64,000 nt of DNA from an uncultured Alphaproteobacteria bacterium. GTDB taxonomy: Bacteria; Pseudomonadota; Alphaproteobacteria; Sphingomonadales; SMXR01. The notes below the pieces were generated by a model, which had not been told where the DNA came from, did not search any database, and was given only the letters and a program-made list of their open reading frames with translations. The translations under genes and the position numbers were made by a program. The stretch is taken from contig CAKZLM010000017.1 in NCBI GenBank assembly GCA_937126915.1, positions 1,357-65,356 on the forward strand. The letters are read 5' to 3'. Below are positions 1 to 64,000 of the stretch, piece after piece. Each line of letters starts with the position of its first letter. The stretch's first letter is position 1.

Positions 1-50
1 ATCCCACTTATTATGAACTAACAAGAGGAAATTTTTGCCTAAAGGTGGTT

Positions 51-926
51 TTAATTTTTGAGCAACTGCCCCGACACAATGCGCTCAATACCTGCAATAT
101 CTTTGGTTTTCTCGATATGTCGTAACCCTGCCTCTGCCATAATGTTTGCGGTATCATCAGCTTGCTGGAAACCAATCTCTAAATATAGTCGCCCCCCCTC
201 TTTTAAAAGTGACGGCGCAAGAGACACTATGTGGCGCACATCATCTAACCCATCAACCCCACCATCAAGGGCGCTGTGGGGTTCATAATCACGCACATCA
301 GCATCTAAATCTTTTATATCATTGGCTGGAATATAAGGCGCATTAGACACTAAAATATCTAGGGGTAACCGAATAAAATCATTGAGGGCGGCATCAAACC
401 AGCTAATCGCCTGAAACTCGGCGCGATCCATAACAGCATTTTGTTTAGCATTGGAAACAGCCGTTTCAATGGCCTTGGCTGATTGATCAATGGCTTGACC
501 AGTAGCCTTTTGATATTCACTTAAGAGAGCAATAATAATACAACCACTACCAGTACCAAAATCAGCCATCCTTAGCGGTGCCGCCGTATCAGGATAATCT
601 TTCAAAACCTTCTCAATCATGGTTTCGGTGTCAGGGCGAGGAATAAGGGTGTGTTTATTAACTCTAAACTTCAGGCTCCAAAACTCTTGTTCCCCCAAAA
701 TATAAGCCACGGGTTCATAATTTTCACGGCGCCTGATTAACCCATCAAACTGGCTTTGCTGCTGGTTTGTTAAAAGGGCATCAGGTTCAAGGTGCAAATA
801 AATACGGCCCTTCTCTAAAACATACGCTAACAATATCTCAGCATCCAAACGCGCCGTATCAATACCTGCTCGGCTTAGGGTGCGTTGGGCTTCTTTTAGT
901 GCTTTTCTTATCGACAGCGTGGTCAA
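51..926 (-). CDS. prmC: Release-factor glutamine N5-methyltransferase (HemK/PrmC)
   Basis: 291-aa ORF. SAM-binding motif DFGTGSGCI and substrate motif SNAPYIP (a variant of NPPY). The start overlaps the prfA stop by 4 nt (923-926), the usual prfA-prmC coupling. Confidence 0.9.
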
Positions 927-2005
927 TAACCCTGCTCCATTTCAGCCAATTTTGCGGCTTGGTCTTCTTGGGTTAGGGCCTGGATCATTTCCAACAATCC
1001 TTCGCCTTCCAAAATTTGATCAAGCTTGTGCAGGGTAAGGTTAATGCGGTGATCGGTCACCCGCCCTTGAGGGAAATTATAAGTGCGAATACGCTCTGCT
1101 CTATCGCCAGACCCCACCTGACCTTTACGGTCAGCGGCACGTTCGGCATCGACCTTGGCGCGTTCAGCCTCATAAATGCGAGAACGCAGCACGGTCATAG
1201 CCTTGGCTTTGTTCTTATGTTGTGACTTTTCGTCTTGTTGCTGGACTACAATACCCGAAGGCAGGTGGGTAATGCGCACCGCACTATCGGTGGTATTAAC
1301 CGACTGACCACCTGGACCACTGGCGCGGAACACATCAATGCGCAAATCTTTCTCATCAATTTTCACATCAACTTCTTCCGCCTCTGGCAACACCGCCACG
1401 GTTGCGGCTGAGGTGTGAATACGTCCACCTGATTCTGTGGCAGGAACCCGTTGCACACGGTGAACTCCTGATTCATATTTCATTTCCGCAAACACACCAC
1501 GCCCTGATACGGCAACGACAGCCTCTTTAAAGCCGCCAACTTCGCCAGCAGAAATGCTCATCGGCTCAAACTTCCAGCCCTTTACCTGTGAAAGGCGTTC
1601 ATACATGCGGTACAAATCGCCAGCAAACAAGGCTGCCTCATCACCGCCCGTACCAGCGCGAATTTCTAGAATGGCTGATTTTTCGTCAGCAGCATCTTTT
1701 GGTAATAAAAGAATAGACAGTTCATGCTCAAGCTTAGGCAAGCTTTCCTCAGCTTCTTTAAGCTCTTCCGACGCCAATTCTTTCATTTCAGCATCATCAC
1801 CATCACTGATCATCTCTTTCAGATCAGCAACTTCGTCATGCAATTCACTAATTTTCTTGGCTTTAGCCACAATTGGTTCAAGGTCTGAAAACTCTTTCGA
1901 CACATCGGCAAAGTTGGCATCCCCCATTTCATCAGGGTTGGCCATAATATGCTGCAAATAATCATAACGATCAAACAGCGCCTGAATTTTTTCGCGAGGG
2001 ATCAT
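923..2005 (-). CDS. prfA: Peptide chain release factor 1
   Basis: 360-aa ORF with the universal GGQ motif ([23 protein letters not shown]) and the RF1-type PAT tripeptide (RVPATES). Confidence 0.97.
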
Positions 2006-2020
2006 TACGCCTCTCCTACC

Positions 2021-3259
2021 TTAAGCCTGAACACGGGCTAATAAATCAGCAAAACTTACTTCTTGCTGATCACCACTATCCATATCTTTTAAACTAACCA
2101 CACCTTTAAGCAATTCGTTATCGCCCAAAATGGCAACGAACCTTGCATTGGCATCTGCGGCGCGCTTCATGCGTTTTTTCATGTTGCCGCGAAAACCCAT
2201 ATCAGCCACCACACCGTTCGAGCGCAGCATGTTAAGCAACTGCATGGCTTTATTGGTAGCGGCATCACCCATCGGCACAAACACCACAGGACGTGGTGGC
2301 TTAGGTGCCTCTTTCAGCAACATGGCAAGGCGTTCAATTCCTCCAGCCCAACCAATACCCGCAGTTTGTGGACCACCCATTTGCTCCATCAAGCCATCAT
2401 AACGGCCACCACCAATAACCGTGCCCTGGGAGCCTAAATCGGTGGTGATAAATTCAAACGCCGTGTGGCAATAATAATCAAGTCCGCGCACCAAGTTTTC
2501 ATCATGAATATAGGTAATATCCATGGCATCAAGACCTTGCTTTACGGCATCAAAAAACGCTTGTGAGGTTTCATTTAAATAATAAGATAATTTGGGTGCA
2601 TCGGGTAACAGGGCGCGATCGCCTTCATCCTTACTATCCAAAATGCGTAAAGGATTTTTCTCCAAACGCGCCAAGCTATCCTCTGACAATTTGTCTTTAT
2701 GCCCGGTAAAATATTCAACCAAAGCATCACGGTAGGCTTGACGGCTTTCTTGATCCCCTAATGAATTAAGATGAAGAACCGTATTTTCAACCATACCTAA
2801 TTCTTTTAAAACCTGATGCGCAAGGGCAATAATTTCAATATCCGCTGCTGGTTCCGGGGCCCCTAAAATTTCTGCATCCAATTGGTGGAACTGCCGGTAA
2901 CGACCCTTTTGTGGGCGTTCATATCGGAACATCGGGCCATAGGCATAAAACTTTTTCATGCCAAATTGCTGCATACCCTCTGACATATAAGAACGCGCAA
3001 TGCCCGCCGTATATTCAGGTCGCAGGGTTAAGCCCTCACCACCACGGTCTTCAAAACAATACATTTCCTTAGACACCACATCAGAAGCCTCACCAAGGGT
3101 GCGTGAAAAAACTTCGGTAAATTCGAAAATAGGCGTGGAAATAGGTTCAAAGCTATAACGCTCTGCAACCGAGCGAAACACATCCACAACATGGTTAAAA
3201 CGCAGGGCATCCTCACCCCAGATATCTTTGGTCCCACGAACAGGCTGTAATTTAGCCAC
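2021..3259 (-). CDS. hisS: Histidine--tRNA ligase
   Basis: 412-aa ORF with class II HisRS signatures (MFRYERPQKGRYRQFHQ, GGGRYDGL) and a C-terminal anticodon-binding domain. Confidence 0.95.
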   Translation of the reverse strand: MAKLQPVRGTKDIWGEDALRFNHVVDVFRSVAERYSFEPISTPIFEFTEVFSRTLGEASDVVSKEMYCFEDRGGEGLTLRPEYTAGIARSYMSEGMQQFGMKKFYAYGPMFRYERPQKGRYRQFHQLDAEILGAPEPAADIEIIALAHQVLKELGMVENTVLHLNSLGDQESRQAYRDALVEYFTGHKDKLSEDSLARLEKNPLRILDSKDEGDRALLPDAPKLSYYLNETSQAFFDAVKQGLDAMDITYIHDENLVRGLDYYCHTAFEFITTDLGSQGTVIGGGRYDGLMEQMGGPQTAGIGWAGGIERLAMLLKEAPKPPRPVVFVPMGDAATNKAMQLLNMLRSNGVVADMGFRGNMKKRMKRAADANARFVAILGDNELLKGVVSLKDMDSGDQQEVSFADLLARVQA

Positions 3260-3336
3260 TTTTATATCCTTTTGTTTTTATGAATTGCTTTTGTTGACAC
3301 TATGACAGTCGGTTATTGATGGTGCCTTATGGGTGG

Positions 3337-4440
3337 CTATGAGGCCTCAGCCGCCATACTGGCCGCTTTTTCCTCCACCAACTGGACAATATGATCCACC
3401 AAGGTGTCATTGCTGATATTATGATCAGCAACACCAGACAAATAAACTTTATGATTGCCATTACCGCCACCTGTTAAACCAACATCGGTTTCACGGGCTT
3501 CACCAGGGCCGTTTACCACACAGCCAATAATAGACAAGCTGATGGGAATAGAAATATGGCTTAGGCGTTCTTCTAAGGTTTCAACAGTTTTAATCACAGG
3601 AAAGGCCTGACGCGCACACGATGGACACGACACAATGCGAACACCGCGATGACGCAGGTCCAGCGCTTTCAACATTTCAAAACCCGCCTTCACTTCTTCA
3701 ACGGGGTCAGCCGAAAGTGACACACGGATGGTATCACCAATACCTGCCCATAATAGCGAACCAATACCGATAGAGCTTTTCACCGTACCAGCGCGTAAAC
3801 CACCCGCCTCGGTAATGCCAAGGTGTAGCGGATAATCACAGGCATCGGCCAAGCCATGATAGGCTGCCACCGCCAAAAACACATCTGAGGCTTTCACACT
3901 AATTTTAAAATCAAAGAAATCATTATCTTCCAAAATGCGCGCATGATGAAGGGCGCTCTCAACCATGGCATCGGGGTTAGGTTCACCATATTTTTCCAGC
4001 AAGCTGCGTTCTAAAGAACCAGCGTTAACACCGATGCGCATGCTGCAACCATGATCACGGGCGGCTTTGACAACTTCTTTAACACGGTCATCAGAACCAA
4101 TATTGCCAGGGTTAATACGCAAACATGCTGCACCTGCCTCGGCCGCCTCAATCGCGCGCTTATAATGGAAATGAATATCAGCCACGATCGGCACATTGAC
4201 CGCTTGGACAATTTCTTTCAATGCCGCCGTAGATTCAACATCTGGGCAAGAAACCCGCACAATATCCGCACCTGCTTCTTCCAAGGCCCGAACTTGGGCT
4301 ATGGTTGCCTTGGCATCAGATGTCAGAGTGTTAGTCATGCTTTGCACGCTGATCGGGGCATCTCCACCAACAGCTACATCGCCCACCATAATCTGGCGGC
4401 TTTTACGGCGCATAATATCGCGATACGGTCTTAAGCTCAT
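3337..4440 (-). CDS. ispG: 4-hydroxy-3-methylbut-2-en-1-yl diphosphate synthase (GcpE)
   Basis: 367-aa ORF of the GcpE family, with a TIM-barrel N-terminal half and Fe-S cysteines ([17 protein letters not shown]). Confidence 0.95.
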
Positions 4441-4535
4441 GAAACGCTATCCTTCAAACATGACTCATTGATTAGCCAAAGGGCATGAATGCAGTAAATA
4501 GCAAGAAAAGACAGAAAGTTTAACCAAAAACTGAA

Positions 4536-5309
4536 TTAATTTACGCTATTGGTTGAAACCGCGCTTAAGTCATAAGAAACGATAAAGTTTGTGCTTGGCT
4601 TAAAAGCCACATCTACACCATCACGTAACAGCTTCAAAGCGTTGGCATTACTGCTTGTTAGCTTGAGATAGCGTTCTTTAGGCGCGATCAATTTTTCGCC
4701 CGCTTGTAGAACTTTATCTACCAACACACGGTCTTTATCATCCTTTATCAAAACCCAAGCATCATCTTTCGCGATAATTTCCATCATCGGCAAGTCAAGC
4801 TGCACGGCCTGTAGATGATTGCCACCCACACCATTATTGATGATTGATGCAATTTTTTCAGCACTGGGCACCATCGCCATAGAGGCAATATGTTGCGGTA
4901 CTTCTGGTGTTTTAACTTGTTTTTGAGTAGCGGAAAAATCAACCGCGCTAAAAACATAGCCTACAGAGATAAGAACAGCCAAACCACTTAAAAATAAGCG
5001 ATTGAAAAATCCTGTTTTTTCAGTTTGCGGCTCAGCCACCATGACACTTTCACTGGCCGCTTTTTGTGGTGACATGCGCGCTTTTAAGCGGTCCACCATC
5101 AGCTCAGTATCAAGTTTAAGATAATCACATAAACTGCGTAAAAACCCGAGAGCAAACGGCCCTTCGGGAAGACTGTCATATTGATCTGCTTCTAAGGCAG
5201 CAACATAACGCTTTGAGATGCATAGTTCGTTCGCCAAATCATCAATTGAAATGTTTCTGGCGCAACGTGCTTTTTTTAATTCAGCACCAATTGTTAGACG
5301 ATTGTCCAT
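4536..5309 (-). CDS. RodZ-like membrane protein with an XRE-type HTH and a DUF4115-like C-terminus
   Basis: N-terminal HTH (ISIDDLANELCISKRYVAALE), one central hydrophobic segment (LFLSGLAVLISVGYVF) and a C-terminal beta-rich domain, as in RodZ-family proteins. Confidence 0.7.
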   Translation of the reverse strand: MDNRLTIGAELKKARCARNISIDDLANELCISKRYVAALEADQYDSLPEGPFALGFLRSLCDYLKLDTELMVDRLKARMSPQKAASESVMVAEPQTEKTGFFNRLFLSGLAVLISVGYVFSAVDFSATQKQVKTPEVPQHIASMAMVPSAEKIASIINNGVGGNHLQAVQLDLPMMEIIAKDDAWVLIKDDKDRVLVDKVLQAGEKLIAPKERYLKLTSSNANALKLLRDGVDVAFKPSTNFIVSYDLSAVSTNSVN

Positions 5310-5469
5310 TATAGACCCCTGAGATACATACTTTTTATTTGTATCGAACCCCGTGCAACGAATATTGTTGCAAAAAACCCTGCGAGAATCGATTTAATAA
5401 AAAGTGTAACATAAAGTCAACAACAAATTATTAATGATAGATAAAATTAAAGATAAATGCAATTTTTCA

Positions 5470-7731
5470 CTAGATTGTAATATTTTTCTCAACTGCATAT
5501 TGCATTACCCGCTCACGTATTGAAGAGTGCGCGTTTCCAAGGGTTTCGTCCAACCAACTTTGAAATTCTATAATATTAGCTGAGCGAATCATCGCCTTAA
5601 CAGGGCCTATTGACGTAGGGGGAAGTGATAATATTTTTAATCCCAACCCCATCATCACCAAAGCATCAAGCGGGCGACTGCCCACTTCACCACATGAACT
5701 AACAGGCACATTGGCCTGATGACACTTCTCAATGATATCGCGTAAATATCTCAAAAACGATGGCAACATAAAGTCATAACGCTCTGATAATTTCGGATTG
5801 GCACGATCTACAGCAAAGAAAAACTGCATCAAGTCATTGGTACCAATTGACATAAAGTCCACCAGGGGCAACAACTCGTCAAGTTGCCAAGCCAGTGATG
5901 GCACCTCTAACATGCTGCCAACTTTCACAGAGGACGGTAGTTCACGCTCAACATTTTCAAGATATCTCAGCTCTTCATCAACCATCGCCCGCACCGCTTT
6001 AAATTCGCTTATATCAGCGATCATCGGCAGCAATATTCTTATCTCTTTGCCAGCACCAGCGGTTAACAAGGCCCTAATTTGCAAGCGCATTAAAATTGGG
6101 CGCTCCATGGTAAGGCGGGTTGCGCGCCATCCCATGGCAGGATTTTCTTCTTCGGCATGCTTTAAAAATGGCACACGTTTATCACTACCAATATCAAGGG
6201 TGCGGAACACCACTGGCTTATCTTGCGCCATTTCCAACACGTTAGAATATAGTTCAACTTGGGCATCTAATTTTGGCAGGGTGCTGGAAACCATAAACTG
6301 AAACTCAGTCCTGAAAAGGCCAATACCTTTGGCCCCTGACTTTTCCAAATTTGTCAGGTCAATCATCAAGCCCGCATTCATGAAGAGATCAATATTCTGA
6401 CCGTCTAAGGACACAGATGGCAATTCACGGTCAGCGGCATAACGCGCCAACATCGCCTCGCGTTCTTGCAAGCTATCTGAATAAGCGTGGAAAACATCTT
6501 CAATGGGACGGATGAAAATTTGTTGATTATCAGCATCAACAATAACATCTTCCCCTTCATTTAAATAGCTAGTTGGGTGTAACACTTGGCCAACAACCGG
6601 AATTCCCAAGGCCTTTGCAATGATGGATAGATGCGCTGTTGGTGCGCCTTCCTCAAGCACAATGCCCTTTAAGAATGTGGTGCCATAATCCAGCATTTCT
6701 GCTGGCCCCATGTTTTTGGCAAACACAATCGATGGGCGGCGCAGAATGTGATGATCCATATATTGATCACCCAACACCAACATACGAATTAAGCGATTTG
6801 ACAAATCATCCAAATCACTAAGACGTTCCCGCAAATAAGGATCATGCAAGGTTGCCATACGCACACGAATGTCACGCTGTACCCGCTCAACCGCTGCCTC
6901 TGCGGTAAGGCCGTCTTCAATGCCTAGGGATATTTTTTGCTGCCAGCCTTTATCAAGAGCAAACATCTTATAGGTTTCAAGAATTTCACGATGTTCACCA
7001 ACAACCGCTAATTCACCCAAATTAAGCATTTGGTCAATTTGGCCCTGCATTTTACTAAGGGCGTGCTTAAGGCGTTCACGCTCTTCTTGTCGACTGCTGG
7101 AAATATGATGATCAACATCAACCCGTGGTTCATGAAAAACCGCTTCACCGTAAGCAATACCAGGCGCAAACATTTGACCGGCTAAATTTATTTGCGCATC
7201 TGGGTCATGATGGCTTTTCATCGCCTCATCAGGGTCAATCAAATCCCCCGCACCGATAATTTCAGCCACCACCATAGCCACGGTTTGCAGGGCTTCAATT
7301 TCTTCGGTTTTAAAGATGCGTGCTTGCTTGGTTTGCACCACCAAAACACCAGAAATGTTTTCACGATAAATGATAGGCACACCAGCAAAAGATCTAAAAT
7401 CTTCCTCACCTGTCTCAGGTAGGTATACGAAGTTCGGGTGCTTGCGGGCTTCAGCAAGGTTCAATGGGATACCTTTATCCGCAATGTAACCAACCAAGCC
7501 CTCACCCATTTTCAGGCGAGACAAGTGAACCGCTTCATTTTTCAAACCAATGGTCGAAAACAGTTCCAACTCTCGGGCAGCGCGCACCATATAAACCGAG
7601 CACACTTCTACTTCCATAGTGTTTGCTATTTCAACGACCAAGGCATCAAGGCGCTCTTGTGCAGGGGCATCCCCACTCATCACACTGTGCAGGCGCTTCA
7701 ATAACTGTCTTGGACGATCACTATGTGGCAT
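5470..7731 (-). CDS. ptsP: Phosphoenolpyruvate-protein phosphotransferase, nitrogen PTS enzyme I (GAF-EI)
   Basis: 753-aa ORF. N-terminal GAF-like domain, phospho-histidine region (GAPTAHLSIIAKALGIPVV) and a PEP-utilising TIM barrel (FMSIGTNDLMQF). Confidence 0.9.
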   Translation of the reverse strand: MPHSDRPRQLLKRLHSVMSGDAPAQERLDALVVEIANTMEVEVCSVYMVRAARELELFSTIGLKNEAVHLSRLKMGEGLVGYIADKGIPLNLAEARKHPNFVYLPETGEEDFRSFAGVPIIYRENISGVLVVQTKQARIFKTEEIEALQTVAMVVAEIIGAGDLIDPDEAMKSHHDPDAQINLAGQMFAPGIAYGEAVFHEPRVDVDHHISSSRQEERERLKHALSKMQGQIDQMLNLGELAVVGEHREILETYKMFALDKGWQQKISLGIEDGLTAEAAVERVQRDIRVRMATLHDPYLRERLSDLDDLSNRLIRMLVLGDQYMDHHILRRPSIVFAKNMGPAEMLDYGTTFLKGIVLEEGAPTAHLSIIAKALGIPVVGQVLHPTSYLNEGEDVIVDADNQQIFIRPIEDVFHAYSDSLQEREAMLARYAADRELPSVSLDGQNIDLFMNAGLMIDLTNLEKSGAKGIGLFRTEFQFMVSSTLPKLDAQVELYSNVLEMAQDKPVVFRTLDIGSDKRVPFLKHAEEENPAMGWRATRLTMERPILMRLQIRALLTAGAGKEIRILLPMIADISEFKAVRAMVDEELRYLENVERELPSSVKVGSMLEVPSLAWQLDELLPLVDFMSIGTNDLMQFFFAVDRANPKLSERYDFMLPSFLRYLRDIIEKCHQANVPVSSCGEVGSRPLDALVMMGLGLKILSLPPTSIGPVKAMIRSANIIEFQSWLDETLGNAHSSIRERVMQYAVEKNITI

Positions 7732-7773
7732 TCATCTCCCCCCGAGGAATGTTTAGGCTAGTTTTTATATGGC

Positions 7774-8823
7774 TTATTTTGCGAGAAATGAAACCGCTTG
7801 ATCAACAAGTTCATCAATAATTTCTTGGGTGGTTTGAATTGATTTCACCATGCCAACGCTTTGACCCGCCATCACAGATCCATTAACCACATCGCCATCA
7901 ACAACCGCACGACGCAGGGCACCACCCCAATATTTCTCAATTTCAAGCTGAGCAGTTTCTAGGTCCATCTCGCCATTTTTATAGCGTTCAATGGTTTCAA
8001 TTTGATATTCGGTAAAACGCTCTGTGCCATCGTTTTTGAGGGCACGCACAGGAATAACGGGAAAACGTGGATCAACCTGAACAGATGCAATGGCATCACG
8101 AGCCTGTCCGCGAATGAAGGCTTTTTTAAAGTTTTCATGGGCCGAGCATTCTTCAGCGCATACAAAACGCGTACCTAACTGACAGCCCGACGCGCCCATC
8201 TGCATGTAATTGACCATCGCCTCGCCACGACCAATACCACCCGCAACAAAAACCGGCACATCATGAATATGGGGTAAAATTTCTTGTGCCAAAACGTTGG
8301 TTGAAACAGGGCCAATATGGCCACCCGCCTCGGCCCCTTCAATGACAATGGCATCAACACCGCTGCGAATTAACTTTTTGGCTAACACCAACACAGGGGC
8401 AAAACAAATCAGCTTGGCACCACCGTCTTTAATTTTTTTAATGGCAGCACCCGATGGCAAACCACCCGCCAAAACAACATGGCTAATATTGAGGTCCAAA
8501 CACACATCAATTAACTCATCCAGCATTGGATGAAGGGTGATTAAGTTAACACCAAATGGTTTTTGGGTTAGCTTTTGAGTCGCAACAATTTCATCCCGTA
8601 ACAAATCAGGCGTCATACCACCACAGGCAATGACACCAAAACCACCCGCATTTGAAATGGCTGATACCAAATGGCGATCAGAAACCCAACTCATGGCCCC
8701 GCCTAAAATGGCATATTCGGTTCCTAGGAAATCCTTACCACGCTGCCACAAATCATTTAATTTTTGTTTTGCTGCGGCCAATACAGCCTCATCAAGTGGC
8801 TGTTCAGATTCTTGATTTTGCAT
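7774..8823 (-). CDS. FMN-dependent nitronate monooxygenase / FabK-like (NPD family) oxidoreductase
   Basis: 349-aa ORF with FMN TIM-barrel motifs (GGMSWVS, IEGAEAGGHIG, VFVAGGIGRG). Confidence 0.8.
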   Translation of the reverse strand: MQNQESEQPLDEAVLAAAKQKLNDLWQRGKDFLGTEYAILGGAMSWVSDRHLVSAISNAGGFGVIACGGMTPDLLRDEIVATQKLTQKPFGVNLITLHPMLDELIDVCLDLNISHVVLAGGLPSGAAIKKIKDGGAKLICFAPVLVLAKKLIRSGVDAIVIEGAEAGGHIGPVSTNVLAQEILPHIHDVPVFVAGGIGRGEAMVNYMQMGASGCQLGTRFVCAEECSAHENFKKAFIRGQARDAIASVQVDPRFPVIPVRALKNDGTERFTEYQIETIERYKNGEMDLETAQLEIEKYWGGALRRAVVDGDVVNGSVMAGQSVGMVKSIQTTQEIIDELVDQAVSFLAK

Positions 8824-9036
8824 CTTTTTTCCCTTTTGCCCGAATAGCGTAAAATAGGTTGCACTACTCTGTACACAACTTACCCCCTATTAGGCAAGCG
8901 ACTTGCGCCAAAAAGCATGATAATTTCTGCTTAATGGCGAAACAATGTCAGGATTTTGTTGATTTTTTTGCCCTAATAGACCATCTACTAAGAAGAACTG
9001 CTCTGCTTAGGCTAAGCGCACTGAGGGAAACAAACC

Positions 9037-9819
9037 ATGGAAACACCACAAAACGAAACGCCAACCAGCACCGTTGACCCCAACGAGGTTGCGCATTTTG
9101 GTAAAATGGCAGAAACATGGTGGGACCCCAAAGGCCCCTTCAAACCTTTGCATAAACTGAACCCTACCCGTTTAGGCTATATTCGCAAAACCTTAGCCCA
9201 ACATTTTGACCTCACCCTTGACGACGATATGGCCATTGATGAAACACCTGCAAGTTTATTAGCAGGCTTAAAAGGCTTAGACATTGGCTGCGGTGGTGGT
9301 TTGCTAACTGAACCCTTAGCAACGTGGGGGGCAGAAATGTTAGGGGCTGATGCCACCGAAAAAAACATTCATATCGCCGCCCATCATGCCGAAGAAAACA
9401 ATGTTGATGTTCAATATCGACACGTAACGGCAGAGCATTTGGTCGAAGAAGGGGCGCAATTTGATTTTATCATCAACATGGAAGTTTTAGAGCATGTTGC
9501 GGACATTTCATTATTCTTAAATGCCACCCACAGCCTGCTTAAACCCGGCGGCATCATGCTATTTTCGACCCTCAACCGCACGATTAAGTCATATATGACG
9601 GCTATTGTTGGGGCTGAATATATTTTGCGCTGGCTGCCAAAAGGCACCCATCACTGGAACAAATTTATCAAACCCAGTGAATTGCACCGTGCCCTTACCC
9701 AACAAAAGTTCCATGTACAAGACATGGAAGGCATGATCTATAATCCGATCAATGACCAATGGCGTTTGGGACACGATTTAGCAATCAACTATTTAGGCAG
9801 TGCGTTGAAGGCCCAATAA
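9037..9819 (+). CDS. ubiG: Bifunctional 3-demethylubiquinol 3-O-methyltransferase
   Basis: 260-aa ORF. UbiG-type N-terminus (EVAHFGKMAETWWDPKGPFKPLHKLNP) and SAM motif I (LDIGCGGGLL). Confidence 0.9.
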   Translation: METPQNETPTSTVDPNEVAHFGKMAETWWDPKGPFKPLHKLNPTRLGYIRKTLAQHFDLTLDDDMAIDETPASLLAGLKGLDIGCGGGLLTEPLATWGAEMLGADATEKNIHIAAHHAEENNVDVQYRHVTAEHLVEEGAQFDFIINMEVLEHVADISLFLNATHSLLKPGGIMLFSTLNRTIKSYMTAIVGAEYILRWLPKGTHHWNKFIKPSELHRALTQQKFHVQDMEGMIYNPINDQWRLGHDLAINYLGSALKAQ

Positions 9820-9834
9820 GGCAGCCTTCATTCT

Positions 9835-12800
9835 CTATCGCATCATCAGAGTCACATCTAATTCGTTTAAACGGTCAAGGACTTGATGGTACTGGTCAAC
9901 ATTTTTTGACCAAACAGAGGCCGAATACCCCGCATATTTAAGCGTTTGCAGCAATATTTCACGGGCCTCTTGGGTGGCGCGCATGCTGGCATTTCTTCGC
10001 CCACGACTTTCTTGGATACCGCCTAAACGCATGGTTAGGGTGGCTAATTCCATGCCCACATCGATAACCCCAGGGCGCTGCTCCATCTTGCGCATCAATT
10101 CTTTACCTGCCTCAATAGATTTTTCAAAAAAGTCGATAGCTTCCATGGTGCGACCCGCACGTTCATGCAGCATCGCGGCACGGCGATAAAAATCTATCCG
10201 GGCCGGATCATCATATTTCCATGCCGTTGGCGCCGCGGCTTCTGGCATAATATCTAAGATGGCTAGCGCTGTTTCAATTGCCTGCAACTCCATATCAGGA
10301 CGGCTGCTGCGTTGGTATAAATTAGCGGTAATACGCCATGTATGATAATAATCACGATAGGTTCTGACCTGTGCATCAAGGAACATCATGCGTGATTGGC
10401 GACCAAGGGTTTCTTCACCCAGCGCTTCATCTAATTCCGTAATACGCGCCTTAAAAAAGTCTCGGGCAGATTGATACTGCTCTAACGCTTGATCATACAT
10501 GCCTTGCTGGGATGAAATACCCCCCATCATGCGCCAAGCCAAGCCATGCATATGACCAAAGCGCCCTTTAAGGCCATTGCGGTCTTCTGTTTCTTTGAGC
10601 GTAATAAACGCTTTTTTGACCTGCTCATCGGCACGATCAATAGCACCCGATGTTAACAAGGCCTCAGCCATGGTTAAATAAGCTTCCAGCTCTAATTCCC
10701 AAACCTGAAAATCGCCTTCTGTGCGGTTTGGCAATGATGGCAATTCATAAAGGGCGTTTTGCGCCAAATCGGTAGCTTTTGACAGATCACCGCCAGCAAT
10801 TTGTAAGCGGCTTGCATTCAAGAAACCGCGCGCGGCCATCGGGCCATATTCTGCGACTTTTGCCTGCACCGCATCGACACTGTTATCAGGGGCCACATCA
10901 CCAACCACCTTGATCAGTTGATTTAGCTTCCATGCCGACTTTTCATAGTTTTCAGCAGCCGCAGCTATATCGCCCTCAAGTTCTTGTTGTTGCGCTAGTG
11001 TGAAACGCACATTGGCATCAAGTTCTAACCATTCTAGCGAGGCATCATCCCGTTCGCTAATAGGCTCTAAAATAGCCAAAGCATTATCCAATGATTGTCG
11101 GGCATTGGCATTGGGAATACCGCTTTGCACCTGCGCCATACGATGCCAAACCTGACCCTGACGACGCAACCACAAACGATCATCCGCGTTGCCAACCAAA
11201 TAACTTTTGGTGATCGACAACATTTCATCCAAACTGGCCAAAGCCCGCACAGGCGGTTGATAATGATTAACCTTACTCAGGGCTAAATAAATCAGTTCTT
11301 GCAGGTTTTTTTCATCATTTGGCTGGGCCGTTAATTGACGTAACGATTGCAGGGCAGCGTTATATTGCTCTTGCGCTAAATTACGATTATTCATTGCTGC
11401 AAAAACATCATCGGCGGTCATTTCAGCTTCGGCAAACTGTCGCTTACCACCGACACTGGATTCAGGCATGCCTCGCCACGATTGCTGCGCCGCGCGTTTG
11501 GCCTGATCGATGGCGCTTAAAGCATCATCATATTGGCCCAGCAATAAATAACTTTGGGCCTGACCATTCCATGCACGGGAAAAATAACGCAACCAATCCA
11601 AACCCTTTTGGCTTTCTTCTGCATTGGATACTTGACGATCAGCAAAATTTAACGCCTTTTTATAGGTTTCTAGAGAACCGATTAAATCGCTTTTTAAAAT
11701 GCGCACATTGGCCAATTGATAAAGCGCTTCAAAATAGGCTTTAGCCATATCTTCACGACTGGCCAAGTCAGATGTTTCAGCCACATTAATGGCAATCATG
11801 TTGCGCTTTTCAGCCTCATTATACTGCCCAAGTGAGGCAAAATAACGTGAAAAGGACGTAAGCTGCTGAACCCGTTTCACGGCAAGGTCATCAGACAGCC
11901 CCGCTTCAAGCGACATATCATGATAGCGTTGATCGGCGGTGGATAAAATATCACTAACCACCTGCACCGGCACACCATAACGATCACGCATCGCCATGGA
12001 TTGATCCATTAAATGATCAGACAAATTGACGGCGGTGGTTAGGCGCTCTTCAGATGTGTTGCCATAATAATAAGACAAACCACCCCAAACCAAAGATACC
12101 AGCGCAACACTGGCCGCTGCAGTGGTTGTCCAAAGGGCAATTTTTAGGCGTGAATAAGTTGCAAAAATCTCACGCGATTTTACCAAGTCAATATCTAGAC
12201 CCGTTACATAGGCTATAATTTCAAGGGATTCTGCAGCATAATTATCCGCGGTTTGTCGCGCTTCAATTACAGGAACACGTCTACGGCGAAGGGCCGGTGG
12301 CATCAGGTCTTTTTCTTCGGCCTCACGCTCCATCCCTGTCAGCAAAACATAAATTCGCCGCGCTGATCCATGTTTGATGAAATATTTCACTTCTTCATTA
12401 ACGGTGGGTGAGTTGGCGCCATCTAAAGAGCCTAAAACCACCAAAGCAGAGGCATTACGCAGTGCCTTTTTTGCCTTGTCAGACAAAACCGCATCAGCAC
12501 TATAATCATTTGCATCGCAATAAATGCGGCCAATTTTCTCTTTTAATGGACCAAGAGGAGAGCGAATTCCAGCCAAATGGGTAGGTACACGATAGCCCTC
12601 CATACGCTTTTGCAGCCAACTGGCAATGGTTGCATCTCTTTGGGCAAAGCTTATGTAGGCGGCATAGTCATAGTTACGTTGATGGGTATTACGTTCTTTT
12701 TCATTGCCAGCGCGGCCACCTTCTTTGGTCTTTTCTTTAGAATGAACCTTAGGACTATCTTTAGCTTTGACTTTGGCTTTAGCCTTAGCGGGTGTTTCAG

Positions 12801-12972
12801 CCGTTTCGTCTAAAGCTGACTTTGGCGCGTCAGATGCCTGATTAAGGTCAAACTTGTTGGTCTCTTCACCAAAAAGATCATCCTCTGCCTTAGAGGCAGA
12901 AGCGCCTTCATTTAAAATAATCTTCTTCTTACTGGTTTGTGAGCCCTTTTTAGGATCGCCCTTATCAACCAT
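9835..12972 (-). CDS. TIR-domain / single-TM / TPR-repeat protein (about 1045 aa)
   Basis: The start is set at the internal ATG 12972 (MVDKGDPKK), preceded by GGGAGAGAG. Domains, in order: a Lys/Ala-rich N-terminus; a TIR-like segment at about nt 12334-12672 (YDYAAYISFAQRD...ASALVVLGS...SPTVNEEVKYF); one hydrophobic helix at about nt 12064-12147 (IALWTTTAAASVALVSLVWGGLSYYY); and about 740 aa of TPR-like repeats. Confidence 0.75.
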   Translation of the reverse strand: MVDKGDPKKGSQTSKKKIILNEGASASKAEDDLFGEETNKFDLNQASDAPKSALDETAETPAKAKAKVKAKDSPKVHSKEKTKEGGRAGNEKERNTHQRNYDYAAYISFAQRDATIASWLQKRMEGYRVPTHLAGIRSPLGPLKEKIGRIYCDANDYSADAVLSDKAKKALRNASALVVLGSLDGANSPTVNEEVKYFIKHGSARRIYVLLTGMEREAEEKDLMPPALRRRRVPVIEARQTADNYAAESLEIIAYVTGLDIDLVKSREIFATYSRLKIALWTTTAAASVALVSLVWGGLSYYYGNTSEERLTTAVNLSDHLMDQSMAMRDRYGVPVQVVSDILSTADQRYHDMSLEAGLSDDLAVKRVQQLTSFSRYFASLGQYNEAEKRNMIAINVAETSDLASREDMAKAYFEALYQLANVRILKSDLIGSLETYKKALNFADRQVSNAEESQKGLDWLRYFSRAWNGQAQSYLLLGQYDDALSAIDQAKRAAQQSWRGMPESSVGGKRQFAEAEMTADDVFAAMNNRNLAQEQYNAALQSLRQLTAQPNDEKNLQELIYLALSKVNHYQPPVRALASLDEMLSITKSYLVGNADDRLWLRRQGQVWHRMAQVQSGIPNANARQSLDNALAILEPISERDDASLEWLELDANVRFTLAQQQELEGDIAAAAENYEKSAWKLNQLIKVVGDVAPDNSVDAVQAKVAEYGPMAARGFLNASRLQIAGGDLSKATDLAQNALYELPSLPNRTEGDFQVWELELEAYLTMAEALLTSGAIDRADEQVKKAFITLKETEDRNGLKGRFGHMHGLAWRMMGGISSQQGMYDQALEQYQSARDFFKARITELDEALGEETLGRQSRMMFLDAQVRTYRDYYHTWRITANLYQRSSRPDMELQAIETALAILDIMPEAAAPTAWKYDDPARIDFYRRAAMLHERAGRTMEAIDFFEKSIEAGKELMRKMEQRPGVIDVGMELATLTMRLGGIQESRGRRNASMRATQEAREILLQTLKYAGYSASVWSKNVDQYHQVLDRLNELDVTLMMR

Positions 12973-13207
12973 ATGCTCTCTCCCACATGTCACAATCCAT
13001 GATGCGTCCTTCAAAATGAAAGGTTCTAATGACGCACATTGATCCCAACACCAACGCAATTGTTGGGCCAATTATAGCCTTAGCAACTGATAAAACATAG
13101 GAAATTATATCACACATGGCCTAAGAAAGGGGCCAATCTGTGACATATTTGCACTTTTTGAATCGCATAGAGCGAGCAATACAATAGTTTGAATCGGATA
13201 GGACGAT

Positions 13208-13744
13208 TTACGCGTCAGTTCTGCCGGGTTTGCGAAAATATGGCAACGGCATGACATCGATGCCTTCTTCGATAAGCGCCTCAGTGTCTTCGATGCTGCT
13301 TTCGCCATAAATACCACGCTCACTGGTTTCACCATAATGAATTTTGCGGGCTTCTTCGGCAAAGTTTTCACCAACATATTCGCAGTTTTCTTCAACGTGC
13401 TTTTGAACCTTTGTCATCACACGTTCCATTTCTTCCTGCAATTGCTCTGGCAACTCAGGCATACCGCTTACTGCTGATGCCTGCTCAATGTCCAACGGTG
13501 TTGCAGACATAAATTCATTCATCTGAAACGATGTTTTTTCAACAAATTGTGATGAGGCCGCAGAAGACTTTTGATTGCCTTTAGCTGCAACATTAGGAGC
13601 CATAACAGCTTTACCAACATGGGTGCTGCCGCAAATGGGGCACTCAACCTCATGATGCTTAACCTGAGTATCATAATCCTCAGACGACCGGAACCAGACC
13701 TCAAAGACATGGCCAGTGTTACATTTTAAATCAAAAACAATCAT
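13208..13744 (-). CDS. DUF1178-family zinc-ribbon protein
   Basis: The N-terminus MIVFDLKCNTGHVFEVWF...ECPICGS is typical of DUF1178. The start is moved to the internal Met at 13744 because the ORF-track start (13795) overlaps the upstream gene. Confidence 0.75.
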   Translation of the reverse strand: MIVFDLKCNTGHVFEVWFRSSEDYDTQVKHHEVECPICGSTHVGKAVMAPNVAAKGNQKSSAASSQFVEKTSFQMNEFMSATPLDIEQASAVSGMPELPEQLQEEMERVMTKVQKHVEENCEYVGENFAEEARKIHYGETSERGIYGESSIEDTEALIEEGIDVMPLPYFRKPGRTDA

Positions 13745-13784
13745 TGATGAAACTTCTTTAAAATCTTCATAAAAGCTATACGCT

Positions 13785-14660
13785 TTAACCATCAATCTGG
13801 TTTAGAACCAGCGCCCTATCGTGTTGTAGGGATGGTATATTTTGTCGTGCTGTATCAACATTATTTAACGAAATGTCAAGCGTTAAATGGCCGACAGCGG
13901 TTTCCATATCCGCTAAAACACGCCCCCAAGGATCAATGATCAAACTATGCCCAAAGGTCTTTCGGCCATCTTCATGATGGCCTGATTGCGCGGCGGCAAC
14001 AATATAACAACCACATTCAATGGCACGGGCTTTTAATAAGGCGTGCCAGTGCGCCTCACCCGTTTTCTGGGTAAAAGCTGCTGGCACAAAGATTACCTCA
14101 GCCCCCGCTTGTGCTAGGGTACGATATAAATAGGGGAAGCGCACATCATAACAAATGCTCAACCCCAGCTTAGCCAAGGGACTGTTTACCAATATGGCCT
14201 GATCGCCTGCTTGATAGCTACGCGATTCACGATAGCTTTCACCATTGGCAAGATCGACATCAAACATATGCGCCTTATCATAGCGAGCAACTATGTCACC
14301 CACTGAATTAATCATAAAGCTACGATTAGCAATCTTGCCACTTTCAAGCTTAATGGGCATCGAGCCAATTGCTAACCAACAGTTTAATTTCGAGGCCAGA
14401 TTGCGATAAGACGCAAGACTTGGATCGTCCTGTTCAAGGTGTAAGTGTTCTGCCATGCGCTTGGTCTTTAGATCAAGCATATTGGTCATTTCAGGGGTGG
14501 CGATAATCTCAGCCCCTTCTTTGGCAGCCTGTGAAATGAGCGCTGTGCTGGTTGCCATATTCACAACAGGGTCAATGCCAGAACACATCTGCACAAGACC
14601 AACCCTTAACGATCGTTTAGCTTGATCAGATGTATCGGATATGCCTTTTTCATCAACCAT
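13785..14660 (-). CDS. Carbon-nitrogen hydrolase family amidohydrolase (Nit/omega-amidase-like)
   Basis: 291-aa ORF with Glu-Lys-Cys triad contexts (ATPEMT, YDKAHMFD, LSICYDVRFP). It lies in the conserved comF-grxC-nit-DUF1178 arrangement. Confidence 0.85.
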   Translation of the reverse strand: MVDEKGISDTSDQAKRSLRVGLVQMCSGIDPVVNMATSTALISQAAKEGAEIIATPEMTNMLDLKTKRMAEHLHLEQDDPSLASYRNLASKLNCWLAIGSMPIKLESGKIANRSFMINSVGDIVARYDKAHMFDVDLANGESYRESRSYQAGDQAILVNSPLAKLGLSICYDVRFPYLYRTLAQAGAEVIFVPAAFTQKTGEAHWHALLKARAIECGCYIVAAAQSGHHEDGRKTFGHSLIIDPWGRVLADMETAVGHLTLDISLNNVDTARQNIPSLQHDRALVLNQIDG

Positions 14661-14920
14661 TAAGACGCCAACATCCCATCAAGCTTACCAGTCCGTTCAA
14701 GGGCATAAAGGTCATCACAGCCACCGACATGATGGTCACCAATGAAAATTTGTGGAACGGTATAGCCACCATTGGCCTTGTCCACCATTTCACGGCGCAA
14801 CTTGGGATCCATACCAACATCAATTTCACGATAAGCGATACTTTTGCTTTCCAATAGGCTTTTCGCACGGTGGCAAAAAGGGCACATCATGGTGCTATAA
14901 ATTACAACAGGTTTTGTCAT
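14660..14920 (-). CDS. grxC: Glutaredoxin 3
   Basis: 86-aa ORF with the CPFC active site and TVPQIFI / GGCDDL motifs. Confidence 0.92.
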   Translation of the reverse strand: MTKPVVIYSTMMCPFCHRAKSLLESKSIAYREIDVGMDPKLRREMVDKANGGYTVPQIFIGDHHVGGCDDLYALERTGKLDGMLAS

Positions 14921-14999
14921 TTTCTTTTTATCTCTAGCTTAAAAACAGCCTTAAAACAGTGATGGGTATCTTCGACCCATTTTCCCCTAATATAAGCGA

Positions 15000-15737
15000 T
15001 TATGACGAATTAACAACCCTTGCCAACGACACTGCATAGACCTTTACGACCCCTGCTTTCTTTAGAGCTTTTGCACAAGCGTTAAGGGTGGCGCCGGTCG
15101 TCATTACATCATCCACCAAAAGTATGGTCTTGCCCTTAACCCCTACTTTACCCTTTTCATTTATTGAAAAAGCCGACTTAACATTTTTTTGTCGTTGGCG
15201 GGCGCCAAGACCAAATTGACTGCGCGTTGGTTTGTGCCTTTTTAAGCTGGTGGCATCAACCTCAAGGCCCGTCACCTTACCAACCGCATGAGCCATTTCA
15301 GCGGCTTGATTAAAGCGTCGTTTAAAAAGTCGCCGCCAATGCAGGGGCACTGGCATAATGATATCAATTTCATCTTGCCAAATTTTGGCAGCCCCCCACA
15401 ACCAATTGGCAAAAGCAGGCACCCCTTCATGTCGATCGCCATGCTTGAACGACAAGATCATTTTTTTGCTATGATCATCATAAAGAAAAACCGCACGGGC
15501 TTGGTCAAAGGCGTTCTTGGTTAAGGCGCAATCACCGCAGATAAGGCCAGCCGCGCCTTCTTCTTGGTTTGAGACATAATCAAATGGCACACCACAACAG
15601 GTGCATAAAGGGTGACTGATAAAATCAATTTTTGACCAACAAGCCACGCATTGTCCGCCATGGTCTTGCACATCTTCGCCACATGCAAAACAACGCGGCG
15701 GCAACAGCATATCCAAAATTTTAGCCACAACAACCAT
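15000..15737 (-). CDS. comF: ComF-family phosphoribosyltransferase-domain protein
   Basis: N-terminal Cys-rich zinc finger (CFACG...CVACW...CTCCG...CGDC) and a C-terminal PRTase motif (ILLVDDVMTTGATL). Confidence 0.8.
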   Translation of the reverse strand: MVVVAKILDMLLPPRCFACGEDVQDHGGQCVACWSKIDFISHPLCTCCGVPFDYVSNQEEGAAGLICGDCALTKNAFDQARAVFLYDDHSKKMILSFKHGDRHEGVPAFANWLWGAAKIWQDEIDIIMPVPLHWRRLFKRRFNQAAEMAHAVGKVTGLEVDATSLKRHKPTRSQFGLGARQRQKNVKSAFSINEKGKVGVKGKTILLVDDVMTTGATLNACAKALKKAGVVKVYAVSLARVVNSS

Positions 15738-15827
15738 CAGGAAATACTTTCAAAAGATAAACAACAACAATAATTGCATAAATGCCCGCTTCATGCCATA
15801 GAAGATCACCGATAAAGGAAGCCCGTT

Positions 15828-16718
15828 ATGTCGCAAGATGATATCGAAATTTTTGATCGCAAACTAGTAAGGCAACGCCGCAATCGTTCTGCCGCCCTAT
15901 GGCAGGATCATAATTTTTTGCATGCCGAAATTGCCGACCGCACCGCTGATAGAGTGCATGACATCAATCGCCAATTTGACCGCGCCCTTCATATGGGTGC
16001 CCATGCACAAGGCATTGCAGACTGCCTACCAAATATTGATTTTATTCACACCAACTTGTCTGAGAAACGATTGCACGCGCTAGATGGATCAAGGGTTGTT
16101 TGTGATGATGAATTGCTGGCCTTTGATGATGAAAGCTTTGACTTGGTCATCTCAAACCTTTCCTTACACAGCGTAAATGACCTGCCCGGCGCCTTGATCC
16201 AGATTAGACGTATTTTAAAGCCCGATGGTCTTTTCCTTGCCAGCATGTTTGGCGGCGATACCCTGCACGAATTTCGCCAAGCCATGATGAAAGCAGAACT
16301 AGACACCCTTCAAGGCAGCAGCCCGCGCGTGGCACCAACCGCCGATGTGCGTGATATGGGATCTTTGTTGCAGCGCGCTGGCTTTGTGATGCCTGTCACC
16401 GACATTGACACTATCACGGTTAGTTATGACAACCCCTTTAAACTTATGCATGACTTGCGTGGCATGGGCGAAAGCAATGTGGTGAATAAGCGTCTAAAAC
16501 GCCCCACCAAACGCAGCACCTTTATGCGCATGGCAGAAATTTATGCCAAAGATCATGCCGACGCTGATGGCCGCATACCCGCCACGTTTCAGGTGATTTA
16601 TTTATCTGGCTGGTCACCAGGGCCCAATCAACCTGTTCCCAAACGCCCCGGCAGCGCTACCAAAAGCCTTGCTGAGGCCCTAGGCACCACCGAACAAAAA
16701 ACCGGCGACAAAGTTTAA
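15828..16718 (+). CDS. Class I SAM-dependent methyltransferase
   Basis: 296-aa ORF with a methyltransferase-fold core (FDLVISNLSLHSVNDLPG, LKPDGLFLASMFG). It is divergent from comF, as in many alphaproteobacteria. Confidence 0.7.
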   Translation: MSQDDIEIFDRKLVRQRRNRSAALWQDHNFLHAEIADRTADRVHDINRQFDRALHMGAHAQGIADCLPNIDFIHTNLSEKRLHALDGSRVVCDDELLAFDDESFDLVISNLSLHSVNDLPGALIQIRRILKPDGLFLASMFGGDTLHEFRQAMMKAELDTLQGSSPRVAPTADVRDMGSLLQRAGFVMPVTDIDTITVSYDNPFKLMHDLRGMGESNVVNKRLKRPTKRSTFMRMAEIYAKDHADADGRIPATFQVIYLSGWSPGPNQPVPKRPGSATKSLAEALGTTEQKTGDKV

Positions 16719-17140
16719 GAAAACAGTTTCTCGATAATCGCGACCAAGGGGTCATCGGCGGGTGGCGTATCAAGCTCATGCAATTTTGAGACTGGAACCC
16801 ATTGAATGGCTTGCCCTTCCACCCCCTGAACCGTGCCCTGCCAGTTTTTACAAGCAAAAACAGGCATCAAAAGATGGAAATCATCATAACTGTGCGAGGC
16901 AAAGGTTAAGGCATCTAAGTCGCTAATTTGGGTGGTGATACCCAACTCCTCATGCAGTTCACGCACCAAGGCGGCTTCTGGGGTTTCGCCTGCCTCAACC
17001 TTGCCACCGGGAAACTCCCACAAGCCAGCCATCGACTTGCCCTCAGGGCGCTGAGCCATCAGGATGTTTTTTTGGTCATCCACTAAGGCCACCGCGGCCA
17101 CTAATACGATTTTTTTATCTGTGTTATTTGGGGTCAACAT
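16715..17140 (-). CDS. mutT: NUDIX hydrolase, MutT-type 8-oxo-dGTP diphosphatase
   Basis: 141-aa ORF with a complete Nudix box (GGKVEAGETPEAALVRELHEELGI). Confidence 0.85.
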   Translation of the reverse strand: MLTPNNTDKKIVLVAAVALVDDQKNILMAQRPEGKSMAGLWEFPGGKVEAGETPEAALVRELHEELGITTQISDLDALTFASHSYDDFHLLMPVFACKNWQGTVQGVEGQAIQWVPVSKLHELDTPPADDPLVAIIEKLFS

Positions 17141-17288
17141 AAAAGGTGCCTAATGTGCAAAGATAAATACAATTTTATCAATTCTTAAACAGATTGAAAT
17201 AAGTATGACCTAAACTGGCGCAAAGATAAAAAAAATGCAACTGGTTTGGAACAATCGCTCAAGTTATAGAGCAACAACAGGCACAATC

Positions 17289-17489
17289 ATGAAACAAATT
17301 TTGAAGCGATTCTCGTCCAATGTTAAGGGCATGTCGTCGGTCGAATATGGCCTTTTAATCTCTCTTGTGGCAATTGGGATTATTATCGCCCTTAGTCAAT
17401 TAGGGGCATCAACAAGCAGCATCATTCAATTGGCCACAGATGCCTTTGATAAAGCCGCTGCAGATACAAACGCATCAAGCCAGCAATAG
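17289..17489 (+). CDS. flp: Flp-family type IVb pilin
   Basis: The internal Met start gives MKQILKRFSSNVKG/MSSVEYGLLISLVAIGIII. This contains the Flp prepilin G/xxxxEYG cleavage motif followed by a hydrophobic helix. Confidence 0.8.
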   Translation: MKQILKRFSSNVKGMSSVEYGLLISLVAIGIIIALSQLGASTSSIIQLATDAFDKAAADTNASSQQ

Positions 17490-17527
17490 GTTAATATGCT
17501 GATTTAAGGTAATTTTGACGACAATCG

Positions 17528-17812
17528 TTACGCTGGCATAATGCGGTGTTCAACCGCCGCTGATCCAGCGTCAGCATGGTCTTTGCGCGTAATCAAACCA
17601 GATAGTTTATTATCACAACAGGGCGATGGCTTCTGGACAGGCTGGCCTTCAAGGATGGCCATCGCCTTTTGCGCGACCAACAATTCTTTTTTGATTTTGT
17701 GCAACTCAGCCAAGGCAGAATCATCCATACTGCCATAGCGATTAAGCGCATCGTCCAACGCATCATCCAATTGACTGAGAAACTCACTATGTTTTTTTAA
17801 ATCTTGTGCCAT
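17528..17812 (-). CDS. Hypothetical small acidic, coiled-coil-like protein
   Basis: ORF-only evidence. The start is either MESSM (17824) or MAQDL (17812). No recognisable motif. Confidence 0.4.
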   Translation of the reverse strand: MAQDLKKHSEFLSQLDDALDDALNRYGSMDDSALAELHKIKKELLVAQKAMAILEGQPVQKPSPCCDNKLSGLITRKDHADAGSAAVEHRIMPA

Positions 17813-18232
17813 TGAGCTTTCCAATTCGTTTGTACCCGAAAATCACACTAAAAGTGCTAAGAAAGTCTATACAACTATCGTGCCAGCCCCGACACAAGTC
17901 AATTAACACCCTGTTATTAAAAGACTATTTACACACCCACAGGTTCATAACTTTATCTTAACAACCACAGAAAGCTAATCGCCTTCTAGCAGTAGGAAAT
18001 TTTGTCCGCCACGATATTTAATGGGACGTAAAAAAAACCGCTCAATTTCCTTAAAAATGGCATGAAAGATTGACATTACCCGCCTTGATGCTTATCTCTC
18101 GCCTTAAGTTACAAGGAAACAAATTCCATTGGATGGGGGTATTGCTTTCACAAGGTGAAACAATGCTGGATGAAAAGAAAACTTTTCAGCCAAGTGCCCG
18201 TCTTGTTGAGTAGGCTAGAAAGAAGAAGATCA

Positions 18233-34763: not shown

Positions 34764-37394
34764 ATGAATATTGTTATTGTGGAATCGCCAGCAAAAGCGA
34801 AAACAATCAATAAATACCTTGGGTCTGACTATAAGGTTTTAGCCAGTTATGGCCATATCCGTGATCTTCCCTCTAAAGATGGCTCTGTTGATCCTGAGAA
34901 TGATTTTGCCATGGTTTGGGAAGCCGACAGCAAATCAAAAAAACGCATCAGCGATATTGCTTCAAGCGTCAAAGGCTCTGATAAACTGTTTCTAGCAACC
35001 GACCCCGACCGTGAAGGGGAAGCCATTTCTTGGCACGTGTTGGACGTGTTAAAAAAACGCCGCGTTCTTAAAGATGTTGAGATCAAACGCGTTGCCTTCA
35101 ATGAAATTACCAAGTCTGCCATTCTTGATGCCATGGCGCACCCACGTGACATTAATCAAGAGCTGGTTGATGCCTATCTTGCCCGTCGTGCTTTAGATTA
35201 TTTGGTGGGCTTTACCTTATCGCCTGTTTTATGGCGCAAGTTACCGGGTTCACGATCTGCTGGTCGTGTGCAATCTGTAGCCCTGCGTTTGATCGTGCAA
35301 CGTGAAAACGAGATTAATGACTTTATCTCTGAAGAATATTGGTCAATCAAAGCTGACATGCTGTCGGAACGCAACGAAACATTTGAGGCGCGCTTAACAC
35401 GCCTTGACGGTGAAAAGCTTGATAAAATGGGCTTAACCAATGAAAAAGATGCGATGCGCGCCAATGAGCTGATTAGAAATGGCGACTTTAACATCTCAAG
35501 CATTGAGAAAAAGCCAACCACCCGCCGTCCGCAACCACCCTTTACCACGTCTACATTGCAACAAGAAGCATCGCGTAAGCTAGGCTTTAACGCCAGCCGC
35601 ACCATGCAAGTCGCACAAAGCTTGTACGAGGGTAAAAACCTTGGCGGCGAAACCGTTGGCCTGATCACCTATATGCGTACCGATGGTGTGCAAATGTCAA
35701 ACGAGGCGGTGTTCTCGGCGCGTCATGTGATCGAAGAAAACTGGGGCAACAATTATGTGCCTGAAAAGCCTGTTTTCTACAAAAGTAAAGCAAAGAACGC
35801 GCAAGAGGCACACGAAGCCATTCGCCCAACCAACCTTGCCCGCCGCCCTGAAAGCCTCAGCAGTGCGTTGGACCAAGATGAACTAAAACTTTACACCCTA
35901 ATTTGGAAGCGCACCATTGCCAGCCAAATGGCCCCTGCTAGATTAGAGCAAACCCGCGTTGACATGCTGTCTGGTGATGGTCAAACTGGCCTTCGCGCCA
36001 ATGGCAGCATTATGAAATTTGATGGCTTCTTGAAATTATATCAAGAAGGCCGGGATGATCAAAAGTCATCGGATAAAAACAAAGATGATAATGATGTTCG
36101 CCTGCCATCACTGGTTGATGGTGAGAAAATTGGCGTCAAAGCCACCCACCCAGCGCAACACTTTACCGAGCCTCCACCACGTTTTTCTGAGGCCTCTTTG
36201 GTGAAAAAAATGGAAGAACTGGGCATTGGTCGACCAAGTACATACGCCAGCACATTGTCTGTGTTACGGGACCGTAACTATGTACGCATGGAGCGAAACC
36301 GCTTTATCCCCGAAGACCGTGGTAAGATTGTTACCGCCTTTTTGGAAAGCTTCTTTAAGCGCTATGTGGAATATGATTTTACCGCTAACTTGGAAGAACA
36401 GTTGGATAAAATTTCTGCTGGCGAGATGGATTGGAAAGCGGTTTTAAAAACCTTCTGGCAAGAATTTCATGCCAAAACTGAAGAAGTTTTAGGGGTTAAA
36501 ACATCTGAGGTCATTGATGCCTTGAATGTTTATTTGGGTCGCTATTTATTTCCCGGTGAAGACCGCGAAAAAGCGCGCAAATGCCCCTCTTGTGATGATG
36601 GTCAACTGAGCCTTAAAACCAGCCGTTATGGGGCCTTTATTGGTTGCTCTAATTATCCTGACTGTGGTTATACCCGCCAAATTGGCGAAGACCCTGATAA
36701 AGCACCAAGCGATGGTCCCCGCGTTTTAGGCCAAGACCCTGACACAGGGCTTGATATTACTGTTCGCGATGGTCGCTTTGGCCCCTACATTCAATTAGGT
36801 GAGGCAGAAAAAGGCAGCAAGCCAAAACGGGCTTCCATCCCTAAAGATATGTCGCCTGCTGATATCACCTTCGAAGACGCGGTGAAGCTTATTTCTCTAC
36901 CACGTGAAGTGGGTGCCCACCCTGAAACCGGCGAGATGATTTATGCCAACATTGGCCGCTATGGACCTTATGTGCAGCATGAGAAAAAATATGGTAAGCT
37001 TTCATCAACCGAAGAAGTGTTTTCTGTTGGCTTAAACCGTGCCGTGGCGCTTTTAGCAGAAGCCAAGCAAAAGTCATCCGGCCCAAGCGAACTTAAAGCC
37101 CTTGGCAAGCATCCCGATGATGGCGAGCCAGTGCGGGTGATGGATGGCCGTTATGGCCCGTATGTGAACCATTTAAAAGTCAATGCCACCATTCCACGTG
37201 GCACTGACCCTGAAAGTGTGACCTTAGAACAAGCCGTAGAAATGATTGCTGCCAAGGCGGCCAAACCAAAGCGCGCCACAAAGAAAAAGGCTGCCCCTAA
37301 AAAGAAAGCAGCAGCGAAGAAACCTGCTGCTAAGAAAACAACTGCTAAGAAAACCACGGCGAAGAAGACAACCGCTAAGAAAACCAGCGAATAG
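34764..37394 (+). CDS. topA: DNA topoisomerase I
   Basis: 876-aa ORF with a TOPRIM N-terminus (MNIVIVESPAKAKTINKYLG), active-site region (ITYMRTDG) and a C4 zinc ribbon (CPSCDDG...CSNYPDC). It ends in a Lys-rich tail with AKKTT repeats. Confidence 0.97.
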   Translation: MNIVIVESPAKAKTINKYLGSDYKVLASYGHIRDLPSKDGSVDPENDFAMVWEADSKSKKRISDIASSVKGSDKLFLATDPDREGEAISWHVLDVLKKRRVLKDVEIKRVAFNEITKSAILDAMAHPRDINQELVDAYLARRALDYLVGFTLSPVLWRKLPGSRSAGRVQSVALRLIVQRENEINDFISEEYWSIKADMLSERNETFEARLTRLDGEKLDKMGLTNEKDAMRANELIRNGDFNISSIEKKPTTRRPQPPFTTSTLQQEASRKLGFNASRTMQVAQSLYEGKNLGGETVGLITYMRTDGVQMSNEAVFSARHVIEENWGNNYVPEKPVFYKSKAKNAQEAHEAIRPTNLARRPESLSSALDQDELKLYTLIWKRTIASQMAPARLEQTRVDMLSGDGQTGLRANGSIMKFDGFLKLYQEGRDDQKSSDKNKDDNDVRLPSLVDGEKIGVKATHPAQHFTEPPPRFSEASLVKKMEELGIGRPSTYASTLSVLRDRNYVRMERNRFIPEDRGKIVTAFLESFFKRYVEYDFTANLEEQLDKISAGEMDWKAVLKTFWQEFHAKTEEVLGVKTSEVIDALNVYLGRYLFPGEDREKARKCPSCDDGQLSLKTSRYGAFIGCSNYPDCGYTRQIGEDPDKAPSDGPRVLGQDPDTGLDITVRDGRFGPYIQLGEAEKGSKPKRASIPKDMSPADITFEDAVKLISLPREVGAHPETGEMIYANIGRYGPYVQHEKKYGKLSSTEEVFSVGLNRAVALLAEAKQKSSGPSELKALGKHPDDGEPVRVMDGRYGPYVNHLKVNATIPRGTDPESVTLEQAVEMIAAKAAKPKRATKKKAAPKKKAAAKKPAAKKTTAKKTTAKKTTAKKTSE

Positions 37395-37403
37395 GACATT
37401 TGA

Positions 37404-39701
37404 TTGAGCAAAAACAAGCATAAGTCCGACAAACACAAAAAAGCCCGGCCATTTCCTACCCGTGAGGAAATACTGGGCTTTATTGATGCCGCTGATGGCA
37501 AGGTGTCAAAACGTGAAATTGCCCGTGCGTTTCATATCCGTGGTGACGATCGTGCCCTTTTAAAGCATCTTTTGGCAGAAATGAAATCCGATGGCACCTT
37601 GGTTCAAGATGCTGGTCGCGCCCTTAGGCAGCCTGACGATTTGCCTGCTGTTACCGTAATTGAAATTACCGGCATTGACCCTTACGGCGACCTAACCGCC
37701 CGCGCGGTAAAATGGGAAGGCGATGGCGATCATTTACCCATTTACCTAACCCCAAAGCGGGGCCGCCAATTTAAGCCTCTTGCCCCTGGTGACCGTGTTC
37801 TTGCACGCTTAACCAAAAACCGCGATGCCGATGGACCGCATTATGTTGCTAATGTGGTTAAAGTGCTGGAAAACGCTCCTCAATCCATTTTAGGTATTTA
37901 TGAGGGCGGTGAAAGTGGTGGCAACATCAAACCCACTGACCGTAAAGTTCGCGATGAATATTTTGTTAGCTCTGCCGATGCTAATGGCGCTGAACATGGC
38001 ATGCTGGTCCTTGCCAAAGAAGTAAGAGACCCCGCGGCCAAGCGCTTTAAACGCATGAAAAAGGCGGTTGTGGTTGAATGCCTAGGCGACTTGAATGCAC
38101 CCAAATCCATCAGCCTGATCGCCATTCATCATCATGGCATCCCGATGGACTTTCCTGAAGACGTTTTAGAACAAGCCAAAAAGGCCACCGCAGCGCCCAT
38201 AGAAGGACGTACAGACCTGCGCGATATACCCTTGGTCACCATTGACCCCGTTGATGCCCGTGATCATGATGATGCTATTTTTGCTGAGGCGGATACTGAC
38301 CCCAATAACCCAGGAGGGTGGCACATCATAATCGCCATTGCCGATGTGGCGCATTATGTGACCACCAACAGCCCCATTGACAAAGAAGCGCGCAAACGCG
38401 GCAACAGTTGTTATTTCCCTGACCGAGTGGTGCCAATGTTGCCTGAGGAATTATCAACCGATTTATGTTCCCTCAAACCCGGTGTTGATCGTGCCGCCAT
38501 GGCTTGTCATATTTGGCTGGATAAAGACGGTAACAAGAAACGCCATAAGTTTGAACGCATTATCATGCGCTCAGACGCCAATATAAGCTATCAGGACGTT
38601 CAAGCCGCCATTGATGGCACCCAGTTTACAGAAACCAGTGAACGCTTACTAGAACCCGTTTTAAAGCCCTTGTATGGCGCATGGCAGGCCTTGATGGCAG
38701 CACGGGAAAAACGATCGCCGCTGGAACTGGACGTAGCAGAACGCAAGATCATTTTATCACAGGCGGGTCAAGTTGAGGAAATTGCCCTGCGTGATCGCCT
38801 TGATGCCCACCGCGTGGTAGAAGAATATATGATCATCGCCAATGTGGCGGCTGCAGAAGAATTAGAAAAACATCAAGTGCCTTGTATGTATCGTGTGCAT
38901 GAAGAGCCACCCATGGACAAGGTTGAACACTTAAGAGAGTTTCTTAAAACCCTTGATATTAGCCTTGCTAAGGGTCAAGTGCTGCGCCCCGCTTTATTTA
39001 ATAATATTCTGGCCAAAGTAAAAGACAAACCCATCGCTGACTTGGTTAACACCGTGGTTCTCAGAACCCAAACCCAAGCTTATTACAGCCCGGAAAACCA
39101 AGGCCATTTTGGTTTGGCTTTGCAAAAATATGCTCACTTCACCTCACCAATTAGGCGTTATTCTGACTTGCTTGTACATCGCGGATTGGTGAAGGCACTG
39201 AAACTGGGCAATGATGGCCTAACAGATGAGCAGGCTGAAAAGATGAGCTTTATCGGTGAAGAAATTTCTAAAACAGAACGCCGCGCCATGGCCGCAGAAC
39301 GCGAATCTAATGATCGTTATTTAGCAGCCTTTTTGGCAGATAAAGTTGACCAAGATTTTAAAGGCCGTATTTCAGGCGTTACCCGTTTTGGATTGTTCAT
39401 CACCTTGAACCACAGTGCCGCTGATGGATTCGTTCCTATGGCGTCGCTTTTTGGCGATTTCTATGAACATGACGAAAAGAATCACCAGTTAGTGGGTAAG
39501 CGTTTTGGCAATACCTTCCAATTAGGACAAGAGGTCGAAGTAAAGCTAGTGGATGTTGATAAAACCACTGGATCCCTTAGGTTGGAGATGCAAAACCTGC
39601 CGTTTTCTGGCGGTCACAAAGGCAAACGCAGCAAAAGCCGTCGCCCGCAAAAAGGTACCCCTAAAAAAGGTAATGTTAGACGCCGCGGTAAACGCCAATA
39701 G
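37404..39701 (+). CDS. rnr: Ribonuclease R
   Basis: 765-aa ORF with a TTG start. RNB catalytic motifs (IDPVDARDHDDAI, FTSPIRRYSDLLVHR), a C-terminal S1 domain and a basic tail. Confidence 0.93.
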   Translation: MSKNKHKSDKHKKARPFPTREEILGFIDAADGKVSKREIARAFHIRGDDRALLKHLLAEMKSDGTLVQDAGRALRQPDDLPAVTVIEITGIDPYGDLTARAVKWEGDGDHLPIYLTPKRGRQFKPLAPGDRVLARLTKNRDADGPHYVANVVKVLENAPQSILGIYEGGESGGNIKPTDRKVRDEYFVSSADANGAEHGMLVLAKEVRDPAAKRFKRMKKAVVVECLGDLNAPKSISLIAIHHHGIPMDFPEDVLEQAKKATAAPIEGRTDLRDIPLVTIDPVDARDHDDAIFAEADTDPNNPGGWHIIIAIADVAHYVTTNSPIDKEARKRGNSCYFPDRVVPMLPEELSTDLCSLKPGVDRAAMACHIWLDKDGNKKRHKFERIIMRSDANISYQDVQAAIDGTQFTETSERLLEPVLKPLYGAWQALMAAREKRSPLELDVAERKIILSQAGQVEEIALRDRLDAHRVVEEYMIIANVAAAEELEKHQVPCMYRVHEEPPMDKVEHLREFLKTLDISLAKGQVLRPALFNNILAKVKDKPIADLVNTVVLRTQTQAYYSPENQGHFGLALQKYAHFTSPIRRYSDLLVHRGLVKALKLGNDGLTDEQAEKMSFIGEEISKTERRAMAAERESNDRYLAAFLADKVDQDFKGRISGVTRFGLFITLNHSAADGFVPMASLFGDFYEHDEKNHQLVGKRFGNTFQLGQEVEVKLVDVDKTTGSLRLEMQNLPFSGGHKGKRSKSRRPQKGTPKKGNVRRRGKRQ

Positions 39702-39837
39702 CTGGATGCAAAAAATTAGCGCTTTTTTGCAAATAATCTTGACTTATTATTTTTCATCAGTATGTTCCCCCCAAACCGCCTGCTTACGGGTTAAGTAGGT
39801 ATTTATATCGTATTATAAATTAACTGGAGTTTGGACC

Positions 39838-40005
39838 ATGGCCAAACCTACAAGCATTAAAATTAAGCTTTTGAGCACTGCCGACACAGGCTTTTTCTAT
39901 GTAACTAAGAAAAACCCTCGTACTCATACTGAGAAAATGGTTTTCCGTAAGTATGACCCTGTGGTTCGCAAGCACGTAGAATTCAAAGAGACAAAAATTA
40001 AATAA
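39838..40005 (+). CDS. rpmG: 50S ribosomal protein L33
   Basis: Found by hand, because it is below the ORF-track size cut-off. GGAG precedes the ATG at 39838. Product: [55 protein letters not shown] (55 aa). Confidence 0.93.
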
Positions 40006-40029
40006 TTTTTGTCTCTGCTGAAACATGAT

Positions 40030-40066
40030 TAAGCCCCCAGTGCAATATTGCTTGGGGGCTTTTCCT
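40030..40066 (+). terminator. Rho-independent terminator after rpmG
   Basis: AAGCCCCCA (13-nt loop) TGGGGGCTT followed by a T-rich tract. Confidence 0.7.
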
Positions 40067-40122
40067 GTTTCTTGTATAGGGTTTAAAGGGCTGCTTAAGG
40101 CGTAATAGCTAGTTATCGCTTA

Positions 40123-41496
40123 TTAATCATTAGATAGAACCACCACCCTATTACGGCCTTCATGCTTGGCTTTATATAGGGCTTGGTCAGCCCGCTCCAA
40201 ACATTCTTGTGGGGTTTCATTTTCCTTTAAAATCGCCGCACCAATACTCACCGTGATGGCAATTGGCTCCTCTTGGATCGAAATTTTAAACGGTTCCTCC
40301 GCAATGGTAAGGCGCAAGCGCTCACAGATAATTTCTGCCACCCGCAGTTCAGTATCAGGCATGATAACCACAAATTCCTCACCACCATAACGGGCCGCTA
40401 AATCAACGCCGCGAATATTGCGCGCCATGCGTTCTGCAAATTCCTTCAACACCTCATCACCAGAGGCGTGACCATAGGTATCATTCACCTTTTTAAAGAA
40501 GTCGATATCCAACAAGGAAACCGTTAAATCCTTGCCCTTTTGACGGCTAGCTGTGGCTAATGTTTCCAAATGGCTAGTCATATAATGGCGGTTATAAAGC
40601 CCGGTTACCGCATCAGTGGTAGCAAGGCGCATAGAAAGGTGCAAATTCTCACGCAATTGGTCAGCAAAGCGCTTGCGCTTCAATTGTGTTTTCACCCGCG
40701 CCATCATTTCCAAACTATCAGCAGGGCGAACCAAATAATCATTGACCCCCATCTCCAAAGCACGAACCAATTGTCGGGTATCATCCTCATCGACTAAAAC
40801 CAAAATGGGCACCTGCCTGGTTTCATCAAAGGACCGAAGCTTAGAGCAGATGCGAAGGCCATCGGTGCTTTTCATGGTTAAGCTGACAATCACCAAATCA
40901 TAATTACGCTCACGGGCACGATCAGCCACTTCACTACCACCAGTTCGATGGGTAACTGTAGCAATGGTGGAAAGGTCAGCAAGCATACGTTCTGCTGCAG
41001 TTTCATTTTCTTCCATCAGCAAAATACTGGTTGTATCAGGCTCAAAAACAATTTGCTTGCCTGTATCTTCGTCCAAACCAAGCTGCAAGTCAGTCGCCTC
41101 ACGGTTCCTGAACTCATCCATGGTGACTTTTAAGCGAACCAAAGAACGCACACGCGCAAACAAGGCTACATCCCGAACAGGTTTGGTCAAAAAGTCATCG
41201 GCACCCGCCTCAAGCCCTGCAACCCGATCAGACGGTTGATCAAGCGCTGTGATCATCACCACAGGAATATGGGTTGTTAAGGGGTCAGACTTAATCTTCT
41301 CACAAACCTCAAAACCGTTCATGCCCGGCATCATAATATCTAAGAGGACGATATCGGGCTGTTCGCGCTGAATAATGTCCAAGGCTTCAGGCCCTGAAGT
41401 CGCGCAGAGCACGTCAAAATATTCGCTGGTAAGCTTTGCTTCCAGTAATTTCACATTTGGTAGGATATCATCAACGACCAGAACGCGTGCTGTCAT
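40123..41496 (-). CDS. pleD: Response regulator diguanylate cyclase PleD (REC-REC-GGDEF)
   Basis: 457-aa ORF with two receiver domains (VVDDILPNVKLLEAKLTSEYF..., LLDIMMPGMNGF). GGEEF active site with an RxxD I-site five residues upstream (RGVDLAARYGGEEF). Directly downstream of divK. Confidence 0.92.
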   Translation of the reverse strand: MTARVLVVDDILPNVKLLEAKLTSEYFDVLCATSGPEALDIIQREQPDIVLLDIMMPGMNGFEVCEKIKSDPLTTHIPVVMITALDQPSDRVAGLEAGADDFLTKPVRDVALFARVRSLVRLKVTMDEFRNREATDLQLGLDEDTGKQIVFEPDTTSILLMEENETAAERMLADLSTIATVTHRTGGSEVADRARERNYDLVIVSLTMKSTDGLRICSKLRSFDETRQVPILVLVDEDDTRQLVRALEMGVNDYLVRPADSLEMMARVKTQLKRKRFADQLRENLHLSMRLATTDAVTGLYNRHYMTSHLETLATASRQKGKDLTVSLLDIDFFKKVNDTYGHASGDEVLKEFAERMARNIRGVDLAARYGGEEFVVIMPDTELRVAEIICERLRLTIAEEPFKISIQEEPIAITVSIGAAILKENETPQECLERADQALYKAKHEGRNRVVVLSND

Positions 41497-41501
41497 CAGC
41501 C

Positions 41502-41867
41502 CTATCCAACAAACTGATTGACCGTCTCAAGGAACTGGCCAACAGAGATGGGTTTTGCAATGTAAGCTTCACAGCCACCATCACGAATTTTTTCTTCATC
41601 GCCTTTCATCGCGAAAGCCGTCACAGCAACAACAGGAATAGACTTTAATTCATCGTCTTCTTTAATCCATTTTGTTACTTCTAAGCCAGAAACCTCAGGC
41701 AATTGAATGTCCATCAAAATAAGATCGGGCTTATGTTCCCTAGCAAGATCAAGGGCAGACATACCATCCTTGGTTTGAATGGTTTCAAAGTCATGAGCTT
41801 CTAAGAGATCACAGAACAACTTCATGTTTAGCTCATTGTCTTCAACAATTAATATTTTTTTCGCCAT
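41502..41867 (-). CDS. divK: Single-domain cell-cycle response regulator DivK
   Basis: 121-aa ORF. Long stretches match the DivK sequence as I remember it ([55 protein letters not shown]). Confidence 0.88.
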
Positions 41868-42095
41868 AATACCGCCCTAACAATTGAAAATCATGTTGTC
41901 CTTATCATAGCTACATTATTGCTACATTTTCATTACAAATCATGACTTTAGCCAATATTCTACATAAAATTGGTTGCTACTTAGCCTTCATTCTACAATT
42001 TTAATCATAGATTGTTTATGATTGCAAATTATTCAGTATAGATAATCACTTAAAAAGCGCTATTATTTGCTCAGTATGAAAAAATAGAGAATAAT

Positions 42096-42764
42096 ATGGT
42101 TGAAGACTTCATTTTACAGCAAATTTCTGACATCACAATTGATCCCTGCAGGCCTATGCTGGTGTGCGATGCTGATGAGGTTTTAGTACATTTTGCCCTG
42201 CCCCTAAAAAATTATTTCGCTGATCATGGTTATCACCTCAGTTTTGAGAGCTATGATATTTTTAATAATGTCAAGCACCAGCAAACCCAAAACCCGCTTG
42301 AGAAAAAGCTGGCATTGCAGTTTATCGACAGATTTTTTCAAGAAAATGTCGAGACATGCCCACCGGTCAATCACGCTGCCGATAGCCTTAATCATATAGC
42401 CGAGCATGCACAAGTGATCATCTATTCAAACCTACCACTGCATGCCAAAGATCGACGACAAGCATCTTTAAAAAGCCATGGTATGGACTTTCCTCTGATC
42501 AGTGGGCGCGGATTAAAAGGCCCAACCATGAACCACCTAACCGCAAAACTGACAGCGCCATGCGTTTTTGTTGATGACCTGCCACACAATATTGACTCAG
42601 TGAAACAGCATGCCAGCCATGTAGATTGTGTTCATATGGTTGCAGAGCCTCAATTACAAAGCATTGTCCCGACCCCAAAACATCGCCACCAACGCATCGA
42701 CTGTTGGAAAGAGGCAAAAGAGCCCATCATGACGCTTTTATCTCACCCCCAAAGTCAGGGATGA
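42096..42764 (+). CDS. HAD-superfamily-like hydrolase (nucleotidase-like), hypothetical
   Basis: DxDxV motif I (LVCDADEVLV) and an acidic motif IV (VFVDDLPHNI). Its stop overlaps the dinB ATG (ATGA at 42761-42764). Confidence 0.5.
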   Translation: MVEDFILQQISDITIDPCRPMLVCDADEVLVHFALPLKNYFADHGYHLSFESYDIFNNVKHQQTQNPLEKKLALQFIDRFFQENVETCPPVNHAADSLNHIAEHAQVIIYSNLPLHAKDRRQASLKSHGMDFPLISGRGLKGPTMNHLTAKLTAPCVFVDDLPHNIDSVKQHASHVDCVHMVAEPQLQSIVPTPKHRHQRIDCWKEAKEPIMTLLSHPQSQG

Positions 42765-44041
42765 AACTGACCATGTCGTCGCCAACAAGCCAAGCATTAT
42801 GTCGTGACTGCCAGCACCGTTTTTCACCCACAGTTAAACGATGCCCTAAATGCGGCAGCAAAAGGCAGTTAAACCACCCAGAGCTGGATAATTTAGCCAT
42901 TGCCCACATTGATTGTGATGCCTTTTATGCCGCCATTGAAAAACGTGACAACCCAGACCTAGAGGCACACCCTGTCATCATTGGTGGTGGCAAGAGAGGA
43001 GTAGTCTCGACCTGTTGCTATAATGCCCGCATGTATGGTGTGCATTCTGCCATGCCCATGTTCAAGGCTCTGAAAGCTTGCCCTGACGCCGTTATCGTCA
43101 AACCTAACATGGCTAAATATCAAGAAGTTGGATATCAAATCCGTGCCATGATGCAGGACCTAACACCGGATGTAGAGCCCTTATCTATTGATGAGGCCTT
43201 CTTAAATTTGAAAGGAACTGAAGCTCTGCATAAATCAACACCAGCAGAAACTCTCACTAGGTTTGCCCGAAAAATTGAAGAAGAGATCGGCATCACTGTG
43301 TCCGTTGGCTTAAGTCATAATAAGTTTTTAGCGAAAATTGCCTCGGACCTTAAAAAGCCACAAGGGTTTTCAGTGATTGGAGAGGCAGAAACCTTAGACT
43401 TTTTAGCTACCCTGCCGATTTCAAAAATATGGGGTATTGGCGGAAAAACCGCTAGCAAACTTGCAAAGATAGGGTTAACCACCATCAAGCAATTACAAGC
43501 CATGGAGCAGGCTGATTTGATAAAAGCCCATGGCACACTGGGCAATCGATTATATTTTTTATCACGAGGAATTGATCGCCGGGTGGTCAGCAACGTTAGT
43601 GAACGTAAGAGCCTATCCAAAGAAACCACCTTCGAAAAAGATATTTATGACCATGATGCCCTAGAAAGTTATATTTGGCGCTTATCGAACGACGTTTCTA
43701 ACAGCTTAAAAAACAAGGGTATCATGGGCAGCACGGTGACCTTAAAGCTAAAAACCAGCCATCATCGCAGTATCACACGCCAAACCCACCTCGCCAGCCC
43801 CACAAACATGATGCATATTATTTTCAATGCAGCACAAATGTTGTTGTCAAAAACCCAATCAGGCGTCTCTTATCGTCTTATTGGAGTTGGGGTCAGCGAA
43901 TTAAAAAGTGGCGATGATAGCCCCGCCATAGATATTGCCGACCCGCGCCTTAACAAAAAGAATGCTGCTGAAAAAGCTTTGGATAAGCTGCACAAAAAAT
44001 TTGGCGATAAAATTATCGGTACCGGGCGCGATTTAAAATAA
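42761..44041 (+). CDS. dinB: DNA polymerase IV (Y-family) with an N-terminal zinc-ribbon extension
   Basis: IAHIDCDAFYAAIEKRDNP, SIDEAFL and a little-finger domain. The start is set at the ATG at 42761 instead of the ORF-track 42626. The N-terminus carries CRDCQH...CPKCGS. Confidence 0.9.
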   Translation: MKLTMSSPTSQALCRDCQHRFSPTVKRCPKCGSKRQLNHPELDNLAIAHIDCDAFYAAIEKRDNPDLEAHPVIIGGGKRGVVSTCCYNARMYGVHSAMPMFKALKACPDAVIVKPNMAKYQEVGYQIRAMMQDLTPDVEPLSIDEAFLNLKGTEALHKSTPAETLTRFARKIEEEIGITVSVGLSHNKFLAKIASDLKKPQGFSVIGEAETLDFLATLPISKIWGIGGKTASKLAKIGLTTIKQLQAMEQADLIKAHGTLGNRLYFLSRGIDRRVVSNVSERKSLSKETTFEKDIYDHDALESYIWRLSNDVSNSLKNKGIMGSTVTLKLKTSHHRSITRQTHLASPTNMMHIIFNAAQMLLSKTQSGVSYRLIGVGVSELKSGDDSPAIDIADPRLNKKNAAEKALDKLHKKFGDKIIGTGRDLK

Positions 44042-44268
44042 TCTACACGGTTAGCTTTAAGGGGGAAGAAATTGCCCTTCTAGGTAAAATTTACCAAACA
44101 CCGCCAATATCATGCGGCAAAAATCTCCACAACACATCGGCCAACATCACCCAAAAAACCTTTTAACCACATGTTTTTTATATAGTTTTTATGTTGGCAT
44201 AGTGATTGCGATGGTGAGACAAAGCGCACCCCCCACGAAAAAAGCGCTGGACCTATAAGGAGACAGAC

Positions 44269-44979
44269 ATGAACCGCCCGGTGAAATTTCCCGACGAAAT
44301 ATCGAAGGAATTAAACCCAATTGTAGGCCGCATTGCCAATAGACTGTTAAACCAGTCAGGCAAGCAAGGCGTTGCTGTAGGCGGTAATCAGTGGGAAATC
44401 ATCCAAGAAATTTTAGATTTTGCGGCCAGTGCCGAGCAACAGATAAACGAGCAACGAAATCGTATTGTCATGCTTGAAAACCTTTGCATGACCGACGAAT
44501 TAACAGGTTTGTTGAACCGTCGCGGTCTTGAAAAGCAATTAGATAATTTGCTAGCACGTTCTGATCGTCATGATGAATGTGGCATCATCGGTTATCTTGA
44601 CTTGGATGGCTTTAAAGAAATTAATGACACCCATGGCCATGAAATTGGTGATGAAGTGTTGCGCCGTTTATCGCGCATTTTAGGAAACAGCATTCGTAAC
44701 ACCGACTTTGCAGCGCGCAGGGGTGGCGATGAATTTGTCATCCTAATGAGCCAGTGTAACATTGAACATGGCTTGGCCCGTTTAGATGCCTTAGCTGATG
44801 CGATTAACAGCACCCATTTTAATATTAACGGCATTAGTATCAGCCCTAAAGTTAGTCTTGGGAAGCGGGTTTTTGGCAGCAAAGAAGACAAAAGAAATAT
44901 TATTAGCGCAGCTGATTTTTCTATGTATCAAGAAAAAACCCGCCGCAAAAAAACCATTGATCAATTGCAACGATTGTAA
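44269..44979 (+). CDS. GGDEF-domain diguanylate cyclase
   Basis: 236-aa ORF with the GGDEF motif and an RxxD I-site (RNTDFAARRGGDEF). GGAG RBS. Confidence 0.85.
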   Translation: MNRPVKFPDEISKELNPIVGRIANRLLNQSGKQGVAVGGNQWEIIQEILDFAASAEQQINEQRNRIVMLENLCMTDELTGLLNRRGLEKQLDNLLARSDRHDECGIIGYLDLDGFKEINDTHGHEIGDEVLRRLSRILGNSIRNTDFAARRGGDEFVILMSQCNIEHGLARLDALADAINSTHFNINGISISPKVSLGKRVFGSKEDKRNIISAADFSMYQEKTRRKKTIDQLQRL

Positions 44980-45082
44980 GCGATCACCATCTACTTTCCT
45001 TCACAAAACAGGCCTTGTGATTGAAAGACGGCAAAAGAATTTATAGAGGTCTGTCCCACACGCAATTTTTTGCGTGGTCATT

Positions 45083-45120
45083 ATCCCCTCTTCCTGTTAT
45101 GGAAGAGGGGATCTTTTTAT
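45083..45120 (+). terminator. Rho-independent terminator
   Basis: ATCCCCTCTTCC-TGTTAT-GGAAGAGGGGAT followed by CTTTTTAT. It is preceded by a second hairpin, CACGCAA-TTTT-TTGCGTG, at 45057-45076. Confidence 0.75.
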
Positions 45121-45146
45121 CCAAAATAACAATATGGGGAAAAATA

Positions 45147-45611
45147 ATGTCTGTTGCAAATCGTTTAAAAGAATTAGGCCTAGACCTGCCAAAACCTGTA
45201 GCACCTGTTGCGACTTACGTACCTTACGTCATCACGGGTAATCTTATCAGTGTGTCAGGACAAATTCCTGTTCGCCCTGATGGCTCCATGCCGACAGGTA
45301 AAGTTGGACAAGACCTTAGCCTTGAAGAAGCCCAACAAGTGGCGCGTCAATGTGGCATCAACATTTTGGCACAGCTAAATGCTGCTCTTGATGGTGATCT
45401 AGAGCGCGTTAAACGCATTGTACGCCTCGGTATTTTTGTTAACTGTGTGGATGGTTATGGCGACCAACCAAAAGTTGGGAATGGTGCCTCTGACTTGATG
45501 GTGGATGTATTTGGCGATGCGGGCCGTCACAGTCGTGCGGCGGTTGGCGTTAATGCCCTGCCGCTTAATGTGCCCGTTGAAATTGATGCCTTGGTAGAAA
45601 TTTCTGATTAA
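45147..45611 (+). CDS. RidA/YjgF-family protein
   Basis: The internal Met start gives MSVANRLKELGLDLPKPVAPVATYVPYV..., typical of this RidA subfamily. The ORF-track start at 45021 would run across two terminator hairpins. Confidence 0.85.
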   Translation: MSVANRLKELGLDLPKPVAPVATYVPYVITGNLISVSGQIPVRPDGSMPTGKVGQDLSLEEAQQVARQCGINILAQLNAALDGDLERVKRIVRLGIFVNCVDGYGDQPKVGNGASDLMVDVFGDAGRHSRAAVGVNALPLNVPVEIDALVEISD

Positions 45612-45695
45612 TCCAGCACGATTTATTTAGAGTATACACGAACGGGGCTGGACAATACGTCTTGCCCCGTTTTCTTTAACCCCAAAACAAAAGAT

Positions 45696-46838
45696 ATGCA
45701 CCAAACGATCATGCCCATGTATGTAAAAACCCACAGTAGCCTGACCGAACTTTCAGCAGATAACTGGAGTTCGCTGGCAGGAGATAATCCGTTTTTGTCG
45801 TGGGAATTTATGCTGGCGTTAGAGCAATCTGGCTGTGTTAGCGCGGAAACAGGTTGGCTGCCGCATCACCTAAGCCTGCATGACGATAGTGATCAATTGC
45901 TGGGCATCATGCCACTTTATTTAAAAAGCCACAGCCAAGGCGAATATGTTTTTGATCACAATTGGGCCGAGGCCTTTCAACGCGCTGGCGGGCAATATTA
46001 TCCTAAACTGCAATCATCAGTGCCTTTTACACCCGTAACGGGGCCACGGTTATTGGCAAAAACCAAAGAACACAAAACCCTGCTAGCTATGGGGGCAGCA
46101 GAACTTTGTCAAAAGCAAAACCTCTCCAGCCTGCATATTACCTTTTTAGGCGACGATGATTTGGCGGTCCTTGAAAACACCCCCTACCTGATCAGGTCTG
46201 ATCAACAATTTCATTGGAATAATGATAATTACGCCAGCTTTGATGACTTTTTAGCTAGTCTGTCATCACGCAAACGCAAAAACATCAGAAAAGAGCGCAA
46301 AACAGCCACCCAAAACAACATCAGCATCCGTCATTTGACGGGTGATGACATTAAAGAACACCATTGGGATGATTATTTTGAGTTTTACATCAACACCAGC
46401 ATGCGCAAATGGGGAAGACCCTATTTAAACCGCGAGTTTTTCTCAACCATTGGAGAAACAATGGCGGATAAAATTGTGTTAATGTTGGCAGAAAGAGAAG
46501 GGCGATACATCGCCGGGGCCTTAAACTTTTTAGGGCCAGACACCCTTTATGGGCGCTATTGGGGGGCGATTGAACATCACCCCTGCCTGCATTTTGAACT
46601 GTGTTATTATCAAGCCATTGATTACGCTATCAGCCATAAATTAGACCGTGTTGAGGCTGGTGCCCAAGGCGAACATAAGCTCGCCCGTGGCTATGTTCCA
46701 ACCAAAACACAATCTGCCCATTTTATATCTGATCCCAATTTCCGCTCAGCCGTTGCTGACTATTTGGATCATGAAACCAATATGGTTGATCAACACATCA
46801 AAGCCCTTAACAACTTCACACCCTTCAAAAAAAGTTAA
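45696..46838 (+). CDS. FemAB-like / DUF482 GNAT-fold acyltransferase (PF04339-type)
   Basis: 380-aa ORF with NPFLSWEFMLALEQSGCV, PLYLKSHSQGEYVFDHNWAEAFQRAGGQYYPKL and PFTPVTGPRLL blocks characteristic of this family. Confidence 0.78.
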   Translation: MHQTIMPMYVKTHSSLTELSADNWSSLAGDNPFLSWEFMLALEQSGCVSAETGWLPHHLSLHDDSDQLLGIMPLYLKSHSQGEYVFDHNWAEAFQRAGGQYYPKLQSSVPFTPVTGPRLLAKTKEHKTLLAMGAAELCQKQNLSSLHITFLGDDDLAVLENTPYLIRSDQQFHWNNDNYASFDDFLASLSSRKRKNIRKERKTATQNNISIRHLTGDDIKEHHWDDYFEFYINTSMRKWGRPYLNREFFSTIGETMADKIVLMLAEREGRYIAGALNFLGPDTLYGRYWGAIEHHPCLHFELCYYQAIDYAISHKLDRVEAGAQGEHKLARGYVPTKTQSAHFISDPNFRSAVADYLDHETNMVDQHIKALNNFTPFKKS

Positions 46839-47155
46839 TCCCAAAAGGGGTTTTGAAATTTTACCGCAACACCTGCTGCGATAAATATCATGATCAATGT
46901 GGTGGTCCATTTAACCACCGTGCGCCACATGGTACGACGGGTTTCACGCCAACTGTCCAAGAGGTTTCTAAGGTCGCGCATATCGTTACTGGCACGATCA
47001 TCATGCAATCCAATGCGGGCTAAGGCCCGCTTGGCCCCAAGGTCACTGGCTTCTTCGATCAGGGCTTGCAGATGCTGGATCGACAAACCCTCTTCATGCG
47101 CTGCCTGCCCTAAGGCCGCAAGGGTGCGGCCTGGATCTTCTTCATCAGCCTTCAT
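46835..47155 (-). CDS. Small C-terminally membrane-anchored protein downstream of the portal gene (possibly the DUF6127/g3.5-like GTA-associated family)
   Basis: ATG at 47155 with an AAGGA RBS, overlapping the portal gene end. C-terminal TM segment (WTTTLIMIFIAAGVAV). The family assignment is tentative. Confidence 0.5.
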   Translation of the reverse strand: MKADEEDPGRTLAALGQAAHEEGLSIQHLQALIEEASDLGAKRALARIGLHDDRASNDMRDLRNLLDSWRETRRTMWRTVVKWTTTLIMIFIAAGVAVKFQNPFWD

Positions 47156-48389
47156 CTTTAACATCCTTAACCACATCACGCATCGGTGCGAAACCAAGGG
47201 CCTCGCGCTTTTCATCAACCGTTAAAAAATCAGCCTCACCAATGCGTTTCCATAGGGCTTCACGCTCACTTTGCAAGGCTGGAATGGCGTCACGGTCAAC
47301 CCGCAATTCAAGCTCAGAACCAAACTTTGGCACCAACCAACTGTTAAGCGCAGCAGCGGTTTTCTCTAACAAAGGCAATAGGGTTAAACGCCACAAGGCG
47401 CGATTGGCTTCGGCATAATTGGCATAGGTATTATCGCCCGGAATACCCAACAACATGGGTGGCACACCAAAAGCCAAGGCAATTTCTCTCGCCGATACAT
47501 GCTTGGCATTGATAAATTCCATATCCGCAGGACTAAAAGCAATTTGTTGCCATTTAAGCCCCCCTTCAAGCAAGAAAGGCCGCCCTGCATTACTAGCCCC
47601 CATATAATGGCTTTCCAGTTCGTTTTTCAAGCGATCAAACTGTTCATCGGTTAAGCTGGATGATTGCCCCTCGCCCGGCTCAAACACCAAGGCACCTGAG
47701 GGCCGTGCTGCGTTATCAAATAAGGCCTTGTTCCAACCCGACGCTGCATTATGAATATCAACGCCATATGCCGCCGCTTCAAGTGGGCTAAGACCGTACC
47801 AGTCATCGGTTGGATGAAAGGTTTTAAGATGCAGCACAGGGCTTTCGCCGGTAATGAAGTCAACCGGAAAACTATGGGTTTTAGCGCCAACCTTATAATC
47901 ATAGCGAACAGGAAAGCCCTTGCTGCCCGGAACAATCTGCATTCGGTCAGGCCTTAAGGTATAAATTTCGGCAACATGCCCACTGGCATTGGCAACACCT
48001 TCTAACCAACCATTTCCGGCAATTTGCAAATAACTGTAAAAACTTTCCAATAAATCTTTACCTGATTGTAAGGGATTAGGTTTTACCAACAAATCTAATA
48101 AAGCATGGTGCTTGATAGGTTGGCCCCCGCGATAAAGCTTGAAAGGGATGGATGCTGCACTTTCTGCGACAATTTTCACAGCGCGGTTGGCTATAACATT
48201 TTTCCGATAACCTTCTTTAGCAAGGTTTTCATAATTACGGTTGGTCCATTGCGGCTGCTTAAGACCCAGCCAATGGGTCGCACTTGCAGAGGTTTTTAGG
48301 CCGCCAATGGCGCTAGCCTTTTGTTCAACCAAGGCTGTGGTACCGTTTGCACCACGCACTTTTGTGATAAATGATTTGATTAAAGACAT
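47145..48389 (-). CDS. Phage portal protein, HK97/GTA family
   Basis: Start at MSLIKSF (48389) with an AAGGAG RBS. Portal family blocks are present (NPLQSG..LLES.Y..LQI.GN.WLE, EPGEG...LTDEQF.RLK.ELE, FGVPP.LLG). Confidence 0.9.
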   Translation of the reverse strand: MSLIKSFITKVRGANGTTALVEQKASAIGGLKTSASATHWLGLKQPQWTNRNYENLAKEGYRKNVIANRAVKIVAESAASIPFKLYRGGQPIKHHALLDLLVKPNPLQSGKDLLESFYSYLQIAGNGWLEGVANASGHVAEIYTLRPDRMQIVPGSKGFPVRYDYKVGAKTHSFPVDFITGESPVLHLKTFHPTDDWYGLSPLEAAAYGVDIHNAASGWNKALFDNAARPSGALVFEPGEGQSSSLTDEQFDRLKNELESHYMGASNAGRPFLLEGGLKWQQIAFSPADMEFINAKHVSAREIALAFGVPPMLLGIPGDNTYANYAEANRALWRLTLLPLLEKTAAALNSWLVPKFGSELELRVDRDAIPALQSEREALWKRIGEADFLTVDEKREALGFAPMRDVVKDVKDEG

Positions 48390-48581
48390 ATCTGTCTCTC
48401 CTTTAAGTCGCCACATTGTGGTGGCAAATAATGTTCATAAGAGAAGCCTTGGCGATGCTCGAAAATATCGCCACAAGCCATGAAATGGGGATTGCGCTTT
48501 TGGGGTAAGGGCTGTATGTTGCCGTCACATTCAGCCTCTCGCAAAGGCCTGAACAAACTATTGGAAAGGAAACGCCGAACC

Positions 48582-49049
48582 ATGAACGCTAAAAAAACAA
48601 TTGCAGCCCTAGCAACCGGCCTTTTAATGGCGGTATCAGGTGCAACCGTTTCATGGGCGCAAGACCTTCCAACCAATCCGGTTGAGCAATCAACACCGCG
48701 GACCGCTGCACCAATAACCAGCAGCCCCGTGGCACAGGATTGTGGTTTCCCTCCACAAGAAAAGCCGGTTATCCCATCAGGTGCCATTGCCAACCGCACC
48801 CAAATGAATGCGGCTATTTCTGGTATTCGCACCTATGGTACCTTGGTAAATAATTATCTTAACTGTATGGAGGCCAATCGCGAAAAAATGTTCGTTCATA
48901 TGAACAAAGAACAACGCGATCGCTGGATTGATGACTTCAATGGCGTGGCTGATGAATTAGAAGTTCTTCAAAACAAAATTAACGAAGAAATTCGTGCCTT
49001 CAATCGCTCTTCCAACAACAGTGAAGGCGGCACCATTCAAAACAACTAA
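48582..49049 (+). CDS. Hypothetical exported protein
   Basis: The internal Met start gives the signal peptide MNAKKTIAALATGLLMAVSGATVSWA/QD. It has two Cys residues and a coiled-coil-like C-terminus. It lies on the opposite strand inside the phage-like cluster. Confidence 0.6.
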   Translation: MNAKKTIAALATGLLMAVSGATVSWAQDLPTNPVEQSTPRTAAPITSSPVAQDCGFPPQEKPVIPSGAIANRTQMNAAISGIRTYGTLVNNYLNCMEANREKMFVHMNKEQRDRWIDDFNGVADELEVLQNKINEEIRAFNRSSNNSEGGTIQNN

Positions 49050-49070
49050 ACCCCTTTTGCTTAGTCAGTT

Positions 49071-50255
49071 TTAGTAACGATTGCCACGCAAGCTTTCATA
49101 AACCATGGCTTTTGCAGTTGCGGCAATTTGTGGCGCAGCTTGGTAAATTTCTGCACGAACGGTGTTTTTCACATCCGGCGTAAAATGCACATTTTGCACC
49201 ATGTTCATCGCAGGTTTTGCCCCTGCACCAGCACCCTCTCCTAAGGAGCGCGCCACAGTTCCAGCATGATCAGGAATAAAAATTTCAGGGCGCTTTTCCC
49301 CCACTAAATAAGGCGTTCCTGCTGACACACGACCACCCGTTTCACGGCCAAAGAAACTGCCAAGCAAGCCACCTAGCCCACCACCACTGGCAGCGCCAAG
49401 ATCAGAAAAGCCAAACATCATCGGGATAAGCTTTTGAACCAGCATATTCTTAGCCATTTGCTTCAATTGTTTACCCAGTGATTTAATCGAAAACTCACCA
49501 CTTTGTAACATCGCGTCAAAGGCACCAATGGCATTATCCTTGAAAGCCTCAATCTCGATGTTCCATGCTTCCATGGTGATCTTTTTATCGTCCAAAACAT
49601 CTTTGACCTCATCGTTTTTTTTATCCAACGATACATTGCTGCCGTTTATACCGCCATTAAAGCCATTAGCAAGGGTTGCAGATGCCTCAATTGGGGTCAT
49701 TAAACCAGTTTCACCATCCACCGTTAAACCAGCCTTTTCAAGTACTTGGTTAAGCAGATCAAACAGTTGTTGAAAATCATCACTACAAGGGCATTCCTTT
49801 TCCATCAAGGCAGTTGCTTCGGTGGATAATGTGTCAAAATCTTCCGGCGATGTCACCGTTTTAAGGGCCTCAACGGCTTTACCTGTCACAGTTGATGGCC
49901 TCACCCCTTCCCCTTTTGTGGGTAGTAATTCTGCAAAGGCTGCTTTCAAAATATTTCGGGTTTCTTCTTCAGACGCTTTCAAATCAGTAATGACTTTTTC
50001 ATTGGCTGACATTAAGACTGATTTAATCGCCGCAGGATTGGTTTCACCCAAAGTGATTAAAGCATCTAATTTGGTAAGCATGGCATCCATTTTACCTTGG
50101 CCTTGATTGCCACCCGTTTCTTCGCCTACCAATTCATCTTTGGGCAGAACATTATTCTCTTGCCCCTCTTTAGAGTTTGCTCCGCCAACAGCGTTTTTGA
50201 TGGCATCAACACTGGTGTTAATATTTGTCAAAATATCTGAAATACAGGGCATCAT
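49071..50255 (-). CDS. Phage tail tape-measure-like protein
   Basis: 394-aa ORF. Helical, low-complexity N-terminal part and a Gly-rich C-terminal motif typical of GTA/siphovirus tape-measure C-termini (GGLGGLLGSFFGRETGGRVSAGTPYLVGEKRPEIFIP). ATGA overlap with the upstream gene. Confidence 0.72.
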   Translation of the reverse strand: MMPCISDILTNINTSVDAIKNAVGGANSKEGQENNVLPKDELVGEETGGNQGQGKMDAMLTKLDALITLGETNPAAIKSVLMSANEKVITDLKASEEETRNILKAAFAELLPTKGEGVRPSTVTGKAVEALKTVTSPEDFDTLSTEATALMEKECPCSDDFQQLFDLLNQVLEKAGLTVDGETGLMTPIEASATLANGFNGGINGSNVSLDKKNDEVKDVLDDKKITMEAWNIEIEAFKDNAIGAFDAMLQSGEFSIKSLGKQLKQMAKNMLVQKLIPMMFGFSDLGAASGGGLGGLLGSFFGRETGGRVSAGTPYLVGEKRPEIFIPDHAGTVARSLGEGAGAGAKPAMNMVQNVHFTPDVKNTVRAEIYQAAPQIAATAKAMVYESLRGNRY

Positions 50256-50458
50256 TGTCTCCTATCTTTTAATTTCTTGATTGTTTCAGGCTCGCCATGC
50301 TTTTCCAGCAGGGTCAAAAACTCTTCCCGTTTCATGGGGTTTTTTGCTCTAACACCCAGTTTTTCCATCAAGCCATCTAGGGCTGCGTTAAATTCCCATG
50401 GGGTTGCTCGCCAAAAATCTGTTGGGGTCCAGTTCAAATAGGCACTGGCTATGCCCAA
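50252..50458 (-). CDS. Phage tail assembly chaperone-like small protein (rcc01693-type)
   Basis: 68-aa ORF. The W.P.DFWRATPWEF.AAL.G pattern and its position between the GTA-family protein and the tape measure support the call. Confidence 0.6.
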   Translation of the reverse strand: MGIASAYLNWTPTDFWRATPWEFNAALDGLMEKLGVRAKNPMKREEFLTLLEKHGEPETIKKLKDRRQ

Positions 50459-50496
50459 ATAGTCATAAAAAGGAAATTTGGTCAGCGGCTCCTTTT

Positions 50497-50826
50497 CTAG
50501 GCCGCTATCCCCTTTCCCTTTTTACCACCGCTTAAAGCAAGTGATATAAAGCGCGCCATCGACTGGTTGGCTTCCGCTTGATTGTGTCGAATCCACACTT
50601 CAACCGCCTTAATATCTTCAATCGGATCAACAGCCATATAATGTAGCAACTCCAATATCTCTGAGACACTCGCTTGGTTGGTGGTTAGACGCTCAATAAC
50701 GGGGATAAGACTGCGGTCAATTTGGTTTTCCACCTTCAACAAGGTTTCAAAAGTTGGCACCATCCAGATCACTTGTTTTTCAATGATTAGTTTGGCTTCA
50801 TTACGGGCTTCAAAAAATGTTAACAT
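50497..50826 (-). CDS. Gene-transfer-agent-family protein (tail assembly chaperone position)
   Basis: Assigned from its position after the major tail gene, its size (about 109 aa from the internal Met) and a helical LL..E pattern. The start is uncertain; the alternative is GTG at 50898. Confidence 0.55.
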   Translation of the reverse strand: MLTFFEARNEAKLIIEKQVIWMVPTFETLLKVENQIDRSLIPVIERLTTNQASVSEILELLHYMAVDPIEDIKAVEVWIRHNQAEANQSMARFISLALSGGKKGKGIAA

Positions 50827-50954
50827 ATCTTTCTCACTCTTCTCATAGCTATAAAAAGCCTGAGGCAGGGTTTGAGCTACAATCAATTTAGCAGCCACCT
50901 AAACCCAACCTCAGGTCAGTTTCACCAGAAATGGAAATCTTAAATGTTAGGGGG

Positions 50955-51368
50955 TTAGTTAGCAGTGAAAGTTACAGCACCGGATGATTCCAGTGAAATG
51001 CTGTAAGTTACCTCACCATTGTGTTCACCAGAAAACTCAAGGCTGGTGACCTGAAACTCAGCTTCATAGGTCCCAAAATCTGGCACAACAATTTGCCATT
51101 TATGAAGGGCTTTTGATCGCGCCAAGCCCTCCACATTGGTGAATGTGGTATCGTCCATAAAGACACCACTGCCAGATGTGGAAAAGGATTGCACACCCCC
51201 ACCTGATAACAATTCACGCATATTGTTGCTGGACTTAGACGTGATGTCGATGGTTTCATTGTTCATGCTGAACGAGTTTGAGCGAAACCCACCGACATCT
51301 AAATATGTCCCTGGGGTGCCGCTGTCTTCAATTTTCAATAAAAAGTCTTTACCGTGTTGAGCAGCCAT
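50955..51368 (-). CDS. Phage major tail protein, TP901-1 family
   Basis: 137-aa ORF with a typical N-terminus (GKDFLLKIEDSGTPGTYLDVGGFRSNSFSMNNETIDITSK). Confidence 0.85.
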   Translation of the reverse strand: MAAQHGKDFLLKIEDSGTPGTYLDVGGFRSNSFSMNNETIDITSKSSNNMRELLSGGGVQSFSTSGSGVFMDDTTFTNVEGLARSKALHKWQIVVPDFGTYEAEFQVTSLEFSGEHNGEVTYSISLESSGAVTFTAN

Positions 51369-51397
51369 TTGGCTTCTCCTTTCTTTCAGTTGTTGAT

Positions 51398-51436
51398 AAA
51401 AAAAATGCCCAACTTTGGCACGATGCCAAAGTTAGG
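51398..51436 (-). terminator. Strong intrinsic terminator inside the phage-like cluster
   Basis: The minus strand reads GCCTAACTTTGGCA-TCG-TGCCAAAGTTGGGC followed by eight T. It lies between orf 51525..51872 and the major tail gene. Confidence 0.7.
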
Positions 51437-51524
51437 CGGTAGAGTTGGCTTTAAGCCAGCGAGGAATGATCCCCCTTTTTCAATGGCCTTTCATCTAAAG
51501 GCTATTGAGAAAACTTTTATGTTG

Positions 51525-51872
51525 TTAAGTGTCGTTAGCCGCGTTCATCATCAAACCTGCTATCACTTTTTGTTGAAAGCTATCGGTTGAATGAAGTAAG
51601 TGCTGTTTTAAATAATCACCCATCGGATGGGGCATTTGATCCAAATTTTCAGCCCATTGAGGTAGCTTAGATTGCTGGTCAAAATAACCCTGCGCTTTTT
51701 TAAGCGGATTATCCATTGCCTTAAAATACTCAACAAACAACGTCTCCAACCAGTTTTCATGGAGGGCCAGCAAGGCATAAACCCGCGAAACTTCTTGTAT
51801 CATCTGATCTTCCATCATCTCTGGATCAGACATTTGTAAGTCTTTTAACTCTTTCATTTTAGACATGGTCAT
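51525..51872 (-). CDS. Hypothetical protein (no counterpart at this position in canonical GTA clusters as I remember them)
   Basis: ORF-only evidence. It is acidic and Met-rich, and is followed by its own terminator. Confidence 0.5.
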   Translation of the reverse strand: MTMSKMKELKDLQMSDPEMMEDQMIQEVSRVYALLALHENWLETLFVEYFKAMDNPLKKAQGYFDQQSKLPQWAENLDQMPHPMGDYLKQHLLHSTDSFQQKVIAGLMMNAANDT

Positions 51873-51892
51873 TCCTCTCTTTTGGGGCTAGG

Positions 51893-52300
51893 TTATTCTG
51901 TAGTAATGGCCTTAAAGCGCATAACCCCGTGATACAGCGGCTCAGGCCCTTCGGTATCGCGAAAATCTTCGGCATAATCAAAACGGATAAAAACCAAATG
52001 GTTATCGGTTACCGTCATATTTTGCTCATGAAGACAATTATGAATTAAACCCATAATTTCTTTCACCTGCATGCGGCCTGCATCATCGGACCAAATATCC
52101 AGAACAAAGGTGTGTTCCGCGCCGGTTGAGGTTTTGGTTGATTTATCGCGTACTGTGCCATCGCCCATCGTGATATATGGGTATAGGGCATCGGTGTCAG
52201 GCTCATCCCACACCGCATCAACAATCGCCATAATGGCGCTATCATTGGTTAGTTTTGTATAAACTGCGCTTTGCAATTCATAAGCTGCCATGGCTGACAT
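51893..52300 (-). CDS. DUF3168 phage tail-completion-like protein
   Basis: The pattern L..AVYT.L....A....V.....DEP......YPYIT.G.......K........H.F.L.IWS is typical of DUF3168/GTA proteins. Confidence 0.78.
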   Translation of the reverse strand: MSAMAAYELQSAVYTKLTNDSAIMAIVDAVWDEPDTDALYPYITMGDGTVRDKSTKTSTGAEHTFVLDIWSDDAGRMQVKEIMGLIHNCLHEQNMTVTDNHLVFIRFDYAEDFRDTEGPEPLYHGVMRFKAITTE

Positions 52301-52392
52301 GGTTCATTCTCCATAAAAAAACCACCCCAAAAATATTGGCGTGGTTGACATAACATAATTTAAAAACAATCCCTTAACTTAGGCTGTGATTG

Positions 52393-52722
52393 TTAGGTTT
52401 CTTCTTCACATTGAAACTGAATCCAATGATTTTCTTCGTTCACATTGATGGTGGATTTCACCACAAACTGGCGACTGCCATAATCAATGCGGCGGGTGGT
52501 TAAATAACTGGAGTGGTAAGGCACCATCAAAGTATGGGTCACAGGATATTCCATCCTTTCAGCCCGTTGAACCGCACCAAGTGGCTTTGGCTTTAAATCT
52601 GCCCAAACATTTGAGATAAGCTGCCAAGTCACGGTTTTGCGCCCACCCTCCCCAATCACTTGGAGGCGTTCATAAAGGCTAACGCGATGCTTCAAATTAT
52701 TATAATGAAGACCTAATTTCAT
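52393..52722 (-). CDS. Phage head-tail adaptor (head closure) protein
   Basis: 109-aa ORF. Size, position and the pattern (R..L......G..GG.........WA...P) fit the HK97-gp10/SPP1-gp16-like family. Confidence 0.75.
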   Translation of the reverse strand: MKLGLHYNNLKHRVSLYERLQVIGEGGRKTVTWQLISNVWADLKPKPLGAVQRAERMEYPVTHTLMVPYHSSYLTTRRIDYGSRQFVVKSTINVNEENHWIQFQCEEET

Positions 52723-53309
52723 ACCAACCTCCGCTTTCTGTAGGGCGACAATAATTCTGTAACACCAAAAGGAATAGGCTTAAGAGCGGCATCGGTCACG
52801 GGCAGGCGCGATTCATAAAAATGACTTACCAACTGGGTAATTGCTTGACGAATAACCGATGGAATATCACTGGGGTTTTCGCCAAACCCTGCCTGATAAT
52901 GAATTTCTATACCCTCAGGAAACCGCAGGGGTTGCGGCCATGATGTTGTTTCTTTGCGAAAAATTTGATCCAATGATTTGGCGACATAATAATTATCATT
53001 GTTCCAAATGGTTGGATTGCCTGCTTCATCATAAAGATAAATATTATCCACACCCATCAAGGGGCCAATGGGCACATCCAAGCTTCTAGCTGGGCTGTTT
53101 GATTTTCTGGCAGGCCAACGACTTAATTGCCAACCATAGGTGCGTTTGATCAAGGCCAAACCAAGATACTCTTCAACATAGCGTCGTGCAGCGGCAATTA
53201 AGTGCGATAAATAGTCATCGTCATCAACATGATCAATGCGCACATGCGATTTGACATCACTAAGGGAAACAGGCTCCACCAGGGGGCCCGTCAGCAAAAC
53301 AGGGTTCAT
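52719..53309 (-). CDS. Phage head-tail connector (gp6-like) protein
   Basis: Start at MNPVLL (53309) with a GGAGAA RBS. The block LSDVKSHVRIDHVDDDDYLSHLIAAARRYVEEYLG is the typical gp6-like connector N-terminus. 4-nt overlap with the adaptor gene. Confidence 0.8.
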   Translation of the reverse strand: MNPVLLTGPLVEPVSLSDVKSHVRIDHVDDDDYLSHLIAAARRYVEEYLGLALIKRTYGWQLSRWPARKSNSPARSLDVPIGPLMGVDNIYLYDEAGNPTIWNNDNYYVAKSLDQIFRKETTSWPQPLRFPEGIEIHYQAGFGENPSDIPSVIRQAITQLVSHFYESRLPVTDAALKPIPFGVTELLSPYRKRRLV

Positions 53310-53639
53310 TGTGATTCTCCAAATATAAAAAAAGCCACACACCCCATCATAGGGCCTGCGGCTGCGCTAAAAAATAACTAGCGAGAACATGAAAACCAGA
53401 ATGCTGAACGCAATACTGGCATTAACCACACTATAGCGAACCTGTGTGACGGTGTCAAGAAAATAATTATCCCTTATGGTTATATTTTATGTAAGAGGCA
53501 CCATCAACTAAGGTCATATTGGTTTTTGGGGTTTTGGTTTTTTGGAGGGGCTGATCTGATGATCCAGCGAATGGATACAAAAAAAGCCCCAATCAGCAAT
53601 GTGACAAGGGCTTTTACAATCACAAAAAGAAAAGAAACC

Positions 53640-55979
53640 TTAGGCCTTTTCGGCAGGCTTTTTCTTTGCCTTAGAGGTTTTCTTTTTGGCAGCGGGTGCC
53701 TTAGGGATAATCTCAAACGACAGGTTACCCTCTTTAGCATGAACCACCACTTCACCGCCTTTTTGCAACTTCCCAAATAACAGTTCATCAGCCAGCGGGG
53801 TTTTAATTTTCTCTTGAATTAAACGCGATAAAGGCCGCGCGCCAAACAAGCGATCATACCCTTTCTTGGCTAGGTATTTTTTTGCTTCATTGCTTAGGCT
53901 AATCTCTACTTGACGATCTGATAGTTGCATCTCAAGCTCAAGAATGAATTTATCAACCACACGCTCTATCACCTCATCAGAGAGATAATCAAATGGCACA
54001 ATCGCATCTAAGCGGTTTCTAAATTCAGGCGTAAACATGTTTTTAATGGCTTCATCATCGGCATCGAGCTTATTGCTAGCGCCAAAGCCAATGGCCTGTT
54101 TCGCCATTTCTTTTGCCCCAGCGTTGGTGGTCATGATTAGAACGACATTCCTAAAATCAACCGACTTACCATTGCTGTCCGTTAAGGTGCCGTTATCCAT
54201 CACCTGTAATAAAACATTAAACAGGTCAGGATGGGCTTTTTCAATTTCATCAAGCAGCAAAACACAATGGGGATGCTGATCAATGGCATCGGTTAGCAAG
54301 CCACCTTGGTCAAAACCGACATAGCCTGGAGGTGCCCCAATCAAGCGCGATACAGCGTGGCGTTCCATATATTCTGACATATCAAAGCGCTTTAACGGTA
54401 CACCTAATAGATAGGCTAACTGACGCGCTACTTCGGTTTTACCAACGCCTGTCGGGCCAGAGAATAGATAATTACCGATCGGCTTGTTTTCATCACGTAA
54501 ACCTGCACGCGACAATTTAATCGCTGAACTTAAAACCTTAATCGCTCTATCTTGCCCAAAGACAACACGACGCAGGTCCGATGATAAGTTTTTCATCACC
54601 CGCGCATCGTCTTTATTGACCGATTTTTCGGGAATACGGGCAATTTTAGCAACCACGGCTTCCACATCTTTCACCCCAATGACCTTGCGACGTTTTGAGG
54701 TTGGCTTTAAGGCCTCAGCCGCACCCACTTCATCAATCACGTCAATGGCGCTGTCTGGAAGCTTGCGGTCATTGATATAACGAGCTGATAAATCAACCGA
54801 TGCCTTAATCGCCTCATTGGTATAGCGCAGGTTATGATATTCCTCATAATATGGTTTTAAGCCCTGCATAATTTTAATGGCATCGTCTTTTGATGGTTCA
54901 TTAACATCAATTTTTTGGAAGCGACGCAACAAGGCGCGGTCTTTCTCAAAATGAGACCGAAATTCTTTATAGGTGGTTGACCCCATGCAGCGAATGCTAC
55001 CAGAGGATAACGCAGGCTTTAAAAGGTTAGAGGCATCCATGGCGCCACCAGATGTGGCCCCTGCCCCAATGACAGTATGAATTTCATCAATAAACAAAAC
55101 TGCATCAGGATGATCTTCTAATTCTTTCACCACCGCTTTTAGACGTTCTTCAAAGTCACCACGATAGCGGGTTCCTGCCAACAAAGCGCCCATATCAAGA
55201 GAATAAATCTCTGAGGCAGCCAAGACATCTGGCACCTCTTCATTGGCAATTTTAAGGGCCAAACCTTCAGCAATGGCGGTTTTGCCAACACCGGGGTCAC
55301 CCACCAACAGCGGATTGTTTTTATTGCGACGACATAACACTTGAATAACCCGTGCCACTTCATTGTCACGGCCAATAAGGGGGTCAATTTTCCCATCATA
55401 GGCTTTTTGGTTTAAATTAACGCAATAACTATCCAAGGCACCTTTGGCAACTTCGACATTATCTTCGCCCACACTTTGGGTGCTTTCTTCCGCATCACTA
55501 ACCCCTGTGATAGGGCGTTCTTGCGACATGTTAGTCACCTTGGCTACACCATGACTGATGTAACTTACCGCATCAAAACGGGTCATATCCTGCTGTTGAA
55601 GATAATAAGTAGCATAGCTTTCACGTTCACTGAACAAGGCTACCAAGACATTGGCACCAGTGGTTTCTTCACGGCCCGAGCTTTGGACATGCAAAATGGC
55701 GCGCTGCACCACCCGCTGGAAGGCAATCGCAGGGGTTGCCTCAACCGGCTCATCATCCTCAGCCACAAGATAGGTTAAATGTTCATCAATGAATTCAATC
55801 AATTGTTCACGAAGCAAGCCAATATCAACAGCACATGCCACCAACACCGCAATGGCATCAGGGTCATCAAGAAGGCCCAACAATAAATGCTCTAAAGTAG
55901 CGTATTCATGGTTGCGCTTATTGGCCTCGCCCAAGGCACGGTGAAGGGTTTGTTCTAATGCTGATGAAAACGCGCTCAT
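53640..55979 (-). CDS. clpA: ATP-dependent Clp protease ATP-binding subunit ClpA
   Basis: 779-aa ORF with the Clp N-domain and two AAA+ modules ([19 protein letters not shown]). Confidence 0.97.
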
Positions 55980-56037
55980 ATCTTTTGTTCCTGTTCTATG
56001 ATTATTAGTCTGTCCGTTTCATCCCAGTTTTATTTTT

Positions 56038-56385
56038 TTATTCTTTTTCCATGGTGCATTGTAGCGGATGTTCATTGCGCCTAGCATAGTCCATCACTTG
56101 CATCACTTTGGTTTCTGCCACCTCATAGGTAAACACACCACAAACCCCGACGCCGCGTTGATGCACCTGCAACATGACCTGCGTTGCATCTTCAATGGTC
56201 ATACGAAAAACTCGTTGCAAAACCATCACAACAAAGTCCATCGGGGTGTAATCATCATTCAATAAGATCACCTTATAAAGCGAGGGCTTTTTGGTTTTTT
56301 CCCGTGTTTGGGTCAAAAGGCCTGCTTCAAAATCATCATCATGATTTTTTTTAGGATCGTCCGTCATTGTAATCGTCAATGTCAT
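56038..56385 (-). CDS. clpS: ATP-dependent Clp protease adaptor ClpS
   Basis: Core [18 protein letters not shown]...VAETKV. The start is chosen at MTLTITM (56385) after GAGAGA; 56367 and 56424 are possible alternatives. Confidence 0.85.
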
Positions 56386-56548
56386 GTTTCTCTCATTGAA
56401 GTCTGGTTCTTTTTTGCGCTTCATATCGTAATCATACTTATAGTTAGGGACGATTTCAACATCTACAAGCCCCAGGTTAAAAGCCACCAAATTATGAAGC
56501 ACCTCTCAACGTGTTTCACAATGCAATTCTTAAACCAGAAAAACTAAC

Positions 56549-57025
56549 TTATTGTTTTTCTTTAAGTTCATTTAAAAGGGTTTCGCGGGCCGCATTTAAT
56601 TGACTGGCAAGATAATCGTTGCCACCGCTATCAGGATGCAATTTTTGCATTAATTTTTGCCACGCGTCATTGACCATTTTTTGATCAATGGGATCTTTTA
56701 GACCCAACACATCTAAGGCCTGTTTTCGATCCATTTGCGTTGAATTAGGGGTTGATGACCCTCCCGAAACTTTATCCTTAAAAGATTGATAGGTTTGCCA
56801 CGCGCCCTTTACCATGCGATAGCGCCGCCACCCTGTAAAAGCCGCCAAAAGTAATGGAAAACTGAGCAAGTAACGCCCCATCAAAGCCAATACAATAGCC
56901 GCAATGATTAAGGCCACAATCACAAAACTAAACATAAAACCACGCACAGTTTCAGGTTTTGCATTGGCCAACCAATATAATAAAAGAATAACAAAAACTA
57001 AGGCCATGATTCCGAAAAAAAACAT
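56549..57025 (-). CDS. Membrane-anchored J-domain protein
   Basis: Two N-terminal hydrophobic helices and a C-terminal J domain with the HPD motif (ALDVLGL...AWQKLMQKLHPDSGGN). Confidence 0.75.
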   Translation of the reverse strand: MFFFGIMALVFVILLLYWLANAKPETVRGFMFSFVIVALIIAAIVLALMGRYLLSFPLLLAAFTGWRRYRMVKGAWQTYQSFKDKVSGGSSTPNSTQMDRKQALDVLGLKDPIDQKMVNDAWQKLMQKLHPDSGGNDYLASQLNAARETLLNELKEKQ

Positions 57026-57063
57026 CCAAACCCCAATCGTTTAAAATCCAAAGCTTCCTAGAT

Positions 57064-57897
57064 TTAAGAAGCCTGTGCCAAGCTTTCAAGTGATGGTAGG
57101 CGCAAGCATTCCATCAAACGGCGTAACTCTTGGCGTGCTGCCACCTCAGACATACTAAGACCCTTGCCACCAAGGCCCGATGTTTTCTTTAAATCAACCA
57201 AGGTGAGACCTTTCAAGAAAAGCTCACGATAAATCACCCGCTCGCCAAAACCCGCAACAAATCGGAAGCCAACACGTTTTGCCAATTTTTCAAGAACCCC
57301 CTCAACATAACGTTTATTGCGAGCATCAATGCCAGACACACGGTTACGCAAAACGATCCAATCAATTTGGCCTTTATCACGGGTGGCGCGGGCCTGCCTG
57401 CTTTTCCAAACCATCTCAGAATAAAGGCTTAATTGCTCAACCTCATGGGTGTTGGGGTTTACTTTTGCCAGCAAATCCACATCCACAAAGCTATCATTCA
57501 CAGGCGTTATGATGGTATCTGCCCAACTGTGAGCAAGGCGGGATAGAAACGAATCGCTACCCGGACAATCAATCACCAAAATATCAGCGTCTTTCGACAA
57601 TTCTTCATATGCCTTCATAAAACGTCTGGTTTCATCGGCCTCCATTTCTTTGACCGTAGGCAGGTCTGATTTTGGCAGCACCACATGCGGATTAGGCAGC
57701 AGTCTAACGTTTTTTTCCTCAGCAAAGCGGCGGCGATTTTCGAAATAGCGGGTCAATGTTCTTTGACGTGCATCTAAATCCATACTAGCAACGCGATATC
57801 CCTCGCGCTGTAAATTCATAATCAAGTGCATCGCGGTGGTTGACTTGCCACAACCACCCTTTTCATTTCCCAGCACAATGACGTGGGGTCTGCTCAT
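57064..57897 (-). CDS. mipZ: Division-plane positioning ATPase MipZ
   Basis: N-terminus VIVLGNEKGGCGKSTTAMHL...DLDARQRTLTRYFENRR closely follows the MipZ signature (a ParA-like deviant Walker A). Confidence 0.87.
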   Translation of the reverse strand: MSRPHVIVLGNEKGGCGKSTTAMHLIMNLQREGYRVASMDLDARQRTLTRYFENRRRFAEEKNVRLLPNPHVVLPKSDLPTVKEMEADETRRFMKAYEELSKDADILVIDCPGSDSFLSRLAHSWADTIITPVNDSFVDVDLLAKVNPNTHEVEQLSLYSEMVWKSRQARATRDKGQIDWIVLRNRVSGIDARNKRYVEGVLEKLAKRVGFRFVAGFGERVIYRELFLKGLTLVDLKKTSGLGGKGLSMSEVAARQELRRLMECLRLPSLESLAQAS

Positions 57898-58005
57898 AAA
57901 ATTATACCTTCTTATTTTTGTTGTTAAATGGCTTCAGCCCTGTCTTTGACCCCATCTTAACATCATGGGAATCAGGGGGAAAGTACTTTATCCATCGCAA
58001 AAGGT

Positions 58006-58020
58006 TTAAATTTGCCTTAA
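58006..58020. promoter_or_regulatory. Perfect CtrA-type box TTAA-N7-TTAA
   Basis: TTAAatttgccTTAA lies in the divergent mipZ/bax intergenic region. About two such matches are expected by chance in a window this size, so the support is weak. Confidence 0.3.
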
Positions 58021-58112
58021 ATCAGTCTATATTGTGATCTAAGACGCGTCACTCATTCGCAAGTGGTTGCTGTCCCCAAGCAAAACGCTGCACCTGAATG
58101 TAGGAGTAACGA

Positions 58113-59051
58113 ATGCCTAGACGAGTATGGATTGCTATCTTTTTAGCCCTGGTTTTCACCCTACCTGCTGGCTTGGGTATCATTGTTGTTAACAACAGCC
58201 GCAATGCCCACCTTTTGGGGGACCCCATCGACAGTTTAAATTTAAAAACACCCCATAAATCAGCCGAACATATTTTCGATGATTTGGGGTTCAAGCCGCA
58301 AGACATCAAACGAAATGTTCCAGTGCCGCGTGTTTATTTAACCAGCATGCCTGAAAGTCTGAATGACCTGCCAGTAGCCCAAAAGAAACGCCTTTTCACA
58401 GCAACCATTCTTCCGCTGGTTTTATACAGCAACGAATTAATAACAGAAGACCGTAAAAAGTTAGAAGAATTGCACGAACGCTTTAAGCAGAATTTACGCT
58501 TTTCACCACGCCAAATAGCTTGGCTTAAGCAAATGCTACGCTCTTATCGGGTGCGCCTAAACAACCCTTTATCGCAAAAAGCTTTTGACGAGTTGCTTTT
58601 ACGTGTTGACGTTATCCCCCCTTCTCTCGCCCTTGCTCAAGCCGCCATTGAAAGCGGATGGGGCACATCACGCTTTGTTCAATTGGGTAATGCCATTTAT
58701 GGGCAATGGACGTGGAGCGATGAAGATGATGGCATCGTCCCCGAACAAAGAGATGAAGGCAAAACCCATAAAATTAAAGCCTTTGAGCATCTTTTAGCAT
58801 CAGTGCGAGCCTACAGTCGCAATCTAAACACCCACAGTGCCTATAAGCAATTTCGCTTGATGCGCGCCCATGCCCGCCATGCGGAAGAAGACATCAATGG
58901 TCAGCTTTTGGTTCATGGATTGATTGACTATTCAGAACGAAAAGAATTATATGTGGAAGAGTTAGAGCAAATCATTCGCGTCAATCGCTTTGCCCGCTTT
59001 GATGATGCCAGCTTAACACCCAAATGGTGGCAAGCTGGAAATGCCCCATAA
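58113..59051 (+). CDS. Bax-like glucosaminidase-domain protein
   Basis: GGAG RBS, an N-terminal anchor, and the glucosaminidase motif LALAQAAIESGWGTSRF...GNAIYGQW. Confidence 0.8.
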   Translation: MPRRVWIAIFLALVFTLPAGLGIIVVNNSRNAHLLGDPIDSLNLKTPHKSAEHIFDDLGFKPQDIKRNVPVPRVYLTSMPESLNDLPVAQKKRLFTATILPLVLYSNELITEDRKKLEELHERFKQNLRFSPRQIAWLKQMLRSYRVRLNNPLSQKAFDELLLRVDVIPPSLALAQAAIESGWGTSRFVQLGNAIYGQWTWSDEDDGIVPEQRDEGKTHKIKAFEHLLASVRAYSRNLNTHSAYKQFRLMRAHARHAEEDINGQLLVHGLIDYSERKELYVEELEQIIRVNRFARFDDASLTPKWWQAGNAP

Positions 59052-59090
59052 TGACCGATCATAATATTTGACATTTTGTACGAGCCGTTT

Positions 59091-59942
59091 ATGTCCTTTA
59101 AAACCCCTATTGTGCGAACCGTTGATGACCTTAGAGCTGTTGTTCATCAGTGGCGACAAGAGGGCCTGAAGGTTGCCTTAGTGCCCACTATGGGAGCCTT
59201 ACATAAAGGCCACCTTAGCTTGGTTGATTTTGCCCGCAACCATGCCGATCGCGTGGTGGTCAGCATTTTTGTAAACCCAAAACAATTTGGCCCGAACGAG
59301 GACTTGGACAAATACCCCCGTCAAGAAGAAGCCGATATTAATGCCCTATCAAGCATTAAAACAGACCTTGCCTTTTGCCCCACTGTTGATGAAATGTATC
59401 CAAAGGGCTTTACCACCAACATCACCCTCACATCCATGACCACAGTTTTATGTGGCGCTAATCGCCCGGGTCATTTTGACGGTGTTGCCACCGTGGTTAC
59501 AAAGTTACTGTTGCAATGCCTGCCGGATGTTGCTGTTTTTGGTGAAAAAGATTATCAGCAACTGCAGGTGATTAAACGTTTTGTCTCCGACCTAGACATT
59601 CCTGTTAGCATCTTAGGGGCACCACTTATTCGTGATGGCGATGGTTTGGCCACGTCATCTAGAAATGTGTATCTAACAGAGGAAGAGCGCAGCATCGCAC
59701 AGTACATTCCAAAAATTCTTCAAGACATGGCGAAAAAAGCGCACCAAGGACAAAATCTTGAAAGTTTGATGGAAGATGGGGCTATTGACCTAATTGAAGC
59801 AGGCTTCGACAGTGTTGATTATTTGGAATTTCGCGAGGCTAGCACCCTATTAACTAGTCAAACAGTAACCAATGAAACGCGGCTTTTTGTAGCCGCCAAA
59901 ATAGGTAAAACCCGCTTAATTGACAATATTCCAGTCGCCTAG
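59091..59942 (+). CDS. panC: Pantoate--beta-alanine ligase
   Basis: VPTMGALHKGHLSL, FVNPKQFGPNEDL and GEKDYQQL motifs. The ATG at 59091 is preferred over the TTG at 59076. Confidence 0.93.
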   Translation: MSFKTPIVRTVDDLRAVVHQWRQEGLKVALVPTMGALHKGHLSLVDFARNHADRVVVSIFVNPKQFGPNEDLDKYPRQEEADINALSSIKTDLAFCPTVDEMYPKGFTTNITLTSMTTVLCGANRPGHFDGVATVVTKLLLQCLPDVAVFGEKDYQQLQVIKRFVSDLDIPVSILGAPLIRDGDGLATSSRNVYLTEEERSIAQYIPKILQDMAKKAHQGQNLESLMEDGAIDLIEAGFDSVDYLEFREASTLLTSQTVTNETRLFVAAKIGKTRLIDNIPVA

Positions 59943-60370
59943 ATTAAGCCTAGCTCTTTCAAGTCCATGACCATTTCTGCAGGCATTTCGGAAAAACCCT
60001 TTTGCCCCTTTGGCATGTCATCTGGGGCATTATCAGGGTCTAAATAACGCCACCCTTGGAAAATCTTATGACGCTTTGGAAAGGTTTCAACGGCGGGCAC
60101 TTTTAAAATTAAAGCACAGCGCTTTTTGCCATCGCTGCTTTCCACATCCTCTAAACCGACAATTTGGTTTCTAGCAACAATTTGGCCCTTCACAATCCAA
60201 TATAATGACCCACCATCTAGCACCTCTTTCTCGCGCTTTGGGCGATTACGGGTTACATGAGCCACCACCTGCTGGCCCTCATCATCCATATAAGATCGTT
60301 GTTCTTGCCATATATGCAACATCTCTGGGCTTTGGGTTCCCACAGACAGCTTGATTAAATGTTGCGGCAT
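59939..60370 (-). CDS. DUF1489-family protein
   Basis: N-terminus MPQHLIKLSVGTQSPEMLHIWQ, and size and pattern typical of DUF1489. It converges on panC with a 4-nt overlap. Confidence 0.72.
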   Translation of the reverse strand: MPQHLIKLSVGTQSPEMLHIWQEQRSYMDDEGQQVVAHVTRNRPKREKEVLDGGSLYWIVKGQIVARNQIVGLEDVESSDGKKRCALILKVPAVETFPKRHKIFQGWRYLDPDNAPDDMPKGQKGFSEMPAEMVMDLKELGLI

Positions 60371-60400
60371 TGAGCCTTCCTTGTCATCATCTTGATTGGA

Positions 60401-61177
60401 TTAAGTTACCTCAATCAATCCTTTTTCAGCAGCCTCTTTAAAGCGGGGATCGCTGGAAAAATAATCAAAATAGTGCATCAAAACTTCTAACTCAGGCAAC
60501 CAGTCATAGTTTAATTGCGCAATCGCCCCCATCAGATAATCGGGGAAACGCACTACGGTGCCTAAGGTTTGGCACTGCTCTAGAACCAAATGGCTAAGTC
60601 GCCCTAGAAAGAAAATTCTCTCCACCATGCGCTCACCATATTGGTCACTCACCATTGCTGTTTCCGCCACCGCTTGATCGGTCAGCTTCTTCAGCAAAAC
60701 CGAATCAACCCTAATAACATCAGACACTGCGGGAACAGCGGTCTCTAATTCTTGATACAGTAATTTGATGGCTTTGGATCTTGCAATATAGGGTAGTGAG
60801 CGAAAACCTGTTGCCATCCAAAAGGTTACACGCTGTAGAATTTCCGTCAGACTGGACCCTTTGATTAAGAAGTCATCGCCCCCCGCATGAAGCCCATAGG
60901 TTAAAATATCAATATTATCATGGCCGGTGAAAAAGATAACCGGAACGTTTTTCAAACCGCGTTCAACCAATTCTTGGCAAAATTCAAACCCATCCATGCC
61001 TGGCATTTGAACATCAGACACAATCACTCGGGGTTCAATTTCTTTGGCTAATCGAAGGCCTTCTTCACCGCCTTCCGCAATGACACAACCAATGCCCCGT
61101 GAATGAATGGCGCGGGCATAAAGCTTTGCGGTTACGGGTTCATCGTCAACAAATAGGACTTGAGGTTTTGCGGCCAT
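60401..61177 (-). CDS. Response regulator: REC domain plus an uncharacterised C-terminal domain
   Basis: REC motifs (VLFVDDEP, VSDVQMPGMDGF, FFTGH, LIKG). The following ~130 aa have no motif I recognise. Confidence 0.8.
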   Translation of the reverse strand: MAAKPQVLFVDDEPVTAKLYARAIHSRGIGCVIAEGGEEGLRLAKEIEPRVIVSDVQMPGMDGFEFCQELVERGLKNVPVIFFTGHDNIDILTYGLHAGGDDFLIKGSSLTEILQRVTFWMATGFRSLPYIARSKAIKLLYQELETAVPAVSDVIRVDSVLLKKLTDQAVAETAMVSDQYGERMVERIFFLGRLSHLVLEQCQTLGTVVRFPDYLMGAIAQLNYDWLPELEVLMHYFDYFSSDPRFKEAAEKGLIEVT

Positions 61178-61187
61178 TATCGCTCCC

Positions 61188-62621
61188 CTACAACAACATG
61201 AAGGCTGCGAGGCCTAAAAAAGCAAAGAAACCCACCACATCTGTGATGGTGGTCACAAACACACTTGAAGAAACTGCGGGGTCAATATTAAACCGATCAA
61301 GCGTCATTGGCACCACAATGCCCGCCATGGCAGCAAAGAACAAATTAACGATCATCGCCAACCCTATGACCGCGCCCAACATTATGTCGCTAAACCATAT
61401 GTGAGTAACCGCCCCCATAATGACGGCAAATAAAACACCGTTCATTATACCAACGCTGACCTCTTTTCCAAAAACCCGCCACGCATTTGCGGTGCTTAAT
61501 TCTTTGGTCGCCAGTGCACGCACCGCCACCGTCATTGTTTGTGTGCCAGCATTTCCCCCCATTGATGCAACAATCGGCATTAAGATCGCCAGTGCCACCA
61601 ATTGTTGGATGGTGGCATCAAAAACACCAATAACCAGTGATGCCAAAATGGCAGTTAACAGGTTTAAAAACAGCCATCCAAAACGGCTTTTGAATATTTT
61701 TGTTACGGTAATGTTAACGTCACCTTCGCTAACACCCGCAAGGGCTAGAATATCTTCATCTGCCTCTTCTTCAATAACGTCAACGATGTCATCTACTGTA
61801 ACCATACCAGCCAAACGACCATCATCATCCACAACCGCAGCCGACACCAAATTATATTTTTGGAAGCGGTATGCAATCTCTTCCTGATCCATTTCAATAG
61901 GAATCAAGGTTTGCTCGGTCTTCATCAAGTCTTGAATTTTGGTTGGGCGTTTGGCACGCATAACCCACGACAACGGCAAGGTACCAATGGGCCTGTGCGT
62001 TGGGTCAACCACGAAGATTTCCCAAAAATCTTCAGGCAAATCTGGGGTTTCACGCAAATAATCAAGGGTTTGACCCACGGTCCAAAAAGTGGGCACTGAG
62101 ATCAAATCACGCTGCATCAAGCGGCCCGCACTATCCTCTGGATAGGAAAGCGACTGCTCGATCATCATACGATCATCATCGCTGATGCGGTCTAGAACGT
62201 CTTGCTGTTCTTCTTCGCTTAATTCTTCAAGAACCCATACCGCATCATCGGTATCCATACTTTGAACCGCATCAGCAATTTCTTGTGGTTCAAGAACGCT
62301 GATAACATCTTCAAGGGCCCGACCTTCCAGCTCACTCAATAGGTCAGCATCAAATTCAGAACGAATCGCTTCGATAAGAGCTTTACGATCATCGGGCTTT
62401 AAAAGCTCCATTAGATCTGCCAAATCCTCATAACGAAGGTCAGCACAAAGAGCGCGAAGGTGATCGGTTGTCTCTTCACTTAAGGCAACATGAATTTCAT
62501 CCAGCAACTGGGTTTGACGCGCGTTCTCAGCCTCCACCGAGTGCTCAGACTCGTTCTCTGCTGGCGCTTCAAGCTCCTCATTCTGATCGTCAGAATTATA
62601 GTTTTCTGGCTTTTCTGTCAT
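61188..62621 (-). CDS. mgtE: Magnesium transporter MgtE
   Basis: 477-aa ORF with an acidic N-domain, tandem CBS region and C-terminal TM domain (PIVASMGGNAGTQT, ITDVVGFF). Confidence 0.93.
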   Translation of the reverse strand: MTEKPENYNSDDQNEELEAPAENESEHSVEAENARQTQLLDEIHVALSEETTDHLRALCADLRYEDLADLMELLKPDDRKALIEAIRSEFDADLLSELEGRALEDVISVLEPQEIADAVQSMDTDDAVWVLEELSEEEQQDVLDRISDDDRMMIEQSLSYPEDSAGRLMQRDLISVPTFWTVGQTLDYLRETPDLPEDFWEIFVVDPTHRPIGTLPLSWVMRAKRPTKIQDLMKTEQTLIPIEMDQEEIAYRFQKYNLVSAAVVDDDGRLAGMVTVDDIVDVIEEEADEDILALAGVSEGDVNITVTKIFKSRFGWLFLNLLTAILASLVIGVFDATIQQLVALAILMPIVASMGGNAGTQTMTVAVRALATKELSTANAWRVFGKEVSVGIMNGVLFAVIMGAVTHIWFSDIMLGAVIGLAMIVNLFFAAMAGIVVPMTLDRFNIDPAVSSSVFVTTITDVVGFFAFLGLAAFMLL

Positions 62622-62708
62622 TCCTCACCTTATTTTTTTATAGTTTAGCTTGTTTTAAAATAATTACAAAGGCTTGGATACCCTAGGAGGCAAAAAAAAT
62701 CATCGATT

Positions 62709-63809
62709 TTATAGTTTCGCCAACTCTGCTTCTAACCACTCATTGTCGCCACCTTTTTCAGGGATATCAGGTGGTGTTGGCGTATCATAATTTTGAAAAC
62801 ATGGTGCCGCGCGCACTTCCACATAGCCATGGTCTTGGAAAAACACGTTACGCGCCACATTATGGGGGTGCTGCACCGCCTCCTCAACGTTTAACACTGG
62901 CGCAATACAAGCGTCAGACCCTTCAAACAGTTTCACCCAGTGATCGCGGGGTTTGGTTACGAACAAGCCCGCCAGCTTAGCCTTTTGCTTAGGCCAGCTT
63001 ACCACTGAATGTTGGTCGTTAAAGTCAGGGTCGACTTGCAGGCCCATTAGCCCCAAAAATTCAACATAGAACTGTTTTTCCAAGGCACCAAAAGTAATAT
63101 AGCCACCATCAGAGCAGACATAGGTGTGATAATAATGCGGCCCGTCCAGCAGGCCGATGCCGCGCTTGATACCATTCATAGCGCCAGACCCAACCAGATC
63201 AAGCACCAAATTCATCATATGGGCGCTGCCATCTACCATGGCTGCATCAATCACATCACCCTTGCCAGTTTCTTGAACCTGCCTAAGGGCCGATAACATT
63301 CCAATCATCAGATAATGCGCACCGCCACCAATATCAGCCAGCAGGGTTGGTGGGGCGATGGGCGCTTGCCCCTCTGCGCTTGCTAAAAATAAAGCCGATG
63401 AAATGGAGGCATAATTATTGTCATGACCTGCAGTTTGGCTAAGGGGCCCCTCTTGCCCCCAACCTGTGATACGGCCATAAATCAGCTTTGGGTTTTCTTT
63501 AAGACATATATCAGGACCTAGGCCTAAACGCTCCATAACGCCAGGACGCATCCCTTCAATCAAACCATCCGCTGACTTGATAAGTTTCAGTAACTTTTGC
63601 TGACAGACGGGGTCTTTAAGGTCCATCGTGACCGATCGTTTCCCGCGCTTTAAAAGCCCCTTCAGGCCATCATTAAAGGGTGGCCCTTCGCGTTCGATTA
63701 AAATAACCTCAGCCCCTAAATCAGCAAAATGCATACCGCAAAAAGGAGCAGGACCAATGCCTTTAATTTCAACAATTCTTAATCCCTGCAATGGTCCTTT
63801 CATCATCAA
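62709..63809 (-). CDS. CaiB/BaiF family III CoA-transferase / alpha-methylacyl-CoA racemase-like protein
   Basis: GPLQGLRIVE..GIGPAPFCGMHFADLGAEVI and GHDNNY motifs. The ATG at 63809 follows an AAGGAG RBS. Confidence 0.85.
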   Translation of the reverse strand: MMMKGPLQGLRIVEIKGIGPAPFCGMHFADLGAEVILIEREGPPFNDGLKGLLKRGKRSVTMDLKDPVCQQKLLKLIKSADGLIEGMRPGVMERLGLGPDICLKENPKLIYGRITGWGQEGPLSQTAGHDNNYASISSALFLASAEGQAPIAPPTLLADIGGGAHYLMIGMLSALRQVQETGKGDVIDAAMVDGSAHMMNLVLDLVGSGAMNGIKRGIGLLDGPHYYHTYVCSDGGYITFGALEKQFYVEFLGLMGLQVDPDFNDQHSVVSWPKQKAKLAGLFVTKPRDHWVKLFEGSDACIAPVLNVEEAVQHPHNVARNVFFQDHGYVEVRAAPCFQNYDTPTPPDIPEKGGDNEWLEAELAKL

Positions 63810-63830
63810 CAACTCCTTTTACATCAATAT

Positions 63831-64000: not shown

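Follow-up and report, generated by a model that had tools for sequence, protein, structure and literature searches.

A permuted and incomplete GTA-type head-tail cluster in an uncultured alphaproteobacterium, probably one of two loci

Introduction

In a 64,000-nucleotide stretch of DNA (the window) from an uncultured alphaproteobacterium close to Emcibacter, Kordiimonas and Sphingomonadales, genes for a GTA/HK97-like head and tail stand in an uncommon order and without several of their usual companions. The first-pass annotation of this stretch proposed two explanations, namely a rearranged and decaying remnant, or part of a GTA (gene transfer agent, a domesticated virus-like particle) with its remaining modules elsewhere. 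Here we ask which of the two better fits the locus. Our analysis favors the second: the window probably represents one locus (locus B) of a two-locus, co-regulated RcGTA-like GTA, the other (locus A) lying on an 11 kb contig, L143.

Results

Content and order of the cluster

The minus strand between positions 46835 and 53309 carries g6, g7, g8, an orphan ORF, the major tail gene, two chaperone genes, the tape measure gene, the portal gene and a DUF6127 gene. The features of the locus and its flanks are as follows.

53640-55979, minus strand: clpA, flank of the cluster
53430-53481, minus strand: predicted locus promoter (AACC-N5-GG box 53481-53469; -35 TTGACA 53458-53453; 17-nt spacer; -10 TATAGT 53435-53430)
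53326-53363, minus strand: leader terminator-like hairpin with U7, between promoter and g6 start
52719-53309, minus strand: g6-like head-tail connector/adaptor, 196 aa; PF05135 (Phage_connect_1) 51 bits, TIGR02215 129.6 bits, phrog_442
52393-52722, minus strand: g7-like head closure/stopper, 109 aa; PF05521 (Phage_HCP) positions 4-106 of 106, TIGR01563
52313-52346, minus strand: terminator-like hairpin with U-run, between g7 and g8
51893-52300, minus strand: g8-like tail terminator, 135 aa; PF11367 (Tail_completion_gp17/DUF3168) 99 bits, positions 2-123 of 124, phrog_176
51525-51872, minus strand: orf115 (called as 113 aa), acidic, Met-rich orphan between g8 and g9; no family
51397-51437, minus strand: strong terminator-like hairpin, 14-bp stem and U8, between orf115 and g9; -23.3 kcal/mol, z = -6.3
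50955-51368, minus strand: g9-like major tail tube protein, 137 aa; PF06199 (Phage_tail_2) 137 bits, positions 1-132 of 132, TIGR02126 (TP901-1 type)
50497-50898, minus strand: g10-like tail assembly chaperone, 133 aa; weak PF11836 (Phage_TAC_11, GTA-gp10), 19.4 bits, below cut-off
50252-50458, minus strand: g10.1-like chaperone extension; PF09550 (Phage_TAC_6) 30.8 bits
49071-50255, minus strand: g11-like tape measure, 393/394 aa; C-terminal part matches tape-measure PHROGs and L002 g11
48582-49049, plus strand: rev ORF, 155 aa, helical, signal peptide, two conserved Cys (CGFPP...YLNC); no family
47145-48389, minus strand: HK97-type portal (g3), 414 aa; PF04860 (Phage_portal) 292 bits, TIGR01537 223.6 bits
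46835-47155, minus strand: DUF6127 small membrane protein, 106 aa, g3.5 position; PF19622 95.8 bits, C-terminal TM helix
45696-46838, plus strand: FemAB_like gene, flank; 4-nt overlap with the DUF6127 stop

The order of the gene blocks is [g6-g11][rev-portal-DUF6127], with rev alone on the plus strand. This bears out the gene order previously read on the minus strand, the placement of the portal module downstream of the tape measure gene and the presence of clpA and a FemAB-like gene at the cluster ends. TerL, protease, capsid and g12 to g15 of a close relative gave no tblastn match in the 64 kb at E <= 1, and Pfam scans of the other large ORFs of the window returned housekeeping genes only, in agreement with the reported absence of terminase, protease, capsid and distal-tail genes. 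The cluster is thus permuted and incomplete, 9 of about 17 canonical genes being missing from the window. Of the 11 genes on the GTA-Hunter list, the window locus by itself has 4, and so falls short of the six within 8 kb on which a GTA-Hunter cluster call depends.

The g6 product is 37% identical to its L002 counterpart over its full length, and that of g9 64% identical. The g10 product had been described as a GTA-family protein; a family match is present but falls below the cut-off, and the assignment rests mainly on the position of the gene between those for the major tail protein and g10.1. The g10.1 frame, which has no separate gene call in the ENA annotation, is open from within the 3' end of g10 through an AAAAAGG site, which suggests expression by a -1 frameshift. 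The tape measure gene occupies its canonical position and has an ATGA overlap with g10.1. Its profile match is confined to the C-terminal ~130 aa, and the protein is about twice as long as the tape measure of relatives (187 aa). orf115 matched no Pfam, PHROG or NCBIfam family, found only itself among 1.84 billion representative proteins, and is absent from the g8/g9 position of relatives.

The window portal is identical to P0001, whose 66.9 kb NCBI contig on record the window matches. The rev ORF, previously noted as an exported ORF on the opposite strand, does encode a signal peptide and proved to be a conserved, clade-wide partner of the portal rather than a stray gene: homologues stand at the matching position in L002-L005, L022-L024, L029 and L030, and a divergent rev lies directly upstream of the portal gene in every member of the portal clade. 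Only three word-sharing homologues were found in a set of 5.8 billion proteins, and AF2 modeled the protein, with low confidence (pLDDT 61), as a helical hairpin. A transcript from the g6 promoter must cross rev in antisense to get to the portal gene, unless the latter has its own promoter. On the far side of the portal, the predicted small membrane protein has the expected TM helix and could be further identified as DUF6127 (g3.5), which lies between portal and protease in the canonical relatives L028, L029, L031, L094 and L095.

Permuted orders in one portal clade

The canonical order was found in 84 of 100 informative loci. The permuted loci form one portal clade, all members of which are permuted with their genes on the same strand. 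The closest relative, L022, comes from different samples, has a portal 77% identical to that of the window and shares its junction, in which the end of the tape measure gene is followed by rev, portal and host genes. Relatives with complete gene sets display at least four other same-strand orders. In addition, the cluster adjoins the same DUF3450/ExbBD-type host genes in each of the four relatives whose left flank is long enough to tell (L002, L003, L004 and L024; L025 and L027 are duplicates of L024). The cluster was correctly called permuted, but this is a clade-wide trait that occurs with complete gene sets and not a peculiarity of this locus.

The missing genes are found on a contig from the same sample

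A capsid homologue was located on L143, which comes from the same metagenome sample (ERZ928060) as the ENA contig of the window. L143 encodes an Xre-type HTH protein, a GafA-like DUF6456 protein, g1, TerL, protease, capsid and g12 to g15, and harbors neither a portal gene nor g6 to g11. The gaps between the TerL and protease genes (71 nt) and between the capsid and g12 genes (99 nt) are too short to accommodate the genes that L143 lacks. The gene sets of L143 and the window do not overlap and together make up one complete set; the two share no DNA. The search for the missing modules thus recovered the head, packaging and tail-tip genes, and with these on another contig of the same sample, division and rearrangement of the cluster seem a better description than decay.

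The tetranucleotide correlation between L143 and the window was 0.96, compared to 0.962-0.976 for chunks within the window and 0.93 for the best foreign locus, although this measure separates close relatives poorly (L005 at 0.93). Divergence from L002 was congruent, at 70% for the window portal and 68% for the L143 capsid. From these sequence comparisons, we infer that L143 and the window belong to one genome. Among the distal genes of L143, g12 and g13 had no Pfam match and g14 is a DUF6950 protein. RcGTA g14 is an NlpC/P60 peptidase, and the distal tail would therefore differ from that of RcGTA at the profile level.

A putative GTA-type promoter precedes the locus

The window locus appears to have its own, dedicated promoter of GTA type. 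The predicted promoter, with 11/12 matches, is the top sigma-70-like site between 45.5 and 54.5 kb. The window contains two copies of its composite motif, AACC-N5-GG-N10-12-TTGAC, where 0.07 would be expected, and none of 100 shuffles reached this count. The same architecture (an ACC-N5-GG box followed by TTGACA, a 17-nt spacer and a -10 element) was found upstream of g1 in L143, L002, L023, L024 and L004, and an AACC-N5-GGTT palindrome is present in the HTH/DUF6456 intergenic region of all eight loci that include this region. Downstream of the window promoter, the predicted folding energy of the 114-nt leader is -39.5 kcal/mol (z = -3.9); in L143 and L024, g1 is likewise preceded by a leader hairpin.

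Alternative explanations

Could the cluster be the defunct remains of a GTA or an HK97-like prophage, deprived of head, packaging and tail-tip genes and drifting towards deletion? The nine missing genes would fit, as would the break between g8 and g9 by an orphan ORF and a strong hairpin, the barely recognizable g10 and the slightly higher divergence of DUF6127 and g10.1; moreover, RcGTA-like clusters that are small or incomplete occur commonly and evolve faster (PMC5721377). Nevertheless, we consider decay unlikely. All 10 homologous ORFs are intact, with full-length profile matches and protein lengths equal to those of relatives, and apart from DUF6127 and g10.1 their distances to canonical outgroups lie inside the range of complete-cluster relatives. 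The suggested check for selection gave a portal pN/pS of 0.19 against the closest relative and no general rate acceleration. Furthermore, an 11/12 GTA-type promoter lies directly upstream, the arrangement is common to the relative with 77% portal identity, and the same sample contains the exact complement. That the apparent permutation and the clpA and FemAB junctions stem from a chimeric or mis-joined contig is very improbable. The sequence does come from a metagenome assembled from short reads, and other parts of the ENA assembly are fragmented (the contig L007 has 5.7 kb), but an independent 32 kb ENA contig is 99.99% identical to the window over 21 kb, both junctions included. The junctions are also tight, with the 4-nt overlap at the FemAB-like gene, the tape measure-rev-portal-host order recurs in L022, which is from other samples, and other permutations are seen again in several independent samples.

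The link between the two contigs consists of sample identity, composition and complementarity, and clade relatives do co-occur in metagenomes (L003 and L005 are from one run). L143 and the window could thus come from different, related bacteria and be complementary by chance, which we regard as improbable: it would take a striking coincidence for two independent partial clusters to be split at exactly the same four boundaries, with disjoint gene sets that sum to one complete set, the contigs agree in composition and in level of divergence, and both proteins are also present in NCBI genome records. Finally, all recognizable genes have phage homologues, an Xre/CI-like HTH gene adjoins locus A, and the portals of some relatives carry MuF-like extensions typical of phages, which would suit an inducible HK97-like prophage. 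That the genes belong to such a functional temperate phage rather than to a GTA is nonetheless extremely unlikely, since integrase, replication, lysis and att/tRNA features are absent from both loci, the structural genes lie in two chromosomal places amid housekeeping genes, a GafA-type DUF6456 gene adjoins g1 (PMC9638019), and the same DUF3450/ExbBD-type host genes stand beside the cluster in four relatives. Overall, the original interpretation is partly supported: the reading as a piece of a split GTA is favored by the complement on L143 and by the matching composition of that contig, and the reading as a remnant is countered by the intact, non-accelerated ORFs and by the predicted promoter.

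Discussion

A proposed two-locus GTA

We hypothesize that, in the two-locus GTA, locus B would supply the head-completion and tail-shaft genes (g6, g7, g8, major tail, g10/g10.1 and tape measure), followed by the portal module, and locus A the Xre-type HTH regulator, the GafA-like DUF6456 activator, g1, TerL, protease, capsid and g12 to g15. The two would be switched on together, since each begins with an ACC-N5-GG box 10-12 nt upstream of a TTGACA -35 element; a full palindrome of the same kind, AACC-N5-GGTT, is predicted at the HTH/gafA promoter. Given the terminator-like hairpins in the leader and between genes, full-length transcripts would need processive antitermination, which has been shown for GafZ in the Caulobacter CcGTA. 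The products would then assemble in trans into a small HK97-like head and a siphovirus-like tail. As to its history, rev may have been inserted upstream of the portal gene in a canonical ancestor. Same-strand block rearrangements, for which tandem duplication and differential loss would account, would have followed in one clade, and the block [g6-g11][rev-portal-DUF6127] would finally have separated from the remainder with a copy of the promoter.

Comparison with known systems

Like defective HK97-like prophage remnants, the window locus has a partial HK97/lambda-type structural set without integrase or lysis genes. Such remnants normally carry pseudogenes and lack cross-lineage conservation and a regulon-type promoter, none of which applies here. 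A closer parallel in layout is offered by the GTA genes of Rickettsiales and Holosporaceae. According to George et al. 2022 (PMC9254644), with Christensen & Serbus 2020 as cited there, these head-tail homologues are spread over several places with the terminase away from the main cluster, and the sets are often incomplete, with tail genes under relaxed selection (dN/dS 0.2-0.9), in reduced endosymbiont genomes. In contrast, the two parts described here make up a complete set, the window locus is non-accelerated and has a dedicated putative GTA-type promoter, and the context looks free-living, with large contigs carrying housekeeping genes.

The resemblance to the RcGTA head-tail cluster of Rhodobacter capsulatus and to the RcGTA-like "large clusters" of Alphaproteobacteria (Lang & Beatty; Shakya et al. 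2017, PMC5721377; Kogay et al. 2019, PMC6821227) extends to the HK97-type portal, protease and capsid, the gp6-like connector, the head closure protein, the DUF3168 tail terminator, the TP901-1-type tail tube, two chaperones, a short tape measure, a Phage-tail_3 g15, a T4-type TerL and a GafA/DUF6456 activator, GafA homologues carrying the DUF6456 annotation (PMC9638019, PMC9765227). As in RcGTA, there is no adjacent integrase, replication or lysis module, and the genes lie amid core chromosomal genes. However, RcGTA-like clusters are contiguous (~15 kb) and collinear, whereas here there are two loci at least 12 kb apart, with [g6-g11][rev-g3-g3.5] in the window and, unlike in RcGTA, a secreted reverse-strand ORF beside the portal. 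Moreover, gafA adjoins g1 here but lies outside the head-tail cluster in RcGTA (PMC9765227).

In the CcGTA of Caulobacter crescentus, control is exerted by RogA, GafY/IHF and antitermination by GafZ (Tran & Le 2024, PMC11150451). Besides the promoter of the main cluster, GafY switches on about 18 accessory ones, GafZ antiterminates, a long leader contains an early terminator that must be bypassed, and a repressor acts at the gaf promoter (PMC11150451). The repeated promoter box, the U-run leader hairpins, the intergenic hairpins, the DUF6456 gene and the divergent HTH gene are similar features of the present loci, although regulation has been shown experimentally for CcGTA and is read from sequence here. 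The terminators are simple hairpins rather than the 150-bp repeats of CcGTA, and a single DUF6456 protein stands in place of separate GafY and GafZ. Lastly, the structural genes of CcGTA form one 14 kb cluster with only accessory genes elsewhere, whereas here the division runs through the core structural set.

RESULTS

The window cluster and its flanks

ORF listing and profile searches bore out the genes and the order that the first-pass annotation had read from the minus strand at 46835-53309 (g numbers follow the RcGTA head-tail genes; rev is a secreted ORF divergent from the portal gene).

Features of the window cluster
52719-53309, minus strand: g6-like head-tail connector (TIGR02215, 129.6 bits)
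52393-52722, minus strand: g7-like head closure protein (profile match)
51893-52300, minus strand: g8-like tail terminator, DUF3168 (99 bits)
51525-51872, minus strand: orf115, 113-115 aa, without family match
50955-51368, minus strand: TP901-1-type major tail protein, g9 (137 bits)
50497-50898, minus strand: g10 chaperone, weakly recognizable (weak profile match)
50252-50458, minus strand: Phage_TAC_6 chaperone piece, g10.1 (profile match)
49071-50255, minus strand: tape measure, g11, 393 aa, recognizable in its C-terminal third only
48582-49049, plus strand: rev, signal-peptide ORF (ORF listing)
47145-48389, minus strand: HK97-type portal protein, g3 (292 bits)
46835-47155, minus strand: DUF6127 membrane protein in the g3.5 position (profile match)

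Frame analysis showed that the g10.1 frame is already open within the 3' end of g10 and stays so across an AAAAAGG site, as is usual for a frameshifted tail chaperone. The tape measure, 393 aa in the window, has 187 aa in two relatives (L002 and L006), and if tail length scales with tape-measure length, the tail of the window lineage would be about twice as long. The flanks had been correctly recognized as well. Upstream of the cluster are clpS/clpA; at the other end, a FemAB-like gene in convergent orientation has a 4-nt overlap with the last stop codon.

The absence of terminase, protease, capsid, and distal-tail genes, already remarked on in the first pass, held over the whole 64 kb. By tblastn with queries from a close relative, TerL, protease, capsid, and g12-g15 were not found in the window, and genes for the head, packaging, or tail tip are absent for 46.8 kb on one side of the cluster and for 10.7 kb on the other. 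In Pfam scans, the other large ORFs were core chromosomal genes only (prmC, prfA, hisS, ispG, rodZ, ptsP, secA, topA, rnr, dinB-like, divK/pleD-like, mipZ, panC, and mgtE). Neither gafA nor any tRNA was found in the window itself. A misassembly, which had been entertained as a source of this arrangement, is contradicted by an independently assembled ENA contig that agrees with the window at 99.99% identity over 21 kb, spanning both junctions. The GC content of the cluster is 0.452, versus 0.455 for the rest of the window.

The missing modules probably lie on a second contig

Capsid candidates were obtained by searching the protein collection with a capsid profile built from relatives and were then looked up. 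Two were rejected as the missing capsid: P0126 belongs to another lineage (the L002-type MAG CSMAG_1841), and P0132 belongs to an L024-type lineage. The capsid P0142 is encoded on L143, an 11,087-bp contig (ENA assembly ERZ928060, run ERR2094171) from the sample that also yielded the ENA contigs of the window. A profile-guided hunt for the missing modules had been advised in the first pass. The gene order on L143 is acyl-CoA dehydrogenase, divergent Xre-type HTH gene, DUF6456, g1, TerL, S78 protease, HK97 capsid (406 bits), g12, g13, DUF6950 g14, and Phage-tail_3 g15, the last running off the contig end. The 267-aa protein encoded directly 5' of g1 is DUF6456 (PF20057, 128.7 bits), and a DUF6456 gene is found directly 5' of g1 in the related loci L002, L004, L023, L024, and L031 as well. 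Since the portal, rev, DUF6127, and g6-g11 are absent from L143, where 71 nt separate TerL from protease and 99 nt separate capsid from g12, the two gene sets are nonoverlapping and jointly make up exactly one complete cluster, with g3, DUF6127 in the g3.5 position, g6-g9, g10 (weak), g10.1, and g11 in the window and g1, g2, g4, g5, and g12-g15 on L143.

The two contigs have no DNA in common. Their tetranucleotide correlation is 0.96, compared to 0.962-0.976 for chunks within the window and 0.93 for the best foreign locus, and the GC content of L143 is 0.48 in the GTA part versus 0.449 in the flank. At the sequence level, the divergence of L143 from L002 matches that of the window genes: the L143 capsid and TerL are 68% and 57% identical to their L002 counterparts, and the window portal is 70% identical. 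NCBI genome records also contain the window portal, on a contig of 66.9 kb, and the L143 capsid, on one of 28.9 kb. Overall, L143 and the window probably belong to one genome.

Both loci carry a similar predicted promoter and a leader hairpin

The 330-bp clpA-g6 spacer holds the best sigma-70-like site of the region (TTGACA-17-TATAGT, 11 of 12 matches), with an AACC-N5-GG box upstream of this predicted g6 promoter. The same layout (ACC-N5-GG, 10-12 nt, TTGAC, 17 nt, -10) was found 5' of g1 in L143, L002, L023, L024, and L004. The composite pattern of box and -35 element occurs twice in the window (0.07 expected) and is almost confined to these promoters among 143 loci. A palindromic form, AACC-N5-GGTT, was found between the HTH and DUF6456 genes in all eight loci that cover this interval. 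In the window it occurs at 46775, 48671, and 52921, all inside the 6.5-kb cluster or no more than about 60 nt outside it, and one copy is identical to the gafA-promoter site of L004; the count itself is not significant (3 versus 1.05 expected; at least 3 in 5 of 100 shuffles). CtrA boxes (TTAA-N7-TTAA) were not found in the promoter regions examined, where a single half-site was seen, in L002.

In both loci, a hairpin followed by a U-run lies between the promoter and the first gene; the window leader has -39.5 kcal/mol (z = -3.9). Further strong hairpins are located at g7/g8, orf115/g9 (z = -6.3), TerL/protease, and capsid/g12. Terminator-like sites in 45.5-54.5 kb numbered 19, versus 10.3 ± 3.5 in shuffles. 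A crude terminator scan was noisy inside coding regions, and only its intergenic matches were used.

The second window copy of the GTA-type promoter box, AACCTTAATGGATAAAAAATAGCTTGAC, lies at 23668-23695 on the plus strand, 5' of a 49-aa ORF (23758-23907) that by eye resembles the N terminus of a peptidoglycan-binding domain. This copy may be a chance match or the promoter of an accessory gene in the GTA regulon. In the same area, a repeat of about 74 nt, TTTCCCGATCCTCCCTTTGGTCGTCCGATGAAACGTGCTGATGGCTCAGAATTGCTTTCGCAATTCGG, which looks MITE/REP-like, is present in four direct copies and additional inverted ones (23246-24073) at the edge of a low-GC island (24143-27036; GC 0.34-0.36 versus 0.45). 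The three island ORFs, without significant family match, encode a protein of 397 aa carrying an HEIIH zinc-metalloprotease-like motif and two paralogous signal-peptide proteins of 264 and 271 aa; the island is possibly a horizontally acquired toxin/immunity-type cassette. Elsewhere, the window minus strand carries a divK/pleD-like response-regulator pair (40123-41867), mipZ (57064-57897), and a ComF-type gene with a double zinc ribbon and a phosphoribosyltransferase domain (15000-15737). In model species, cell-cycle and DNA-uptake functions of this kind are linked to the control and reception of GTAs.

The window genes appear to be maintained

All homologous window ORFs are covered by their profiles from one end to the other, and their lengths equal those in relatives. 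Distances to four canonical outgroups were compared with those of relatives having complete clusters.

Distance to four canonical outgroups
Portal: window 0.328; relatives with complete clusters 0.318-0.349
g6: window 0.679; relatives with complete clusters 0.626-0.689
g8: window 0.669; relatives with complete clusters 0.641-0.686
g9: window 0.572; relatives with complete clusters 0.509-0.580

For g7, too, the window value is within the span seen in relatives whose clusters are complete and contiguous, and the protein distances of DUF6127 and g10.1 are slightly above the relatives' range. Because dS was saturated in every comparison (pS 0.76-0.82), we report pN/pS and relative rates, not dN/dS; comparison of the window portal with that of the closest relative gave a pN/pS of 0.19 (pN, 0.147; pS, 0.765, saturated). 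In this closest relative (L022, from other samples; portal 77% identical), the tape-measure C terminus is followed by rev, the portal, and host genes, and the L022 tape measure ends in FDTLKGNRRY just before the stop, compared with YESLRGNRY in the window. The junction of tape measure, rev, portal, and host genes is therefore old and shared.

The first-pass annotation had left two readings, a rearranged and decaying remnant or one piece of a GTA with its other modules elsewhere. The full-length profile matches, rates mostly within range, pN/pS of 0.19, conserved promoter, and L022 junction argue against a decaying prophage or GTA remnant, even with the slightly elevated distances of two small proteins. 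The second reading gains from the complement on L143, and we retain it.

Gene order is permuted throughout the clade

The closest portal homologues are from uncultured Alphaproteobacteria, with Emcibacter, Paremcibacter, Govanella, Iodidimonas, and "Sphingomonadales" MAGs as named neighbors. In the contexts of the closest portals and capsids, complete gene sets were found in several orders, all on the same strand.

Gene orders in permuted relatives
L002, L003, L006, L023: g1 g2 rev g3; g6-g11; g3.5 g4 g5; g12-15 (L006 and L023 are partial contigs matching this order over the parts covered)
L024-L027 (10 contigs; JGI, Logan, ENA): g1 g2 rev g3; g9; g3.5 g4 g5; g10 g10.1 ...; g6 g7 g8; g12-15
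L004: g1 g2 rev g3; many small ORFs; g9 g10 g10.1; g3.5 g4 g5
L005: g4 g5 g6 g7 g8; rev g3; ... g9 g10

We annotated 191 fetched loci with a single reference set, and 100 were informative (at least 4 recognizable genes). The canonical order g2-g3-(g3.5)-g4-g5-g6... was collinear in 84 of these, and 12 of the 16 noncollinear loci belong to the window's portal group. An NJ tree of portals groups the permuted clusters in one clade, which has a canonical sister group and is nested among canonical clusters of alphaproteobacterial MAGs. The permutation noted in the first pass is thus, on comparison of synteny, a trait of the whole clade. A chimeric portal-plus-capsid query against GTDB representative genomes gave a best portal-part identity of 56%, so the window's genome is absent from that collection. 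No relative closer than 64% came from JGI metagenomes (one scan) or from IMG/VR (one scan each with portal and capsid).

The g8/g9 boundary, the site of orf115 in the window, is a breakpoint also in the L005 and L024 orders. The orf115 protein had no homologue among 1.84 billion representative proteins, and the strongest hairpin of the window locus follows its gene. Strong hairpin-plus-T-run elements are also located at boundaries of rearranged blocks in permuted relatives (L024 8433, 8939, 11299, and 15816; L143 5261 and 7279; L002 16740); they may be terminators that bound modules, or they may have taken part in the rearrangements. Additionally, the relatives' cluster adjoins a DUF3450 gene (L002 15-4202, L004 20-3748, and L024 1-389), just beyond which L002, L003, and L004 have an ExbB/ExbD block, with TonB too in L002; in L024, the DUF3450 gene alone is in view on that flank. 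In Kogay et al. 2022 (PMC9765227), tonB was among the families with a trend in translational efficiency that follows that of GTA genes.

The rev ORF and portal extensions

Homologues of rev, with a conserved CGFPP...YL.C motif, are present in all permuted relatives, always divergent and upstream of the portal gene, and also in L029 (canonical over the part seen) and on the short contig L030. They encode a clade-specific secreted helical domain of about 90 aa with two conserved cysteines (L002-L005, L022-L024, L029, and L030), which accompanies the portal through every rearrangement. No family match was obtained for rev at E ≤ 0.1, and only 3 word-sharing homologues were found; its AF2 model is a helical hairpin of low confidence (pLDDT 61).

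Many relatives' portals have 680-740 aa, the portal domain being fused to a C-terminal extension (L004 10001-12217, L005 4105-6261, and L022 791-2941), while the window portal (P0001) has 414 aa and no extension. The extension carries a MuF-like domain (Pfam PF04233) in the portal proteins P0018, P0021, and P0026 or, by eye, an NCRC-type motif in P0002, P0003, and P0013, and is followed by a variable C-terminal domain, which in P0026 is a lysozyme (PF00959). As a domain layout, this is reminiscent of the MuF polymorphic toxins delivered by phage particles.

DISCUSSION

We tentatively propose that, in one marine alphaproteobacterial clade, a near-invariant GTA operon has been repeatedly reshuffled into at least five same-strand orders, each apparently complete, and that in the window lineage it has become two operons, each with a copy of a GafA-type promoter and a leader terminator; in our estimation, this falls a little short of probable. 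If true, gene order would be unconstrained after domestication, when the element's own genome is no longer packaged, and coregulation by a trans-acting activator/antiterminator would be enough.

GafA homologues are annotated as DUF6456 proteins and coevolve with the head-tail cluster (PMC9638019, PMC9765227). In Caulobacter, GafY and IHF activate about 18 accessory promoters in addition to that of the main cluster, GafZ causes RNA polymerase to read through terminators in the cluster, and RogA is the repressor of gafYZ (PMC11150451). By analogy, the repeated box would be the target of the DUF6456 protein, the Xre-type regulator, or both, which would switch on the two operons together; antitermination would carry transcription past the leader and internal hairpins, and the products of the two loci would assemble in trans. 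Since the portal gene lies downstream of the antisense gene rev, it would need this read-through or a promoter of its own in the 192-bp rev-portal spacer.

Tandem duplication with differential loss is best known from mitochondrial genomes. One such duplication of the cluster would reproduce the L002 order, and two rounds would be required for the L024 order. In the window lineage, the block rev-g3-g3.5 would have moved behind g11, after which the cluster was presumably duplicated (or a block relocated) with complementary deletions, which would explain both the window order and the g1-type promoter directly before g6. Ordinary transposition of blocks may also have caused the rearrangements. In all of them the strand is kept and the junctions are compact, as would fit tandem duplication and then differential loss if our proposal is true.

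A functional temperate HK97-like prophage would have integration, replication, lysis, and immunity genes contiguous with a complete structural module. Integrase/att, replication, lysis, and immunity genes were found in neither contig, save the Xre-type HTH gene, and the flanks are stable chromosomal genes (clpS/clpA, mipZ, FemAB-like, dinB-like, divK/pleD-like, rnr, and topA in the window; acyl-CoA dehydrogenase on L143). If the two contigs are counted as one genome, as we infer, the combined set belongs to the RcGTA-like GTAs by gene content, homologues of g1-g15 being present, and L143 encodes a predicted GafA-type (DUF6456) activator. It would also work as they do. RcGTA-like GTAs, however, have their genes in a single contiguous, collinear cluster of about 14-15 kb, whereas here the genes are permuted and divided between two contigs. 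Accessory loci are known for RcGTA itself. GTA detection tools depend on cluster contiguity, and incomplete clusters have been taken as decay. Operational definitions of RcGTA-like clusters ask for contiguous, collinear genes: at least 9 homologues with gaps of at most 5 kb; at least 6 GTA-classified genes with gaps of at most 8 kb (PMC5721377, PMC6821227). Shakya et al. 2017 (PMC5721377) suggested that incomplete clusters might be split, and in Rickettsiales endosymbionts, GTA clusters are scattered and their tail genes are under relaxed selection (PMC9254644). In the searchable literature, with subscription journals outside it, we found no description of a core structural set split into gene-for-gene complements, of a duplicated GTA promoter, or of a clade with multiple alternative GTA orders. 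How a split virus-like particle is coexpressed, what constrains the order of phage structural genes, and how many of the GTAs scored as "incomplete" in surveys of MAGs are in fact split thereby become open to test. The definition of a GTA is unchanged by this finding, which adds to the known systems a concrete case of two GTA halves matched gene for gene, the second with its own copy of the GTA promoter, within a whole clade of alternative gene orders.
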